Assembly: GCA_965223545.1 (NCBI GenBank)
Contig: OZ245006.1
Span: 2,176,001 to 2,240,000, forward strand
DNA length: 64,000 nucleotides
Direction of reading: 5' to 3'
Origin: Planctomycetota bacterium
GTDB lineage: Bacteria; Planctomycetota; UBA1135; UBA2386
The position numbers and the translations under genes were made by a program. This document shows, piece by piece, positions 1-64,000 of this stretch. The stretch's first letter is position 1; every line of letters begins with the position of its first letter. Below the pieces are notes generated by a model that made no database searches, was not told where the DNA came from, and was given only the letters and a program-made list of their open reading frames with translations.

Positions 1-881
1 TGCACCAGCGCGCGCTCCGGTGGCGTCGGCCGGCGGCCCAAGCCATCGCCGCGCCGGATCATCTCGGCGGCGATGCGGTTCAGGCTGTGTGACGATGCAC
101 TGCGCGGCGCCGAGACGGTGATCGGCGGCTGCCCCAGCCGGCGTTGGGTCACCGCCGGATCCTCGAGCACTTCGCCGAGGTAGCAGAGCTCACAGCCGGC
201 AAACCGGCGCGCTACGGTGCGCAGCTTGTCGAACGTCAGCCGGCCGAAGCCGGCGTGCGGCGAGCGGTTGACGACCACCCAGATCGCAGGCCGCGACGGC
301 TGCCGCGCCAAGCACTTGACCAGCGCGTATGCGTCGGTCAGCGCGGCGATCTCCGGGTTGGTCACCAGCACGATGTGGTCCGCCAGCAGCAGCGTCAGCA
401 AGCTCTGTGGCGAGATGCCGGCGGCGGTGTCCAGCAGCAGTAGATCGTCGCCGGCAGCCAGGTGCTCCAACGCGTGGGCGAGCGCCAACAGCTCGCGTTC
501 GCCGAGGTCGGCCAGCCGGCTGATCCCGGAACCCGCGGGGATCAGGTCGGGGCCGTGCTCGGTCCGACAGCGCGCATCGTCGACCGACACTTGACCGTTG
601 AGCACGTGCTGCAGGGTGAGGCGTGGGTTGAGACCGAGCAGCAGATGGGCGTTGCCGAGACCGAAGTCACAGTCCACGAGCGTCGTTTGCTGGCCGCGGC
701 GGTGGAACAACACGGCGAGGTTGCTGGCGACGAAAGACTTGCCGGTACCACCCTTGCCGCTGCAGATCGCCACCACCGACGCCTGGCCGCGCGGCGCGCC
801 GACGGCCGCGCGTTGGCCAAACAGACGGCGCAGGACGCCGCCGCCCACTGGCTCGCTGTCGGCGCGTCGCACCACCTTCAT
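1..881 (-). CDS. MinD/FlhG-family (ParA superfamily) ATPase, 3' end runs off the window
   Basis: Manual minus-strand translation from ATG 881: MKVVRR...VVAICSGKGGTGKSFVASNLA (deviant Walker A), LVDCDFGLGNAHLLLG, LIPAGSG, LLLDTAAGIS, VTNPEIAALTDAYALVK, VVVNR. Absent from the ORF track because there is no stop in the window. Confidence 0.85.
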   Translation of the reverse strand, partial: MKVVRRADSEPVGGGVLRRLFGQRAAVGAPRGQASVVAICSGKGGTGKSFVASNLAVLFHRRGQQTTLVDCDFGLGNAHLLLGLNPRLTLQHVLNGQVSVDDARCRTEHGPDLIPAGSGISRLADLGERELLALAHALEHLAAGDDLLLLDTAAGISPQSLLTLLLADHIVLVTNPEIAALTDAYALVKCLARQPSRPAIWVVVNRSPHAGFGRLTFDKLRTVARRFAGCELCYLGEVLEDPAVTQRRLGQPPITVSAPRSASSHSLNRIAAEMIRRGDGLGRRPTPPERALV

Positions 882-911
882 TGCCTCGCGCAAGGGTGCA
901 TTGCGGTCGGC

Positions 912-1844
912 TCAGCCCTCGCGTTCGAACACCTTGATCTCACCCTCGACGAGGTGCTGCGCACCCTCGATCGAACGGCGTAACGGCTCCAGTGAGAGCT
1001 CCTGGCCGGCGGCCCCGCGGCCATTGGTACAGCCCTCGGCACCGTCGCCGGGGTCGGCACCCTCCTCGGTGCCACCTCCCCCGAGCAGCGCCAGGTAGCG
1101 GCGCGCGACCGCGTCCACGGCGACCGCACGTTCGCGGGCAGTGACCAACGGCAGCGGCGCCGGCTCGGCATCGCCTTCGCCGCAGACCACGACGAGCACG
1201 TCACGGCCGCGCACGCGCAGCTCACACAACTGCTCCCCGCTGAGCCGCACGCGGCGCGTGTAGCGATCTCCCTCCGCCAACAAGTCCGGATCCAATGCCT
1301 GCACGCGGGACAGAAAGGCCTCGGCAGCCGCGCGCACCGCGACGCCGTCCAGACCGCCGGGCACCGAGAAGCCATCCTCGGCGCTCAGTGCCGATGGCCC
1401 CAGCAGCGCGCGCACGCCGATGATCGTCTCGCTGCCGACCCGGAACGACATCAGGTCGTAGAGCTCGACGGCACCCGCAGGTAGCTGTTCGAGCTGCTCG
1501 ATCAAGCCCGACGAGACGTTGAACCCCAACGCCACGTAGCGGGGCGGCAAGGCGTAGTCGATCGACGCGTCCGGGCAGGCCCGACTGAGCAGCTCAATGC
1601 GCCGCGACACCCAGGCGCGCGTGCCGAGCACCGCCGCGGCAACGCTGCGGCCGACGCGCTCATCGGCGACGAACAGAAACACCGGGCGGCCGGCGGCGTC
1701 GGCGGCCAGCGCCTCGACCGAGCAGCCAGTTGCCAGCTCGAGATCGCGGCGCACCACTGTGATGCCCCGTTCAACGTCCGCCAGGTAGCGCTCGATCAAC
1801 TCCCCCGCGCTACGCTGGGGGTGGCTGAGTGGGCCGGAGATCAT
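912..1844 (-). CDS. Hypothetical protein with a degenerate NucS/PD-(D/E)xK-like N-terminal region
   Basis: ATG at 1844 follows a GGAGG-like RBS. DLELATGCSVEALAADAAGRPV resembles the NucS-type IDILAxDxxGxxVVIELK segment but lacks ExK. Confidence 0.55.
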   Translation of the reverse strand: MISGPLSHPQRSAGELIERYLADVERGITVVRRDLELATGCSVEALAADAAGRPVFLFVADERVGRSVAAAVLGTRAWVSRRIELLSRACPDASIDYALPPRYVALGFNVSSGLIEQLEQLPAGAVELYDLMSFRVGSETIIGVRALLGPSALSAEDGFSVPGGLDGVAVRAAAEAFLSRVQALDPDLLAEGDRYTRRVRLSGEQLCELRVRGRDVLVVVCGEGDAEPAPLPLVTARERAVAVDAVARRYLALLGGGGTEEGADPGDGAEGCTNGRGAAGQELSLEPLRRSIEGAQHLVEGEIKVFEREG

Positions 1845-1970
1845 GCATCCCTCCCTTGGAGAACCCACCGGCCCTCCCCGATACGGACACCGCGTCCCGT
1901 CGAGCACCCTGACCGGTGCATCGCGAACGCAGGCTTGCCCGAGTTTTTTGCAAACGCGAAGTCGTTTCTC

Positions 1971-2060
1971 TTGACGGAACCCGATCGGCTCCGTTGACGC
2001 CATTCTCGGCGGAGGAGAGGGGTCTTGACAACCCCATGGGGAGGGGTTTTGACGCCCCCC
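1971..2060. promoter_or_regulatory. Cluster of four TTGAC motifs, including two GAGGGGTyTTGACr direct repeats
   Basis: TTGAC at 1971, 1994, 2025 and 2049. GAGGGGTCTTGACA (2017-2030) and GAGGGGTTTTGACG (2041-2054) are each followed by CCCC, forming small hairpins. Confidence 0.35.
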
Positions 2061-2071
2061 GCCCACCACTC

Positions 2072-2734
2072 CTAGCCGCCGTCGGTCCGGCGGCGGCGAA
2101 GTCGGTGGTTTCCCGAAGTCCGGTCGTCCGGATGCCCCGCGGTGCCGCCCTGTTGCGCGCGGCAGTAGGCCGCCGCCAACGCATCGGTGATATCCCGCGG
2201 CCCCGCCGCGGCGGGCAACGCCAGCTGCCGGCAGACCATCTCCGCGACCGCGTCCTTGTTCGCCTGGCCGTGGCCGGCCACCGCGCGCTTGATGCGGGCC
2301 GGCGCGAACTGATGGACGACGAGGCCGTGCTCTCGCGCTCCGGCGAGGATCACCCCGCGCGCCTCACCGATGCGCAGTGCCGCCGCGACGCTCTTGCCGT
2401 AGAACGCCCCTTCGATCGCCAGCTCGTCGGGGGCCAACCGCTGCAGCAACTCGGTGAGCAGCTGGCGCAGGCGCAGGAGTCGATCTTCGAGCGCGACGGC
2501 CCGGCCGCCCAACGAGAGCACGCCGGCGTCCACCACCCGCATACCCACGAGGGACGCCCCGCGGCGCACGACGTTGCCGGCCGCCAACGCCAGCGGCGGC
2601 GCGGCGCGGTCGGCGACCGAGTCCGCCACCGCGGCGGCGAGCTCTAGGCAGCCATAACCCACGACCTGACTGCCCGGATCGATGCCGAGAATCCGCAGCC
2701 CGCGTGCTCCGCCCGCGTTGATCGCCGCCTCCAT
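2072..2734 (-). CDS. ruvC: Crossover junction endodeoxyribonuclease RuvC
   Basis: RILGIDPG, AIEGAFYGKSVAAALRIGEARGVI, IKRAVAGHGQANK and DITDALA motifs. Confidence 0.93.
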   Translation of the reverse strand: MEAAINAGGARGLRILGIDPGSQVVGYGCLELAAAVADSVADRAAPPLALAAGNVVRRGASLVGMRVVDAGVLSLGGRAVALEDRLLRLRQLLTELLQRLAPDELAIEGAFYGKSVAAALRIGEARGVILAGAREHGLVVHQFAPARIKRAVAGHGQANKDAVAEMVCRQLALPAAAGPRDITDALAAAYCRAQQGGTAGHPDDRTSGNHRLRRRRTDGG

Positions 2735-2830
2735 GTGCCACCGAGCATTGTGCGCTGCGGCCGCCGGTGAGGCAAAGTGCTTGTGAAACGCGGTTGGCGC
2801 CGGCGCCGCCGGCGGTAGGTTGCCGGCAGC

Positions 2831-3526
2831 GTGAAGGTCGCCATTCTGCTTCTGGCCGCGGGTCGCGGCACCCGGCTCGGTGCCGCTGTGCCCAAGGCAT
2901 TCCTGCGCTGCGCCGGCGTGTCGCTGCTCGAGCGGTGCGTGGTGCGCCTCGCGCAGCTGCCGGTCGACCGGGAGATCATCGCCGCGGTGCATCCCGACGA
3001 CCGGGCACCGCATCTCGCGCCGATCCTCGACGCTCTGCGCGCCGCCGGGCTGCACCGCTGCGTCGACGGCGGCGACAGCCGACAGGTCTCGATGCGCCGC
3101 GCGCTGGCGGCGAGCGCGGCCGACTGCGACCTCGTCCTGGTGCACGACGCAGCGCGCCCGTTCTTTCCGCTGCGGGCGACCGAGCAGGCCATTTCGCGCG
3201 CCGCGGCCGTCGGCGCGGCGTTGGTGGCGATCCCGGTGCCGGACACGCTGAAACGAGTCGGCCCGGGCCAGCGCGTGCAAGAAACGGTCGACCGCGCCGA
3301 CCTCTGGTTGGCACAAACCCCACAAGTCGCCCAACGGCATTTGCTCGAGGACGCCTTGCGACGCGCCGAGCGGGAGGGCTTTGCCGGCACCGACGACGTC
3401 TCGCTGCTCGAGCGCTGTGGCGTGCCGGTCGAGGTCGTGCCCGGCAGCCCCACCAACATCAAGATCACCAGCCCGGCGGATCTACCGCTCGCCGAGCGGA
3501 TCGCGCAGGAGATCGAACGACCATGA
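2831..3526 (+). CDS. ispD: 2-C-methyl-D-erythritol 4-phosphate cytidylyltransferase
   Basis: LLAAGRGTRLG..PKAF, GGDSRQVS, VLVHDAARP, AQTPQ, TDD and NIKIT motifs. Overlaps ispF (ATGA). Confidence 0.95.
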   Translation: MKVAILLLAAGRGTRLGAAVPKAFLRCAGVSLLERCVVRLAQLPVDREIIAAVHPDDRAPHLAPILDALRAAGLHRCVDGGDSRQVSMRRALAASAADCDLVLVHDAARPFFPLRATEQAISRAAAVGAALVAIPVPDTLKRVGPGQRVQETVDRADLWLAQTPQVAQRHLLEDALRRAEREGFAGTDDVSLLERCGVPVEVVPGSPTNIKITSPADLPLAERIAQEIERP

Positions 3527-4014
3527 ACAAGCTCCGCATCGGACTCGGCATCGACACGCACCGTCTGGCGGAAGGCCGCCGCTGCGTGCTGGGCGGCGTC
3601 GAGATCGAGTCCCCGGTCGGACCGGTCGGCCACAGCGACGGCGACGCCGTGCTACACGCGATCTGCGACGCAGTGCTCGGCGCCGCCGGCCTCGATGATC
3701 TCGGCACCGTGTTCGCGGACGACGACCCCGCCCACCGCGATCGCGACTCGGCCGAGTTCTGCGCCGCGGTCACCGAGCGAATCACGGCCGCGGGACTGGC
3801 AGTGGGCTCGCTCGATGTCGTCGTGGAGTGCGAACGGCCGGTCTTGAAGCCGCACCGAAGCGCGATGCGAGCCCGCATCGCCGCCCTGTTCGCGGCGCCC
3901 CCCGAGGCGGTCAACATCAAGGGCAAGAGCGGCGAAGGGCTGGACGACCCGATCGGCCGCCGCCAGGCGCTGCGCGCCACCGCGGTCGCCCTGCTCCACG
4001 CGACCGACGGTTGA
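3523..4014 (+). CDS. ispF: 2-C-methyl-D-erythritol 2,4-cyclodiphosphate synthase
   Basis: RIGLGIDTHRL, LGGV, GHSDGDAVLHAICDAVLGAAGLDDLG and VNIKGKSGEG motifs. Confidence 0.95.
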   Translation: MNKLRIGLGIDTHRLAEGRRCVLGGVEIESPVGPVGHSDGDAVLHAICDAVLGAAGLDDLGTVFADDDPAHRDRDSAEFCAAVTERITAAGLAVGSLDVVVECERPVLKPHRSAMRARIAALFAAPPEAVNIKGKSGEGLDDPIGRRQALRATAVALLHATDG

Positions 4015-4029
4015 CGCAGACGAAAGGCC

Positions 4030-6315
4030 TCACCGAGACGGGAGCTTGGCCTCGTCGACGGCGCCACCCGCGTCGGCGACGACCCAGACGAAGTCCAGGC
4101 TAGGCGGCAGCGTGCTGAGTCCGCGCGGCAACCGCAGCGCCCGGCGCACGGTGCGCTGGCTGTTCGGGCCAAGCCGGATCGGCCGGCCGGGGTCCGACCA
4201 CAACACCGCCCCTCCGCTTTGCCCGGTGGCCGCGCTCGAGTGCGCTGCGCGCAGCTGGGAGGTGTAGACAGCCGTCGCCGCGGCCTCTCCCACGTTGCGC
4301 AGATCGGCCGAGAACAACAGGACCGCGCCCGACGGCCCGCCCACGGCGCGGACGCTTGCGGCGACGATGTCGATCGAGGGCTCGGCGAACGCCAAGGCGT
4401 GGTCGACGGGAAGATCGTGGATGGCCTGCTCGACTCCCGAAGGCCAGCGCAACGAGACCTGCTCGACGATGCGGGCGGGACCGAGCCCCCAGTGCAGGCG
4501 CGGCGACGACGAGGCCTCGAACGAGTGGTTTCGGCTGAGCTCGCGGACCAACGTCACGCCGCCAGCGATCAGGCTGGCGTGCACGCCGAGGGCATCGCGA
4601 TTGCTGCTGCGTCCGGTCAAGTCCAGGCCGAACCAGCTGCCGCGGCGCGGAGAGTCGTTGCGGAGCAAGACCTGCGCTCCCGAGACGTTGCACTGCAGGA
4701 CATCGACATCGCCATCGTTGTCGTAGTCGCCGAACGCCGCGCCCCGACCGATGCCGTCGTCGAGCTGCAGCGGCACCTCGGAAAACGTCAGCGCAGGGCC
4801 GTTGTGATGGAACAGCGTGTTGCGGGTGTTGGTGCCGTTCACCAATGGTGGCGACGCCGGCACGAAGCCGTTGGACACGTACAGGTCGAGCCAACCGTCG
4901 TGGTCGAAATCGACGAAGCCGCAACCCCAGCTCGTCGCCAACAACGGCGGCGAGGTACTCGGGTCGTAGGTGACCTCGGTGCCGGTCTGCGTGGTGATAT
5001 CGACGAACGTCGGCCCGTCGTTGCGCAGCATCACGTTGCGGCCGAGGTTGGTGAAGTAGTAGTCGAAGTCGCCGTCGCGGTCGCAGTCGCCGATCGCGAT
5101 CCCCATGCAGTAGATGGCGATGTTGGCGCCCATTGCCGCGCCGCACTCGGTGAAGTTCCACCCCCCGGCCCGGGCGCCGTCGTTGCGGTAGATCTGGTTG
5201 GGCTCGACCGTGGAGCCGAAGTCGTTGCCCAACAGGATGTCGGCGTCACCATCGCCGTCGAAGTCGGACCAAGTCGTCGCCAGCGCAGTTCCGGCACCGG
5301 CGAGCACCGGGTCGGTGACGTCGGTGAACGTGCCGTCGCCATGCCCGCGGAACAGGAAGTTGGCCGACGGCGTGTGCACCGGCGGGGATGAGCCGGGCGC
5401 GATGTAGTTGCCGACGTACAGATCGAGGTTGCCGTCGCGGTCGTAGTCCCCGAACGCCGCCGCGGTGGTGAACGTGTAGATCCCCATCGCCAGTGCCGGC
5501 GTCGTGATGTCGACGAACCGACCACCACCATCGTTCCGGTACAGCAGGTTGGGCCCGTAGCGGGCGAAGAACACGTCCGGATCGCCGTCGTTGTCGAAGT
5601 CGGCGACCGCGGTGCAGAGGTATTCCTCGCCGAGCGAGACCGCGAACGGCGACGGCGACACCTCGGCAAAGGTGCCGTCCCGCAGATTGCGATACAGCCC
5701 TGGCGTCGAGACCCCGCCCGCCAGCAGCACGTCGAGCCAGCCGTCCCCGTCGAAGTCGAGGAAGGCCCCACCGGCGCCCATCATCGTGTTGTCGTCCTGC
5801 TGCACCCAATCGATGCCGGCTGCCGCAGTGACATCCGTCAGCACGAGCTGCGGCCCCTGAGCCTCCGGCGCCTCGAATCTTCGAGCTTCGACAACATTTT
5901 CGAGGCGACGCCGCTGACATGGCAACGTCGCCGCCGCGCCGGAGGCTCGGAGAGACAGTGCCTCCTGGCTCAGCGCGGCGGCGGATGTGTCAGAACTTCC
6001 AACCCGCTCCGGCAAGAGCGGCATCCGAGTTTGGTTGCGGCCGTGGCCGCGCTGAGCCTCGGGGTCCGAGAATGTTCGAGCGGCAACAACCTTTCGGAAG
6101 GCCCGTCGTCGCCGGGACTTCGATACCGCAACTCCCGGAGGCTCGAAGACAACACTGGCGTCTGCGCTCAGCGCGGCGGCGGATGTGTCAGAACTTCCAA
6201 CCCGCTCCGGCAAGAGCGGCATCCGAGTTTGGTTGCGGCCGTGGCCGCGCTGAGCGACGGCTGCCGCCGCGATCAACGGGACGACGACCGAGACCGACGC
6301 CACGCGCCGCATCAC
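4030..6315 (-). CDS. Secreted FG-GAP-repeat / ASPIC-UnbV (CRTAC1-like) protein with an in-frame repeat insertion after the signal peptide
   Basis: Repeated DFDGDGWLD/DYDRDGNLDL/DFDHDGWLDL motifs and the ASPIC/UnbV-type LHWGLG...VSLRWPSG. Signal peptide ends AAAVAQ. The GTG start overlaps the upstream TGA. Confidence 0.88.
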   Translation of the reverse strand: MMRRVASVSVVVPLIAAAAVAQRGHGRNQTRMPLLPERVGSSDTSAAALSADASVVFEPPGVAVSKSRRRRAFRKVVAARTFSDPEAQRGHGRNQTRMPLLPERVGSSDTSAAALSQEALSLRASGAAATLPCQRRRLENVVEARRFEAPEAQGPQLVLTDVTAAAGIDWVQQDDNTMMGAGGAFLDFDGDGWLDVLLAGGVSTPGLYRNLRDGTFAEVSPSPFAVSLGEEYLCTAVADFDNDGDPDVFFARYGPNLLYRNDGGGRFVDITTPALAMGIYTFTTAAAFGDYDRDGNLDLYVGNYIAPGSSPPVHTPSANFLFRGHGDGTFTDVTDPVLAGAGTALATTWSDFDGDGDADILLGNDFGSTVEPNQIYRNDGARAGGWNFTECGAAMGANIAIYCMGIAIGDCDRDGDFDYYFTNLGRNVMLRNDGPTFVDITTQTGTEVTYDPSTSPPLLATSWGCGFVDFDHDGWLDLYVSNGFVPASPPLVNGTNTRNTLFHHNGPALTFSEVPLQLDDGIGRGAAFGDYDNDGDVDVLQCNVSGAQVLLRNDSPRRGSWFGLDLTGRSSNRDALGVHASLIAGGVTLVRELSRNHSFEASSSPRLHWGLGPARIVEQVSLRWPSGVEQAIHDLPVDHALAFAEPSIDIVAASVRAVGGPSGAVLLFSADLRNVGEAAATAVYTSQLRAAHSSAATGQSGGAVLWSDPGRPIRLGPNSQRTVRRALRLPRGLSTLPPSLDFVWVVADAGGAVDEAKLPSR
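5857..6255. repeat. A-B-A'-B mosaic of palindromic units: two identical 90-bp B units and two diverged A units
   Basis: B at 5968-6057 is identical to B at 6166-6255, each with the 12-bp terminal inverted repeat GCTCAGCGCGGC/GCCGCGCTGAGC. A units are closed by GAGCCTC...GAGGCTC. CTGAGC occurs at 5857, 6052 and 6250. Confidence 0.92.
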
Positions 6316-7955
6316 AGTCCGACCTGTGCCAGGTCGTTGTTGATTCGTTTCAGCTCGCCGGTGCGCGACGTTCCGTCGGCGAAAGTCACGGTCACCACGA
6401 GCCCCTCCATCGCGCCGCCGTTGCCCGGGCCAGTGTCGGTGTCGACGTCGAACTCGAACACCTCACCCGGGTTGAAGTCGTTGAACTTGAAGTCCAACGT
6501 GCGGAAGTCGCCCGGTGAACGGCCGAAGTTGGACCCGACCCACCCGGTCGTGCCGGCGCCGCACGGCGTGGCGGGAGTGGCCGTGTAGTCCAGACCGACG
6601 TCGACGTCGGAGCCGTTGCGATAGGTGCCCATGCACAACGGGACGTTGCTGCCGCCGCCGTCGAAGCGATCCGCCATGCCGGTCTGATTGGTGTCGAAGT
6701 AGGTCGTGTTGGGAATCGACGACCGCACCCAGTCGAGACGCAGCCCGACGACGTTCTGCGTCGAGGCATTGATCACCTTCCAGAATCCGTCGCTGTCGTC
6801 GGAATTGAAGTTGTCCGCGCCCTCGGCGCGCACGATCACCGGCGCCGCCAAGTCACCGACGAGCAAGGACCCGCGATTGGAGGTCTCCAGGACGCCGGGG
6901 TTGACCGTCGGCGAGACCACCGCGGCCTGCGTCTCGACGATCGCGCCGGCGAACTGAGGACCGGCCGGCAACGGCAGCGTCACGCTGCCGGTGCGGGCGG
7001 GAATGTTGAGAGCAGCCGGCAACGACAGCAGCGGCGTCCCCACCAAGAGGTCGCAGCCGGTCATCCCCAGCGGGGTCAGGCTGAGCTGCAGCTGGCTCGC
7101 ACCGAAGATCACCGCACCGAGCACCGCATCCGGCGGCAGGCGGGTGATGTCGATGGTGAACGGCTGTCCCAGAGTCGGCACCCGGGACACGGGCGCACCC
7201 ACGGTGAGTGGTCCGTACGACGGCCCCATGTCGTGCGGCAACCCCGCGGAGAAATCGAACGGTCCATCGTCATCGACGCCGTTGCCCCCCGACCACCCGA
7301 CGAGCGCCGTGTGCGCCATCACCGAGGCACCGTAGATCAGGCTGACCTGACCGCTGGCGTGGAACTGGATCTGCATGTTGTTGGGCGAGGTCTGCCCCCA
7401 CTCGGGCACGTTCTCCCACGTCACCCACGCCACGCTCGCCGTCTGGTCGAAGTAGACCGCGCCCATGTTGGTCGGGTCGAGGTTCATGCCGAGCACCGCC
7501 CAGCTCGGCGCGTCCTCGAAGAACTCGCGCAGCAGCTGCGGCGTCGCCGAGCAGCAGCGCGGGCTGGTGATGGTCCCCGGCTCGAGATAGACGTAGCCGT
7601 TCGACGACACTTCGATCTGGTTGGTCGACTGCAGGCCCGTGGGGTAGGGGAAGTTGAAGAGCAACGACTGCGGCGTCGAGATCTGCTCGTCGACCAAACC
7701 CAGGTCGACCGCGGTGGTGGTCGGCAGGAAGGCGGTCGAGCCGGCAAAGACCGTGTACCCGCGCCGGCCGTTGGGCACCCAATCGAGCGAGCCGACGGCG
7801 TTGAGGTCGAACGACCCCGGGGCGAAGGTCTCGTACAGCAAGCTGTCGTCCGGGCAGCCCTCGAACGTCAGCTGGTATGCCCCGGCGATTTGCGCTCGGC
7901 AGGGCCAGACGGCGACCGTCAACGCGGCCGTGGCCGCGAGCAGAGAGATGCGCAT
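6312..7955 (-). CDS. Secreted hypothetical protein (nidogen-like beta domain, lineage-type ~110-aa domain, extra C-terminal domain)
   Basis: Signal peptide MRISLLAATAALTVAVWPCRAQ. FNFPY..IEVSSNGYVYL and VTWENVPEW..QIQF segments. Confidence 0.75.
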   Translation of the reverse strand: MRISLLAATAALTVAVWPCRAQIAGAYQLTFEGCPDDSLLYETFAPGSFDLNAVGSLDWVPNGRRGYTVFAGSTAFLPTTTAVDLGLVDEQISTPQSLLFNFPYPTGLQSTNQIEVSSNGYVYLEPGTITSPRCCSATPQLLREFFEDAPSWAVLGMNLDPTNMGAVYFDQTASVAWVTWENVPEWGQTSPNNMQIQFHASGQVSLIYGASVMAHTALVGWSGGNGVDDDGPFDFSAGLPHDMGPSYGPLTVGAPVSRVPTLGQPFTIDITRLPPDAVLGAVIFGASQLQLSLTPLGMTGCDLLVGTPLLSLPAALNIPARTGSVTLPLPAGPQFAGAIVETQAAVVSPTVNPGVLETSNRGSLLVGDLAAPVIVRAEGADNFNSDDSDGFWKVINASTQNVVGLRLDWVRSSIPNTTYFDTNQTGMADRFDGGGSNVPLCMGTYRNGSDVDVGLDYTATPATPCGAGTTGWVGSNFGRSPGDFRTLDFKFNDFNPGEVFEFDVDTDTGPGNGGAMEGLVVTVTFADGTSRTGELKRINNDLAQVGL

Positions 7956-8139
7956 CGGGGCCCAGTCTAGCTCGTTCCGCGCGACCCGGAGGGCAGGCGG
8001 GCAAAGATACGCAGATACGTAATGAGGCCAGGGAGGCCCACGGGGATCTCCGGGAAGCTCTAAGATCCGAGGCCTCCGTGCCCCGGCGAACGCTTCGTCC
8101 GGGCACCCACCTCCGATTCCAACGAGAGAAGCCACGCCG

Positions 8140-9117
8140 ATGCTCGCCAAGACCGCGCTCTCCATCGCCGCCCTCGCGGCCCTCGTCCACAGCCAAACCG
8201 CACCGTGCGAGGCGCGCAACGATTCCAACACGAACGTCAGCACGAGTCTCACCGCCAGTCCGTTCGTCGGACTCAACCCGAGCTCGCGCGCGTACCAGTT
8301 CTCGCCGCAGTCCACCGTCACCGTCGAGAGCGCTGCCGTGTTCAGCGGCTCGCCGAACCGCGACGACTTCTATCGCCTCGAGATCTGGGACAACGACGCC
8401 GCCCAGAACGAGCCCGCCAACCGGTTGGCCGTGGGCACCGGCTTTTCGCCAATGTCGGCGACCGCCAGCTGGCTGGGCACGAACTTCGACGCCGCCGTCA
8501 CGCTCAACGCCGGCACCAACTACTGGTTCGTGATGATCGAGCCGGGCGCGTTCATCCTGCCGGAGGAGCCGGGGGGCACCCCCTTGCCGCGGCGCACCCG
8601 CGCCACGACCAACCCCTGGGGCTCACTCGGCAGCGGCGAGATCAAGTTCCGCTTGTTCTGCAATCTGCTCGACCGCCAAAACGTGGCCGCGTTCGGTCCG
8701 CCGACCACCAGCTCGGTCGGCCAGCTGCCGACCGTGTTCACCAACGACGACCCGGTCGCCGGCGCGAACGACTTCCGCCTGCAAGGCACCAACCTGAGGC
8801 CGGGGGCCACCGTTGTGCTGGTCATCGGCGTCAACCCGACCTGGCCGAGCGCGCCGCTCGGCAGTCTGTTCCCGCCCGGCGCCGCGCTCAACACCGACAT
8901 CGCCGCCAGCGTGTTCAGCGCGACCGGCGTCGCCGAGATCGGTGACCAGCCGACCACGCCGCGGCCCTCCCCGTTCGGCCACGTGGTGTTCAACATCCCG
9001 CTCGCCAACGTCGGCTCGGGGGCGTTCTTCTCTGCGCAGTTGTTCGGCCTGGACACCGGCTTCTCGGTGGCGATTCCGGTGATCGGCACCAACGCCCTGC
9101 GCGTCACGACTCTCTGA
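8140..9117 (+). CDS. Secreted hypothetical protein with the shared C-terminal domain
   Basis: Signal peptide MLAKTALSIAALAALVHSQ, typical high-GC codon usage, divergent from the 6312 gene. Confidence 0.8.
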   Translation: MLAKTALSIAALAALVHSQTAPCEARNDSNTNVSTSLTASPFVGLNPSSRAYQFSPQSTVTVESAAVFSGSPNRDDFYRLEIWDNDAAQNEPANRLAVGTGFSPMSATASWLGTNFDAAVTLNAGTNYWFVMIEPGAFILPEEPGGTPLPRRTRATTNPWGSLGSGEIKFRLFCNLLDRQNVAAFGPPTTSSVGQLPTVFTNDDPVAGANDFRLQGTNLRPGATVVLVIGVNPTWPSAPLGSLFPPGAALNTDIAASVFSATGVAEIGDQPTTPRPSPFGHVVFNIPLANVGSGAFFSAQLFGLDTGFSVAIPVIGTNALRVTTL

Positions 9118-9126
9118 GCGAGCGGC

Positions 9127-11004
9127 TCACGCCAGCCGCTGCAGCTGGCTGAGCCGAGAGTACAACCCACCCTCCTGCAACAACTGGTGGTGGGTGCCCT
9201 TCTCGACGATGCAGCCGTTCTGCATCACCAAGATCAGGTCGGCACTGCTGATCGTCGACAGGCGGTGCGCGATGACGAAAGAAGTTCGGCCGCGCATCAA
9301 GTTCTGTAACGCCGTCTGCACCGCCGCCTCGTGCTCGGCGTCGAGCGCCGACGTGGCCTCGTCGAGGATCAAGATCGCGGGATCCCGCAAGATCGCGCGC
9401 GCGATCGCCACGCGCTGGGTCTGACCGCCGCTGAGATTGCTGCCGCGTTCGCCCGCGACCGTGGCGTACCCCTGCGGCAGCGACGCGATGAAGTCGTGGA
9501 TCTGCGCCGCCCGCGCCGCCTCCTCGACCTCGTCTTGCGTCGCCGTCGGCCGGCCGTGCCGGATGTTCTCGGCCAGCGTCGTGTTGAAGAGGAACGGCTC
9601 CTGCGTGACGATCGCGATGTTGCGCCGGTAGCCCGCGACGTCGAGGGTCTGGATGTCCGTCCCGTCGACCGACACCCGGCCGCTGGTCGGCCGATAGAAC
9701 CGCGCCAGCACATCGAGCGCTGTGGTCTTGCCCGCCCCCGAGGGCCCGACCAACGCCACGGTCTGCCCCGCCTCCACCGCGAACGTGACGTCGGTCAGCA
9801 CCGGCTCGTGCCCGTACGAGAACCCGACGCCCTCGAACTTGACGTCACCCCGCACGCGGCCCACCGGTGCGCCCGGCTCCGGCGCGTCGGGCAACTCGCC
9901 GAGGATCGACTCGATGCGATCCATCGCGCCACTGGACTCCAGCAGGGTGTTGTACGCGCGCGCCAGGCGCTTGACGTGCGTGTAGGTCGTGCTGATCGCG
10001 ATCAGCGCAACCGACAGGTACTTGAGCGGGTAGTTCTCGCCGACCACCAGCCAGCCGGTGCCGAGCAGCATGACCGCGAAGCCGACCTGGTAGCCCGAGA
10101 ACACCATCGCCTGCGACAGCGCCTTGGCGTGCAGCAAGCGCCGCGTGCGGTGCAGGTAGCGCGCGTTGCTGTCGGCAAACTCGGCGTGGCGCTCCTCTTC
10201 GAGTTGGAATGCCTTGACGGTCTTGATGCCCGACAGCATCTGATTCATCGCCTCGGTGGCATCCCCCATCGCCGCCAGGCTCTTGCGCGAGTTCTTGTGC
10301 ACCTGCTTGCCGAGGCGGACCAGCGGCAGCGCCATCACCGGCACCAAGAAGACCAGCAACCAGACCGCCTCCGGCACCGCCCAGATGATCACCAGCACGT
10401 TGCCCAGGATCAGCAATGGATCCATGACCACGTGGTCGGCAGCCAGCTGGAACGCGCGCGTCAACACCGTCGTGTCCGTGGTCACGTTGGAGATCAGCTC
10501 GCCCATCCGGCGCCGGCCGAAGAACCCCAGCGGCAGCCGCAGCAAGTGGGCGGCGATGTCGTTGCGCAAGTCGACGACGATCTTCGCCGCGAAGTAGCGA
10601 GTCAGCAGCAGCGTGGCATACATCGACACCGCGCCGATCACGCCGAGCACGATGGCGATCACCGCGCATGCCAGACACAGACGCATCGGCCGCATCGCAT
10701 TCCCTTCGAGGATGCCGAGCGCGGCACTGAGGTCGCGGGCCACGCCGTCGAACCACTGCATGAAGCGGTCCTGGTTCTCGGCAACGACACCCGCTGCCGG
10801 CTCCGCGGCAGGCGCCAAGGCCTCGAGCAGCGGACCGACCAGTACGAACGAGCCCTTCGCGCAAAACGCCTGCACCACACCGGCGAGGACGATCGCGGCC
10901 ACCAGACCGCGGTTGGCCAGCACCGCCTGCCAGATGCGACTCAGCAGGAGGCGCAGACCGCGCTCGGAGCGCGGCGGCAGTTGGGCAGCACCGGAAGTGG
11001 TCAC
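9127..11004 (-). CDS. ABC exporter, fused permease/ATPase (MsbA-like)
   Basis: TM domain plus GPSGAGKTT, LSGGQTQRVAIARA, ILILDEATSALD and IAHRLST. Confidence 0.92.
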   Translation of the reverse strand: MTTSGAAQLPPRSERGLRLLLSRIWQAVLANRGLVAAIVLAGVVQAFCAKGSFVLVGPLLEALAPAAEPAAGVVAENQDRFMQWFDGVARDLSAALGILEGNAMRPMRLCLACAVIAIVLGVIGAVSMYATLLLTRYFAAKIVVDLRNDIAAHLLRLPLGFFGRRRMGELISNVTTDTTVLTRAFQLAADHVVMDPLLILGNVLVIIWAVPEAVWLLVFLVPVMALPLVRLGKQVHKNSRKSLAAMGDATEAMNQMLSGIKTVKAFQLEEERHAEFADSNARYLHRTRRLLHAKALSQAMVFSGYQVGFAVMLLGTGWLVVGENYPLKYLSVALIAISTTYTHVKRLARAYNTLLESSGAMDRIESILGELPDAPEPGAPVGRVRGDVKFEGVGFSYGHEPVLTDVTFAVEAGQTVALVGPSGAGKTTALDVLARFYRPTSGRVSVDGTDIQTLDVAGYRRNIAIVTQEPFLFNTTLAENIRHGRPTATQDEVEEAARAAQIHDFIASLPQGYATVAGERGSNLSGGQTQRVAIARAILRDPAILILDEATSALDAEHEAAVQTALQNLMRGRTSFVIAHRLSTISSADLILVMQNGCIVEKGTHHQLLQEGGLYSRLSQLQRLA

Positions 11005-11129
11005 GGCGCCGCGGATTCTAGTGGCGTGCTGCCCGGAAAGTCCGGCCGATTTGTCGACCGCCCAGCCCTCCGCAGCCGAGCACCACCGCGCGCGGGACTC
11101 GGTCCCGTCGGCGCTGGGCCGTCAGCGGC

Positions 11130-12725
11130 TCATTCGATGACGGTTTCGGCCAACACTTGGTTGGCCCACTCCTGGAACCGGTGCGTGACGAAGTCCTGCC
11201 GCACCAGCTCGCGCGTGCGCGCCTCTTCGATCGACGCCGTCGAGCGCGCCGGCGAGCGCGAGTTGACGCGGGCGACGTAATAGCCGCTGGGGCCGCGCAG
11301 CGGACCGACGATGGTGCCGGGCTCGGCGTCGTAGAACAGGTGGTTGCCGATCGAGTAGCCGAACAACAGATCGGTGAACTCGTTCTCGTGCAGCTGCTGA
11401 CGCAGCTGGTTGAGCGACTTCGAGCCCAGGCGGCCCTTGCTCTCGTCGTTCGCGTAGTACTCGCCACGCTGCTTCATCAGATCGTCGAACGACGCGCCGC
11501 CCTCGATCTCGGCGAACGCCGCTTCCGCGCGCTGCTTCGCGCCCGCGAAGCCGTCCGGCACCCAGCCGCCGGTCTTGACATCCCGCGCCATGAACTGGAT
11601 GAGGTCGACGTTGACCTGACCGTCGGAGAAGAACCGGTTGAAGCGCTCGGCGTGCGCCGCGAGGCTCTCGTCGTTCATGTCGTCGGCGATCATCTTCTCG
11701 AACGAACGGATCAGCCGCCAGCGCTGCCGGTAGGCCTCGAGGCTGGGGTATCCCTTGAACGCCGTGGCGATCACCTCGGTGGTGAACGGGGTCTCGTCGT
11801 ACTCCTTGCGGTACTCGGCGAACTCGTCGCGGAACTCTTCGTCGCTCAGGTATGCGCCTTCGGACTGCAAGCGCTGCTTCAGCGCCTCGCGCACCACGAC
11901 CTCGGTCATCGCGCGCTCGATGTCCTGCAGGAACACTCCGGGCCGCACCAACTCGAAGGCCTGGTCCGTGCGCCACTCGCGGCCGTTGACGCTGAGTACC
12001 AGCTCGGGCGGCAGCCCGTCCGCCGGATAGCGGATGTCGCTCCACTTCTTCAGCTGGTTCTGCACCCAACCGCGGCACAGCTGCATCCAGAACGGCGGCA
12101 GTGGTCTCGGGTTGCCCTCTTCGTCCACCGAGCTCTTGACGATGTTCTCCCAGAACTGGGGGCCGTTGTCGCCCTGGGCGGCGGACATGATCGCTTCCTT
12201 GGTGATCGTCGGCCACTCACTGGCCGGCCCAGGGAAGAACACGCGGTTGAACAGCTCGGTCTGCCGCCGCTGCTGCATGTACCCGTCTTTGCTGAGGCCG
12301 GTCAGCGAGCGCACCGCCTCCCAGAACTCGACGCCGGGATTCTGCGCGAGGAACTCGGCCACGCTGGCCTGCAGCTCCTTCATCACCTGCTCTTCGGAGA
12401 TCTCGAACTCGGCCGGGTCGCGCCCTTCTTCGATGGCGCGCTCCTTCCACTCCTCGACGAAGAAGTCCGCGATCTTGGCGTCGACGATCTTGGCGCCGAC
12501 CAAGAAGATCGCCTCCCGGCGCACGGTCTCGGGCGGCAGGGTCACGCCGTTGACGGTCACCGACGACAGGCCGGAGGCACGGGCGATCGACAGCTCCTGC
12601 TCGAGCTCCTGCACACTGTCCCGCAGCGCGGCCTCGACTTCGGGCGAAGGCTCGGACTGAGCCGCGGAGACCGGCGCGAGGCCGACAACGGCGAGAACCG
12701 CCGTGGACACATAGCGTTGGATCAT
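11130..12725 (-). CDS. Secreted SurA/PpiC-like peptidyl-prolyl isomerase / chaperone
   Basis: Signal peptide ending SAAQ. C-terminal parvulin-like segment AKQRAE..GASFDDL..SKGRLG..VGPLRGPSGYYVARV. Confidence 0.7.
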   Translation of the reverse strand: MIQRYVSTAVLAVVGLAPVSAAQSEPSPEVEAALRDSVQELEQELSIARASGLSSVTVNGVTLPPETVRREAIFLVGAKIVDAKIADFFVEEWKERAIEEGRDPAEFEISEEQVMKELQASVAEFLAQNPGVEFWEAVRSLTGLSKDGYMQQRRQTELFNRVFFPGPASEWPTITKEAIMSAAQGDNGPQFWENIVKSSVDEEGNPRPLPPFWMQLCRGWVQNQLKKWSDIRYPADGLPPELVLSVNGREWRTDQAFELVRPGVFLQDIERAMTEVVVREALKQRLQSEGAYLSDEEFRDEFAEYRKEYDETPFTTEVIATAFKGYPSLEAYRQRWRLIRSFEKMIADDMNDESLAAHAERFNRFFSDGQVNVDLIQFMARDVKTGGWVPDGFAGAKQRAEAAFAEIEGGASFDDLMKQRGEYYANDESKGRLGSKSLNQLRQQLHENEFTDLLFGYSIGNHLFYDAEPGTIVGPLRGPSGYYVARVNSRSPARSTASIEEARTRELVRQDFVTHRFQEWANQVLAETVIE

Positions 12726-12917
12726 GATCAGGGTCGAGCTGGCTGAGGGGAGGGCGTCGCGCCCGTTGGCACCCGAGAAGCAGCCGAGCAGCTTACCCAC
12801 CAGGCCTCGGCTCGCGGCCAATCTGCTCGGATTCCCACAACGGCACCGGCGCCGAGATTCCTCCCGGAAATCCCGCCCCAGTGTTACCGTCTGGCGCCCG
12901 TTCGGCCAACCTCCCCA

Positions 12918-13601
12918 ATGAGCTACGACCCCCGCACCATCGCCTTCATGGCCGAGGTCCTGTTCCCGCCGATCGAACTCAAGGCGCCTGCCGTGCAGGA
13001 GATCCACAACGCCCTGTTCAAGCAACCGGAGATCAGCTACCAGAACTTCCAGATCGGGCCCGACGGGATCCACCTGACCAACACGGCACAGACCCCCGGC
13101 GCGGTCTCGGCCGCCTCGTTCGCCCCCGACCGCTTGGTGATCCGCGAGGAGCTCCGCGCGACCACGGTCGAGGACTTCGCCACGCGATTGGTCAACGTCG
13201 GCAGCATCGCGTTCCGCACCCTCGGCGTGCAGGCCAGCGTCGCCCAGCAGTTCGTGGTACGCTCCCTGATCAGCCCCCGGCACACCGAGAACAGCACCGA
13301 GTTCATCGTCGGCCGGATGATCGGCGCCCCGGACGAAGCCTGGGCGCAGTTCGGACGGCCGATGCAGCGGGCCGGACTGTCGTTCACCTTCCCCCAGACC
13401 GGGGAGCATCCCCAGGTCTACAACATCCGCATCGAGACTTGGACGCAGGACCCGCGCTCGCTCTGGATCGAAAACGTCGGCAGCTTCACCGGGCAAGTCG
13501 CCGCCGAACGGCTGCCGGACCTCAGCAACTTGATGTTCTCGACCTACAAGTTCGCCACCAGCCAGGCGATGGCGTTCATCGGGCACTTCGACCGACCGTG
13601 A
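12918..13601 (+). CDS. Conserved hypothetical protein (TIGR04255-like)
   Basis: Clean 227-aa ORF with strong codon bias. The alpha/beta pattern DRLVIREE...VEDFATR is reminiscent of TIGR04255 proteins. Confidence 0.65.
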   Translation: MSYDPRTIAFMAEVLFPPIELKAPAVQEIHNALFKQPEISYQNFQIGPDGIHLTNTAQTPGAVSAASFAPDRLVIREELRATTVEDFATRLVNVGSIAFRTLGVQASVAQQFVVRSLISPRHTENSTEFIVGRMIGAPDEAWAQFGRPMQRAGLSFTFPQTGEHPQVYNIRIETWTQDPRSLWIENVGSFTGQVAAERLPDLSNLMFSTYKFATSQAMAFIGHFDRP

Positions 13602-14293
13602 CGCGGCTGCAGCTGGCGGCGTGCTGCGCTGCGCTATCGATGCTCGCTGCGGGCTGCGGCGACAGCGACACGCCAGCGGGTGATGCCCCACCCGGCGTGG
13701 TGCTCGAGCTCGACGGTATCCAAGTCACCGAGGCCGAGATCTCCGAATACGTCGACTACATCCTCTCGGTCGACAAGCGCACCGGCAAACGCGAGATGGT
13801 GCGCGCGATTCTCGACCAGCACATTCTGCCGGTGCGGCTGGCGCAGCGGGCGTTTGCCGAGCAGCGCCAAGCGCTGCGCGCGCAGTGCGAAGCGCTCGCC
13901 CACGCCGTCGGCAACGGTGGCTATCCCGCGCTGCTGCGCAAGGGAGGACCGTTGGTCGGCAATCAGGACAACCTGGTGCTGTCCCGCTACGAGCTGCCGC
14001 TCGCGATCCAGCGCTACGCATTCGACGAGACCCGGATCGGCCTCCTCAGTCCGGTGATCGAGACGCCGCAGGGTTTCTCGTTGGTTTCGGTGTTCAACAT
14101 CGAGCGCGGCATGGCGCGCCCGGCCGACCGCGTGGAGTTCTTCCAGGTGCCGTTCTACGTGCTCGGCCCAACCGAGTTCGACGCGTGGCTGCGACAGCAC
14201 CAGGTGGAGGTTGCCGCCAAGCTGACCTACGTGCATCCTGACTACGCCGAGGCGCTGCCCCCATGGCTGCAGGGAAAGACGAGCTCTCCATGA
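13598..14293 (+). CDS. Lipoprotein with a degenerate parvulin/PPIase-like domain
   Basis: GTG start overlaps the previous stop. Lipobox LAAGC and LSPVIETPQGFSLV (rotamase-like). Confidence 0.65.
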   Translation: MTRLQLAACCAALSMLAAGCGDSDTPAGDAPPGVVLELDGIQVTEAEISEYVDYILSVDKRTGKREMVRAILDQHILPVRLAQRAFAEQRQALRAQCEALAHAVGNGGYPALLRKGGPLVGNQDNLVLSRYELPLAIQRYAFDETRIGLLSPVIETPQGFSLVSVFNIERGMARPADRVEFFQVPFYVLGPTEFDAWLRQHQVEVAAKLTYVHPDYAEALPPWLQGKTSSP

Positions 14294-15126
14294 TCCACCG
14301 ATGCCTCATCGCCGCTGCGCTGGCGGTCCTCGCCATCCGTGGCCCGAGCCAGGATGCCGCACCCGAGCCCCCGGCGTGGCCGGAGCTCTCGCGCCGCGAG
14401 CAGACCCAGGTCAAGCAGACGTGCGACCAGCTGCGCAAGACCGGCAAGGCCGAGCGCATCGCCGACCTCGAGCAGCGGCTGCAGCAGTTCGGCGCGGGCG
14501 CGGCGCCGCTGCTGATCGACCGGCTCAGCGACATGCGCAAGAACATCAACGCGCCGTTGCAACGCGTCTTGGAGCACCTGGTCACCGACGCCGACGCACC
14601 GCTGCTCGCGCGCCGCGCCCAGGACGACCGGCTGGCGATCCGGCGCTACGTCGTCGGCAGGCTCGAGCGCACTGGCAACCGCGACATGCTGCCGGTGTTC
14701 CGGCATGCGCTGGGCGATGACGACGACGAGGTGCGCCTCGCGGCCGTGCTCGGCATCACGCGCTGTGGCGACACCGCGGCGCTGCCGCAGCTGCTGGAGC
14801 ACTGCATCGCCGATTGGCACGCCGTGCGCGCGCGCGCCGAGCCCGCGCTGGCAGGAGTCAAGGGCCGGGCGGCCGCCGAGTGGCTCGCCACACCGTTGAG
14901 CGACGACAGTGAGCCGCGCAAGGTGGCCGCACTGCGCATGCTGCGCGTGGCCGGCGACCGGCAGTCCACCGCGCTGATCGCCCCCCTCCTCGATTCGGAG
15001 AACCACAACCTGAAGCGCGCGGCGATCAACGCGCTGCGGGGCATCGTCGATGGCGACCCGCCACTCGACAAGCTCTCGGTGTTTCAGGCGATCGAGATGG
15101 CGAAGACGTGGAAGGCGCGGTTGTGA
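14290..15126 (+). CDS. Secreted HEAT-repeat protein
   Basis: Signal peptide and HEAT-like repeats (ALGDDDDEVRLAAVLGI, LLDSENHNLKRAAINAL). Confidence 0.8.
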   Translation: MIHRCLIAAALAVLAIRGPSQDAAPEPPAWPELSRREQTQVKQTCDQLRKTGKAERIADLEQRLQQFGAGAAPLLIDRLSDMRKNINAPLQRVLEHLVTDADAPLLARRAQDDRLAIRRYVVGRLERTGNRDMLPVFRHALGDDDDEVRLAAVLGITRCGDTAALPQLLEHCIADWHAVRARAEPALAGVKGRAAAEWLATPLSDDSEPRKVAALRMLRVAGDRQSTALIAPLLDSENHNLKRAAINALRGIVDGDPPLDKLSVFQAIEMAKTWKARL

Positions 15127-16382
15127 TCCGGGCCGGCAGCACGTTTGCGCGGCGGCAGATGCCCGCCGTCGCAGCCGCGCTCGCCCTGGCGGCGGGCGGC
15201 TGGGCGCAGGTCAAAGAGCGACTGCCGCGCTGGCAACTCGATCCGTACACGGACAACGAGCCCGAACGCATGGCGCGGGCGGGCTACGTCTCCTACGGCC
15301 CGTTCGAGTTCGGCCAGCGTGGCACCGCGATCGCCACGACCGAGGACATCGAGGCCACCGTGCCCTATGCGCAGATCCTGTGGGTCGAGACCGCGCATTT
15401 TCGCATTGGACTCAGCTTGCGCACGTGGCCCTTGCCACAGGAGGCAAAGACCAAGAAGAAGATCCGCGCCGAGCTGACCGAGCTGCAAAAGGTGCTGCCG
15501 AAGATCAACCCGAAGACGCGCAGACTCGACCCGTGGCTGCGCCTGCACCTCACCGCCTATCGGTTGGAGAAGCTGTATCGCGAGTTCTTGGAGCTGATCG
15601 GCGTCGAGGAGAGCGAGTTTCCGACCAGCATGGACAAGGTCGTCGTCGGCCAGGGCCGCTACCTGGGCTACGGGCCGTATCTCGGCATGCGGCAGAAGTA
15701 TCTCGTCTTCGTGACCACCGAAGGCGGCACCTATCTCGACTACCAAACGGCCTTCATCGGCAAGACTTCGGCGTTCGGCCAACGCTGGCACTTCAAGGAC
15801 ATCGGCGGACTGTTCTACGGCGTGGCGACGAAGTTCGACGACAACGCGCTGAAGCACGACACAGCGCTGCACTGCGACCTGACGTTCAACGTCAGCCACC
15901 TGCTGTTGGCCGGCTTCCGCTACTACGCCTACGACCTACCAGTGTGGATCTCGGAGGGGATTGCCCACTGGTTCGAGCGACGCGTCGATCCGCGCTGGAA
16001 CACGTTCACCCTCAGCGAGGGCGGCGGTCTGCAACGCCGCAAGGAGTGGCAGTGGGAGGCGGAGACGCGCAAGCTGCTCGCCGCCGGCAAAGTGACGCCG
16101 TTTTCCGAGGTCTACACGTGGCGCAACTTCAGCGCGATCTCGTTCAACGACCACGTGCTGCTGTGGTCGCGCTGGGACTACTTGATGTCACGCGGCGTGC
16201 CCGACTTCCAGAGCTTCCTGTTCGAGGTCAAGGGCCGCGTCCGCCCGGACACCTGGTTGGCGGACCAAGACGATTTGGTTGGCGCCACGCGCCAAGCACT
16301 GCAGAAGGTCTACGGCCTCTCGCCCATCAACTTCGATGAGCACTGGCGCGAGTGGGTGCTGGCCAACTACGCGGTCAAGTGA
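15123..16382 (+). CDS. Secreted peptidase-MA/gluzincin-like protein with a degenerate zinc motif
   Basis: VETAHFRI and PVWISEGIAHWFE motifs. FNVSH occupies the HExxH position. Confidence 0.65.
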   Translation: MIRAGSTFARRQMPAVAAALALAAGGWAQVKERLPRWQLDPYTDNEPERMARAGYVSYGPFEFGQRGTAIATTEDIEATVPYAQILWVETAHFRIGLSLRTWPLPQEAKTKKKIRAELTELQKVLPKINPKTRRLDPWLRLHLTAYRLEKLYREFLELIGVEESEFPTSMDKVVVGQGRYLGYGPYLGMRQKYLVFVTTEGGTYLDYQTAFIGKTSAFGQRWHFKDIGGLFYGVATKFDDNALKHDTALHCDLTFNVSHLLLAGFRYYAYDLPVWISEGIAHWFERRVDPRWNTFTLSEGGGLQRRKEWQWEAETRKLLAAGKVTPFSEVYTWRNFSAISFNDHVLLWSRWDYLMSRGVPDFQSFLFEVKGRVRPDTWLADQDDLVGATRQALQKVYGLSPINFDEHWREWVLANYAVK

Positions 16383-16395
16383 GCGCGGCCGGCGA

Positions 16396-17175
16396 TCAGC
16401 CGGCTTGCACGGAGACCGGCAACAGTCGGGCCAGCGCGCGCGTCAGCTCTTTCTGCAAGTGGTGCAGGGCGCGCGGCCGACCGGCCAACGCGCGCCACAG
16501 CCGGCGCGCCAGTCGTCGGTCACCATCGGCATAGGCGAGCAGCAGCCGCATTCGCTCCGCCCGGGTGCACGATGACCGGCGGCGCGCCGAGAACGCCATG
16601 TCGTACACGTCCACCTGCGCCAAGCGGCCACCGACGATCGAGCCGCGGCAGGCCAGCAGCACGGGCTGGTCGCACAGCCGCAACGCGCCGTTGGCGACCT
16701 CGCCCTCGACCAGCACGTTGCGCGGTTGCAACGTCGTGCTGGCCATCCCACCGCGGTGCAGCGCGCCGACGATGCTGCCGTAGCACTGCAGCAAGCGGCG
16801 CCGGCACTTGGACCGCGTGTCACCGCCCACGGCCAGCGCGCCGAGCGCGCGCTCCAGACTCGGCGCTTCGCCGAGATACTCGGTCACCAAGTAGGAGACC
16901 GCCACGCAGCCCCAGCGCCGGTGTTCGCCCCATGCGATCGGCCGGACGCAGGGCACGCCGGCCGCCCGGATCCGAGCGAGATTGGCGAACTCGCGACCGC
17001 CGCGTGAGCGCACGCCAAAGCTACGCCATCGCAGCCACCGGGGCGTGCGGTACCACTTGCGCACCACGCGTCCGTCCGGGCTGTCGATCTGCTCGACCCG
17101 CGAATCGGGGTCCTCTTGCAGCACGCGTAGAGCGAACGGCTCGCGCAACTCGAACGGTGCGGGCAAGGGACTCAT
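16396..17175 (-). CDS. Lipopolysaccharide kinase (Kdo/WaaP/InaA-like) family protein
   Basis: VVRKWY, SRGGREFANL..AGVPCVRPIAWGE, YLVTEYL and LHRGG..LQPRNVLV. Confidence 0.7.
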   Translation of the reverse strand: MSPLPAPFELREPFALRVLQEDPDSRVEQIDSPDGRVVRKWYRTPRWLRWRSFGVRSRGGREFANLARIRAAGVPCVRPIAWGEHRRWGCVAVSYLVTEYLGEAPSLERALGALAVGGDTRSKCRRRLLQCYGSIVGALHRGGMASTTLQPRNVLVEGEVANGALRLCDQPVLLACRGSIVGGRLAQVDVYDMAFSARRRSSCTRAERMRLLLAYADGDRRLARRLWRALAGRPRALHHLQKELTRALARLLPVSVQAG

Positions 17176-17882
17176 GGCTGCCAGAGGACCGACCGGTAGA
17201 TCGGCAGGAGGGCGAGGAGCGAGGTCACGATCCACTGCGGCGCGTCGAGACCGAGCTCGACCGCGTCCTCTTTCGGCAGCTCTCGCACCAAGTGGAGCCA
17301 ATGCTCACCGGGTGTGTACGAACCGACGTACTCGGCCAAGTCGTGCGGCTTCACCGACGACGCCCAGTACACCTTGCGCCAGTCGTGCAGCTTGAGCCCG
17401 AACCCGGGTGGCAGCGCGTTGAGCATCGCGCACCACTCGTGGCGGCCCGCATCGTCGGCGAGCCGCTTCTTCAAGTGCTCGCCATCCCACCACGCCAGCG
17501 GGTGGATGCGGAACGCCGCCTCCACGACCTGGTCGTCCAGCGAGACCTCGAGCACCGGCTGGATGTAGTGGGTCTCGGCATCCTTGCCCAGCGCCTCGCC
17601 GAAGAACGCCGCCAACTTCTTTCGTTCGGCGGGATTGCGGCAGAGGTAGGCGCGTTGCTCGCGAACGCGAAAGCTGTTGAATACGTACGGGTGGTGGAGG
17701 CCCGCCTGGCTCGAGAGCTCGACCTTGGCCTCGGTCTTGGCCCTCTTCTTGACGGCGTCGGCGATCTTCTTCAGCTTGCGACGCACCGACAGACGCAGCG
17801 CGTTGTACTCCGGGTCCCTCTGCCGGTGTTTCTCGTAGGCGAGGAAGTCGCGCACGAGAAACGGCTCGAGGTCGGCTGCCAT
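17172..17882 (-). CDS. Hypothetical protein (YktB/DUF1054-like)
   Basis: 236-aa ORF with biased codon usage, DFLAY..VRRKL N-terminus and LLPIYR C-terminus. Overlaps the kinase gene. Confidence 0.55.
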   Translation of the reverse strand: MAADLEPFLVRDFLAYEKHRQRDPEYNALRLSVRRKLKKIADAVKKRAKTEAKVELSSQAGLHHPYVFNSFRVREQRAYLCRNPAERKKLAAFFGEALGKDAETHYIQPVLEVSLDDQVVEAAFRIHPLAWWDGEHLKKRLADDAGRHEWCAMLNALPPGFGLKLHDWRKVYWASSVKPHDLAEYVGSYTPGEHWLHLVRELPKEDAVELGLDAPQWIVTSLLALLPIYRSVLWQP

Positions 17883-17970
17883 GCGCGAACGATACCGCGG
17901 CGCACGCCGCACGCCAGCAAACGCCGAAACCATCTCGGGACGCGTGCGGCCTGCCGTTATCATCGCTTGC

Positions 17971-18792
17971 GTGATCACTCGGCAGGTGGCGTTGCTCCTG
18001 CCGCTCGCCTCGCTGTGCGCGGGGTGCAGCGGACTGCCCGGCCTGGATGCGCCACAGGTCGAGCTGATCCCCAAGCTCGCGATCCTGCGCGTGAAGGGAG
18101 ACGCGGCGATGCAGTCGACCACCACCGGTGGCGCGGTGCGCTCGAATGCGCGCATCGGTCTGTCCGAGCTGGGGGTCGATGACCGCGACGAGGACGTCGG
18201 CGGCACGATCGCGATGGGCGACGGTTTTTCGGGGTTCGAAATCGACTACCAGCGACTCGACCAGAAGTCCTCGCGCACCGGCACCCTGGGCGCCGCCTTC
18301 GGCGCCATCGAGGCGGGCGACGTGGTGCAGACCAAGGTCTTCATGGACGAGTTCCGGCTGCGCTACACCGCCGGCATCGTCGACTGGGAGCCAGTCGACG
18401 GGGCGAGGCTCCGCGCCGGCCCCGCGGTGGCGCTCACCCACCGCGAGATCGAGTTCCAGACCATCGAACAGACTCTGGCCCGGGCGCAGACGCTCGAGAT
18501 CAAGGACGACGGCGTGGCCTACATCGGCGCGCGCGCGCGCCTCGACGTCGGCCCCCTCGGCTTCCAGATCGACTGGGGGGTCAGCCCGGACTGGACCTTC
18601 GGCGGCGATTTTCGCGGCACCATGCACGATCTGGAGGCCACCGTGGCCTACCGGTTCGCGGACCACGACGTGACCGCGTTCGGCGGCTACCGGCGCAGTG
18701 AGCTGGAGGCGGAGGGCTACCGCGACGACCGGCGCTTCGACGCCGACCTGCTGATCGACGGCTACGTCTTCGGTCTGCGGCTGTCGTTCTAA
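17971..18792 (+). CDS. Outer-membrane beta-barrel protein with a possible lipobox
   Basis: LCAGC lipobox, alternating beta-strands, GGYR motif and C-terminal GYVFGLRLSF (terminal Phe). Confidence 0.75.
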   Translation: MITRQVALLLPLASLCAGCSGLPGLDAPQVELIPKLAILRVKGDAAMQSTTTGGAVRSNARIGLSELGVDDRDEDVGGTIAMGDGFSGFEIDYQRLDQKSSRTGTLGAAFGAIEAGDVVQTKVFMDEFRLRYTAGIVDWEPVDGARLRAGPAVALTHREIEFQTIEQTLARAQTLEIKDDGVAYIGARARLDVGPLGFQIDWGVSPDWTFGGDFRGTMHDLEATVAYRFADHDVTAFGGYRRSELEAEGYRDDRRFDADLLIDGYVFGLRLSF

Positions 18793-18816
18793 AGCCAGCG
18801 CGGGCGTGCGGCGCGA

Positions 18817-18849
18817 GGTGATGAACGGGAGCCTGGCTCCGTACGTTCA
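18817..18849. repeat. Solo REP-like unit (partial copy of one arm of the 38.9-kb palindrome)
   Basis: GGTGATGA-acg-GGAGCCTGGCTCCGTACGTTCA matches GGTGATGA-gtc-GGAGCCTGGCTCCGTACGTTCA at 39008-39040. Lies between convergent genes. Confidence 0.8.
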
Positions 18850-19758
18850 GCGGTGGAGGCGGCGGAGGGCGCGGCGCCAGAGGGGGGCGTTGGCGGCGTT
18901 GCGCCAGCGGCGGGCTTGGGCGCGCGCGGTGCGGCGCTCGGCGAGCAGGGCGGCGGCCCAGCCGGTGGGGGGCGGCAGGTCTGGGGGCTCGAAGTCGGTG
19001 ACGCAGTCGGTCAGCGCGCACGATTGCTCGTAGAGGCGCTGCTGCTCATCGGACACCGACGAGCTGCGCCGCAGGTCGTCGCTGTCGTAGGCCGAGTGCC
19101 GAAAGCTGCGGTCGGCGAACTCGGCAGCGGCGTCGCCGGGGTCGTTCAGCTGGAGACCGGCATCGGCGAAGCGTTCGCGTGCCGCCGCCAGCCAGGCCAC
19201 GGGGTCGGCCAGCACTCGCTCGTAGGTGGTCGGTAGCACCCAGTGGCCGGCCGCCGACCGCAGGGCGGCGCGGTGGTAGCACTCCCACAGCGCGACCGAG
19301 TGGGCCGGGTGGAAGCGGTCGCGCCGGGCCAGCGAGTCGGCAGTCTCCAGCGGGTTGCGGACAACCAGCACGATCATCGGCCGCACCGCCAACAGGCGCT
19401 CCCAGTACGGCAGCAGCAAGCACAGCCGCGGGTCCTTCCACAGCCAAGGACGGGACGGGAAGTTGCGGCGGAAGGCGGCGGACGCTTCGCCGACGAGAGC
19501 CTGCGCCCGCGGATCGTCGGCGAAGTCCTCCGCCAGCTCCGGCGGCGCCGACCATTCGCCATCGAACGCGGCGAACAGCCGCTCGTTGGTGGCGGTCAAC
19601 TCCATCACTTCTTGGTTGCCGCGCGGATTGAACTCGGTCGGCGCGTACAGCGTGGACGCACCGGGCAAGTACAGGCCGAGCTTGCTCAGCAAGCCGGTGA
19701 CCAAGGATGTGCCGCTGCGGTGCATGCCGAGCACGACGACGGCGTCCCGCGCAGTCAT
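18847..19758 (-). CDS. Sulfotransferase-family protein
   Basis: VVLGMHRSGTS (PAPS-binding loop), WKDPRLCLLLPYW and VRNPLETADSL. Confidence 0.85.
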   Translation of the reverse strand: MTARDAVVVLGMHRSGTSLVTGLLSKLGLYLPGASTLYAPTEFNPRGNQEVMELTATNERLFAAFDGEWSAPPELAEDFADDPRAQALVGEASAAFRRNFPSRPWLWKDPRLCLLLPYWERLLAVRPMIVLVVRNPLETADSLARRDRFHPAHSVALWECYHRAALRSAAGHWVLPTTYERVLADPVAWLAAARERFADAGLQLNDPGDAAAEFADRSFRHSAYDSDDLRRSSSVSDEQQRLYEQSCALTDCVTDFEPPDLPPPTGWAAALLAERRTARAQARRWRNAANAPLWRRALRRLHR

Positions 19759-20864
19759 CGCCGCAGCTCCTCGAACGCCGGCGCGGTGGCGATCGTCTCG
19801 GCGCCGAGGGCGTTGCCGGCGGCGTTCCAATGCGAATCGTCGACCAGATAGAGCGCTTCGCCGGCCGCGGTGCGCCGCCGCAGCTCCGGCAGCGGATCGA
19901 CGTACTGCAGCCCCAGGCCTTCACACACCGCCCGCAGCAGACGTTGCGGCCGGTCGAAGTCGAACTCGTCGGCCGTCCGGCCACGCTGCGACAGCAGCTC
20001 CAGCACCTCGGCGCGGAGCTCCAGGTTGACCTGGAACTCGTCGGGAATGGCGAGCACCACGACCGGTCGCGGAGCGACCGCATCGCGAATCCGGCGCAGC
20101 TCTTGGGCAGAGATCTGCCAGGCGCGGTCGTAGTCGTCGGCAGCGCGCTCCGGGTCCGCGCAGATGTCCATCCGCTTGCACTCGACGTCCAAGTACCAGG
20201 CGTGCCGGTCCGGCGGCGGGGTCAAGACCGACGCGATCAACCGGTAGAGGTGCGACCGGCGCAGCTGCCGGCGCCACCAGGGCGGCGGCGCAAAGCCCTC
20301 GGGCGCCAGCTCGCCGTTGACGACCACGGTGCGCCGCAGGCCGAGATTCTCCCACAGGTCGTTGCCCACGAAGAACGCCACCACGACGACGTCGGGCTCG
20401 TAGGCGAGGCCGAACTTCTCCAGCCACGCGCGCTGCTGGACCGTCGAGAAGCCGGGCACGCCGGCATTGACGACGTCGACCGAGTCGGCCAAGCGCGTCT
20501 GCAGCTGGCGGGCAAAGGTGTCCTCCAACCGCATGCCCGAACCGAACGCGAACGAGTCGCCGAGCACCAACACGCGCCGCACGCCGGACGGCTTCTGCAC
20601 GGCGCGCTCGATGTCGCGCAGCCCCTGTGCATTGGTCTGCACGTTGCCCCATCGGTGATCCGGGCGCAGCCGGTAGCCGGTGTCCGGATCGGCTTGGTAC
20701 ATGCCGTGGCCGGTGAAGGTCCCGGCCTGCGGTGCCAGCCAGCGCACCGCCAGCTCCGCTACGATCAGGCTGACCAGCCCTGCCGCGGCACACGCCGCCA
20801 GCCGAGCAACCCACGAGCGGCGCCGAGCGAGCACGGGCGCGGTTGACGTCGTCGCGCTCGCCAA
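19755..20864 (-). CDS. Membrane-anchored SGNH/GDSL hydrolase (AlgX-like acetyltransferase/esterase)
   Basis: LGDSFAFG, NAGVPG, VGND and DSHWN motifs. Confidence 0.88.
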   Translation of the reverse strand: MASATTSTAPVLARRRSWVARLAACAAAGLVSLIVAELAVRWLAPQAGTFTGHGMYQADPDTGYRLRPDHRWGNVQTNAQGLRDIERAVQKPSGVRRVLVLGDSFAFGSGMRLEDTFARQLQTRLADSVDVVNAGVPGFSTVQQRAWLEKFGLAYEPDVVVVAFFVGNDLWENLGLRRTVVVNGELAPEGFAPPPWWRRQLRRSHLYRLIASVLTPPPDRHAWYLDVECKRMDICADPERAADDYDRAWQISAQELRRIRDAVAPRPVVVLAIPDEFQVNLELRAEVLELLSQRGRTADEFDFDRPQRLLRAVCEGLGLQYVDPLPELRRRTAAGEALYLVDDSHWNAAGNALGAETIATAPAFEELRR

Positions 20865-20868
20865 CGCG

Positions 20869-22125
20869 CTACCCGTTGCCGGTCGGCGCCCCGTCGGGGG
20901 CCGGTTTCAGCACTTCGACCTGCCAGCGGCGCGGCGCATAGAACAGGCCGAGCTCCTTGTCGCGGTTCTGGATGACCAGGTTTTGCCGGCAGGGCATCTC
21001 GTGGAAGCGGTGCACACCGCGCGCGTCCAAGAGCCAGACCGGCACCACGAACTTGCCCGACAGCAGGCTGATCTGCGGCAACACCAAGGTGACCACCGCC
21101 TCCTCGGCTTCGATCACCACCGAGTCGAACTCCGAGGTCATCGCCAAACACAGAGTGCCATCCGAACGAGTGAAACCGACGGCGAGCGTCAACGGCTCGT
21201 AGACGGCGCCGTTCTTCACGTGCACGCGGACGCCGACGTCTTCGCGCGGAGCGAACACGTTGCGCGGCTTGCCGGTGCGCGGATCGACGAGCTCGGCCGA
21301 CATGATGCAGGCCGGATCGGGGCGGTCGACGCGCTGCGGCTCGGGCCGGCCGCTCTCCTCGTTGAACGGCGAGATGTCCTCCGGCTCCGCCGACCGCGAC
21401 TTCTGGAACGTGGCGTACTCGTTGGTAACCACCACCGAACTGTCGTGCAGCGCGATCTCGCCATCGCGCATCCACAGTGCCTGGTCGCAGATCTGGCGCA
21501 CGTCGTAGAGCGAGTGCGAGCAGAAGAACATGGTCTTGCCGCGCGCGCGGTAGCTCATGATCCGCTCGACACACTTGCGGCGGAAGTGCATGTCGCCCAC
21601 CGCCAGGATCTCGTCGAGGATCAGCACATCGGGCTCCACGGCGACGGCGACGCTGAAGCCCAGCCGGCAGACCATGCCCGAGGAGTAGGTGCGGATCGGC
21701 GCGTCGATGAAGTCGTGCAGCTCGGAGAAGTCGAGGATCTCGTTGAACTTGCCCTTGGCCTCCTTGCGGGTGAAACCCATCAAGGCGGCGTTCATGTAGA
21801 TGTTCTCACGCCCGGTGAAGTTGCGGTTGAAGCCGGCGCCGAGCTCGAGCAAGCTCGCGACGCGGCCGCGCAACGTGTAGCTGCCCGACGTCGGGTACGA
21901 CGTGCCGGTCAGGATCTTGAGCAGCGTCGACTTGCCGGCGCCGTTGGCCCCCACCAACCCGACGCAGGAGCCCGGCTCGACCTCGAACGACACGTTCTTC
22001 AGCGCGTGCACCTCGCGGTAGCGCTTGGTCTTGTCCCACGGCAGCTTCTCCTGCAACCGCCCCCAGGGGCTGCGGTAGAGCCGGTAGACCTTGGAGACGT
22101 CGACGACTTTGATCGCGGGGTCCAT
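20869..22125 (-). CDS. wzt: Polysaccharide ABC transporter ATP-binding protein with a C-terminal Wzt domain
   Basis: GANGAGKSTLL, YSSGMVCRLGF and LDEILAVGD, followed by a C-terminal extension. Confidence 0.88.
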   Translation of the reverse strand: MDPAIKVVDVSKVYRLYRSPWGRLQEKLPWDKTKRYREVHALKNVSFEVEPGSCVGLVGANGAGKSTLLKILTGTSYPTSGSYTLRGRVASLLELGAGFNRNFTGRENIYMNAALMGFTRKEAKGKFNEILDFSELHDFIDAPIRTYSSGMVCRLGFSVAVAVEPDVLILDEILAVGDMHFRRKCVERIMSYRARGKTMFFCSHSLYDVRQICDQALWMRDGEIALHDSSVVVTNEYATFQKSRSAEPEDISPFNEESGRPEPQRVDRPDPACIMSAELVDPRTGKPRNVFAPREDVGVRVHVKNGAVYEPLTLAVGFTRSDGTLCLAMTSEFDSVVIEAEEAVVTLVLPQISLLSGKFVVPVWLLDARGVHRFHEMPCRQNLVIQNRDKELGLFYAPRRWQVEVLKPAPDGAPTGNG

Positions 22126-22130
22126 CGCCT

Positions 22131-23069
22131 TCACACCAGGTCCGAGAACTTGTGCTTGCGGCTCATGAACAGGCCGTAGCCGATCACGAAAGTGAGCACC
22201 GCCCAGCCGGCACCGACTGCCAAGACCGTGCCGAGCGAATGCGGGATGTAGCCTGCGCGCATGGCGGGATCGAGGTCCGCGCCGACGCCGAACACCAGGC
22301 GCTGCCCAGCGAGCAAGGGGTACGCCGGGTTGAGGAACAACAGGTCGTACGGGTTGTCGGGCGCGATCTTCTCCAAGAACGGTCGCACCTGACTGGCCGG
22401 CCAGAACACGGGCGAGCCGAAAAACCACGCCAGCGACAAGATCGGCCACAGCTGCGACACGTCGCGCACGAAGACGTTGACCGTCGCCAGGATCAGCCCG
22501 AGCCCGAGGCAGAAGACCAGCAGACAGACGATCAGCAGCGGCCACGCCAGCATCGGCCAACCGAGCGCCGAGACTCCGGTCAGCCCACCGAACAGCAAGA
22601 GGATGCCGCAGGCGACGACGTACACGGCGACCGCGACCAGCACCGGCGTCAGCGGCAGCAGCTCACAGGGAAACGCGACCCGTTTCACCAGGTTGGCATT
22701 GCCGACGATCGCCGTCAGGCCCTGGTTGGCCGACTCCTGGATGGTGCCGAACAGCAGCACCCCGGCGAACAGGTAGACCGCGAACATGACGCTCGGCGAT
22801 GCCCCGCCCTCGCCCTTGCCGCCGAACAGGTAGCCGAAGACGAAGAAGTAGACCAAGAACTGGAACACCGGCTGCACCAGCACCCAGAGCAACCCGCCGG
22901 CGCTGCCGCGGAAGCGGCCGAGCAGCGCGCGCCGGGCAAAGTGCCAGACCAGGATCCGCGAATCCGCGACCAGCGAGGGATAGCGGTAGGACCACAGGGC
23001 GTGCCGCAGCACTCCCCGCGGCGCGGTCTCGGCCGAGTAGTGGTGGACGATCGACGAGCTGCTGGTCAC
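22131..23069 (-). CDS. wzm: Polysaccharide ABC transporter permease
   Basis: RFRGSAGGLLWVLVQP, NANLVKRVAFP, VFVRDV and FFGSPVFWP. Confidence 0.88.
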   Translation of the reverse strand: MTSSSSIVHHYSAETAPRGVLRHALWSYRYPSLVADSRILVWHFARRALLGRFRGSAGGLLWVLVQPVFQFLVYFFVFGYLFGGKGEGGASPSVMFAVYLFAGVLLFGTIQESANQGLTAIVGNANLVKRVAFPCELLPLTPVLVAVAVYVVACGILLLFGGLTGVSALGWPMLAWPLLIVCLLVFCLGLGLILATVNVFVRDVSQLWPILSLAWFFGSPVFWPASQVRPFLEKIAPDNPYDLLFLNPAYPLLAGQRLVFGVGADLDPAMRAGYIPHSLGTVLAVGAGWAVLTFVIGYGLFMSRKHKFSDLV

Positions 23070-23183
23070 GGTCTGCGCTGGCCCCAGGGCGAACCTCTCA
23101 GAGTACCTCGGCGCCGGCAATGGCGGAAGGCGGACCCTGGGTGAGGCTCCGCGATCCGCCCCTGGCGACGCCGAGTCCCACCT

Positions 23184-23999
23184 CTAGTCGCTGTCGGCGC
23201 CCTCCAGGACGATCTTGAGAACGTCCAGCTGGCGGCAATCGCAGGCGACGCCGAGGAGGTCCGCCAGCGCGGGCCGGGTGCGGCCGCCGTCCCCGCTGAT
23301 CCACTCCTTAACGTAGGTGCCGTGCGCGCAGCGCACGTCGATCTGCAGGGCGCCACTGTCGAGAACCGCGACGCCGACGATCTCGACGCGGCGTTCCCGA
23401 TCGAGATCGGCGCGCCGGTGGGCCACCCGCTGGGGCGTCCGCTGGCTGATGTCCAGGGCTTGCCCGATCAGCTCTTGGGCGGCGGTGGGGTCGACGGCGG
23501 CACCGAGCTCGACCTCGGCGCGGTAGACCTTGTCGAAGCGAGATTCCTTCCAATACGCCACCCGGGCGCGCGGCACACGCACGAACGGTGCCAGCTGGAT
23601 GCGGTCGCCGTCCCGCTCGTGGATGCGCCGGCGCAGCTCCTCCAGGTCGACCTCGAGAGCACGCGCACCGACCACCTCGAAGACGAACGGCCGCCCATCG
23701 CCGAGCATGCGCACGTCGATGTCCTCGCGGCCGGCGCCGTGGAATTTGCCGTCGCGGGCGCGGAATGCGGGCAACGCCTGGCGCCCGATCAGCTCCTGCA
23801 CGGATTCGTCGGTGAGCTTGCCCCGGCCCCCGCACCGCGCGCATCCCTGCCGGCGCCGCCGGTGCCCCTTGCACTCGGGACAGTAGAAGATCGTCTGCGG
23901 CAGCCCGCGCACCAGCTTCTGGTAGGCGGACTCGAGATAGATCGACACCTTGGGCCGCGGTCGGTGCCCGACCGGCCGCGTCTGCTGCTCGGCACTCAC
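23184..23999 (-). CDS. pus10: tRNA pseudouridine synthase Pus10-like (catalytic domain only)
   Basis: YQKLVRGLPQT, CPEC..CARC, SVQELI, FHGAGREDIDVRMLGDGRPF, QRTPQRVAHRR, GTYVKEWISGDGGRTRP and LDV. Confidence 0.85.
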   Translation of the reverse strand: MSAEQQTRPVGHRPRPKVSIYLESAYQKLVRGLPQTIFYCPECKGHRRRRQGCARCGGRGKLTDESVQELIGRQALPAFRARDGKFHGAGREDIDVRMLGDGRPFVFEVVGARALEVDLEELRRRIHERDGDRIQLAPFVRVPRARVAYWKESRFDKVYRAEVELGAAVDPTAAQELIGQALDISQRTPQRVAHRRADLDRERRVEIVGVAVLDSGALQIDVRCAHGTYVKEWISGDGGRTRPALADLLGVACDCRQLDVLKIVLEGADSD

Positions 24000-24076
24000 G
24001 CCGCCAGGCTATTCCCGGCGGGCGCAGGCCGCAAACCGCGGTTCTCGGGCCGCCCCACGGCCGGCGGAGGGCCGGC

Positions 24077-24460
24077 TCAGCGACGCGCCGGCTCTTCCTT
24101 GCGACGGGAGTGCAACCGACTCACCAGCCGGAAGAAGTCGGTCACATCGAGCGGCGTATGGAGGAAGGAGCCGATGTTGAGCCGAGACTTCTCACCCGCC
24201 AGATCCCGGGCCTGGCGCTCCTCGGTGACGACGACCACGTCGGTGTGCTTGTCGAAGGTGCGCAGGTGCTCGAGCAGCCGCAGGCCATCCCGGTTGCGCG
24301 GGTCGATGGCCAAGAACACGCAGTCGTATTGGTGCTGGCGCACCTCGTTGATCGATGCGTATCCTTCGCCGACGGTGATGTTGAACTCGGGGAACTGCTG
24401 TAGGCCGACCTTGATCTGGTCGCGCACCAGGTTGTCCCGAACGACGAGCAGGATGTCCAT
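24077..24460 (-). CDS. Single-domain atypical response regulator receiver
   Basis: CheY-like pattern (ILLVVRD, YDCVFLAID, DGLRLL, VVVVT, FLHTP). Confidence 0.75.
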   Translation of the reverse strand: MDILLVVRDNLVRDQIKVGLQQFPEFNITVGEGYASINEVRQHQYDCVFLAIDPRNRDGLRLLEHLRTFDKHTDVVVVTEERQARDLAGEKSRLNIGSFLHTPLDVTDFFRLVSRLHSRRKEEPARR

Positions 24461-24538
24461 GATCTGGCTTTCGGCGAGGGCGCCCGCACCCCGGATCGGG
24501 GCACTCCGTCTCTATCTTCGGCGACCCGCGGACGGCGC

Positions 24539-25486
24539 TTGAACTGGCTCGCCGGAGTCGACGAGGCCGGACTCGGGCCGATCCTGGGCCCGCTGGTCGT
24601 CGGCGGCGTGGCGATGGCCGGCCCCGCCGGGGTCGACCCGTGGCGGGCGCTGCGGACGACGGTCTGCCGGCACAAGGCCGAGAAGGACAAGATCCGGGTC
24701 GCCGACAGCAAGAAGGTCAACCAGGGCCCACACGGCCTGCTGCGCCTGGAGCAGACGGTGCTGACGTTCCTCGGCGCGATGCAGGGGGCCCCACCCGCCA
24801 CCGTCGCGGACTTGTTGTCCGGGCTTGGCGTGGACGTCGCCCCACTGCGCCAATGCCCTTGGTATCGGGACTTGTCCCAGCCACTCCCGCTGCGGGACGC
24901 AGCAGACACCCTGGAGCTGCGCGCCCACAACCTGGCCCGCAGCATGGCGCGCCGCGACCTGCGCGTCGGCCACCTTGTCGCCGCGGTGATCGACGCCAAG
25001 GAGTTCAACGATCTCATCGCCGAGACGGACAACAAGAGCCGGACTCACTTCGCCGCCTACTCCCGCGTGCTCGGCACCCTGCTCGACGTGCTGCCGGCGG
25101 GCGCGCACCTGGTGGCCGACCGGTGCGGCGGCATCACCCACTACGTGCCCGCCCTGCGGCGAGGCCTGGGCCGCGTCCGGCTGCGCACGGTCGAGGAGAG
25201 CGCCGGTCAGTCTCGATATGAGATCGGCGCCGATGCCGATCCGGTGCGCGTGACGTTTGCGGTGCAGGGTGAGGACCGCTCCTTCCCCACCGCGCTGGCG
25301 AGCTGTGTGGCGAAGTACGTCCGCGAGCTGCTGATGCATCTGCTCAACCGCTGGTTCCAGGAGCGCGTGCCCGACCTTGCCCCGACCGCCGGCTATTACT
25401 CCGACGGGCACCGATTCGTGCGCGCGATCCAGCCGGTCCTCGCGCACGGGGAATTCCCGGAAGAGCTGCTGATTCGCTGTCGCTGA
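24539..25486 (+). CDS. rnhB: Ribonuclease HII
   Basis: AGVDEAGLGPILGPLVV, DSKK, ALASCVAKYVRE and GYYSD. Confidence 0.82.
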   Translation: MNWLAGVDEAGLGPILGPLVVGGVAMAGPAGVDPWRALRTTVCRHKAEKDKIRVADSKKVNQGPHGLLRLEQTVLTFLGAMQGAPPATVADLLSGLGVDVAPLRQCPWYRDLSQPLPLRDAADTLELRAHNLARSMARRDLRVGHLVAAVIDAKEFNDLIAETDNKSRTHFAAYSRVLGTLLDVLPAGAHLVADRCGGITHYVPALRRGLGRVRLRTVEESAGQSRYEIGADADPVRVTFAVQGEDRSFPTALASCVAKYVRELLMHLLNRWFQERVPDLAPTAGYYSDGHRFVRAIQPVLAHGEFPEELLIRCR

Positions 25487-25709
25487 ATTGGCTGTAGAAC
25501 GAGGCGCCCCCGCCGGAAGCCCGGCCTCCCGCCGCCGGACGGGGTAGAATGGGATGGGGAAACGGGGATCGACGGTCCCACCCAGCGGGTGTACGATCCG
25601 TCCTCTCGCCCCTCCGGTCACGACCGGCCACCAACGGACCGCCAATCCGGTGGCTCGGCCCGCGCCGAGTGCGTTTCTCCACCCTCGCTCGCCAACACGG
25701 AATGCGCAC

Positions 25710-27290
25710 GTGAAGATTCAGCTGATCCACCCGCCGGTCTATCTGAACGTCTATGCGATGACCGCGCTGCGGCCGAGTCTGCCGCTCGGTCTCGCCTACG
25801 TCGCGGCAGCGCTCCGCAAAGCCGGCCACGACGTCAGCGTGCTCGACGCCGTCGGCGAGGCCCCCGACCAGGTGACCCCGGGCCTGCGCCGGCAGATCTC
25901 CGCGCTCGGCCTCACGGCCGACGAGATCGTCGAGCGGTTGGCGCCGGACGCGGACGCCTTCGCGCTGACCAACACGTGGTCGTTCTCCTGGCCGATCGTG
26001 CGCGAGATCCTGATCAAGATCAAAGCGGCCCGGCCGGACGTGCCGATCGTCTGTGGCGGCGAGCACTTCACCGGTCTTCCCGAGTTCTCGATGGAGCAGT
26101 CGCCGATCGACTGCATCGTGCTGGGCGAGGGTGAGGAGGGTGCGGTCGAGTTGTTCGGCGCAATGGCACGCGGCGACACCGACCTGGCCAGCATCGCCGG
26201 CATCTGGTACCGCGACGCCGACGGCAAGCCGATCGCGAGCGCCGCGTCGCGCGCCCGCACCAAGGCAGTGGACGACATCCCCTGGCCGGCGTGGGACCTC
26301 TTCGACGTCCGCGCGTACGACGAGCGCAAGCTGGTGACCGGCATCCACTACGGGATGACGATCCCGATCATGGCGACCCGTGGATGCCCGTACCAGTGCA
26401 CCTATTGCTCCAACGCCAACATGTGGGGCACGCGGTGGTACGCGCGAAACCCGGTCGACGTGGTCGACGAAATCCAACACTGGCACGAGACTTACCAGGC
26501 GACCAACTTTCCCTTCCACGACCTCACCGCGATCCTGAAGAAGGATTGGATCCTGCAGTTCTGCCGCGAGTTCCACGCGCGCGGACTGCACGAGAAGGTC
26601 TCGTGGCAGCTGCCTTCCGGAACGCGCGTCGAGGTCATCGACGACGAGGTCGCGATGTGGCTGGCCCGCACCAACGGCAAATCGCTCAACTACGCGCCCG
26701 AGAGCGGCAGCCAGGCCACGCGCAAGCGCATCAAGAAGCACATGAAGGACGAGGCCCTGCTGCGCGCGGTGCGCGCCGCAGCCAAGCACCGTCTCGTGGT
26801 GGCGTCCTTCTTCGTCGCGGGCTTTCCCGAAGACACCGTCGACGACCTCAAGCAGACCGTCAAGCTGGCGCGGCGTCTCGCGTGGCACGGAATCACCGAC
26901 ATGGCGTTCGGCTTCTTCTTCCCGATCCCGAACACCGAGCTCTACTGGCAGCTGAAGAAGGAAGGTCGGATCGAGTTGACCGACGACTTCCTGTTGACCC
27001 CGATCTTCGCCAACGAGGCCAAGGTCGACGAAGCCAACAACTACAGCTACAACCTGTCCGCCAAGCAGCTCACGCGGTGGCGTTACTGGACGCTGCTCAA
27101 CTTCTACGCGATTTCCTACGGCACCCGGCCGTGGCGCTTGCTCTCCACGCTGTGGAACTCGTTCACCGGCAAGGAGACGCGCAAGATGGAGACCTTCCTG
27201 ATCGACATCCGGCGAAAGATCAAGGTCAACATCAAGGGAATGCTGACGGCGCGCAAGGGCAACAAACCCGCGGACAACATCGCCGCCTGA
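25710..27290 (+). CDS. B12-binding radical SAM enzyme
   Basis: PLGLAYVAAAL, GGEHFT, TRGCPYQCTYC (CxxxCxxC), PESGS and GFPEDT. Confidence 0.92.
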   Translation: MKIQLIHPPVYLNVYAMTALRPSLPLGLAYVAAALRKAGHDVSVLDAVGEAPDQVTPGLRRQISALGLTADEIVERLAPDADAFALTNTWSFSWPIVREILIKIKAARPDVPIVCGGEHFTGLPEFSMEQSPIDCIVLGEGEEGAVELFGAMARGDTDLASIAGIWYRDADGKPIASAASRARTKAVDDIPWPAWDLFDVRAYDERKLVTGIHYGMTIPIMATRGCPYQCTYCSNANMWGTRWYARNPVDVVDEIQHWHETYQATNFPFHDLTAILKKDWILQFCREFHARGLHEKVSWQLPSGTRVEVIDDEVAMWLARTNGKSLNYAPESGSQATRKRIKKHMKDEALLRAVRAAAKHRLVVASFFVAGFPEDTVDDLKQTVKLARRLAWHGITDMAFGFFFPIPNTELYWQLKKEGRIELTDDFLLTPIFANEAKVDEANNYSYNLSAKQLTRWRYWTLLNFYAISYGTRPWRLLSTLWNSFTGKETRKMETFLIDIRRKIKVNIKGMLTARKGNKPADNIAA

Positions 27291-27431
27291 CGGCCGGCGC
27301 GCCCGATCGGCGTCGAACGCGCGCCGAATCTCCGCAAAGCGTTTCGCTGTCGCGGCGAAGACGCTAAGCAAGAGGGCGGAGCCGCGGCGCTTGGCCGACC
27401 TCCGCTCGATGACGCGTTATCCGGTCGTCCG

Positions 27432-29690
27432 ATGAAGCTCACCGAAGCCCTGCTCGGAGCGATTCGCGCCTGCCTGTTCCTGGTCCCCGCGCTTCCGCTT
27501 CTCTGCGGCAACGACCCGCCGGGCGCGGCGGTGAGTACTCCCGCGCTGTTCTTTCCGGACAGCACCGCCAAGGGGTTCGCGTTCCGCATCTTGGTCGAGC
27601 TCGCGTTCGGAGCATGGCTGCTGTTGGCGTTCTGGGAGCCCCGCTACCGGCCCCGCCGATCGCCGGTCCTGCTCGCCTTGATCGCGTCGACGGCCATCTT
27701 CGGGATCGCAGACCTGTGCGGCATCGACCCCGGACGCTCGGTTTGGGGCAACCTCGAGCGGCTCGGCGGGTTGGCCGGCGAACTGCACCTGCTGGCGCTG
27801 TTCGTCGTGCTCGGCAGCGTCATGGAAACGCGCCGCCTGTGGTGGCGCTACTTCACGTGGTCCTTGGCGGTCAGCGTTGTCGTCGCGATCTTCGCCCTGG
27901 CACAGTCAGCGCGGTTCCACTGGGGCATCGAATGGCTTCCCGATTGGCTGAGCCGCGCCCACGTCTACGACCGGCACGCGGATCTCCGCTTTCGCGCCGA
28001 CGCCCGGCTGGGCAATCCCGTCTGGTTGGGTGTGTACCTGGCACTGCACGTTCTCATCGCCGCCCACTGGGCGCTGCGCCCAGGGGCACACCGTTGGCGA
28101 TACATCGCCGTCGGCACGTTGCTGCTGATCGCGCTCCTGCCGACCGGCACACGCAGCGCCATCTTCGGCCTCGCGCTCGGTGCGCTCGTCGCGACAGCCA
28201 GCGGCTGGCGGAGACTGTCTCGTCGTCACCGCGGCCGCCTGATCGCGATCGCCGCCCTGCTCGGGGTCGGGTTGGTGACGCTCCCATGGTGGCTGCCGGG
28301 ATGGGGATGGGACAGCGACGCACTGGCGCGCTGGGGCAGAATCTCGTTCCACATCGAGCGGCGGCTCAACGTCTGGGACGTCGGGCTGCGGGGCGTCGCC
28401 GAACACCCGTGGCTGGGCTGGGGGCAGGAGTGCTTCCGCTACGCGTACGAGCGCCACTTCATCCCCCCCCTCACCTCTCTGCGCAGCCACTGGGATCGCG
28501 CCCACAACGGGTTGGTCGAGGCGTTGGTGAGTGCCGGCATCCCAGGGCTGCTGGCTTGGCTGGCGGTGCCCGCCGCGGCTCTCGCGATGATCTGGCGCCC
28601 CGCCCGGCCGGCGGCGGCATTCGAAAAGGCCGCCCTCACGGCGATCGTCGTGACCCACTTCTTCTTCAACCAGTTCGAGTTCGACGTCGTCGCGAGCTCT
28701 TCGATCTGGCTCGCAGTGCTCGCGTACTTGCACACGCAGCACGCACCTGCCCGAACTACCCCACGCCGGCGGCCGCACCCCGCGCTGGCGCTGCTGGTCA
28801 CCGTCGCCGCCGTCGGCGCCACCGCGACCGCGTTGCGCGCGTTCGTCCTCGTCGACCTTCGAGTGTGCCACTGGATCGGCCTCGCCCTCACCGAGCGGCG
28901 CCTCGACCAACGACTGCAGCATTTCGAGCGCGCGGTGGAAGTGGACAGCATCGGCCGGGAAGAAGCCCGCATGCAGCTCGCGGCGACGGCACTCGCCATC
29001 GCCGCCGACGAACGCGTGCCGCGCGCGATGGTCACTCGCTTCAACACGCGCGGGATCGAGGAGCTGGAGCAGGCAGCGGCTAAGAGCCCGGTGTCGGTCA
29101 TCCTGCTCCTGCAGCTCTCCCTGCTGTATTCCGAGGCGGCCCGGCACACCGATGCCGCCGCCGTGCTCGAGCGCGCCGTCGAGCTGTCGCCGGGCAACGT
29201 GATGCTGCGGTGCGAGCTGGGTCTGCAGTACCACTTGCTCGGGCGGTTGGACGACGCCGAGCGCGTGCTGCGCAGCGCGCAGGCTCTCAGCAGATCCAAA
29301 GAGCCCCTGGTCCGGATGGTGCTCATGGCGTTGGAGAACGGCCGATCGCAGCTCGAGCAAGAGGCACTCGCCAAGCTGCACCCGCCCGCGCGCCGACCGC
29401 GCCAGCCGGACCCGCGAATCCTCGAGGGCCTCGTGCGCCACGGCCGCGGCGAGACCGCGTTGAGCCTGCAAGAAGACTGGGTCGCGCGGCTCGAAGCGCG
29501 CCACCCGCGCGGCGTGTTCATCGCCGAGCAGCTGCGCCAGTCCTACACCAGCTTGGCCAACCTGTACGCGACGCTGCAAATGTGGGATCGGGCCGAGCAA
29601 ACGCTGGAGCGCGCGGTCGGCAATCTGCCCGAGTTCGCCGACGAGGCGGCGCGCATGCAGAGGAATCTGAGCGCACTCCGCGGTCGCTGA
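27432..29690 (+). CDS. O-antigen ligase-like membrane protein with C-terminal TPR repeats
   Basis: Multiple TM helices, LGNPVWLG, TGTRSA, HPWLGWGQE, DRAHN and a TPR-like helical C-terminus. Confidence 0.85.
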   Translation: MKLTEALLGAIRACLFLVPALPLLCGNDPPGAAVSTPALFFPDSTAKGFAFRILVELAFGAWLLLAFWEPRYRPRRSPVLLALIASTAIFGIADLCGIDPGRSVWGNLERLGGLAGELHLLALFVVLGSVMETRRLWWRYFTWSLAVSVVVAIFALAQSARFHWGIEWLPDWLSRAHVYDRHADLRFRADARLGNPVWLGVYLALHVLIAAHWALRPGAHRWRYIAVGTLLLIALLPTGTRSAIFGLALGALVATASGWRRLSRRHRGRLIAIAALLGVGLVTLPWWLPGWGWDSDALARWGRISFHIERRLNVWDVGLRGVAEHPWLGWGQECFRYAYERHFIPPLTSLRSHWDRAHNGLVEALVSAGIPGLLAWLAVPAAALAMIWRPARPAAAFEKAALTAIVVTHFFFNQFEFDVVASSSIWLAVLAYLHTQHAPARTTPRRRPHPALALLVTVAAVGATATALRAFVLVDLRVCHWIGLALTERRLDQRLQHFERAVEVDSIGREEARMQLAATALAIAADERVPRAMVTRFNTRGIEELEQAAAKSPVSVILLLQLSLLYSEAARHTDAAAVLERAVELSPGNVMLRCELGLQYHLLGRLDDAERVLRSAQALSRSKEPLVRMVLMALENGRSQLEQEALAKLHPPARRPRQPDPRILEGLVRHGRGETALSLQEDWVARLEARHPRGVFIAEQLRQSYTSLANLYATLQMWDRAEQTLERAVGNLPEFADEAARMQRNLSALRGR

Positions 29691-29713
29691 GGCCGCACGC
29701 TCGTCGGCCTCAG
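29687..29713. terminator. Hairpin spanning two convergent stop codons
   Basis: CTGAGGCCG...CGGCCTCAG 9-bp inverted repeat, with no U-tract. Confidence 0.35.
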
Positions 29714-31362
29714 GCGAGACGAGCCAGCGCCGCGCCGAGCTCGTGCAAGTTGGCGGGCTTGGCCAAGCAGTCGTCCATGCCTGCGTCGCGGCAGCGCTGG
29801 CGGTCTTCCGGCTGCGCGCTGGCGGAGAACGCGAGGATCGGCGTGCGCCGCTCGGAGTCCTCCTGGGCGCGGATCTGCCGCGCGGTCTCGAAGCCGTCCA
29901 TCACCGGCATCTGACAGTCCATGAGGATCGCGTCGTAGCGGCGCCCCCGCCAGCGCTCGAGCGCCTGCTGACCATCGGACGCGACGTCGTAGTCACATCC
30001 CAGTCTGCGCAAGTACGCTCCAGCCACCATGCAATTGGCGCGGTTGTCGTCGACCAACAGCACCCGCAGACCGAGGTCCTCGGGCACCTCGCGCTCCTCG
30101 TCGTGGCGATCCGAGGCGCTGGCCAAAGCGAGGACGCTCGTCGGGCGCAGTGGCTTGAGCAGGACCTCGCCCACTGCCGTCGCCACTCCCGGCTCCACCA
30201 GGGTCACCACCCGGGCGCCGGCGTCGAGTGCGCGCGCGGCGATCTCCCCTGCGTCGGCGGCGTCGTCGATCAGCCAGACCTCCCCGGCCTCGATCTCTCC
30301 GACGAGGTCCTCTGCCTGGTCCGGTGTGAGGGCGACCGACACGGCCACTCCCAAGGCCCGACAATGCGCGTTCACCGTGCGCCGCACGTTGAAGTCGCCA
30401 CTGAGGCAGACCACGCGCGGCACCTCCGGCTCGACGACCTGCTCGGTCGCGTCGGCGATGCGAATCCGCGCGCGGAACTCGCTGCCCACGCCGACCCGAC
30501 TCGAAGCCGTGATGTCGCCGCCGAGCAGCTGCGCCAGTCGACGCGAGATGGCCAGTCCCAGGCCAGTGCCGCCGTAACGCCTGGCCGTCGACGGGTCTCC
30601 CTGGCTGAACGGCACGAACAGCCGCTGCATCACGTCCTCGTCGATGCCGCAGCCGGTGTCGCGGACGATGAAGTCCAACATGTCCGGCTCGCTGCAACGC
30701 AGCACCTCCAACGTGACACGGCCTTGCGCGGTGAACTTGATGGCGTTGCCGATCAGGTTGGTCAGGATTTGCCGCAATCGAAGCTCATCGACCCGCGCGC
30801 GGCGGGGCACGGTGGGGTCGATCAGCAGCCCGACTTCAATGCGGCCGGCGGCGCCGAGCCCGAGGACGTGCAGCGCGTTCTCCGCGAGCTGCCAGAGGTC
30901 GATCTCCTGCGGGTCGGGCTCGAGCTTGCCGGCCTCGATCTTGGCGAAATCGAGCACGTCGTTGAGCATCCCGAGGAAGCCGCGGCCGGCCTCGAGCAAA
31001 GTGCTCGCGTACTGCTCCTGTGTCGGACTCAGGCCGGTCTCGAGCAGCAAGGTCGCCAGACCGACGATCGCGTTCAACGGCGTGCGCAACTCGTGGCTCA
31101 GGTTGGCGACGAACTCCGACTTCTGTCGAGAGGCGTGCTCGGCGATGGACAACGCCTCTTCGACCTCGCGCTTGCGTTCCTCGAGATCCCGTTGCCGCGC
31201 CTCACTGAGCTCGACCAGCTGCAGGGCCGCGTGGACGTTGGCCGACGCCACGCCGCGCGCCTGTTCGCGCAGCTTGGCGTTCTCCTTGCGCAGCTCCTCG
31301 ACGACCAGCCAGGGATCGACGTCTTGCCCAACGCGTGGATCCGGTGTCGGCGTGCTCGGCAT
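29710..31362 (-). CDS. Cytoplasmic hybrid histidine kinase (HisKA-HATPase, degenerate REC, REC)
   Basis: SHELRTPL, QILTNLIGNAIKFT, DTGCGI, GGTGLGLAIS, VDDN..MDCQMPVMDG..AKP. No TM or PAS segment is visible. Confidence 0.92.
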   Translation of the reverse strand: MPSTPTPDPRVGQDVDPWLVVEELRKENAKLREQARGVASANVHAALQLVELSEARQRDLEERKREVEEALSIAEHASRQKSEFVANLSHELRTPLNAIVGLATLLLETGLSPTQEQYASTLLEAGRGFLGMLNDVLDFAKIEAGKLEPDPQEIDLWQLAENALHVLGLGAAGRIEVGLLIDPTVPRRARVDELRLRQILTNLIGNAIKFTAQGRVTLEVLRCSEPDMLDFIVRDTGCGIDEDVMQRLFVPFSQGDPSTARRYGGTGLGLAISRRLAQLLGGDITASSRVGVGSEFRARIRIADATEQVVEPEVPRVVCLSGDFNVRRTVNAHCRALGVAVSVALTPDQAEDLVGEIEAGEVWLIDDAADAGEIAARALDAGARVVTLVEPGVATAVGEVLLKPLRPTSVLALASASDRHDEEREVPEDLGLRVLLVDDNRANCMVAGAYLRRLGCDYDVASDGQQALERWRGRRYDAILMDCQMPVMDGFETARQIRAQEDSERRTPILAFSASAQPEDRQRCRDAGMDDCLAKPANLHELGAALARLA

Positions 31363-31727
31363 CAGAACACCATGGTCGGCTGCCCCTGGGCGGCGCGCAC
31401 CGCGAGCGGCGTCAGGCCGACCGACTCGAAGCGCGGATCGACGCCACCGACCTGGTCGACGTCGAGCTCTTGACCACACACCTTCTCGAGACACCGCGAG
31501 CAGCACTCGAGCTGCGCGCCGAACCCGCGCAACCGTTCGATCAACTCCGAGAGCGCGGCCGCTTCACCCTCGACCGGCTGCGCGCACGCCCAGCGCGACC
31601 CCCGCAGGGTGAAGAACACGGTGACTTCAACGCCGCTGCACGCCGCGGCCAGGGCAGTCTGCAGGGCGAACTCGGCGCGCGCTACGTCCTCGGGACCGCA
31701 CGAGACCACGACTTGTAGCTGCGACAC
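31362..31727 (-). CDS. DsrE-family protein
   Basis: ALAAACSGVEVTVFFTLRG and LECCSRC. Stop overlaps the kinase start (TGATG). Confidence 0.75.
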   Translation of the reverse strand: MSQLQVVVSCGPEDVARAEFALQTALAAACSGVEVTVFFTLRGSRWACAQPVEGEAAALSELIERLRGFGAQLECCSRCLEKVCGQELDVDQVGGVDPRFESVGLTPLAVRAAQGQPTMVF

Positions 31728-31740
31728 CGGAGTCCATCCC

Positions 31741-32307
31741 TCAACAGAACAGCGAGACGTCGGATTCGCTGGCGTCAGCCATGCAGGCCGCCGCGCCCGC
31801 CACCTCGATCCCAGGCAACAGCTCGTCGATGCCGATGCCCATCACCGCGGTCGAGGTCTCGCAAGCCACCATGCGGACCCCCAGCTGGCGGGCGCTCTCG
31901 ACCAGACTTGAGAGGTCGGCAACTCCCTCTCGCCGCATCAGGTGGCGGAACAGGATCGGCCCCGCACCGCCGAAGTTCATCCTCGACGCCGGCACCGACT
32001 GCGGGCCGTCCGGAAGCATCCGAGACAGCATGCGGCCGATCAGCCCCTTGCCGCGATAGCGCCGGCGGCAGCGCACTCCGGTCAGCCCCCAGAACGTGAA
32101 GAACATCGTCGTCTGCATGCCCATCGCCGCGGTGGCGTTGGCCATGGTGAACGCCGCCAACAAGCGGTCCATCTCACCGCTGAACACGACGAAGGTGGCG
32201 CGCTTGCCGCGACGGGCCGCCGCGAGTTGCTGCTGAACCAGCTCGGCGACCCTGGCCTGGAGCTCGTCCGATGCGACCGCCGAGACCGGCTCGGCGGAAG
32301 CACTCAC
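31741..32307 (-). CDS. DsrE2/YrkE-like sulfur carrier
   Basis: VFSGEMDR, AAMG..MFFTFWGL, SRMNFGGAG and GVRMVACETS..MGI. Confidence 0.85.
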   Translation of the reverse strand: MSASAEPVSAVASDELQARVAELVQQQLAAARRGKRATFVVFSGEMDRLLAAFTMANATAAMGMQTTMFFTFWGLTGVRCRRRYRGKGLIGRMLSRMLPDGPQSVPASRMNFGGAGPILFRHLMRREGVADLSSLVESARQLGVRMVACETSTAVMGIGIDELLPGIEVAGAAACMADASESDVSLFC

Positions 32308-32534
32308 GTCTGCCCCCGGCGGACGACGATCCGCTTCACGTCCCCGTCCAGCTCCTCGATGAGAGCATTGCCGGTGACCTCGGCCCAGGCCCGGGCATCG
32401 GCCAGGAACGCCGGGTCGGTCGCCTCGACGGCGAGTACTTCGCCCGGTTGCAGCTCGCGAATCGCCGTCGCCATCTCGACGATTGGCATCGGGCAGCGCA
32501 TTTCGCGGCAGTCCAGTAGCTTGTCGATGTCCAT
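32304..32534 (-). CDS. TusA-family sulfurtransferase
   Basis: LDCREMRCPMP (CPxP), GEVLAVEATDP and WAEVTGN. Confidence 0.9.
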   Translation of the reverse strand: MDIDKLLDCREMRCPMPIVEMATAIRELQPGEVLAVEATDPAFLADARAWAEVTGNALIEELDGDVKRIVVRRGQT

Positions 32535-32713
32535 CCCCGTTGCTCCGGTGTTCCCTTCGACCAGACCTCGCGCCTCCTTGAGAGGCGGACCGGCGACGCA
32601 AAACGCCTTCCGGCGGAGCTTCCAGCGCGCGATCCCCCTCCGATGGGAGGTTGACTGAGCACCTCGACCGGGGATGGTGGTCGCTCGAGCCGACGAACCG
32701 GCCCCACCCTGCA

Positions 32714-35700
32714 ATGACCGAACTCGCCAAACAGTACGATCCGAGCGCCACCGAGCCCCGCGCCAGCGAGCGGTGGCTGCAGAACCGCGCGTTCGCAGCG
32801 ACGCCGGATGAACGCGAGCAGCGCTACGTCGTCATGATGCCGCTGCCCAACGTGACCGGCGCGCTGCACATGGGCCACGCCATGGACAACGTGATGCAGG
32901 ATCTGCTGATCCGCTGGCATCGGATGTCCGGCGACAACACCCTCTGGATGGCGGGCACCGATCACGCCGGCATTGCCACGCAGGCGGTGATCGAGAAGCG
33001 GCTGCTGGCGATGGAGGGCAAGACCCGGCATGACATCGGCCGCGAGGCGTTGGTGCAGCGCATCTGGGAGTGGAAGGACCAGTACCAGCAGCGCATCGTC
33101 GCCCAGCAGCAGGCCATGGGCTGTTCGTGCGACTGGGACCGACAGCGGTTCACGATGGACGCGGTGTGCGCGCGGGCGGTCAGGCACACGTTCTTCCGCA
33201 TGTTCCGCGATCGGTTGATCTACCGCGGTGACCGGCTCGTCAACTGGGACTGCCACCTGCAGACCGCGGTCGCCGACGACGAGCTCGAAACGGTCGCGGT
33301 CCAGGGCCATTTCTGGCACTTGCGGTACCCAGTGATCGATCCGGAGCCCGGAGAGCCCTCTCACATCGTCGTCGCCACGACCCGGCCCGAGACCATGCTC
33401 GGCGACACCGCGGTCGCGTGCCATCCGGACCCCGAAGCGGCACTCGAGGCGCAGATCACGGCCGCGCGGCAACGGCTGGATCACGCTGCGGACAAGGAGC
33501 GGGACGCGGCGGCCGCCGAGCTGGAGCGTCTCGAGCAACGCCGGCAATCGCATCTGCCGTCGCTCCGCGCGATCGCCGCAATGGCGCGCGCTGGGCGTCG
33601 CGTGCTGCTGCCGCTGATGGAACGTCCGATTCCGATCATCACCGACGAATGGGCCAAGCCGGAACTCGGCAGCGGCTGCGTCAAGATCACTCCCGCCCAC
33701 GACCCCAACGACTACGAGGTCTGGACGCGGCACAAAGAGCAGATCGAGCTGATCAACATCCTCTGCCCCGACGGAACCCTGAACGACGCCGCCGGCGAGT
33801 TCGCGGGCCAAGACCGCTTTGCGGCGCGTGACGCGGTGGTCGAGGCGCTGCGCGCGCGCGATCTGCTCGAGGCCGTCGAGGACCGCGAGATCGAGATCGC
33901 GCACAGCGACCGCTCGAAGACGATCGTCGAACCCTACGTGTCGCGGCAGTGGTTCGTGCGCATGGCCGATGTCGACGGCGGCGTCCGCATGGGCACCGGC
34001 ACCGCGCACGAGTTCGCCACTCCCGGGCTCGCGCAGGCCGCGATCGACGCGGTCGGCGACACCTGGCGGTCGGCGACCGGCAAGCACGTCCAGTTTCACC
34101 CCGACGATCGCTACCGGCGCACTTTCGTCGCCTGGCTGGCGGAGAAGCGGGACTGGTGCATCAGCCGGCAGCTGTGGTGGGGCCACCAAATCCCGGTGTG
34201 GAGCGGGAGGATCGCACGCGACAAGTTGCTGATTCTGGAGTCTCTGGTCCAGCCCTGGCTGGACGACGACGAGATCTGTGCCTGGATCGTCCTGGGCGAT
34301 GACGAGTGGTTGGCGCCGCGCGCCGGATTCGAACGCCTGCGGGCCGACGCGTCGATCACCGAAGCCGATGTGTTGGTCTGCTTCCTCGACCCCGACGTCG
34401 AGCGCGACGCCGCGCAGATGCTCGAGGGCGCCGGCCTGAGCCCGGACCCGGACGTGCTCGACACGTGGTTCAGCAGCGCGTTGTGGCCACACAGCACCCT
34501 CGGCTGGCCGAACCCGGCCACCGCGGCGATCGATCCAGGACAGAGTCCGCTGGCGGCGACGGGCGGCCACTCCGACTGTCTCTCCTACTACTACCCCGGC
34601 TCGTGCCTCGTCACCGGGCGCGACATCATCACGCTCTGGGTCGCGCGCATGGTGATCACCGGGCTATACAACCTCGGCGACGTCCCGTTCACCGACGTGT
34701 TCATCCACGCCAGCATCCTCGACGGCAAAGGCGAGCGGATGAGCAAGTCCAAGGGCAACGGCATCGATCCGGTGGACATCATCGATCGGTACGGTGCTGA
34801 CGCGATGCGCTACGTGATCGCCGAGCTACAGACCGGCACGCAAGACGTGCGATTGCCCGTGCAGGTGGATTCCCCGTTCACCGGCGACCGCATCGATCTG
34901 GCGACCGCGTCGCACGGCCAATCCGTCTTCACCTACGTGTGTCCGACGACGAAGAAGGAGTTCGACGTTCTCGGCACGATGGCCGACGTGCCGAGCGCGA
35001 AGCCCTACAGCGAGCGCTTCGACGTCGGCCGGGCGTTCTGCAACAAGCTGTGGAACGCGGCCCGCTTCGCGTTCGGCAACCTGCAAGACACACCGTTCGT
35101 CGCACTGCAGCGGGAGCAGCTGCCGGTCGAGGATCGCTGGGTCCTGTCGCGTCTGTCGACGACGCGCGACGAGGTCCAGCGGCACCTCGAGGCGTACACG
35201 CCATCGGCTGCTCTGGCCGCCGCGCGGGAGTTCTTCTGGTCGACGTTCTGCGACTGGTACGTCGAGCTGATCAAGCCGCGACTGCGCAGCGAGACCGAAC
35301 GCGGCACCGCCCAACAGGTCCTGGCGACCGTGCTGGACACCACTCTGCGCTTGCTGCACCCGGTGGTCCCGTTCATCACCGAGGAGCTGTGGCAAGCCCT
35401 CGACGAGCTCGCGCCACGGCGCGGGATCGACACGGCACTGCCCGAGAGTCCCCTGCTGGTCAACGCCGCGTGGCCAGCGGCACGGCCTGACTGGCTCGAC
35501 GCGGACGCCGAGGCAACGCTGGCCCTCGCCCGCGACGTGGTCAAGGCGACGCGCGAAGTGCGTGCGCGCTACTCGGTGCCACCGTCGACACGAGTTCCGG
35601 TGGAGCTGGTGGCACCGGCGGCGGAGCGCGAACGGCTGGAGCCGGCCGCGGCCTTGATGGCGCACATGATGGGAGCGGAGCGCGTCACCTTCGCCGAGCA

Positions 35701-35974
35701 CAAGACCGACGCAGCCGACGCGGCCACCGGCGTGATCGGCAACGTCGAGATCGCGGTGCCCGGAATCGTCGACGTCGAGCAGGAGCGTGCCAAGCTGACC
35801 GACCAACACGGCAAGCTGCAGCAGCGGATCGCCGGTATCGAGAAGAAGCTACAGAACGCGTCGTTCGTGCAGAAGGCGCCGGCCGCGGTGGTCGAGCGCG
35901 AGCGCCAGAACTTGGCGAGCCTGCAGACCCAGCTGGCGCGACTCTCGAACGCGCTCGAGGCTTTGTGCAACTGA
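32714..35974 (+). CDS. valS: Valine--tRNA ligase
   Basis: PNVTGALHMGH, GTDHAGIATQ, TTRPET, DWCISRQLWWGH, DTWFSS, RMSKS and a C-terminal coiled coil. Confidence 0.97.
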   Translation: MTELAKQYDPSATEPRASERWLQNRAFAATPDEREQRYVVMMPLPNVTGALHMGHAMDNVMQDLLIRWHRMSGDNTLWMAGTDHAGIATQAVIEKRLLAMEGKTRHDIGREALVQRIWEWKDQYQQRIVAQQQAMGCSCDWDRQRFTMDAVCARAVRHTFFRMFRDRLIYRGDRLVNWDCHLQTAVADDELETVAVQGHFWHLRYPVIDPEPGEPSHIVVATTRPETMLGDTAVACHPDPEAALEAQITAARQRLDHAADKERDAAAAELERLEQRRQSHLPSLRAIAAMARAGRRVLLPLMERPIPIITDEWAKPELGSGCVKITPAHDPNDYEVWTRHKEQIELINILCPDGTLNDAAGEFAGQDRFAARDAVVEALRARDLLEAVEDREIEIAHSDRSKTIVEPYVSRQWFVRMADVDGGVRMGTGTAHEFATPGLAQAAIDAVGDTWRSATGKHVQFHPDDRYRRTFVAWLAEKRDWCISRQLWWGHQIPVWSGRIARDKLLILESLVQPWLDDDEICAWIVLGDDEWLAPRAGFERLRADASITEADVLVCFLDPDVERDAAQMLEGAGLSPDPDVLDTWFSSALWPHSTLGWPNPATAAIDPGQSPLAATGGHSDCLSYYYPGSCLVTGRDIITLWVARMVITGLYNLGDVPFTDVFIHASILDGKGERMSKSKGNGIDPVDIIDRYGADAMRYVIAELQTGTQDVRLPVQVDSPFTGDRIDLATASHGQSVFTYVCPTTKKEFDVLGTMADVPSAKPYSERFDVGRAFCNKLWNAARFAFGNLQDTPFVALQREQLPVEDRWVLSRLSTTRDEVQRHLEAYTPSAALAAAREFFWSTFCDWYVELIKPRLRSETERGTAQQVLATVLDTTLRLLHPVVPFITEELWQALDELAPRRGIDTALPESPLLVNAAWPAARPDWLDADAEATLALARDVVKATREVRARYSVPPSTRVPVELVAPAAERERLEPAAALMAHMMGAERVTFAEHKTDAADAATGVIGNVEIAVPGIVDVEQERAKLTDQHGKLQQRIAGIEKKLQNASFVQKAPAAVVERERQNLASLQTQLARLSNALEALCN

Positions 35975-36001
35975 GGCGCAGCCTCGGCGCCCGACGCTGA
36001 T

Positions 36002-36856
36002 TCAGCGGACTTCGCCGGCGAGGATCCGGCGGAAGTCGTCGACACCGACCTCGTAGACGGAGTTGCAGTAGTCGCACGTCACCCGCACGGGCTTGCCCTC
36101 GGCCAGCAGCGAACGCACCTCGTCGTCGCCGAGCACCGACACCGATCCCACCGCCTTCTCGCGGCCGCAATGGCAACCGAACTCGACCGTCGAGTCCGCC
36201 AGCTCGGTGTAGTCCACGCCGGCCAGCAGCACGTCCAGCAGCTGCTGCGGATCCGCGTCCGATTGCTCCAGCCGGCGACCCAAGTCCGAGACGTCGCGCA
36301 GACGCCGGCGCATCGCCTGCAGGGGCGGCTCGGTGACCTCGGGCAGGAGCTGGACCACGAACCCGCCGGCGGCGGCGACGCGATCGCCATCGAGCACGGC
36401 GGTGACCGCCGCCATGGTCTCGACCTGCTCCGACTGGCGGAAGTACTCGATCAAGGCCTCGTCGAAGCAGCCGGGCGCGACCGCCACGATGCCCTGATGC
36501 GGCGCGCGTCCCGGCATCGAGCGCATCACTTGCAAGTAGCCGCCATTGGCGAGCTGGACGCCGAGCGCATCGTCGTCGACGCGCACGAGCCCGCGCGTGC
36601 GGCCCTCCGGAAAGGCGTCCCCGACGATCTGGTTGTCGGCGGCATCACGCAACAGGATCTGCACGCGATACGGTGGCGCCATCGTCTCGCGCACCAGGAC
36701 CGCGCCGCAGACGACTTCTCCCAGCTGCGCCGCCGGCATGCCGGCGGCGCGCTGTGCGTCGACGATGGCCTGCACCGTGTCGGTGGCCCGCATCGTCATC
36801 ACGCGGAACGCGCCGTCGTCGGTCATCGCGCGCAGCACGTGGTCGGTGATCGGCAT
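36002..36856 (-). CDS. hslO: Hsp33 redox-regulated chaperone
   Basis: YFRQSEQV, AAGGFVVQLLP and the CHC...CDYC zinc motif. Confidence 0.9.
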   Translation of the reverse strand: MPITDHVLRAMTDDGAFRVMTMRATDTVQAIVDAQRAAGMPAAQLGEVVCGAVLVRETMAPPYRVQILLRDAADNQIVGDAFPEGRTRGLVRVDDDALGVQLANGGYLQVMRSMPGRAPHQGIVAVAPGCFDEALIEYFRQSEQVETMAAVTAVLDGDRVAAAGGFVVQLLPEVTEPPLQAMRRRLRDVSDLGRRLEQSDADPQQLLDVLLAGVDYTELADSTVEFGCHCGREKAVGSVSVLGDDEVRSLLAEGKPVRVTCDYCNSVYEVGVDDFRRILAGEVR

Positions 36857-36887
36857 CGGCGCCACTGTAGGCGGCCTCGCCGATTTG

Positions 36888-38012
36888 TCACTGCTGCGGT
36901 GGCTGACCGCGCACCTGCGCCAACGAGTAGAACGTGCCCCGCCAAACCGTTCCCCCCCGCCGCAGCGCGGCCAACGTGCTGTCGAGCAGTAAGACACCGA
37001 CGACCAGCGGCCCCAGTGGCGCCCACAGTGCGTAACCGAGCGGCCACCCGTAGTGACGAGCGACGCTGCCGCCCGTGACCACCATCGAGGCCAGCGCGCC
37101 GGCGGCCGCCCAACCCGCCGGCGTCACCGACCAGCCGGCGTGTACCGTCGCCAGCCAGGCGCCAACCGCTGCCGCTCCCGCCGGCAGCGTCAGCCAGGCC
37201 CGGCCGTCCGCCACCGCGAAGAAGTTCTTGCGCAGCGCGCGGAAGGCGCCACCCAACGTGGTGAACCACTCCACCGAGAAGTCATTCACCGCGCTGCGCA
37301 TCAGCGCGCGTCCGCCGGCCCGCCAAATCCGGCGGGCCAGCGCGACGTCCTCGACAACCGCGTTGCCGACGGCCGCGTGGCCCCCCAGCTCGCGCCATGC
37401 CGATGTGCGGACCAGCATGAACGCGCCCACCCCCATCGCGTCGCGGCCGGCGTCGACCCGGCCCGCGTGACCGAACATGGCTGCACACAGCGGCACCGCG
37501 GCGATGGCGCCCGACCAGCGCATGCCACGCAGCTGTGGCACCAGCGTCAGCAGATCGGCGGCGGCTTGCTCGGCAACGGCCAGGGCGCGCGCCACCGCCG
37601 TCGGCGACAGCCACGTGTCGTCGTCGACGAACAGCAGCCACTCGGAGTCGGCGTTCTCGGCGCCGCGTTGACAGGCGTGCGGTTTGCCCAACCAGCCGAC
37701 CGGTAGTGCCTCGATCCGTTGCACTTCGAAGCGCGGGTCGCGGGCCGCCCACGCCGCGGCGATCTCAGCGGTCCGGTCGGTGGAACGGTCGTCGACGACG
37801 GTGACACGCAGGTCGACGGCTTGCTGCGCGTGCAGCGAACGCAGGGTTTCGTCCAGCGCCCGCGCGCCATCGCGGACCGGCACCACCACACGGACGCGGC
37901 CGGACGGTAGCCGCTCGAGCGGCGGCAGGGGCCGTAGCACGCGGCGGCCACGCCACGCCGCCAGCACGACGCTCAGCCAGAGGGCCGCGAGCAACCATGG
38001 ATACCATTGCAC
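36888..38012 (-). CDS. Glycosyltransferase family 2 (carotenoid/hopanoid-type)
   Basis: VVDDRSTDRT, GWLGKPHAC, LLFVDDD, VEDVALA and C-terminal TM helices. Confidence 0.85.
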   Translation of the reverse strand: MQWYPWLLAALWLSVVLAAWRGRRVLRPLPPLERLPSGRVRVVVPVRDGARALDETLRSLHAQQAVDLRVTVVDDRSTDRTAEIAAAWAARDPRFEVQRIEALPVGWLGKPHACQRGAENADSEWLLFVDDDTWLSPTAVARALAVAEQAAADLLTLVPQLRGMRWSGAIAAVPLCAAMFGHAGRVDAGRDAMGVGAFMLVRTSAWRELGGHAAVGNAVVEDVALARRIWRAGGRALMRSAVNDFSVEWFTTLGGAFRALRKNFFAVADGRAWLTLPAGAAAVGAWLATVHAGWSVTPAGWAAAGALASMVVTGGSVARHYGWPLGYALWAPLGPLVVGVLLLDSTLAALRRGGTVWRGTFYSLAQVRGQPPQQ

Positions 38013-38104
38013 CGGACTTGTCTTGCGGCCACCGGCCGGAGCCCGCATCGGAACCGAACACCGCGACGTTGCCAAGCGGACACTCATGCGGCCTACTGAG
38101 CGGG

Positions 38105-38944
38105 GTGCCCGAGCTTCCCGAAGTCGAGACGGTTCGCCGCGGCCTGGACCGCAGCGTGCGCGGCCGATCGGTCGTCGCCAGCACGTTGACGCGCCGCGAC
38201 TTGCGCTGGCCGATCCCGGTGCGGGCAGTCCGCGGACTCACGGGCCGCCGCCTCACGCACGTCGACCGCCGGTCGAAGTACCTGCTACTCCACTTCTCTG
38301 GCGATGCCGCGCCGGTTGCCCTCGTGCATCTCGGGATGAGCGGCCGCTTGTGGGTCGATCCGGTGCGCCGCCGGCAGCGCCGCCCGGCCTTCGAGCTGCA
38401 CGAGCACTGGCGGGTCGACTTCGGCGACCGCTGCATGCGCTTCGTCGACCCAAGACGCTTCGGCTGTCTCGATATCGTCACCACCCCCCGCCTGCACCAC
38501 CACCGGCTGCTCGCCGACCTGGGTCCCGAGCCATTCGCCGCCGAGTTCAACGCCGACGCGGTCTACGCCGACACCCGGCGTCGACGGGTCGCCTGCAAGA
38601 CCTACCTGATGGACGCACGCCGCGTGGTCGGCGTCGGCAACATCTACGCCAGCGAGGCGTGCTTCCGCGCCGGCCTGCGCCCCGGCCGCGGCGTCCACCG
38701 CACGAGCCGCGCCGATTGCGCCCGCCTGGTCGACGCGGTGCGCTCCGTACTGCGCGACGCGATCCGGCAAGGAGGCACCACCCTGCGCGACTACACCGGC
38801 GTCGACCGCAACGCCGGCGAGTTCCAACAACAGCTATCCGTCTACGGCCGCGCCGGCGAGCCCTGCGACCACTGTGGCACGCCGATCACCGCGATCACGC
38901 AGCACGGCCGCTCCAGCTACTACTGTCCGCACTGCCAATACTGA
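38105..38944 (+). CDS. mutM: Formamidopyrimidine-DNA glycosylase
   Basis: N-terminal PELPEVE, HLGMSG, DPRRFG, LGPEP, GVGNIYASE and the zinc finger CDHC..CPHCQ. Confidence 0.96.
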   Translation: MPELPEVETVRRGLDRSVRGRSVVASTLTRRDLRWPIPVRAVRGLTGRRLTHVDRRSKYLLLHFSGDAAPVALVHLGMSGRLWVDPVRRRQRRPAFELHEHWRVDFGDRCMRFVDPRRFGCLDIVTTPRLHHHRLLADLGPEPFAAEFNADAVYADTRRRRVACKTYLMDARRVVGVGNIYASEACFRAGLRPGRGVHRTSRADCARLVDAVRSVLRDAIRQGGTTLRDYTGVDRNAGEFQQQLSVYGRAGEPCDHCGTPITAITQHGRSSYYCPHCQY

Positions 38945-39062
38945 CCGGGCTTTCCGGCGAAGTTGAACGTACGGAGCCAGGCTCCGACTCATCACCCGGC
39001 GGAGCCGGGTGATGAGTCGGAGCCTGGCTCCGTACGTTCAACTTCGCCGGAAAGCGCGGTCA
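38942..39062. repeat. Long perfect palindrome (REPIN-like REP doublet)
   Basis: 52-bp perfect arms at 38949-39000 and 39004-39055 with loop GGA. Pairing extends with one mismatch to both flanking stop codons. Each arm holds GTAC-GGAGCCAGGCTCC. Confidence 0.92.
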
Positions 39063-40826
39063 CTTCAGCGCGGCGCGGAGGCCGGAAGCGCGCTCGATGT
39101 GCCGGGGTACGGCGTCGCGCAGGACTTGCTCGGTGCCGGCGATTCGTACTACCGCGCGCGCGCGGGTGACGCCGGTGTAGATCAGCTCGCGGGTCAGGAC
39201 CGGCGAGGGTCGTTCGGGGAGCAGTAGCGCGACTTCGTCGAACTCGGAGCCCTGGCTCTTGTGCACGGTCATGGCGTACACGGTCTCGTGTGGGGGCAGC
39301 CGCGCCGGCAGCACACCGCGAAGCTCGCCTTGCTCGCCGCGGAACCAGGCCTTGAGGCGCCCGCTCTCGTCGGGCGCGACCACACCCGCGTCACCGTTGA
39401 ACAGCTGCAGCTGGTAGTCGTTGCGGGTGATCAGCACCGGCCGTCCCGGATACCACTCGCTAGTGGCGTCCACGACTCCCGCGGCTGCCAGCTCGGCTTC
39501 GATCAAGGCGTTGGTCGCGTCCACGCCACGTTCGCCCGAGCGATGCACACACAAGACGCGGAATCGCTCCAGGGCGCGCAGCAACTCCTCGGGGTCGCGC
39601 TCGGCCAGGGCGGCGAAACCGCGCGTGGCCAACGCTCGCAGCCAGTCCCGCAGCGCGGCCTCGCCGGCATCCGCCAACCACTCCACCGCCTCGTCGCCGC
39701 GGCCGAGCTCGTCGACGACCGCGCCGGCATCCGCGCGGTTGATCGCCGAAGCCAGCCGTCCGATCGCGCCGGAGTCCCGGTAGCGAAAGCTGTGCGTCAG
39801 CTCCGCGACGGAGTCGCCGAGCCCTCCACTGCAGAGGTCGCCGAGGATCGCACCGGCCTCCACCGAAGCCAGCTGATCCTTGTCACCCAGGAGCAGCAGA
39901 CGCGCGTTCTTCGGCACCGCGTCGACCAGCTTGGCCATCAACGCGATATCGACCATGGAGGCCTCGTCGCAGACGACCGCGTCCGTCGGCAACGGTCGCG
40001 CCGCGTCGTGGCGAAAGCGCGTCGGCTGCCCCGGGAGGTAGCCGAGAGCGCGGTGGATCGTCGAGGCTTGATGCGGGATCGCGCGGCGGACGTCGGCATC
40101 CGCGTCGAGACGCTCGAGCTGGCCACGGATCGACTCGCTCAGCCGTTGCGCGGCCTTCCCCGTCGGCGCGACCAGATGAATCCGCAGCCACTCTCCACCG
40201 GCGGCGCGGGCCTGCTCCTGCAACAGGGCTAGGACCTTGACCACCGTCGTCGTCTTGCCGGTGCCGGGCCCACCCGAGATCACCGCAAACGGCCGCTCGA
40301 CCGCCAACCGTGCCGCCGCGCGCTGCGTCCGCTCGCCGGCGCCATCGGTCGCGAACAACCGGTCCAACCCAAGGGTCAACAACCGTTCGTCGATGCGAGC
40401 CATCCGCGCCATGCGCGGCCGCAAGCCAGCGACCAGGCGCGCCTGGTAGCGCCAATAGCGGAACAGGTACAGTCGCTGGCCTTCCTCGAGCACCAGCGGC
40501 CGGCGTTCGCCGACGTCGGCGCCGACGTCGACCGTGGTGACCAGTCCACTGTCCTGCAACAGCGCCACCCACTCTTCGAGCGGAGGCAGGTCGAGCGCGA
40601 CGTCGACGCCGGTCTCGGTCGCCAACCACGGCGCCTCGGCCAAGCGCTCCAGGTCGACGCAGACATGACCGCGCTGCACTGCGCGGCTGGCGAGCGCGGC
40701 CGCCAAGAGCACGAGCGACGAGTCGTCGCCACCTCCCGCGCGGGCCAGGCTCGCCGCCAGGTGGCGGTCCAGCGGCCGCAGCACGCCGGCGTGCATCAGC
40801 GCATCGATTCCGCCGAGCGCGCTCAT
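39060..40826 (-). CDS. recD: Exodeoxyribonuclease V alpha subunit
   Basis: GHVC, ISGGPGTGKTT, APTGKAA, DEASM, GDKDQLASVEAG and AMTVHKSQGSEF. Confidence 0.95.
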   Translation of the reverse strand: MSALGGIDALMHAGVLRPLDRHLAASLARAGGGDDSSLVLLAAALASRAVQRGHVCVDLERLAEAPWLATETGVDVALDLPPLEEWVALLQDSGLVTTVDVGADVGERRPLVLEEGQRLYLFRYWRYQARLVAGLRPRMARMARIDERLLTLGLDRLFATDGAGERTQRAAARLAVERPFAVISGGPGTGKTTTVVKVLALLQEQARAAGGEWLRIHLVAPTGKAAQRLSESIRGQLERLDADADVRRAIPHQASTIHRALGYLPGQPTRFRHDAARPLPTDAVVCDEASMVDIALMAKLVDAVPKNARLLLLGDKDQLASVEAGAILGDLCSGGLGDSVAELTHSFRYRDSGAIGRLASAINRADAGAVVDELGRGDEAVEWLADAGEAALRDWLRALATRGFAALAERDPEELLRALERFRVLCVHRSGERGVDATNALIEAELAAAGVVDATSEWYPGRPVLITRNDYQLQLFNGDAGVVAPDESGRLKAWFRGEQGELRGVLPARLPPHETVYAMTVHKSQGSEFDEVALLLPERPSPVLTRELIYTGVTRARAVVRIAGTEQVLRDAVPRHIERASGLRAALK

Positions 40827-43800
40827 CGCTGCTCCCCGAGCGCACCGGTCGACAGCAGAGTGGCCAGCGCTTCGATCCTGGGCCGCGGCGGCAGCTCGAA
40901 GAACACTCCGGCGCCCGGTACCCGTGGCGACATCCCCCGCAGGAACGCGAACAGAACGCCACCGAAATGCTCCTCGTAGCGGTAGTCGGCGCGGCGCTGC
41001 GTCAGATAGCGGTGCACGGCCACGGCGTACAGGTGGTACTGCAGGAAGTAGTCCCCGTGCCGCATCGCCGCCTCGAGCCCGGCGCCCTGATAGTCGCTCG
41101 CGACTCGGCCCAAGTAGTTGGTCTTGTAGTCGAGCACGTAGTAGCGACCGCCGTGTTCGAAGACGAGATCCACGAACCCCTTCAGGAAACCGTGCAGCGG
41201 AGCGAACCGCACCCCGGCGAGGTAGTCCACCCATTCTTCCGGCAGCTCCGCGCTGGGGTGTGCCCGCAGCGCCGCCGCCAAGTCCGCCGGCGTCACCCGG
41301 TACTCGTTGTTCGCCACCGGCAGCTGGAACTCCAACTCGTTGAGCCGCGCCGAGGCCCGGACGTCGGCCAGCCGCACGGACCCCGTGGCGACCGGCATCT
41401 CGGAGCCGAGGATCTCGGTCAGCGCACGCTGCACGATCTCGGTCCACTCCGCGTCGAACCCGTGTGCCGCGAGCTTCTCCTGGATCAGTGGACGATGCGT
41501 CGCCGCGGCCGCCTGGAACTCCACGTGCTCGAGCAAGTCGTGGAAGAAGTTGCCGGCACGCGCGCCGCGCGGAAACTCGGCCAGGGTGACCGGCTCGCCG
41601 GCGGCAACGGGCTCGGCGGGACGCGCGGCCGCATCCGCCGGCGAGCGATCGTCGCGCTCGCGAGCATCTTCTGGGTGCACCACCGCCTGGCCGACGAGCT
41701 GCGAGAAGCTCGCGATCCGCCAGCTGCGGTCGAGCATGCGACCGAAGGTCCGCGCCGAGAGCGGCGGCGACGGCAGCTTCACCGCCGGCAACACCGCCGG
41801 CGCCAGCGCCCGCGCCGCGCGGCTGATGCCGATGGCGCCGTCCGACGCATCACGCAGCGCGGTCAAGCGGTTCCACAACGCAGAATCATCGGCCTTGCGC
41901 ATGCACTCGTGCAACGCCGAGACCTCGTGCCCCGGCGGCGGGTCGTCGCCCGAGTGCAGTAGGTAGGCCAGTGCCGAAGTGTCGAAGTTGTAGAACCCAC
42001 CCCACAGCACGACACAGCGGTGCCGGGCCCGCGTCAGCGCGACGTAGAGCAAGCGCACGTTCTCGGCGAGGCTCTCGCGCCGCGCCGCCGTCAGCGCGAC
42101 GCCGTCGTCCGCCCGCTGCGGATCGACGTCGACCCGCACCGCGGCATCGTCCGGGTCGTGATAGACGACGGCACGCCGATCGTCGGGGTGCAGCAACCAG
42201 CCATCCCACAGGTAGGGGCAGAACACGACCTCGTACTCCAACCCCTTCGCGCGGTGCACCGTGGTGATCCGCACGGCCCGCGCATCGCTTTCCAGCCGAA
42301 TCTGCGCCACTTCTGCCGCGTATCCCTGCTGCGCGCGCTGCTCTTGCAACCAGTGCAGCAGTCCGCGGATGCCGAGATGCTGGCCGGTCGCGGCGGTATG
42401 CAGCAGCTCGGTGAGATGCAGCAGGTTGGTCAGGCGTCGCTCGCCGTCGACCAGGCCCAACAGCCGCCGCTGGACTCCACCGGTCGCCAACAGGCCTCGC
42501 ATCATCTGCACGAAGCCGCGCTCGACCCAGTCCGTGTGCAACGCGCGGAACCCGTGCACCCAGCGCTCCCAGTCATCGCCGCCCTCCTCCATCGCCTGCA
42601 GCGCGCCCGCAGTGACGCCGAGCAACTCGGTGGTCAGCGCCGCGCGCAGGGCGCTGCCGTTGACCGGCTCGGCGACAGCGGCGAGAACGCGCTGCAGATC
42701 GGCGGCTTCGGCGGTCTCGAACACACTGCGGTCACCGAGCACGACCGACGGGATCCTCGCGCTGCGCAGCGCATCCTGCACCGCGAACGCCTGCTTGTTG
42801 GTGCGCGTCAGGACCGCGACATCGCCGGCCCCGAGCCGCCGGCCGGCGATCGTCGCGCGCCGCAGCAGATCGGCGATCTCGCTCGCGACCAACGCCGGAA
42901 TGCCGACCTCGGCCCACGCCGCGCTGATGCGCCGCTGGCCGCGGAACGACGCATCGGTCTCGTCGCGCGGCACGAACTGCAACTGCAGCGGCTCGCTCGG
43001 CCGGCCGTCGATCTCGAGCTGGTCGCGTGCCCCCGGCCGCGCGCTAACGTCGACGTAGTCGATCTCGGCGAAGAGGAACGGCCGCGTCGACTGCCGGAAG
43101 ACCCGGTTGACGGCCTCGACCAGAGTCGGTGCCGACCGCCAGTTGTGGCGCATCGTGTAGCGCCGCGTCGCATCCGTGTCCGCGACTGCCTCGAGATAGG
43201 CGAACACGTCCGCACCGCGAAACGAGTAGATCGCCTGCTTGGGATCACCGACCAAGAACAAGCGCGTGCCCGACTGCCCGTAGAGGCGATGGAACACTTC
43301 GTACTGCACTGGATCGGTATCCTGGAACTCGTCCACCAACGCCACCGGGTAGCGCTGGGCGACGGCGCGCTGCAGCGCGCCGCCCGCGGCACCGCGCAGA
43401 GCGTCCCGCACCACGAGGAGGAGATCGTCGAACGACAGCACGCCGCGCTCCTCCTTGCGCCGCGGCAGCTCGCGGCGGGCGTAGTCGACCAGCTCGTGCT
43501 GAAACCGGATCGCCTCCGCGCGGGCGGACCCCGCCGCCCGCGCGGCCGCCACTGCCAGCGCGTCGCATGCGGCAAAGAAGGGGTGGCGCACCGGCGCCGG
43601 CGCGCGCGCAGTGGTCGCCGCATCGATGCTGCTCTGCCGCAGTCGATGAAACGCCGCGTCCGCCGGCGGCGGCAATCGCGGCGCCGCCAAGAACTCGCCG
43701 ACCGCGGCGCACAGCTGCGGCATCCGGTCCTCGCGGTAGGAACGTCGGTTGAGGGCGCCCGATGTCAGCAGCTCCAGCACCGCCTCCGCATCCCACGCTG

Positions 43801-44470
43801 CCCGCGCTTCGTCCAGAGCCAACTCCAAGCCAGGCCGCCAGTCGGCCTCCGACTCGGCCGCGGGAGGCGGCACCAAGACGAGGTCCGGATCCTGGTCCAC
43901 TCGCCGGACGATGGCCTCCAACGTCGCCAGCTGCACGCCTTGCCGGACCAGCGAGGTGGCGGCCGCCTCATCGCCGGCGGACATGCGCCGCACCCAGAAG
44001 TCGCCGGCGATCTGACGCCACAGCCCGCGCGGGTCAGTCATCAATTCGTGCTCGAACAGCACGCCGCTGTCGAACGCGCTGTCGTGCAGCACGCGATAGC
44101 AGAAGCCGTGGATCGTCGAGATCGGTGCCAGGTCGACACTGCGCAGCGCCGCTTCGAGCCGGGCCACGGCGCCGCGCCGATCGGCACAGCGCTGCAACAG
44201 GACCTCCAGCACATGGTCGCCGCCGGGGTCGCCGCTCTGGAACACGGCCAGCGCACCGACCAGCCGGTCGCGGACCCGGTCGCGCAGCTCCGCCGTCGCC
44301 GCTTCGGTGAAGGTCACCACCAGCGCGCGCTCGATGCCGAGCTCTGCCTCCAACAGCAGCCGCAACATCAGGGTCGTGATGGCATAGGTCTTGCCGGTGC
44401 CCGCACTGGCCTCGACGAGGACGCGGCCATCGAGCGGCACTTCCAGCGCATCGAAGGCGTGCATCGCCAT
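40823..44470 (-). CDS. recB: Exodeoxyribonuclease V beta subunit
   Basis: EASAGTGKT, VTFTEAAT, DEFQDTD, GDPKQAIY, LYVALTRA and the nuclease motif GFVDLVF...DYKTN. Confidence 0.95.
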   Translation of the reverse strand: MAMHAFDALEVPLDGRVLVEASAGTGKTYAITTLMLRLLLEAELGIERALVVTFTEAATAELRDRVRDRLVGALAVFQSGDPGGDHVLEVLLQRCADRRGAVARLEAALRSVDLAPISTIHGFCYRVLHDSAFDSGVLFEHELMTDPRGLWRQIAGDFWVRRMSAGDEAAATSLVRQGVQLATLEAIVRRVDQDPDLVLVPPPAAESEADWRPGLELALDEARAAWDAEAVLELLTSGALNRRSYREDRMPQLCAAVGEFLAAPRLPPPADAAFHRLRQSSIDAATTARAPAPVRHPFFAACDALAVAAARAAGSARAEAIRFQHELVDYARRELPRRKEERGVLSFDDLLLVVRDALRGAAGGALQRAVAQRYPVALVDEFQDTDPVQYEVFHRLYGQSGTRLFLVGDPKQAIYSFRGADVFAYLEAVADTDATRRYTMRHNWRSAPTLVEAVNRVFRQSTRPFLFAEIDYVDVSARPGARDQLEIDGRPSEPLQLQFVPRDETDASFRGQRRISAAWAEVGIPALVASEIADLLRRATIAGRRLGAGDVAVLTRTNKQAFAVQDALRSARIPSVVLGDRSVFETAEAADLQRVLAAVAEPVNGSALRAALTTELLGVTAGALQAMEEGGDDWERWVHGFRALHTDWVERGFVQMMRGLLATGGVQRRLLGLVDGERRLTNLLHLTELLHTAATGQHLGIRGLLHWLQEQRAQQGYAAEVAQIRLESDARAVRITTVHRAKGLEYEVVFCPYLWDGWLLHPDDRRAVVYHDPDDAAVRVDVDPQRADDGVALTAARRESLAENVRLLYVALTRARHRCVVLWGGFYNFDTSALAYLLHSGDDPPPGHEVSALHECMRKADDSALWNRLTALRDASDGAIGISRAARALAPAVLPAVKLPSPPLSARTFGRMLDRSWRIASFSQLVGQAVVHPEDARERDDRSPADAAARPAEPVAAGEPVTLAEFPRGARAGNFFHDLLEHVEFQAAAATHRPLIQEKLAAHGFDAEWTEIVQRALTEILGSEMPVATGSVRLADVRASARLNELEFQLPVANNEYRVTPADLAAALRAHPSAELPEEWVDYLAGVRFAPLHGFLKGFVDLVFEHGGRYYVLDYKTNYLGRVASDYQGAGLEAAMRHGDYFLQYHLYAVAVHRYLTQRRADYRYEEHFGGVLFAFLRGMSPRVPGAGVFFELPPRPRIEALATLLSTGALGEQR

Positions 44471-47400
44471 CAGGCCCGTTCCTCGGTGTAGTGCAGCATC
44501 GGGCCGCAGACGGTGCACGCGACCTCGGCAAACGTCGGTCCGACCGTCACGACGTCGTCGAACGGCGGCTTCGACCTGCCGAAGACTCGCTCGGTGTGCT
44601 CGTCGTAGCGCTGCTCGTCGTAGCCGCGCCGCTGCCATCGGCCAGCGACCAGGCGGAGGGCCGGCTCGAGCTCGGTGCCGCGCGCCATTCGGTGGATCAG
44701 ATCGAGGCTGGTGGACGGCACCAGAAGCAGGGGAGCCCGCTGTCCCATCCGATACAGCTCGACCAGCTCGAGCAATCGCTCCAGCGGCGCCTCCACCGCC
44801 GAGAAGTGCCGTGTCACCACTTGCTCGTCGCCGTCCTTGCGCCCACCGCTCGGCACCCGACCGACCAGGCTCGTGCGTGGCGCGACTCCGGGCGGCCCCA
44901 CCGCGCAGAGCACGACGTGCCGGATCCATGCGCCCAGCTCGGCCTTGGCCGACACGCGCGAGAACTGGCAGTGCACCAGGCCGGTCGGCCCGACTCCCGG
45001 CAGCATGCCCACGATGCGGGTGCCGTCGGGCAACGCCAGCCGGACGGGGTGCACTCCATCGCCAGGCCCACCGGCGGCCTGCACCGCCGCGACGATTTCC
45101 TCTGCGTTGCGCAGGACGTCCTCGTGGGCGAGCATCCCCGCCGCGCCGGGCGGCAGGGCGCCGCGCGCCCGCTCGAGCTCCAGGAGCGCCGCGGCCGGCA
45201 GACCGGCGAGCCGGTGGTTCAACAGTCGATTGCCGATCGAGTAGGTCTCCAGCGGCTCCAGCTCCAGCGGCACCTCGTCGCTGTGCTGCACCGTGTCGTC
45301 ACGGAGATAGACGCGCAACGCCCGGTTGAGCAAGAACGCCGCCGGGTTGCGAAAGAACCGCACCAGCTCGTCCAGCTCGATCTCCGCGGCAGGCTCTTCC
45401 TCCGCCAACGGCGCGGTGAACAGCTGCACGCCTGCAGCTTCGCCGGCGTCGCCTTGCTCGACCCCGGCGAGCAGCGAGTCTTCGTAGCTGAACAGCTCCG
45501 GCTGGCTGCCATCGAAGTAGGCGCGGCTGAACGGCTGCAACGGATGCCGGACCACCAGCACCCGCCGCAGCGAAGGATCGCCGTGCGCGTCGCAGACTGC
45601 ATCGAGAAGCTCGGCAACCACCACGGACGGCGGCAGAATGCGGTTGTCGCGAATGCTCTGCCCCGTGTAGGTGATGAGCACCGCGTCGCGCGCCGACAAC
45701 AGCGCTTCCAAGAACAGGTAGCGGTCGTCACTGCGCCGCGACCGATCGCCCGGCCGGCGCTTGCCGCGCACGGTCAGATCGAACTCGACGGCGCGATCCT
45801 GCCGCGGAAACGCGCCGTCGTTCATGCCGAGCATGCACACCACGCGGAACGGAATGCTGCGCATCGGCAAGAACGCGCAGAACGTCACGCCGCCGCCGAG
45901 GAAGCCGCGCTCGGCGTGCGCCTCGTCGAGACGGGGCTGCAACAACCCGGCCAACACGGCAACATCCACCGGCTCGCCGAAGCCGGCGTCGGCGGCCTCC
46001 GCCGCGATCATCGCCATCGCGTCGCGAATCCGGTGGCACTCGGCCTCGCGGTCGCCATCGACGCCGATCATCTGCACGAGCAAGTCATTGACGGCTTCGA
46101 CCCATTCGGCGACCGTGCGGCGGCGCGCAAGACGCTCCAGCCACCCGAACAGCACGGCGGCGTACTCCGCCAGCCGACCGAGCAGATCGGCGTCATGCCC
46201 CTCGATCTCATCGAAGGGCAGCACGTCGCCCAGCATGCCGCTTCCATCACCCGGCATCGCGTAGCCGAGCAGCATGCGGTCGAGGCCGCGCTGCCACGTG
46301 TTGTCGTCGCACCTCGGATGGCCATGCCGAACCCGGTGGTCGGCATCGATTCCCCACCGCACCGCGCTCTCGCTCAGCCAGCGCGCGACGGCATCGAGTT
46401 CTGCCGGCGCCATGCGGAAGCGCTGGTGCACGGGCGCGAGCCGCAGCAAGTCGAGGATCTCCGAAACCGGAGCGCGGCCGTTGACCATGGCGAACACGCG
46501 CAACACCGCATCGACCACCGGACTCTCGCTGCGCACCGTGCGATCGGCGATGCGCATCGGGATTCGAGCGCGGTCTTCCCGGTCGAAGACGGCCTCCACG
46601 AGAGGCGCGTAGGCCTCGACGTCGGCCATCATCACGACGATGTCGCGCGGCTGCAGAGTTGGATCGGTATCCAACAACGCCAGCAGCTGGTCACGCAACA
46701 CCTCTACTTCGCGCATGGGCCCATGGCACGAGTGCACGCGAATCGACCGATCGCTCGGGTCGACCGCGATCGGCTGCGGCTTCGGGTCGGCGAACGGCAG
46801 CAGGGGATGATCGGCCGCGCGGCGCGGCCGCCGTCGCGGCTTCGTCTCCTCGAACCGATCCGGTCGCGCCGCGGTCGGTACGCGCAGGTGCAAGAGGTCG
46901 CCTTGTAGCCGCGCCAACAGCCCGTTCGAGCCGGGCTCGACGAAGGCCTCGTGCCGCTGTTCGTCGAGTCGCGCGACCTCCACACCATCCATCAACGCCG
47001 CCGCGAACTCGGCACCCACCCCGCCCATCGACGCCAACAGCGGGTGACCGAGATCGACGTGCAGATCGGCGGGATCGCTGCCGGCGCGCAGCACTCGGGC
47101 AGCTTGTTGCGGTGACAGCAGGTCTCCCCAGAACTCCGCCGTCGGCGCCAGCTGGAACAGGTGCACGTCGGTCCGGTGCGCCAGATTGAGCAGCGCGCGC
47201 AAGAACAACGGCGCCACTGCCGAGACGCCGAACACGCTGACCCGAGCGGGCAACCCATCCAGGGGGCCACGCCCGAGCAACGCGGCCTCCAACGCGGGCT
47301 CCTGCCCTGCGATGTGCTCGCTGCCGAGCCGGGCGACCACCGCGCGCCACAGCGGCGGCTGCCAGGCGAGCTCGCGACCCGAAACGCCGGGAGTGTCCTC

Positions 47401-47871
47401 GCCGCCTTGCTGCCATGCGCGGATCAGCTCCGGACGGTAGGTCAGGTAGCGGTCGAACACCGACGCGACCCGGCGCGCCAGCTGGCTGCGCCGCACGCCG
47501 CGGACATCCTCACCGACATAGTGCCGCAACCGCGCGAACCTGCGGTCCGCCAGCAGGTCGCCGAGACTCGCGAGCACCGCCCAGTACAGCCGCGCGCGCC
47601 CGTGTCGATCCGGGTCCACGGCCACGCCGAGCACCGCTGCGGCGGTGCGCTCGACGAACCGCCGCGGGTACAGGAACTCACCGTTGGCAAAGCCGCCGTG
47701 ATGCTCGGCGAGCCGCATCGCCAACCAGGTCGCCATTCCCCGGCTCTGCACCACGACGCACTCCGGCGTGAACACCCCACCGGGTGGCGTCGCGGTGATC
47801 TCGGCCAGCTGGCGCACCAGCTCTTCGGCGCGATTGCTCGCGTGGACGTGGATCGCAGGAGGAACGGACAT
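44470..47871 (-). CDS. recC: Exodeoxyribonuclease V gamma subunit
   Basis: SNRAE, VVQSRGMATWL, CHGPMREVEVL, PMRSIPFRVVCMLGMND, DRYLFLEALLSAR and HPLQPFS. Confidence 0.95.
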   Translation of the reverse strand: MSVPPAIHVHASNRAEELVRQLAEITATPPGGVFTPECVVVQSRGMATWLAMRLAEHHGGFANGEFLYPRRFVERTAAAVLGVAVDPDRHGRARLYWAVLASLGDLLADRRFARLRHYVGEDVRGVRRSQLARRVASVFDRYLTYRPELIRAWQQGGEDTPGVSGRELAWQPPLWRAVVARLGSEHIAGQEPALEAALLGRGPLDGLPARVSVFGVSAVAPLFLRALLNLAHRTDVHLFQLAPTAEFWGDLLSPQQAARVLRAGSDPADLHVDLGHPLLASMGGVGAEFAAALMDGVEVARLDEQRHEAFVEPGSNGLLARLQGDLLHLRVPTAARPDRFEETKPRRRPRRAADHPLLPFADPKPQPIAVDPSDRSIRVHSCHGPMREVEVLRDQLLALLDTDPTLQPRDIVVMMADVEAYAPLVEAVFDREDRARIPMRIADRTVRSESPVVDAVLRVFAMVNGRAPVSEILDLLRLAPVHQRFRMAPAELDAVARWLSESAVRWGIDADHRVRHGHPRCDDNTWQRGLDRMLLGYAMPGDGSGMLGDVLPFDEIEGHDADLLGRLAEYAAVLFGWLERLARRRTVAEWVEAVNDLLVQMIGVDGDREAECHRIRDAMAMIAAEAADAGFGEPVDVAVLAGLLQPRLDEAHAERGFLGGGVTFCAFLPMRSIPFRVVCMLGMNDGAFPRQDRAVEFDLTVRGKRRPGDRSRRSDDRYLFLEALLSARDAVLITYTGQSIRDNRILPPSVVVAELLDAVCDAHGDPSLRRVLVVRHPLQPFSRAYFDGSQPELFSYEDSLLAGVEQGDAGEAAGVQLFTAPLAEEEPAAEIELDELVRFFRNPAAFLLNRALRVYLRDDTVQHSDEVPLELEPLETYSIGNRLLNHRLAGLPAAALLELERARGALPPGAAGMLAHEDVLRNAEEIVAAVQAAGGPGDGVHPVRLALPDGTRIVGMLPGVGPTGLVHCQFSRVSAKAELGAWIRHVVLCAVGPPGVAPRTSLVGRVPSGGRKDGDEQVVTRHFSAVEAPLERLLELVELYRMGQRAPLLLVPSTSLDLIHRMARGTELEPALRLVAGRWQRRGYDEQRYDEHTERVFGRSKPPFDDVVTVGPTFAEVACTVCGPMLHYTEERA

Positions 47872-47943
47872 CGGCGCCCGCGCGTTTTTGTACTACACGG
47901 ACTCACCGAGGCCCAACGCGACCCGACGCTGTTTGCGAGCGAC

Positions 47944-49953
47944 CTACTGGATGGTGAACGGCAAATACGGAGCGAGCACGAACGGAGTCGGCGCAGCCGG
48001 CAGCGCGATGCCGCCCCAAGCGAACAGCGGCAGCCCACGCAGGGCGGGATCGCTCGGCACCGGCAGGGTGATCCCGCCGCGGCCACTCGCATCCAGAGCA
48101 CCGATCGTAAGGACGACCGCGGACGCCGGCGGCAGCGGTGGCACACCCAGTGACAACAGCAAGAAGTACGCGCCGCCCGCGCGGGCGGTACCGGCGTCCA
48201 GATCCAACCGAGCGCTGGAGCCGATCACTGCGGGCGCGGCCAACGAGATCTGCGGCAACCACAGCATTCGATCGAGCGTGGCGTGCAACGCGACGAAGTC
48301 GTGCGTCTGGTTGTCGATGCTCTCATCGACCCAGACCGGTTGACGCGCCAGCGTCCAGACCACGTCCGAGGAGTTCATCCAGTGGCCGTTGACCTGGGCC
48401 ATCGGCGCGCCTCCTCCGCCACCGAACGCGGTCTCCACCGCGGCCGCGTTGAGGTCGATCGCGTGGAAGTTCTGCGGGTGGGTACCGGGCTCGTGGTCCA
48501 CCGCGGTCTGGCGGCGCACGTAGATCGCATCGACCTGCGGCATGAAGGAGAGCGCCTCGCGCTCCCCCCAGAACACGTCATCCGTCGGCACGACCGGCAC
48601 GAAGCCGCCACTCGCGGCGGCGGTCTCGGCCCGCGTCGCCGGCCCCTCGAAGTCGCGCAGCAGCGCAACCGCTGGACTGCCGGGATAGCGTGCCAGGCAG
48701 CCGGCGGCCATCGTCACTCCGTAGCCGTAGCTGGCCACGACGAGGCGTGAGGCATCGACCTCCGCCCGTGCCGCCACTGCCTGCAACACGGTCCGCAGAC
48801 CGTCCTGCTGGCGATGGCCGCCGTAGTCCTCGATCGTGTAGGTCCCGCCGTTGGTGCTGACCCCGCGGCCGTCGGGATCGAAACGCACCGCGACGAACCC
48901 CTGCGCGGCAAAGTAGCGGCACGCGTCGATGAACGGTGCGCCCGGGTCCAAACGGTCGGGCACGAACACGACGGCGGGGCGCCGATTGGCCGGCCCCGCG
49001 TCGACCGGGACGTAGACCGTGTAGGAGAGGTTGACGCCTGTGGTCGGATTCTGCACGAAGAGCTCGCGCACCAGGGTCGGAGCCGGCGGCGGATACTCCC
49101 AGACGACGTTGCCCGCCGGATCGATCTCGCGCAGCACTGACCCGCTGATCAAGAAGTTACCGCTCGACAAGAGGTCGACGTCGTAGACCCAGGAGCGCGT
49201 CGGCACGGTGGCTTGCACGACTCCCATCCGATCGACGACCAGAAGCCGGCCATTGAACGAGTCGGCGATCAACACATCGCCGTTCGGCATCGGATCGACG
49301 TCGCGCGGACTGTTCATCACCGCCGCGCCGGTCGGCGCGTAGCTCCACACGACCTGACCCGCCGGGTCGACCTCGATGATCCGGTTGTTGCCGGAATCCG
49401 CGATCAACGTGTTGCCGTTGGCGAGTCGGTTCGGGTTGTGCGGGTGGTTCATCAGCGGGTTGCTGCGAAGCGGCGGATACTTCCACACGACGTTGCCCAC
49501 GCGATCGATCTCCACGCAGCGGTGCTTGCCGAGCTCGGAGAACAAGATGTTGCCGTTGGCCAGCACCTTCGCGTCGTTGGGAAACTCGATGCGCGTCCCG
49601 TCGGACAGCGGCACGACCGTATCGCTGTCCCAGAGGATGCGTCCGTCGGGCGCGACCTCGATGATCCGGTTGCGCGAGAAGTCGGTGATCAGCGCATCCC
49701 ACCCCGTCGTCGGCTGGGCGCTGTGCGCGCCACGTGTCGAGACCGGCCAGAAGTGCACCAGTTTCCGACTTGGGTCGAGCACGAAGCACATCGACTCGTC
49801 GTTTCCCGAGGTCCAGTTGTTGACGCTGGTGACCACGGTGTAGCCCCCGGGCATCGGCACAACCTCGTGGTTGGACCGACCGATCGTCTGGGCAGACACC
49901 GAAGCCGTGCATGAGATCGCGGCAAGCGCGACGCTCCTAAAAACGTGCCGCAT
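47944..49953 (-). CDS. Secreted protein: arylsulfotransferase/NHL-like beta-propeller, alpha/beta-hydrolase-like domain and shared C-terminal domain
   Basis: Signal peptide ending VSAQ. Repeats LANGNTLIADSGNNRIIEVD..VVW, then GFVAVRFDPDGRGVS and SYGYG. Confidence 0.78.
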   Translation of the reverse strand: MRHVFRSVALAAISCTASVSAQTIGRSNHEVVPMPGGYTVVTSVNNWTSGNDESMCFVLDPSRKLVHFWPVSTRGAHSAQPTTGWDALITDFSRNRIIEVAPDGRILWDSDTVVPLSDGTRIEFPNDAKVLANGNILFSELGKHRCVEIDRVGNVVWKYPPLRSNPLMNHPHNPNRLANGNTLIADSGNNRIIEVDPAGQVVWSYAPTGAAVMNSPRDVDPMPNGDVLIADSFNGRLLVVDRMGVVQATVPTRSWVYDVDLLSSGNFLISGSVLREIDPAGNVVWEYPPPAPTLVRELFVQNPTTGVNLSYTVYVPVDAGPANRRPAVVFVPDRLDPGAPFIDACRYFAAQGFVAVRFDPDGRGVSTNGGTYTIEDYGGHRQQDGLRTVLQAVAARAEVDASRLVVASYGYGVTMAAGCLARYPGSPAVALLRDFEGPATRAETAAASGGFVPVVPTDDVFWGEREALSFMPQVDAIYVRRQTAVDHEPGTHPQNFHAIDLNAAAVETAFGGGGGAPMAQVNGHWMNSSDVVWTLARQPVWVDESIDNQTHDFVALHATLDRMLWLPQISLAAPAVIGSSARLDLDAGTARAGGAYFLLLSLGVPPLPPASAVVLTIGALDASGRGGITLPVPSDPALRGLPLFAWGGIALPAAPTPFVLAPYLPFTIQ

Positions 49954-50108
49954 CTGATTAATGGTAGTTGGGGGGGTGAGGTCGTCAACGCCCCCCGGTT
50001 GCCCCTCCGGACCACCGCCCGTGCCGGCCTGATAGCAGTGCCGCAAGTTCTCCCCGACCCTTCGCTTGCATCCGTACCCACAACCACCGGCGGGTAGCAT
50101 GGCGCGGC

Positions 50109-50909
50109 ATGCGCATCGCCTTGATCCAACAGCGGGTGGACGCCGACAAAGCGACCTGTTTGCGCCGCGGCATCGAGAGCGTTCGCGCCGCCGCGCGCGG
50201 CGGCGCCCGGCTCGCCGCCTTTGCCGAGCTCGCCTTCGAGCCGTTCTTCCCCTGCCGCAAGCGGGGCGACCGAGCCCGACCGCCGGCCGAGACCATTCCG
50301 GGGCCGACCACCGATGCGCTCGCCGCCGTGGCACGCGAGCACGGCGTCGTCCTCATCGCCAATCTGTACGAGAGTGACGGCGAACGTCGTTTCGACAGCT
50401 CACCGGTGATCGACGCCGACGGCAGCCTGCTCGGCGTGCAACGCATGCTGCACATCACCGACTACGAGCACTTCCGCGAGCAGGACTACTACGATCCCGG
50501 CGACCTCGGCGCGCCCGTCCTCGACACCGCCGCGGGCAAAGTCGGGGTCGCCATCTGCTACGACCGGCACTATCCCGAAGTCATGCGACGCCTCGGCCTG
50601 GACGGTGCCGAGCTCGTCGTCGTGCCACAGGCCGGCACCGTCGGCGAGTGGCCGGACGGACTCTACGAAGCCGAGCTCCGCGTGGCCTCGTTCCAGAACG
50701 GCTACTTCACCGCGCTGTGCAACCGAGTGGGCGCGGAGGGCGAGATGCGTTTTGCGGGAGAGTCGTTCGCGTGCGATCCCGAGGGCCGCGTCATCGCCCG
50801 GGCGCCGCGCGACGAGGACCACGTTCTCATGGTCGATCTCGATATGACCATGGTGCCCCGGTCGACCGCGCGCCGGCTGTTCCTGGCACACCGGCGCGAA
50901 GGCTGGTGA
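50109..50909 (+). CDS. Carbon-nitrogen hydrolase (nitrilase superfamily, N-carbamoylputrescine amidase-like)
   Basis: FAELAF, AICYDRHYPE, NRVG.E and FAGESF..DP.G. Confidence 0.88.
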   Translation: MRIALIQQRVDADKATCLRRGIESVRAAARGGARLAAFAELAFEPFFPCRKRGDRARPPAETIPGPTTDALAAVAREHGVVLIANLYESDGERRFDSSPVIDADGSLLGVQRMLHITDYEHFREQDYYDPGDLGAPVLDTAAGKVGVAICYDRHYPEVMRRLGLDGAELVVVPQAGTVGEWPDGLYEAELRVASFQNGYFTALCNRVGAEGEMRFAGESFACDPEGRVIARAPRDEDHVLMVDLDMTMVPRSTARRLFLAHRREGW

Positions 50910-50927
50910 GCGGCGCCCCGTGGGGCG

Positions 50928-52667
50928 CTACGCCGGGCGCGCCGTAGACCGCTCGGCCAACAGCGCGACGAGAGTGCCGGTCACCAGGACGCCCACGCAG
51001 CCGATCACGTTGTACCAGAGGAACTCGATGCGCAGCGTCCAGTGCACGGCCATCACCGCGGCCAGACCGCCGAACAGACCGTACAAGCCGGCGCGCGGGC
51101 CAGCGCGCGGACAAATCAGCGCGAGCACGAAGACGCCGAGCAGCGAGCCGTAGAAGAACGAGCCGATCTTGTTGATCTGCTCGACGATGGACCCACCACC
51201 GGTCATCTGCAGCGCGGTGACCGTCGCCGCGATTCCCCAGAGCAGAGTGACGACACGGCTGGCGCGCAGCGCCTGCTGCTCGGAGCAGTCCGGCCGCAGC
51301 CAACGCCGATAGAAGTCGACGACCGTGGCCGCGGTCAGCGAGTTGAGGGTCGAGTCCGCGCTCGACATGGCCGCCGCGAAGATCGCCGCGATGATCAGCC
51401 CGAGCAGCACGACGGGGACGTGCTGCAGAACGAAGTGCGGGAAGACGTAGTTGGTGTCGCGATCCGGCTTGTCCTGCCCCGCGGGCTTGAGCTCCTCCAG
51501 CGCCGCGGTGCGCAAGGCGCGCGCGTCCCGCACGCTCTCGCGATAGCGCTCGAGCAGGGCTGGATCGCCGCGCGGCCCCTCCGGCAGGGCCGCCAGCTGC
51601 TGCACCATCGCCGCGCGCTCACGCTGCAAGTCCGCGTGCTGCTGTTCGAGCTGGCGCACCGCAGCACTCTGCGCGGCCGCCTCGCGGTGCTCGGGGTTGA
51701 ACAGGAGCGGCCCGCCGAACAAGGCGTAGAACAGGTAGAGCAGAACGCCGATGAACAGTACCAGCAGCTGCATCGGCACCTTGGCAAAGGCCGACATCAG
51801 CAGCGCCAGACGGCTCTGGTGCGCGGTCGGATTGGTCAGGATGCGCTGCACCTGACTCTGATCGCAACCGAAGTAGCTGAGGTGCAAGAACAGGCCGCCA
51901 ATCAGGCCGGACCAGACGTTGTACTTCTCCTCCCAGAAGCTCTTGGGGCCGCTGTCGTCCCCCGCGAGCCGCGGGATCATCTCGGTGCTGGCCGGCTCGA
52001 CCTCCAACGCGTTGAGCGCACCGGTCGCACCGAGCACCGAGAACATGCCGCCAAACGAAACGACCGACAGCACCTGGTAGAGAAGGATGCCCAGGCAGAG
52101 CAACAGCCCGCCAATGATCACCGTCATCTGCTTGACGTCGGTCCAGATCACGGCGTTGACCCCGCCGACCAGCGTGTAGCCGGTGGTCAACACACCGATG
52201 GCGACGACGGTGAACGAGATCGGCAGCTCCAGCATCGCGGACAAGACGACGGCGGGAGCGAAGATGACGATGCTGAACTGCATGCAGCGCGACGCGAGAA
52301 ACACCGCGCTGGCGGCGGCGCGCGTCGCCGGGCCGAAGCGCCGCTCGAGGAACTCGTACGCGGTGAGTACCGGGTTCTTGCGATACAGCGGCACGAAGAA
52401 CGCGCACAGGATCACCATCGCGAACGGCAGACCGAAGTAGATCTGCACGAAGTCCATGCCGTGGTCGTGCCCCTGGCCAGTGGTGCCGATCACCGTGATC
52501 GCCGAGGCCTGGGTCGCCATGACCGACAGCCCCGCCGCCCACCAGGGGATCGCGCGGTTGCCGGCGAAGTACCCCTCCAAGTCGCGCGCGCCCCGCGACC
52601 GGCGCATGCCGTCCCCGATCACGTAGCCGAGAAAGGCGAAGAACACGACCCAGTCGATCCAGCTCAC
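50928..52667 (-). CDS. Sodium:solute symporter
   Basis: SVMATQASAIT, YEFLERRF, AVIWTD, DQSQVQR and AAAMSS. Confidence 0.93.
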   Translation of the reverse strand: MSWIDWVVFFAFLGYVIGDGMRRSRGARDLEGYFAGNRAIPWWAAGLSVMATQASAITVIGTTGQGHDHGMDFVQIYFGLPFAMVILCAFFVPLYRKNPVLTAYEFLERRFGPATRAAASAVFLASRCMQFSIVIFAPAVVLSAMLELPISFTVVAIGVLTTGYTLVGGVNAVIWTDVKQMTVIIGGLLLCLGILLYQVLSVVSFGGMFSVLGATGALNALEVEPASTEMIPRLAGDDSGPKSFWEEKYNVWSGLIGGLFLHLSYFGCDQSQVQRILTNPTAHQSRLALLMSAFAKVPMQLLVLFIGVLLYLFYALFGGPLLFNPEHREAAAQSAAVRQLEQQHADLQRERAAMVQQLAALPEGPRGDPALLERYRESVRDARALRTAALEELKPAGQDKPDRDTNYVFPHFVLQHVPVVLLGLIIAAIFAAAMSSADSTLNSLTAATVVDFYRRWLRPDCSEQQALRASRVVTLLWGIAATVTALQMTGGGSIVEQINKIGSFFYGSLLGVFVLALICPRAGPRAGLYGLFGGLAAVMAVHWTLRIEFLWYNVIGCVGVLVTGTLVALLAERSTARPA

Positions 52668-52801
52668 GGCGGTCCCCCGTAGTCGTAGGTCTCGGTGAAC
52701 CAGTACAGCAGCAGCATGATGCCGACGGCGATCGCGATCACGACCGCGTACAGCCGCGCCCAGGATCCGAGCGGGGGCGGGGGTTCGACGGGCGAGGCCA
52801 T
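52664..52801 (-). CDS. Small single-TM membrane protein coupled to the symporter
   Basis: 45 aa, PPPLGSWARLYAVVIAIAVGIMLLLYWFT. Stop overlaps the symporter GTG. Confidence 0.7.
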   Translation of the reverse strand: MASPVEPPPPLGSWARLYAVVIAIAVGIMLLLYWFTETYDYGGPP

Positions 52802-52838
52802 GGGGTGCAAGCGGCGAGCAGGAGCGCGGTGCGTGTCG

Positions 52839-53915
52839 TCACTCCGCCGGTGCATCGGCGGCGGCCACACGGCGGCGGCGAAGGTAGACGATCACGACGA
52901 CTGCCGCGACGATGAGGACGAAGACCACGTCGAAGCGATCCGACCAGTTGCGCGCCGAGCGGCCGCGGCCACGGACCTCGGCCGCCCAGCGCTCGATCCA
53001 GCCGGGCTCCAGGGCGGCCAGTGAGTAGGGCCACCGGCGCACCGCCAACGTCTCGGCCACCGTTGCGCCAGCGCCGGCCAGCGGCGCGCGCGGGCCGGAA
53101 GGCAGAATGCCGTGCACCGCCAACCGTTCGGTCACCACCGGCGACAAGAGCGCGCGCACCACGGCGCGCGCCTCCGCACGGTGACCGGCCACGAGCCCCA
53201 ACGCAGCGCCACTGACCGGCGCGCCTTCGACCGGCACGACCAACCGCGGGTCGGCGAGCCAGGCGGGCCCGACCACCGGCAGCAGGGCGATGCGGACGGC
53301 ACCGGAATCCAGAGCGCGCGCGGCTTCGGTCGGCGATGCGGCGTAGAGAGCCACTCCGGCGTCGAAGGCCTGCAACCACGCCGACACCGCCGCCGTCGGC
53401 GCGCCCTGCGAACGCCGCCACCCCACCAGCGCCAACCACAGATCGGGACAGGCCGGCGCCGCGCACACCGCTGCCGCGGCGTCGAAGCTCCGATCGAACG
53501 CCAGTGCCTCGAGGCCCGCCGGCCCGGCGCCGCCACCGGCCGGTTCGCCCGCCGAGAACAGCGCCCAGGGCACCACCCAGGGGACGGCGAATCTCCCGGC
53601 CTCGTCGACCGCCGCCGGCGCCAGCCCAGCCACCCACTCGGCGTCGAGCGGCGACAGTGCCCCCGTCTCCGCGAGCCGGCGGATGTGCCAACCATCTCCG
53701 CCCAACCACAAGTCGACGCCGGCCAGACCGTCGTCGATGGCAGCACTCCCCCGCCGCTCGACGACGACCGGCACGCCACACAGCGCGAGCTCCGCGGCCA
53801 GCACGTCGTTGACGACCGCTGGCCCGGCCAACTGCACCCGCACTTGAGCCAAAGGACCGGACCACGCACCGGCCAGCGCTGCGAGGGTCGCGATGGCGGC
53901 GAGACGGAGTTTCAC
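52839..53915 (-). CDS. Solute-binding-protein-like protein with a C-terminal TM anchor
   Basis: Signal peptide, DLWLGG..LAETGALSP, VVPVEGAPV..ALGLV..ARAVVRALLS (Fe/polyamine-type SBP pattern), C-terminal TM followed by RRRR. Confidence 0.6.
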   Translation of the reverse strand: MKLRLAAIATLAALAGAWSGPLAQVRVQLAGPAVVNDVLAAELALCGVPVVVERRGSAAIDDGLAGVDLWLGGDGWHIRRLAETGALSPLDAEWVAGLAPAAVDEAGRFAVPWVVPWALFSAGEPAGGGAGPAGLEALAFDRSFDAAAAVCAAPACPDLWLALVGWRRSQGAPTAAVSAWLQAFDAGVALYAASPTEAARALDSGAVRIALLPVVGPAWLADPRLVVPVEGAPVSGAALGLVAGHRAEARAVVRALLSPVVTERLAVHGILPSGPRAPLAGAGATVAETLAVRRWPYSLAALEPGWIERWAAEVRGRGRSARNWSDRFDVVFVLIVAAVVVIVYLRRRRVAAADAPAE

Positions 53916-55105
53916 AGGTCGACCCGGACGAACCAGCGGATGGTCAGGTAGGCGAACACCATCGTCGCCGCTGCCACCATCGCCCAGGTGTGGAACCCAT
54001 GCGCTGCGTACACCGCGCTGCCCTGCCACATGAACACCGCGCCACCCAAGTTGACTGCGGCAGCCCGCAACCCCATGAGAGTGCCGCGCATCCGCGGCTC
54101 GACGATCTCCGACATCAGCGCTTGCAGCGACGGCGTGCGGGCGGCGCCGAGCAGGCTGAGCGGAAGGCCGACAGCGACCAAACCGACCATGCCGTCGACG
54201 CGGGCCAAGAACGCCAGACACACCGCGACACCGGCCGTCGTCAGCAGCACCGTGTTGCGCTTGCCGGCGCGATCGGCGAAACGCGGCAGCACCAGACTGC
54301 CGGCGGCGGTGAACAGGCCGAGCCCAACCCAGACGATCCACTGGCGATCGCGCACCAGCAACGCGGACTCGTCGAGCCAATCGGCGGCCAGCTGCACCGT
54401 AGTGAAGAACGCGCCCGTGTACAGCAACACCGAAGCCAGCGCCGCGGCGGCGCCGGGTTGGGTCAAGACTTGCAGCTGCGACACGCGCGTGCGACTGCGC
54501 CCCAGGCCGGCCGGCAACAGCGCGAGGTAGCCGGCGACCGCCAACACGGCCGGCACCGCCAAGCCGACGAAGACGAACCGCCACGCGTCTCCCCCGGTGC
54601 GCGCGATCAGGATCGCCAACGGCAAGCCGACCGGCGTCGCCAAGAACAAGCCCATGGAGAACACTCCCATGGCGGCCGCGCGCCGCTCGAACGGCACCAG
54701 ATCGGCGACCGCCGCCGAGGCACTGGTGAACGCGAGACCACCGCCGAAGCCGGCGATCGCCCGCGCCGCCAACAGCAACCGGTGATCGCCGGGAATGCCG
54801 TGCATGGCGAGCCCGATCGCGGTCAGCAGCCCGCCGACGACCATCGGCCCCCGGCGCCCGGCGGCGTCGATCCACGGCCCCAACAGCAGCGCGGCCAGCG
54901 CGCCGGCCCCGCTCGCCACCCAGACCAGCTGCCCGATCGTGGTCTTGGCCACTTCGGGCGCGAGCTGCGAGTACAGCGAGTCCTCGCGCAGGAAGGGAAT
55001 CAGCGCCCCGACGACGCTGACGTTGACCGTGACCACGAAGGCGCCGAACGCCAGCGCGATCACCGCCAGCCGCTCGCGGGACCGGTTCAGCACGACCTCG
55101 GTCAT
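53912..55105 (-). CDS. MFS transporter
   Basis: About 12 hydrophobic segments, GPWIDAAGRR, ARAIAGFGGG and ADRAGKR. Confidence 0.9.
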   Translation of the reverse strand: MTEVVLNRSRERLAVIALAFGAFVVTVNVSVVGALIPFLREDSLYSQLAPEVAKTTIGQLVWVASGAGALAALLLGPWIDAAGRRGPMVVGGLLTAIGLAMHGIPGDHRLLLAARAIAGFGGGLAFTSASAAVADLVPFERRAAAMGVFSMGLFLATPVGLPLAILIARTGGDAWRFVFVGLAVPAVLAVAGYLALLPAGLGRSRTRVSQLQVLTQPGAAAALASVLLYTGAFFTTVQLAADWLDESALLVRDRQWIVWVGLGLFTAAGSLVLPRFADRAGKRNTVLLTTAGVAVCLAFLARVDGMVGLVAVGLPLSLLGAARTPSLQALMSEIVEPRMRGTLMGLRAAAVNLGGAVFMWQGSAVYAAHGFHTWAMVAAATMVFAYLTIRWFVRVDL

Positions 55106-55401
55106 GCCCGGCCTCGACGCCGGCCGCGGCGAGACCAGCGCCACACAGAATCGGACCTCGCCGTCATCGCGACACTGGAGCGCGCGGCGCCGCGGATTGC
55201 AAAGCCGGCACTCCCGCCGACCGGCCGGGCAAAAGGTCGCGCCGCGCCGCAGTCGAGATAGACTTCGGGGCCCGTCGCCCCGGCAAGACCAGTGATGCCC
55301 TCGAAGTCGACTCCCTCGGCCCCGCACCACGGCGGGCGCCCCCACCGCCGCGCGTCGGCCGGCGCGCCGCCGCGCCAGTCGGTCACGACGGTCCGCGCCT
55401 C

Positions 55402-56745
55402 ATGAAGATCGCCATTCTCGGTGCCGGCATCTCGGGCACGACCGCAGCGCGCTTGCTGGCCGGCGACGGCCACCGCGTCGTCGTCCTCGAGAGCTCGGAC
55501 CGCGCCGGCGGTCTGTGCAAGTCGCGCGTGACCGAGGGCTTCACCTTCGACGAGGCCGGCGGTCACATCCTGTTCAGCAAGAACCGCGAGGTGCTCGACT
55601 GGCAGCTGGCGCGCTGCGGCGGCGAGCAGGGCGTGGTGCGCACCGAACGGCAGACGCGCATCCGGTGGCGCGACCGCTACGTGCCGTACCCGTTCGAGAA
55701 CGGTGTCGGTCACCTGCCCAAGGAGATCATCGTCGATTGCATGGAGGGGTACATCGAAGCCCACGTGCAGCGACGGCTCGGGGTATCGTGCCCCGCGAAC
55801 TTCCGCGACTGGATCGATTGGCGGATGGGCGCCGGCTTCGCCCGCGAGTTCATGGTGCCCTACAACGAGAAGATCTGGTCGTGCGACCTGCGCAGCATGT
55901 CGAGCGGCTGGGTCGCGGGCCGCGTGCCCGAAGCGCCGGTGCGCGACATCCTCAGCGCCGCGGTCGGCGTCGACACCGAGGGCTACACGCACCAGTCGAT
56001 CTTCTACTTTCCGCGGCGCGGCGGCTTCGAGGCGATGGTGCACGGCACGGTCGAAGGTGGCGGATTCGAGCTGCGCCTGCGCACTCCGGCCGAGCGGGTC
56101 ACGCGCACCGCCGAGGGTTTTGTGGTCAACGACGAGGCCTTCGACCTGGTGATCAACACCGTGCCGCTGCCCGCGATCGAGCCGGCGTTCGCCGATATCC
56201 CGGACGCCGTGCGCGCCGACATCCAGGCGCTCCGACCGATCAGCCTGGTCAACGTGCTGTTCGGCGTCGAGGTGGACGAGCCGCCGGAGCCGCTGTCCTG
56301 GGTGTATCTCCCCTTCCCCGAGCAGGGACCGGCCAACCGGGTCACCTTCTTCAGCAACTATTCTCCTGAGAATGCACCACCCGGCCACGCATCCTTCATG
56401 GCCGAGGTCACCCACCGGGGCGAGCTGCAGCCAACGCCGGAGTGGATCGCGGCGCTGGGGAAGAGCTTGGGGCAGGCAGGCCTGTTCGACGCGTCGCGGG
56501 TGGTCGTCACCGATTGGGCCGCCAGCGAGTTCGCCTACATCGACCAGGACCTCGCCTTCGAAGAGCGCGTCGGCCGCGTCCGCAAGTGGTTTGACAGCTC
56601 GGGTTACATCACGTTCGGTCGATTTGGCCGCTACGAGTACCACAACTCGGACCAGTGCATCGCCCGCGCGATGGAGGTCCACCGGCACGTGCAGGACATC
56701 GCCGCCACGGGGGATCCGGCGCGGCCGGTGTTCGCCTCGCCCTGA
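55402..56745 (+). CDS. FAD-dependent oxidoreductase (UDP-galactopyranose mutase/protoporphyrinogen oxidase-like)
   Basis: ILGAGISG, GFTFDEAGGH, PYNEKIW and GRFGRYEYHNSD. Confidence 0.85.
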   Translation: MKIAILGAGISGTTAARLLAGDGHRVVVLESSDRAGGLCKSRVTEGFTFDEAGGHILFSKNREVLDWQLARCGGEQGVVRTERQTRIRWRDRYVPYPFENGVGHLPKEIIVDCMEGYIEAHVQRRLGVSCPANFRDWIDWRMGAGFAREFMVPYNEKIWSCDLRSMSSGWVAGRVPEAPVRDILSAAVGVDTEGYTHQSIFYFPRRGGFEAMVHGTVEGGGFELRLRTPAERVTRTAEGFVVNDEAFDLVINTVPLPAIEPAFADIPDAVRADIQALRPISLVNVLFGVEVDEPPEPLSWVYLPFPEQGPANRVTFFSNYSPENAPPGHASFMAEVTHRGELQPTPEWIAALGKSLGQAGLFDASRVVVTDWAASEFAYIDQDLAFEERVGRVRKWFDSSGYITFGRFGRYEYHNSDQCIARAMEVHRHVQDIAATGDPARPVFASP

Positions 56746-56770
56746 CGGCGCCACTTTTTTTGGCCGTGCA

Positions 56771-56900
56771 CGGAACACCGGCAGGGCCCACCCGCGTCCC
56801 AGGAGTGCGATCGACGGGAGCATCCGCTCCCGTTTGCTCTCTCCAAACGTGAGGTTGTTCCGGGTTCGTCGAACCACCGGCGTCCATGACGCGGCCCTGT
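56771..56900. ncRNA. Candidate structured non-coding element
   Basis: Several stems in a 340-bp gap between convergent genes. No family recognised. Confidence 0.25.
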
Positions 56901-57084
56901 CCAAGAGGGGTCTTGACAGTGGGTGCAATGCCCAGCCGCGCCGCCGGTGGCCGCGACAGTCAGTGACCCGCAACCACACCATCTCCGCGCGGAAGTGCGA
57001 GCCGCGCGGCGAGTCCTCTCCAACAGCGAGGCGTGTCGTCCATGCAGACACGCCTCGCGCCTTTTAACCGCGGCGCGTGCGCGG

Positions 57085-57426
57085 TCAGCGACGCGGCGCG
57101 CTGAGGTCGTAGGACTCCTTCAGCCCCTTGGCCCAGATCGATTTGGGCAGCGGCTTCTCCGCCGTGAAGCGCGCGGTGACCCAAGACGTCGAGCCGACCC
57201 CGAAGCGGTCGGGCTGGGTCTCGGCCAGCTCGGCGGCGCGCGCGCGCGAGCGCTCCAGCTTGAACATCGCCTTGAAGCCCTGCCCCTTCGGCCCGGGACC
57301 GAGGTACAGGAATGCGTTCTTGCCGACCTTGAACGCGCGCTGGTTGCACGACGTGCTCTCGGTGACGTCGGGCATGGCTCCCGCCTGGTCGGCGATCGCA
57401 GCGAGCGGGTCGGCGGCACGCGGCAT
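57085..57426 (-). CDS. MmcQ/YjbR-family protein
   Basis: AFKVGKNAFLY, MFKL, WVT and ESYDL pattern. Confidence 0.7.
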   Translation of the reverse strand: MPRAADPLAAIADQAGAMPDVTESTSCNQRAFKVGKNAFLYLGPGPKGQGFKAMFKLERSRARAAELAETQPDRFGVGSTSWVTARFTAEKPLPKSIWAKGLKESYDLSAPRR

Positions 57427-57584
57427 GGCGGCAGTACATCACCTCACGAGGACGGCGACAAGCCGCCCCACAGCCCGTCCGCGCTCGGTTGCCGACATCT
57501 CGTTGCGGCTCGACGCAATCACACGTTGTGAGATTCCGCGCAGCGCACGCGCGACGGCGGGAACAGAATCGGCAAAGAGACCGC

Positions 57585-59741
57585 ATGCCGACCCAGCTCA
57601 CCCTACGCATCCTGGCCGGGACCCTGCTCGCCGCCAACTTCGTCGTCGCGCAACCGAGCGAGTGGCGGCGACAGGCCTTCCTCGACGCGACGGGCAACGG
57701 GTCGCTGTCGTTCGACCGCGCGCGGGGGCGACTGGTGTCCTACGTCCACGGCCGCGCCGGCGGGGACTTGTGGGAGCTGGGCAGTGGCACGTGGACGTTG
57801 CGCGCCACGGCCGGCCCCCGCGTCGCCAGCTACCCCGGCGACACTGCCTACGACGAGGACCGGCGCGAGGTCGTGCACGTGACGGTCGGCGAGACCTGGC
57901 TGTGGAACGGCGTTGCCTGGCGACAGGCAACGCTGTCGAAGCCGATGCCCACAGCGCTCGGCATCACCATGCCGATGGCCTACGACGCGGCGCGGCGCAC
58001 GCTGGTGCTGGTCGACGAGAACAGCGCGACCTGGGGCTGGGACGGCACCGACTGGCAGCTGCTCGGCAACGCCGGTCCACCTGCGCGGCGACGGACGGCG
58101 CTCGCCTACGACCGCGCGCGGCAGCGCGTGGTGCTGTTCAGCGGCTACTTGGCCGCCGGACGCTCGCTGCGCGACACGTGGGAATGGGACGGAACCCGCT
58201 GGACCGAGCGACGTCCGACCACGTCACCGCCAGAACGCCACTTCCACGCGATGGCGTACGACGACGCGCGCGGCGTCGTCGTGCTGTTCGGCGGCGCCGA
58301 CAACCGGTTCCAGCTGCGCGGTGACACCTGGGAGTGGGACGGGACCGAGTGGCGGGAACGGCCGACCGCAGTCGCGCCCACCCCGCGGCGCAACCCTCGC
58401 CTGGCCTACGACGACCGGCGCCGAAGGGTCGTCCTGTTCGAGTCGCCATCGGGACCCGGCACCTGCTCCGGGCGGCAGAACTGCTACGAGGAACGCCACT
58501 GGGAGTGGGACGGCGCCGAGTGGACCAAGCGCATCACCGCTGCGCTGCCACCCGCGATCGTCTCGATTGCGCAGGACGTCGCCCGCCGCCGGGTCGTCGC
58601 CCTGGGCGCGCGCTACCCGGGGGCCCTGCAACAACGGACGTGGGTGTGGGACGGGTTCGGCTGGTCGCCGGCGCCCTCGGGTGTCGAGCCCACCGGCGTT
58701 CCGGTGCTCTGCACCAATGCGCAGGGACAAGGCGTTCTTCACTACGACGGGACCGAGACTTGGACCCTCGACGGCGGCGAGTGGCAACGCCACTCCCTGG
58801 CGTCGGCGCCGCGTTCGCGCGATCGACACCAGATGGCATTCGACCCCACCACCGGCTTGGTGGTGATGTTCGGCGGCCGCACGCCCGCTGGCACTCCGCT
58901 CGGCGATACTTGGGAGTGGAACGGCTCCCAATGGCGCGCTCGCAGTCCCACGACACCACCGCCACCCACCCACTCGGCCGCCATGGCGTACGACCCCCAG
59001 TTGGGGGGAGTGCTACTGGTGATCCCATCCGGCGCGACGTGGCTTTGGGCCAACGGCAGCTGGCGACTGGTCGACGCGTCCTCGCTGCCGTCCACCCGCC
59101 AGGAGGACGTCGCGATGTTCGACGAGGCGCGCGGCCAGCCGGTGCTCGTCAGTCGCTACGACTCGCCGTTCGTCGCCGACGACACGCTGGCTTGGAACGG
59201 CCAGCGCTGGCAGCCGGTCCAACCCTCGGGCTTCGTCCACTCACAGACGATCCAACGGCTGACGACCCTGGCGTTCGACCCGGTCCGCAACCGCTTGATG
59301 TCCAGCCACGCGGCGCCGGACGTCTGGTTCCTCGGCGCGGGCGCGCTCGCCACCCACACCGCCTATGGCGGCGGCTGCGGCCAAGCGCCCCCCATCCTCG
59401 CTTGGTTCGGCGAGCCGGCGTTCGCCCGCGAGGAGTTCGCCATCGACATCGTCCGCGCCGCCGCCAATCAACCGGCGCTGTTCCTGCTCGGCCCGCTCAC
59501 GGCCAGCATTCCCTGGCCCACCGGCACGAACTGCACGCTGCTGGTCGACCCGCGGGCCGGCGGCGCCGTCGTCGCCCCGGCCATCACCAACGCGCACGGC
59601 TTCGCCTCGATCTCGACGTCGATCCCGACCAGGACCAGCCTGCTCGGCGCACCCCTGACCACCCAGGGCATCGTCTTGGATCCGGCGTCCGCGGGAGGCC
59701 TCGCGATGACCGGCGGAATCCACGGCACGCTCGGCTTCTGA
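57585..59741 (+). CDS. Secreted Kelch-like (DTWEWDG) repeat protein with the shared C-terminal domain
   Basis: Signal peptide ending VVAQ and many AMAYD..R..VVLFGG...DTWEWDG..W repeats. Confidence 0.88.
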   Translation: MPTQLTLRILAGTLLAANFVVAQPSEWRRQAFLDATGNGSLSFDRARGRLVSYVHGRAGGDLWELGSGTWTLRATAGPRVASYPGDTAYDEDRREVVHVTVGETWLWNGVAWRQATLSKPMPTALGITMPMAYDAARRTLVLVDENSATWGWDGTDWQLLGNAGPPARRRTALAYDRARQRVVLFSGYLAAGRSLRDTWEWDGTRWTERRPTTSPPERHFHAMAYDDARGVVVLFGGADNRFQLRGDTWEWDGTEWRERPTAVAPTPRRNPRLAYDDRRRRVVLFESPSGPGTCSGRQNCYEERHWEWDGAEWTKRITAALPPAIVSIAQDVARRRVVALGARYPGALQQRTWVWDGFGWSPAPSGVEPTGVPVLCTNAQGQGVLHYDGTETWTLDGGEWQRHSLASAPRSRDRHQMAFDPTTGLVVMFGGRTPAGTPLGDTWEWNGSQWRARSPTTPPPPTHSAAMAYDPQLGGVLLVIPSGATWLWANGSWRLVDASSLPSTRQEDVAMFDEARGQPVLVSRYDSPFVADDTLAWNGQRWQPVQPSGFVHSQTIQRLTTLAFDPVRNRLMSSHAAPDVWFLGAGALATHTAYGGGCGQAPPILAWFGEPAFAREEFAIDIVRAAANQPALFLLGPLTASIPWPTGTNCTLLVDPRAGGAVVAPAITNAHGFASISTSIPTRTSLLGAPLTTQGIVLDPASAGGLAMTGGIHGTLGF

Positions 59742-59809
59742 CCGGCGCCCACCGCCCGCAGTCGCGGACCCGAGCCTCACTCGAGAATCGAAACCGTGGG
59801 CGTGCTCGT

Positions 59810-60343
59810 CAGCACCGATCCGCGATCCAGGACACCGCGCGCAGCGATCACGCGATGGAGTTCGATGCGATCTCGGGCAGCCTGGTCCTGGTCGGCGGCG
59901 ACACGGTGCAGACCTTCACCGGCGACGCCTGGTTGTGGACCCCGACGCCGGCAGCCGCGCTGGCGACCGGGCCCGGTTGCAGCGGTCTCGGCGCTCCACC
60001 CAGTTTGGCCACCCTCGGCGCTCCGCTGGTCGGCCAGCGGCGCTTCACGCTGGACATCAACGGCGCGTCGGCATCGGTGCCGGGGTGCCTTGCCATCGCG
60101 GCCGGACCGGGCTCCTCTTCGATGGGTCCTGCATGCACCCTCTGGCTCGACCCAAGCACACTCGTCGCTGGCTGGCCCCTCACGACGACGGCGTTCGGGT
60201 TCTCGTCACTGACTTTGAGGCTGCCGCCGCTCACCAGCCTGCTCGGTGCGCGGCTGTTCGCGCAGTCGGCGACGATCGAGGCCGGCGCAACGAGCAACGG
60301 GATCGCGCTGAGCAACGCGATGCAGTTGACGCTGGGGAACTGA
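59810..60343 (+). pseudogene. 5'-truncated paralog of the upstream Kelch-like gene (last repeat plus C-terminal domain)
   Basis: RSDHAMEFD..LVLVGG..GDAWLW followed by GPGC...ALSNAMQLTLGN. No signal peptide; possible ATG at 59855. Confidence 0.6.
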
Positions 60344-60358
60344 CGCGCGGCCCCGGCC

Positions 60359-61267
60359 TCAAGCGTCGATGCGCCGGTAGGCCGCCAACAGCGCCGCCAG
60401 GCCTTCCTCACCCGCCTTGCTCGCCCCGTGCTCCATGCCGATGATCCCGTCGTAGCCCTGCGCGCGCAGCCACCGCGTCAGCGCGACGTAATCGACCTTG
60501 CCGGTCCCCGGCTCCTTGCGGCCGGGTGACGCCCCGTACTGCACGTAGCTGACTTGGTCCCAGACCTGCTCGGCGTTCTCGATCAGCCGCTCGCGGTGAC
60601 CGATCTGTGCTTCGTGGAAGAAGTCGGCCAGCAGTTTGCACGACGGGCGCTCGACCAGCGAGCACAGCAGGTGGCCATCGGCGAACGACCGCAGCAGTGG
60701 CGGGCCGCCGGCGATGCCGTGTGACAGCGGCTCCAGCGCCAAGATGATGCCGTGCTCCTCGACGACGTCGCAACAGCGGCGCATCAGGTCGACCGCGCCC
60801 TCGATCTGCTTCTCGCGCGGTGCCGACTCGTCGCGCGGCCCGGGGATCATCGTCATGTTGGTCTGCCCAGTGCGCTTGACGAACTCGACCCCCTTGCGCA
60901 TGTCGGCGAGCACCTTGTCGGCGCCCTCCTCACCGGGCTCGTAGAAGCGCACCCCCTGGCCGCCGCTGATCACGGTCACGCCCAGGTGCATCTTCTTGTC
61001 CTTGCAGAACTCGGCGACCTGCTCGTGGACTTCCGGCTCCTGTCGGATCAACCAGTTCTCTTCCCAGGCGCGGAAGCCCAAGTCGTAGGCGAACTGCAGC
61101 TGCGGCACGAAGCCCTCGGGCGCCGTCGGCAGCAGGTTCAAGTGCGGCGCGAACTTGGCTGCGAAGGGTTCCGTCGCCATCGCGGCCGGGCCGGGTCGGC
61201 GATGGAGGTCCGCCGCCACCGCGGCCAACGATCCACCCGCGAACTTGCAGAAAGTGCGTCGGTCCAT
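60359..61267 (-). CDS. Tat-exported hydroxypyruvate isomerase / xylose-isomerase-like TIM barrel protein
   Basis: MDRRTF Tat motif, LEPLS, KLLADFFH, PGRKEPGTG and GMEH. Confidence 0.85.
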   Translation of the reverse strand: MDRRTFCKFAGGSLAAVAADLHRRPGPAAMATEPFAAKFAPHLNLLPTAPEGFVPQLQFAYDLGFRAWEENWLIRQEPEVHEQVAEFCKDKKMHLGVTVISGGQGVRFYEPGEEGADKVLADMRKGVEFVKRTGQTNMTMIPGPRDESAPREKQIEGAVDLMRRCCDVVEEHGIILALEPLSHGIAGGPPLLRSFADGHLLCSLVERPSCKLLADFFHEAQIGHRERLIENAEQVWDQVSYVQYGASPGRKEPGTGKVDYVALTRWLRAQGYDGIIGMEHGASKAGEEGLAALLAAYRRIDA

Positions 61268-61358
61268 GCTCGCCAGTTGACCACGGCGGCTCCCGATCCC
61301 CGCACGAGATCGAGAAATGGCGGCCGACGCGCTGGTGTAGAGCTGTCCGGCGCCTCGC

Positions 61359-62069
61359 CTACTCGCCGGTGATCCCATACCGAGCGAGAAACCGGGGGAC
61401 CGCCGCCTCGATGATGGCGCGTTTCAGGCGAAGGGCTTGCTCGACGGCAACCCCCCCCGGCTCATCCCGCAGGTCGCGGTCGATCGGCGCGTGGGTCACG
61501 ACGTCTCGCAGTGGCTCGGAGAGGAACTCGCTCCACGCACCGGACGGGACATCGACCAGGACGAACCGCAGCTGGACCTCGGTGGTCAGCTCGGCATCAT
61601 CGAGATTCCAACCGAGCACCGGCACCCAGGACACCCACGTCCCGCGGGTGGCGCGATCCTCCGATCGGAGTCGCCCCCACACGCACAGCACGCGGCCGAT
61701 CCCGGCCTGAGCAGCAGCTTGTCGAATCGGCGTCGTCATCTCGCCGTCCACGGGCGGAAGGCCGGAGAACGTCGTCACCTCGAGTGGCCCGCCGAGCGCG
61801 CCGACCAGCTCCGGGTCGGGCACCCTCGCCCCCGACTGGATCAGCATCACTCGATCGCCGGCGTGCAACGTCGGCGGAGCCAATGGCGCGGTCCCGGCCC
61901 AACCCGGCGCCAGCCGGCCCGGATCGAGGACCTGCGCCTCGGTCAGCTCCCCGCGATACTCCTCGCTCCCCCACAGAATGCTCGGGTCGGAATAGGATGC
62001 CGTCCCACAGGCCGCCGTCACGATCAGCAAGGCGCAAAGAGACACACCACCAATGGGTTGAAGATTCAT
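61359..62069 (-). CDS. Hypothetical lipoprotein
   Basis: Lipobox TAAC, LIQSGARVPD, WVPVLGW and LVDV. Confidence 0.65.
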   Translation of the reverse strand: MNLQPIGGVSLCALLIVTAACGTASYSDPSILWGSEEYRGELTEAQVLDPGRLAPGWAGTAPLAPPTLHAGDRVMLIQSGARVPDPELVGALGGPLEVTTFSGLPPVDGEMTTPIRQAAAQAGIGRVLCVWGRLRSEDRATRGTWVSWVPVLGWNLDDAELTTEVQLRFVLVDVPSGAWSEFLSEPLRDVVTHAPIDRDLRDEPGGVAVEQALRLKRAIIEAAVPRFLARYGITGE

Positions 62070-62194
62070 CGAACTCCTTGTCTTGAACAGTGCTCGAAGC
62101 TAGCTGGCATCGGCACCTCGCTTTGGACGTTTGCGCGAAGCGCATCGCTTCGCCCACCGAATCGATAGCCTCATCGCCGACGCCCCTCCGCGCC

Positions 62195-62971
62195 ATGCAC
62201 GTCACCCCCCTCGCCTCCGGCAGCGCCGGAAACGCCACTCTCGTCGCCAGCGGCCGCACGCGCATCCTCATCGACTGCGGCCTGCCGCGAACCGAGCTCG
62301 AGGCGCGCCTCGAACAACTCGGCGTCAGGCCGCGCGGTATCCACGCAATCTTTCTGAGCCACCGCCACCGCGACCACATCCGCGGCACCACCGAGTTTGC
62401 CGCCAGGCATCGCATCGCGATCCGCGGCAGCCGGCGCACGGTGCGGTCGATCGGCAGCGAGGCGCGCCGTCGCGTGCACCTGCTCGCCGTCGGCGGTGAG
62501 ACCCGCATCGGTGACCTCCGCGTGCGCAGCTTCGCCCTGCCACATGACGCGCCGGAAACCGTCGGCTACCGGGTCTGGGATCGGGACACCGTGCTCGGCC
62601 ACGCCACGGACCTCGGCTCTTGGGACGACGGGGTCCGCGACGGGCTTGTCCGCTGCCACGTCGTGCTGCTCGAGTTCAACCACGACGTAGAGCTGCTGGC
62701 GCGCAGCGCCGACCCGCCGCGGCTCCGCGCGCGGATCGCCTCGCCCCGAGGCCACTTGAGCAACACGGACGCCGGCAGCCTGCTGGACGCCATCAAGTGG
62801 CCGGGGCTCCGGCTGGTGTTCGTCGCCCACATCTCACGGCGCAACAACACACCGGAACGCGCGCTCGCAGCGGCACGGGCGGCCGTCGGCCCCGAACCGC
62901 AGATCGTTGTCGCGAGACAGGATCGACCGACCGCGACCGCGCGCTTCGAGGCGGTGCGCGGACCCGCCTAA
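62195..62971 (+). CDS. MBL-fold metallohydrolase (YycJ/WalJ-like)
   Basis: ASGSAGN, LIDCG, SHRHRDH, PHDA, TDLG, EFNHD, GHLSN and AHIS. Confidence 0.9.
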   Translation: MHVTPLASGSAGNATLVASGRTRILIDCGLPRTELEARLEQLGVRPRGIHAIFLSHRHRDHIRGTTEFAARHRIAIRGSRRTVRSIGSEARRRVHLLAVGGETRIGDLRVRSFALPHDAPETVGYRVWDRDTVLGHATDLGSWDDGVRDGLVRCHVVLLEFNHDVELLARSADPPRLRARIASPRGHLSNTDAGSLLDAIKWPGLRLVFVAHISRRNNTPERALAAARAAVGPEPQIVVARQDRPTATARFEAVRGPA

Positions 62972-63468
62972 TCGTCCGGCCGCCAAACGAAGACGCCCCG
63001 CTGGCCGGGGGTCTCCTCTACACCGACGCGCAGCTCCTCCAGCCGAACGCTCGGGAACTGCTCGCCGATGCGGCGCTGGATCTCCCGTCCGATCCAACCC
63101 GCGAGATTCTCGGCGCTGGTGTTGTTGATCGGCAGCACGAGGACGTCCTCGGCCGGGATCGAGTAATGGCGATCCCGATAGCGGATCTCGATCTGCCCGC
63201 TGTCCGTCGCGATGCGGTGCGTCAGCTCGGCGTGCTGGCCGGGGATCAGCAAACGCTCGTCGAGCTCGTCGCACAGGGTCCGCACCAGCGGCTTGATCTG
63301 CTTGAAGTTGAGCACCAGGCCGTGGCCATCGAGGCCCGACTGCACGGCGACGTAGACCTTGTAGTTGTGGCCGTGCAGCCGCTCGGCGGTGCCGTCGGGA
63401 AAAATCAAGAAGTGCGCCGCACTGAACTTGAGGTAGTCCTTGTGAACTTCGATCGACCAGCGTTCCAT
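62968..63468 (-). CDS. queD: 6-pyruvoyl/6-carboxy-tetrahydropterin synthase family protein
   Basis: FSAAHF, ERLHGHNY, TSAENLA and VEET. Confidence 0.8.
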   Translation of the reverse strand: MERWSIEVHKDYLKFSAAHFLIFPDGTAERLHGHNYKVYVAVQSGLDGHGLVLNFKQIKPLVRTLCDELDERLLIPGQHAELTHRIATDSGQIEIRYRDRHYSIPAEDVLVLPINNTSAENLAGWIGREIQRRIGEQFPSVRLEELRVGVEETPGQRGVFVWRPDD

Positions 63469-63500
63469 GGCATGCGCCCGCGAAGAGAAGGCCGCCCACC

Positions 63501-63836
63501 ATGGACTTGGCGCACGTCCCGTTCAAGTCCACACGATACCCAGGCGTGTGGATTCACTTCTTCCACTCCGACCGCGAGACCGGCAACGCCGCGGTCATGA
63601 TCAAGATGGAGCCGGGCTGCAGCTATCCGCGCCACCGGCACCGCGGCACCGAGGAGCTGCTGATCCTCCAGGGCGGTTATCGCGACGAGCGCGGTGAGTA
63701 CCGGGCCGGCGAGTACGTCCGCTACGAGGACGGCAGCAGTCACCACCCGGTGGCCCTCGCCGGCGAAGACTGTGTGTTCTTCGCGATCTCCGCCGAAGGC
63801 ATCGAGCTCTTCGACGGAGATCCGGCCACCGATTAG
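63501..63836 (+). CDS. ChrR-like cupin protein
   Basis: PGCSYPRHRHRGTEELLILQG..D...GS.H.P. Confidence 0.85.
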   Translation: MDLAHVPFKSTRYPGVWIHFFHSDRETGNAAVMIKMEPGCSYPRHRHRGTEELLILQGGYRDERGEYRAGEYVRYEDGSSHHPVALAGEDCVFFAISAEGIELFDGDPATD

Positions 63837-63842
63837 CCCGCG

Positions 63843-64000
63843 CTACTGCACGCGGATCAGCATGTGGTCGATGTACAAGCGGTCCTTGCGCTTGCCGTTT
63901 TCCTGGTTGGTGTCGGTCGCCCGCACCATCACGGTGCCACCCGCGGTACCGATCGGCTCCGTCTCGTAGGTCCCGTCATCGCTGGTCCGCGACACGGTGA
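63843..64000 (-). CDS. C-terminal fragment of a gene entering from beyond the window (probably a secreted protein domain)
   Basis: Open frame ...GTVMVRATDTNQENGKRKDRLYIDHMLIRVQ* ending at TAG 63843. Confidence 0.6.
   Translation of the reverse strand, partial: TVSRTSDDGTYETEPIGTAGGTVMVRATDTNQENGKRKDRLYIDHMLIRVQ

Follow-up and report, generated by a model that had tools for sequence, protein, structure and literature searches.

In the 64,000-nt stretch of Planctomycetota DNA analysed here (the window), a 393-nt block inserted in frame into the gene of a secreted protein consists of two tandem, gene-less elements of ~200 nt that share the ends of an uncatalogued insertion sequence (IS) of ~1.7 kb, and that were likely moved through a rolling-circle pathway by its tyrosine nickase of predicted Rep_trans fold. 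The first-pass annotation, which read the block as a mosaic of palindromic elements, stands in part: the family, its copies, the empty site and the frequent landing at TGA stops hold, and the proposed target, the role of the frame and the proposed enzymes do not. The features of the locus are as follows.

4030 to 6315, minus strand: host gene for a CRTAC1-like secreted protein (FG-GAP repeats and ASPIC/UnbV), from the open reading frame, orthologs and domains
6253 to 6315, minus strand: predicted signal peptide, 21 aa, ending A-V-A, from sequence reading and ortholog alignment
5861 to 6253, minus strand: whole insertion, 393 nt, two head-to-tail elements, from the junction census, coordinates and orthologs without the insert
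6056 to 6253, minus strand: element copy 1, 198 nt, hybrid type B2+A1 (4/113 complete units)
6228 to 6253, minus strand: conserved 5′ end of copy 1 (TCA, 6-bp hairpin, AACCAAA), as in the parent IS; putative origin end
6166 to 6255, no strand assigned: second 90-bp unit, the 5′ half (A) of copy 1
6054 to 6143, minus strand: 3′ half (B2) of copy 1, putative terminator end from the parent 3′-end layout
5861 to 6055, minus strand: element copy 2, 195 nt, commonest type B1+A1 (48/113 complete units)
6030 to 6055, minus strand: conserved 5′ end of copy 2; putative origin end
5968 to 6057, no strand assigned: 90-bp unit, the 5′ half (A) of copy 2
5859 to 5948, minus strand: 3′ half (B1) of copy 2, putative terminator end from covariation and the parent layout
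5896 to 5925, minus strand: weak sigma70-like consensus match (9/12) inside B1, pointing to the mature-domain coding region

The host reading frame (4030–6315, minus strand) is open through 761 aa with the insert and 630 aa without it, and its GTG/ATG start overlaps the upstream TGA as had been noted. The in-frame block is real: the 131-aa insert separates AVAQ from GPQLV and is absent from 23/23 aligned orthologs, in which an AQ-x-P-L-x-L-TDVT-like sequence directly follows the signal peptide, so that the empty AQ site was found as expected. The insertion landed at a host C^TCA (GC^TCAG, Ala-Gln codons) and duplicated 0 bases. The signal peptide was read from the sequence and the ortholog alignment, and the predicted cleavage site between A-V-A and Q survives the insertion. 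Units that are multiples of 3 and open in this frame, together with the retained cleavage site, likely explain why the insertion was tolerated. The 131-aa extension with which the mature protein would begin is basic (22 R/K versus 13 D/E), and export may be impaired by it. Landing in frame at the signal-peptide junction was likely chance, and by itself the in-frame case is modest, because Rickettsia already provides examples of such tolerated insertions.

The block is unlikely to be an assembly artefact. Contigs from four runs (X1–X4) cross both junctions, passing from unique gene sequence into 24–27 nt of element, and run X5, from another study, has a contig joining unique gene to element at one junction; these overlaps are below the 31-letter bar for bridging, and X1–X4 are possibly the source samples. 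The locus is too thinly represented in runs X6–X8 for use. The same contigs bear on whether the block is precisely removed from DNA or RNA, with normal protein still made, which we consider extremely unlikely. Removal would restore AVAQ-GPQ exactly, and both ends lie at the base of strong stems; however, no block-skipping, empty-site joint is among the joints listed in the DNA contigs (four runs, 96% likeness; contigs drop rare variants), which leaves the earlier suggestion of precise DNA excision without support, and no Rfam family reaches threshold.

The two 90-nt stretches are indeed identical, with 12-nt inverted ends, and the periods of 195 and 198 nt are borne out. The 90-bp palindrome is, however, one half of the repeated unit, whose true length is 195–201 nt, and the supposed mosaic is instead two head-to-tail copies of a polar element. 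Terminal inverted repeats are absent; the inverted repeats are internal to each half, and the inverted ends of the 90-bp unit are an internal stem pairing with the element's own terminus. The long stem of B1 pairs 5859–5871 with 5936–5948 and terminates at C^TCA, the same layout as at the parent 3′ ends. On the plus strand, the fold of the 90-nt stretch beats 200/200 shuffles (z −3.6). The two long stems show covariation (13 cells with changes on both sides; 0/500 shuffles), and pairing within them reaches 95%, compared with 29–41% in slid controls. No Rfam family matched the unit at threshold, the three weak miRNA-like matches being far below it. A classical MITE was rejected, since terminal inverted repeats and target duplication are both absent.

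The genome holds 222 matches at 161 loci; 113 units and 59 arrays are complete, and the longest arrays reach 6 units, in agreement with the earlier proposal of an unrecognised, non-autonomous family of structured elements in many copies. At outer left junctions, position 4 is G in 115/115 and positions 1–3 vary in 21, and at outer right junctions TGA is retained in 93/99 and position 4 is variable. The insertion step is C^TCA in this genome (TGA^G on the other strand) and C^YHA family-wide. CTGAGC, proposed as both boundary and target, is neither: its flanking C's are unconserved genome-wide, the true limits being 5861–6253 at TGA^G, and the hexamer is unenriched in the window (32 seen versus 55 expected). 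In another genome, G018, the left and right tetramers at insertions are often unlike, which argues that nothing is duplicated at the target; a four-base target duplication was rejected on the junction census and these tetramers.

Arrays sit at TGA stops in 25/59 cases, as had been suggested, and Ala-Gln sites are not sought (1/59 arrays in that frame versus 4.1% of all TGAG sites). Only 8/59 arrays lie in genes, versus about 74% of TGAG sites, and 4 of the 8 keep the frame and 4 break the gene. Genes here come from our own dicodon caller (5630 genes, 87% coding) in place of a standard annotation; N-terminal extensions over "intergenic" arrays were unconvincing by eye in 6/7 cases, which were kept as intergenic. 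These positions bear on whether the element is a protein-making module kept in or steered to coding regions, notably signal peptides, like the Rickettsia palindromic elements. Indeed, 89/113 complete units are multiples of 3, and any one of four frames lacks stops in 60–86 of these. Two N-terminal export signals contain an in-frame array (the host gene here and C1:6952908), and a third array lies in the hydrophobic N-terminus of a weakly supported gene. We nevertheless regard such a module as quite unlikely given the deficit of genic arrays and the broken genes, and the two signal-peptide cases are in different frames. Frame-keeping does not appear to be selected, because the multiple-of-3 share is alike outside genes (array lengths: 18/27 intergenic, 18/25 stop-codon and 5/7 genic) and relatives, at 188–192 nt, are often not multiples of 3.

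The 26-nt conserved end also opens a ~1.7-kb IS with one unannotated gene of ~510 aa, and it lies directly upstream of this same shared gene in 2/50 of the loci that carry the end. Because the ends are shared, the repeat is likely an enzyme-less miniature (mini) of this uncatalogued IS. The 5′ ends of parent and mini align almost base for base, and parent 3′ ends from the same family carry a hairpin and C^YCA, resembling those of the minis. In genome G023, both ends are visible in 5 of 6 parent copies (1725–1730 bp, C^CCA at each), and for at least two copies the host frame is open again once the flanks are joined. Parent copies interrupt genes at the same base step as minis. The parent gene is present in 6/91 family genomes, and minis occur in 5/6 parent-bearing genera versus 9/41 overall (hypergeometric p 9e-4, with kin being non-independent). 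With one query, the mini-bearing genomes G017, G018, G031, G034, G082, G085 and G087 gave no parent match. In the present genome (91% complete assembly), no intact parent was found among the matches listed via paired ends, sub-profiles, self-BLAST or relaxed end motifs. The sole homolog, detected by protein search only, is broken (C1:1928088-1929133; a TAG, a frame break and a missing C-terminal third), and its 5′ end (CTA, GCGGGC stem) is of another subfamily than that of the minis. The 5′ end most like that of the minis was found in a different family (G706, G725), which leaves the parent copies as candidate helpers.

The first-pass annotation had proposed a RAYT/HUH or IS110-type enzyme, and it is probably neither, as IS110s insert into the unit and its ends match the uncatalogued IS. 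The positions interrupted by IS110 copies are fixed and lie inside the unit, in differing unit variants, and the repeat is a landing pad for two IS110 families. IS110 was rejected as helper, because the genome's IS110s, which interrupt the unit, do not share its ends.

A REP/BIME/REPIN-type repeat, spread by a RAYT or another Y1 HUH enzyme of the genome, is unlikely. REP elements carry a GTAG/CGTC tag, are associated with a RAYT gene and are targeted by IS110 elements. Like them, the unit is abundant after stops, mostly extragenic, arranged in palindromic mosaic arrays and used by IS110 for landing, and the genome has 14 Y1_Tnp matches, one 34-nt piece of unit core lying ~290 nt upstream of one Y1 gene. 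Unlike them, it is polar with precise ends, which are those of a different IS, has no such tag and flanks no RAYT gene, that 34-nt fragment being all that was found. Furthermore, the nearest unit profile match is >4.7 kb from every Y1 gene, Y1 flanks hold other hairpins, the three Y1 loci of G009 do not match the unit, and G087 (88% complete) has 8 conserved ends and no PF01797 match. Replichore bias is absent (85/161 loci, p 0.53), although stop-codon selection could blur one. An IS200/IS605 derivative was rejected, as no Y1 TnpA parent with the same ends was found and there is no strand bias.

In IS91, oriIS lies downstream of the gene, unlike the conserved end here, which is upstream of the parent gene. 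That the minis derive from an IS91/ISCR element with a Y2 HUH enzyme is very unlikely, despite clear likenesses: according to the available text on IS91/ISCR, both have two unlike ends, subterminal hairpins, a short fixed target beside the cut that resembles the element's own end, and tandem copies, and both lack terminal inverted repeats and target duplication (10.1101/2025.01.24.634351; PMC5714925). The genome also has three Y2_Tnp matches, one with a 21-nt unit-end piece upstream. Against this, DNA downstream of the Y2_Tnp genes is unlike either unit end. In the same partial accounts, IS91 uses an HUH Y2 transposase (PF04986) and CTTG/GTTC/GTCC targets, whereas the gene found between ends like those of the unit lacks an HUH pair and differs in predicted fold, and the target here is C^TCA (family-wide C^YHA) (10.1101/2025.01.24.634351; PMC5714925).

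The parent protein has 2006 homologs. It has no match in Pfam, NCBIfam or PDB sequences, PF02486 included, no Pfam domain occurs among the 120 homologs listed of the 2006, and an HUH motif or conserved H-x-H is absent. It is predicted to have a TBP-like catalytic domain, with D32, D257, E338 and Y328, followed by a C-terminal winged helix. The catalytic-domain model has a pLDDT of 90, and when this predicted model was compared with 48,161 chains, ranks 1–7 were TBP or two Rep_trans structures (best TBP match, Z 8.4; RepDE, Z 6.9, rmsd 5.2, 179 aligned; RepSTK1, Z 6.4, rmsd 5.1, 191 aligned). Such fold scores (Z 6–8) are middling, and Foldseek on the domain gave nothing at E ≤ 0.001, its top row being an unrelated cyclase; for the TBP-like sheet its E value was 1.4e-3. 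D32, D257, Y328, K330, R336 and E338 are invariant in 60/60 aligned proteins, a match that is less telling because these proteins are 57–88% identical and many columns are invariant. FDR, ATD, MYDK and LRxE are invariant and in predicted strands; RxD is instead TxD-like, and motif II was not found. Rep_trans proteins, as the available portions of two sources describe them, have a TBP-like sheet and motifs D, RxD, YxK and LxRxE (PMC4797284, PMC5714925), and the Rep_trans/MOB-T group (pT181 RepC/D/E, RepSTK1) would share with the parent the curved sheet predicted here, a strand Tyr in YxK, TxD and LRxE (PMC4797284, PMC5714925). Another likeness to Rep_trans/MOB-T and to Rep-Arvir is the predicted order of domains, with the catalytic domain first and a helical, DNA-binding one after it; in Rep-Arvir the latter is described as a winged helix (PMC13107129). 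Unlike the parent, Rep_trans proteins appear in the accessible parts of these sources as plasmid, phage or virus initiators and ICE/IME relaxases and not as the sole gene of an IS (PMC4797284, PMC5714925, PMC13107129); the parent is also ~510 aa long and has no PF02486 match.

Movement is likely IS91-like rolling-circle transposition via a non-HUH enzyme. The conserved 5′ end would be nicked at C^TCA by the parent enzyme, which would remain bound there through its tyrosine, the host 3′-OH would prime displacement of the element strand, and a second nick at the C^TCA of the 3′ hairpin would free a single-stranded circle to be joined into another C^TCA. Arrays may arise from read-through or from insertion into the element's own junction, and surviving insertions mostly preserve a TGA stop or lie outside genes. 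A back-joint from 6255 to 5858 in X3 is accounted for by tandem arrays; back-joints are no proof of circles, because a junction between tandem copies looks like that of a circle.

The conserved end occurs in 11/400 other genomes of the phylum and in 15/61 genomes of family f13 (reversed-pattern controls, 0). The middle core of the unit, used as a query, matched 2 genome loci and 2 metagenome loci, minis without exception, and viral contig scans gave 0 and 1 loci; plasmids gave nothing beyond short chance-level matches, and a covariance-model match in G033 was spurious by eye. Many REP-like repeats of Planctomycetota are explained by this repeat family. Rickettsia palindromic elements and in-frame MITEs, as part of the source presents them, are likewise structured, 100–200 nt long, mostly intergenic and neutral or slightly harmful in frame; unlike the minis, they have terminal inverted repeats and often TA duplications, 19 reading frames hold Rickettsia elements versus 4/59 arrays here, and a parent is identified here (PMC2229807). 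Replitrons and Helitrons are similarly described, in the available text, as initiator-derived transposons that end in short repeated motifs and have many non-autonomous copies, but they are eukaryotic and HUH-based (PMC10288648). Indeed, the rolling-circle transposons IS91/ISCR, Helitrons and Replitrons use HUH enzymes throughout, to the extent covered by the accessible text (10.1101/2025.01.24.634351, PMC10288648). Neither a Rep_trans-type transposase nor this repeat family was found in the literature searched (mostly outside subscription journals; ISfinder excluded).

We lean, with less confidence than for the block itself, towards a widespread, undescribed bacterial IS class whose transposase is a non-HUH tyrosine nickase of Rep_trans fold. 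Its minis would require no more than a hairpin end of 26 nt and a short end on the 3′ side, with borrowed hairpins as cargo; they would insert at C^YHA with no duplication, amplify in tandem, and be able to add an open module of 65 aa to secreted proteins with the signal-peptidase site spared. The mechanism is directly testable with oligonucleotides and a mating-out assay, because the ends are very short and the target is four-base and duplication-free, and the host gene is a natural test of whether the Sec pathway passes a 131-aa basic extension. If true, this would establish a new class of transposase, in which the single gene of an IS encodes the Rep_trans fold, unrelated to that of HUH enzymes; transposition would have arisen independently from a replication initiator, and at least 2006 unannotated proteins would gain a function.

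The open frame at 4030-6315(-), 761 aa long with a start that overlaps the upstream stop, was re-measured and holds, as do the identical 90-mers with 12-nt inverted ends at 5968-6057 and 6166-6255 and the periods of 195 and 198 nt. Homologs and domain matches identify its product as a CRTAC1-like FG-GAP/ASPIC protein; the window covers G000:C1:2176001-2240000 in this 8.1-Mb, 70% GC genome (G000), and the names of the homologs indicate Planctomycetota. The empty site anticipated in orthologs was found: in all 23 aligned proteins (P0002-P0024, the top-ranked 23 among 120 listed proteins, the window's own excluded) the 131-aa insert is absent and the signal peptide leads directly into the mature domain. 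The insertion is delimited as follows (^ marks the cut):

5861-6253, minus strand: inserted element on the gene's strand, TCA...C at C^TCA

The insertion rebuilds A-V-A|Q, since the element's first bases are TCA and the Ala codon is where the cut falls; 131 additional residues, 22 of them basic and 13 acidic, would then sit at the start of the mature protein. Basic residues following a signal peptide can hinder export. In contigs from four sequencing runs (X1-X4, possibly the source samples), unique gene sequence continues 24-27 nt into the element at either junction, and in those of a fifth run from another study (X5) it does so at one; these overlaps lie below the 31-letter bar for bridging, as is expected where a repeat breaks contigs. 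No joint bypassing the block occurs among the joints listed in DNA contigs of the runs matched to the locus, and the listed matches include no RNA dataset. A terminator-like hairpin at window 6320-6345 (+) falls within the upstream gene's final codons and lies on the other strand.

The 90-mer, taken in the first-pass annotation as the repeat unit, is real and forms an identical pair, but it is only half of a gene-less unit of 195-201 nt, whose A and B halves each close a long stem that includes a terminus. A profile search of the genome returned 222 matches at 161 loci; 113 units are complete, and the 59 complete arrays contain 1-6 units each. Related elements measure 188-192 nt. The half types are shuffled among complete units (B1A1 in 48/113, B2A2 in 37/113, B2A1 in 4/113), and at the window's locus the A halves are identical and the B halves unlike, which suggests later exchange between neighbours. 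Both stems covary, with 13 cells changed on both sides (0/500 shuffles; 14 copies from four sources), a value that related sequences among the copies can inflate. Six nearly identical units lie head to tail between convergent genes on contig C1 (G000:C1:5215624-5216797), and derivatives of ~36-55 nt that retain both ends (G000:C1:257780-257817 and 7153250-7153296; loci L087 and L123) may mark the minimal ends.

TGAG appears to stand at both ends of every unit, a pattern that a target duplication would leave; variation at the outer junctions rules this out. The fourth base is always G at the 115 outer left junctions, where bases 1-3 vary in 21 (three of which look like internal rearrangements), while TGA is kept in 93 of the 99 outer right junctions and base 4 varies; in another genome, G018, left and right tetramers are often unequal. 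This makes the element G...TGA, with TGA^G (C^TCA on the opposite strand) as its insertion site and no duplication. At G018 loci L094-L122, an inner arm GCTCC accompanies GAG at the adjoining junction in 4/4 units and GCCCC accompanies GGG or GAG, a match (counted by hand, p about 0.05) hinting that the stem is corrected to the target base, or selects it.

By our own gene model, 25 of 59 arrays lie at TGA stops, versus 5.3% of about 29,000 TGAG sites; 27 are intergenic and 7 genic, where about 74% of TGAG sites are genic. Re-checking assigned one more array, C1:6952908, to a lipoprotein N-terminus, giving 8 genic arrays, of which 4 leave the frame open (low-scoring genes in two cases) and 4 break the gene. 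Multiple-of-3 lengths are equally frequent in genic and non-genic arrays, and the element's loci have no replichore bias (p 0.53). The Ala-Gln cleavage site is thus not a target. The lipoprotein array, of two units at G000:C1:6952904-6953297, is likewise in frame and is read in a different frame from the window's copy. In genome G009, related 188-189-nt units (L011, L013, L014) occupy ATGA start or stop/start junctions and themselves supply the downstream ATG. Small repeats fused in frame to genes have been described for RPE and other elements (PMC2229807).

Three candidate helper families within the genome were weighed. IS110 was rejected, as the unit is itself an IS110 target, with copies inside it at fixed inner positions. 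In an ~1.96 kb family (11 copies on G000:C1, e.g. 2860434, 4224373, 7013194), 9-10/11 lie between GTTTG and GTTGCGG, directly within the unit's conserved end, and may inactivate the minis, as we call these gene-less units; in a second family (4/5 copies), insertion is at CT of the B stem (4/5 left ends, 4/4 right ends; G000:C1:615911, 5085731, 6851048, 7063617). One copy of a 1.26-kb IS family (11 members) at G000:C1:66011-67466 is also inside a unit. Y1 and Y2 HUH genes were discarded, the genome's examined copies not being bounded by the unit. A 232-aa Y1 HUH gene, in 12 near-identical copies on G000:C1 (e.g. 1354716-1355414), has its own upstream hairpins, which often contain an insertion resembling a group II intron. 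The 39.6-kb contig G000:C2 is phage/prophage-like (terminase-, portal- and tape-measure-like ORFs by eye), and the profile search found no unit on it.

Run against 90 other family genomes, a covariance model of the unit gave matches in 10, one being spurious, and showed one end to be far more conserved than the remainder. This 26-nt end occurs in 11/400 other genomes of the phylum and 15/61 of family f13, mostly adjoining unrelated hairpin cargo. At 2/50 loci an unannotated gene, shared by both, starts ~65 nt after it; in a third the same end stands at a contig edge, and in a fourth a mini adjoins a gene fragment. The gene, present in 6/91 family genomes, belongs to an uncatalogued parent IS of ~1.7 kb, whose 5' end aligns closely with that of the mini and whose 3' end in those six has a hairpin, then C^TCA or C^CCA, as in minis. 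Parents interrupt genes: in genome G023, 5/6 copies have both ends visible, at 1725-1730 bp with C^CCA at each, and joining the flanks restores host frames at two copies with no extra base, presumably integrase-like and WEWDG-repeat genes. End-based searches of G000 found no parent with the unit's ends; its sole homolog is broken and of a different end subfamily. The helper proper to the minis has thus either been lost there or not been assembled.

Of 5720 candidates, 2006 are homologs of the parent protein, most of them near 510 aa in length; Pfam, NCBIfam and the PDB sequences yield no match to it, and the Atlas labels its clusters hypothetical. In its AlphaFold2 model (pLDDT 86.5 overall, 90.1 for residues 12-394), the C-terminal 120 residues resemble winged helices (Z about 9), and ranks 1-7 of 48,161 chains for the N-terminal domain are TBP and the Rep_trans structures RepDE and RepSTK1 (Z 6.4-8.4); Foldseek gave RepSTK1 E 1.4e-3, behind an unrelated cyclase. 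Rep_trans proteins are reported to share their sheet with TBP (Carr et al., PMC4797284) and have the family motifs D, RxD, YxK and LxRxE (PMC5714925). FDR, ATD, MYDK and LRxE are invariant in our shallow alignment, which has no conserved H-x-H. A Rep_trans-like fold is thereby predicted, on middling fold scores and that alignment.

By analogy with IS91 (PMC5714925; 10.1101/2025.01.24.634351) and pT181 Reps, whose binding site is downstream of the nick they make (PMC4797284), the enzyme would nick the conserved 5' C^TCA and the strand would be displaced. Nicking again, at the 3' C^TCA, would release a single-stranded circle, to be joined into another C^TCA. Such a site also exists at the element's own junction, which would, with read-through, explain the 67 tandem junctions between units. 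The element would work like IS91, but tests of IS91's enzyme and target set it and its parent apart; class tests applied for a MITE, a REPIN and an IS110 derivative also excluded these. No Rep_trans-type transposase was found in the literature searched, with most subscription journals and ISfinder outside it. Overall, the observation holds and the first reading is partly upheld; the block quite probably lies in frame by chance, and what stands out is the element family together with its predicted enzyme.
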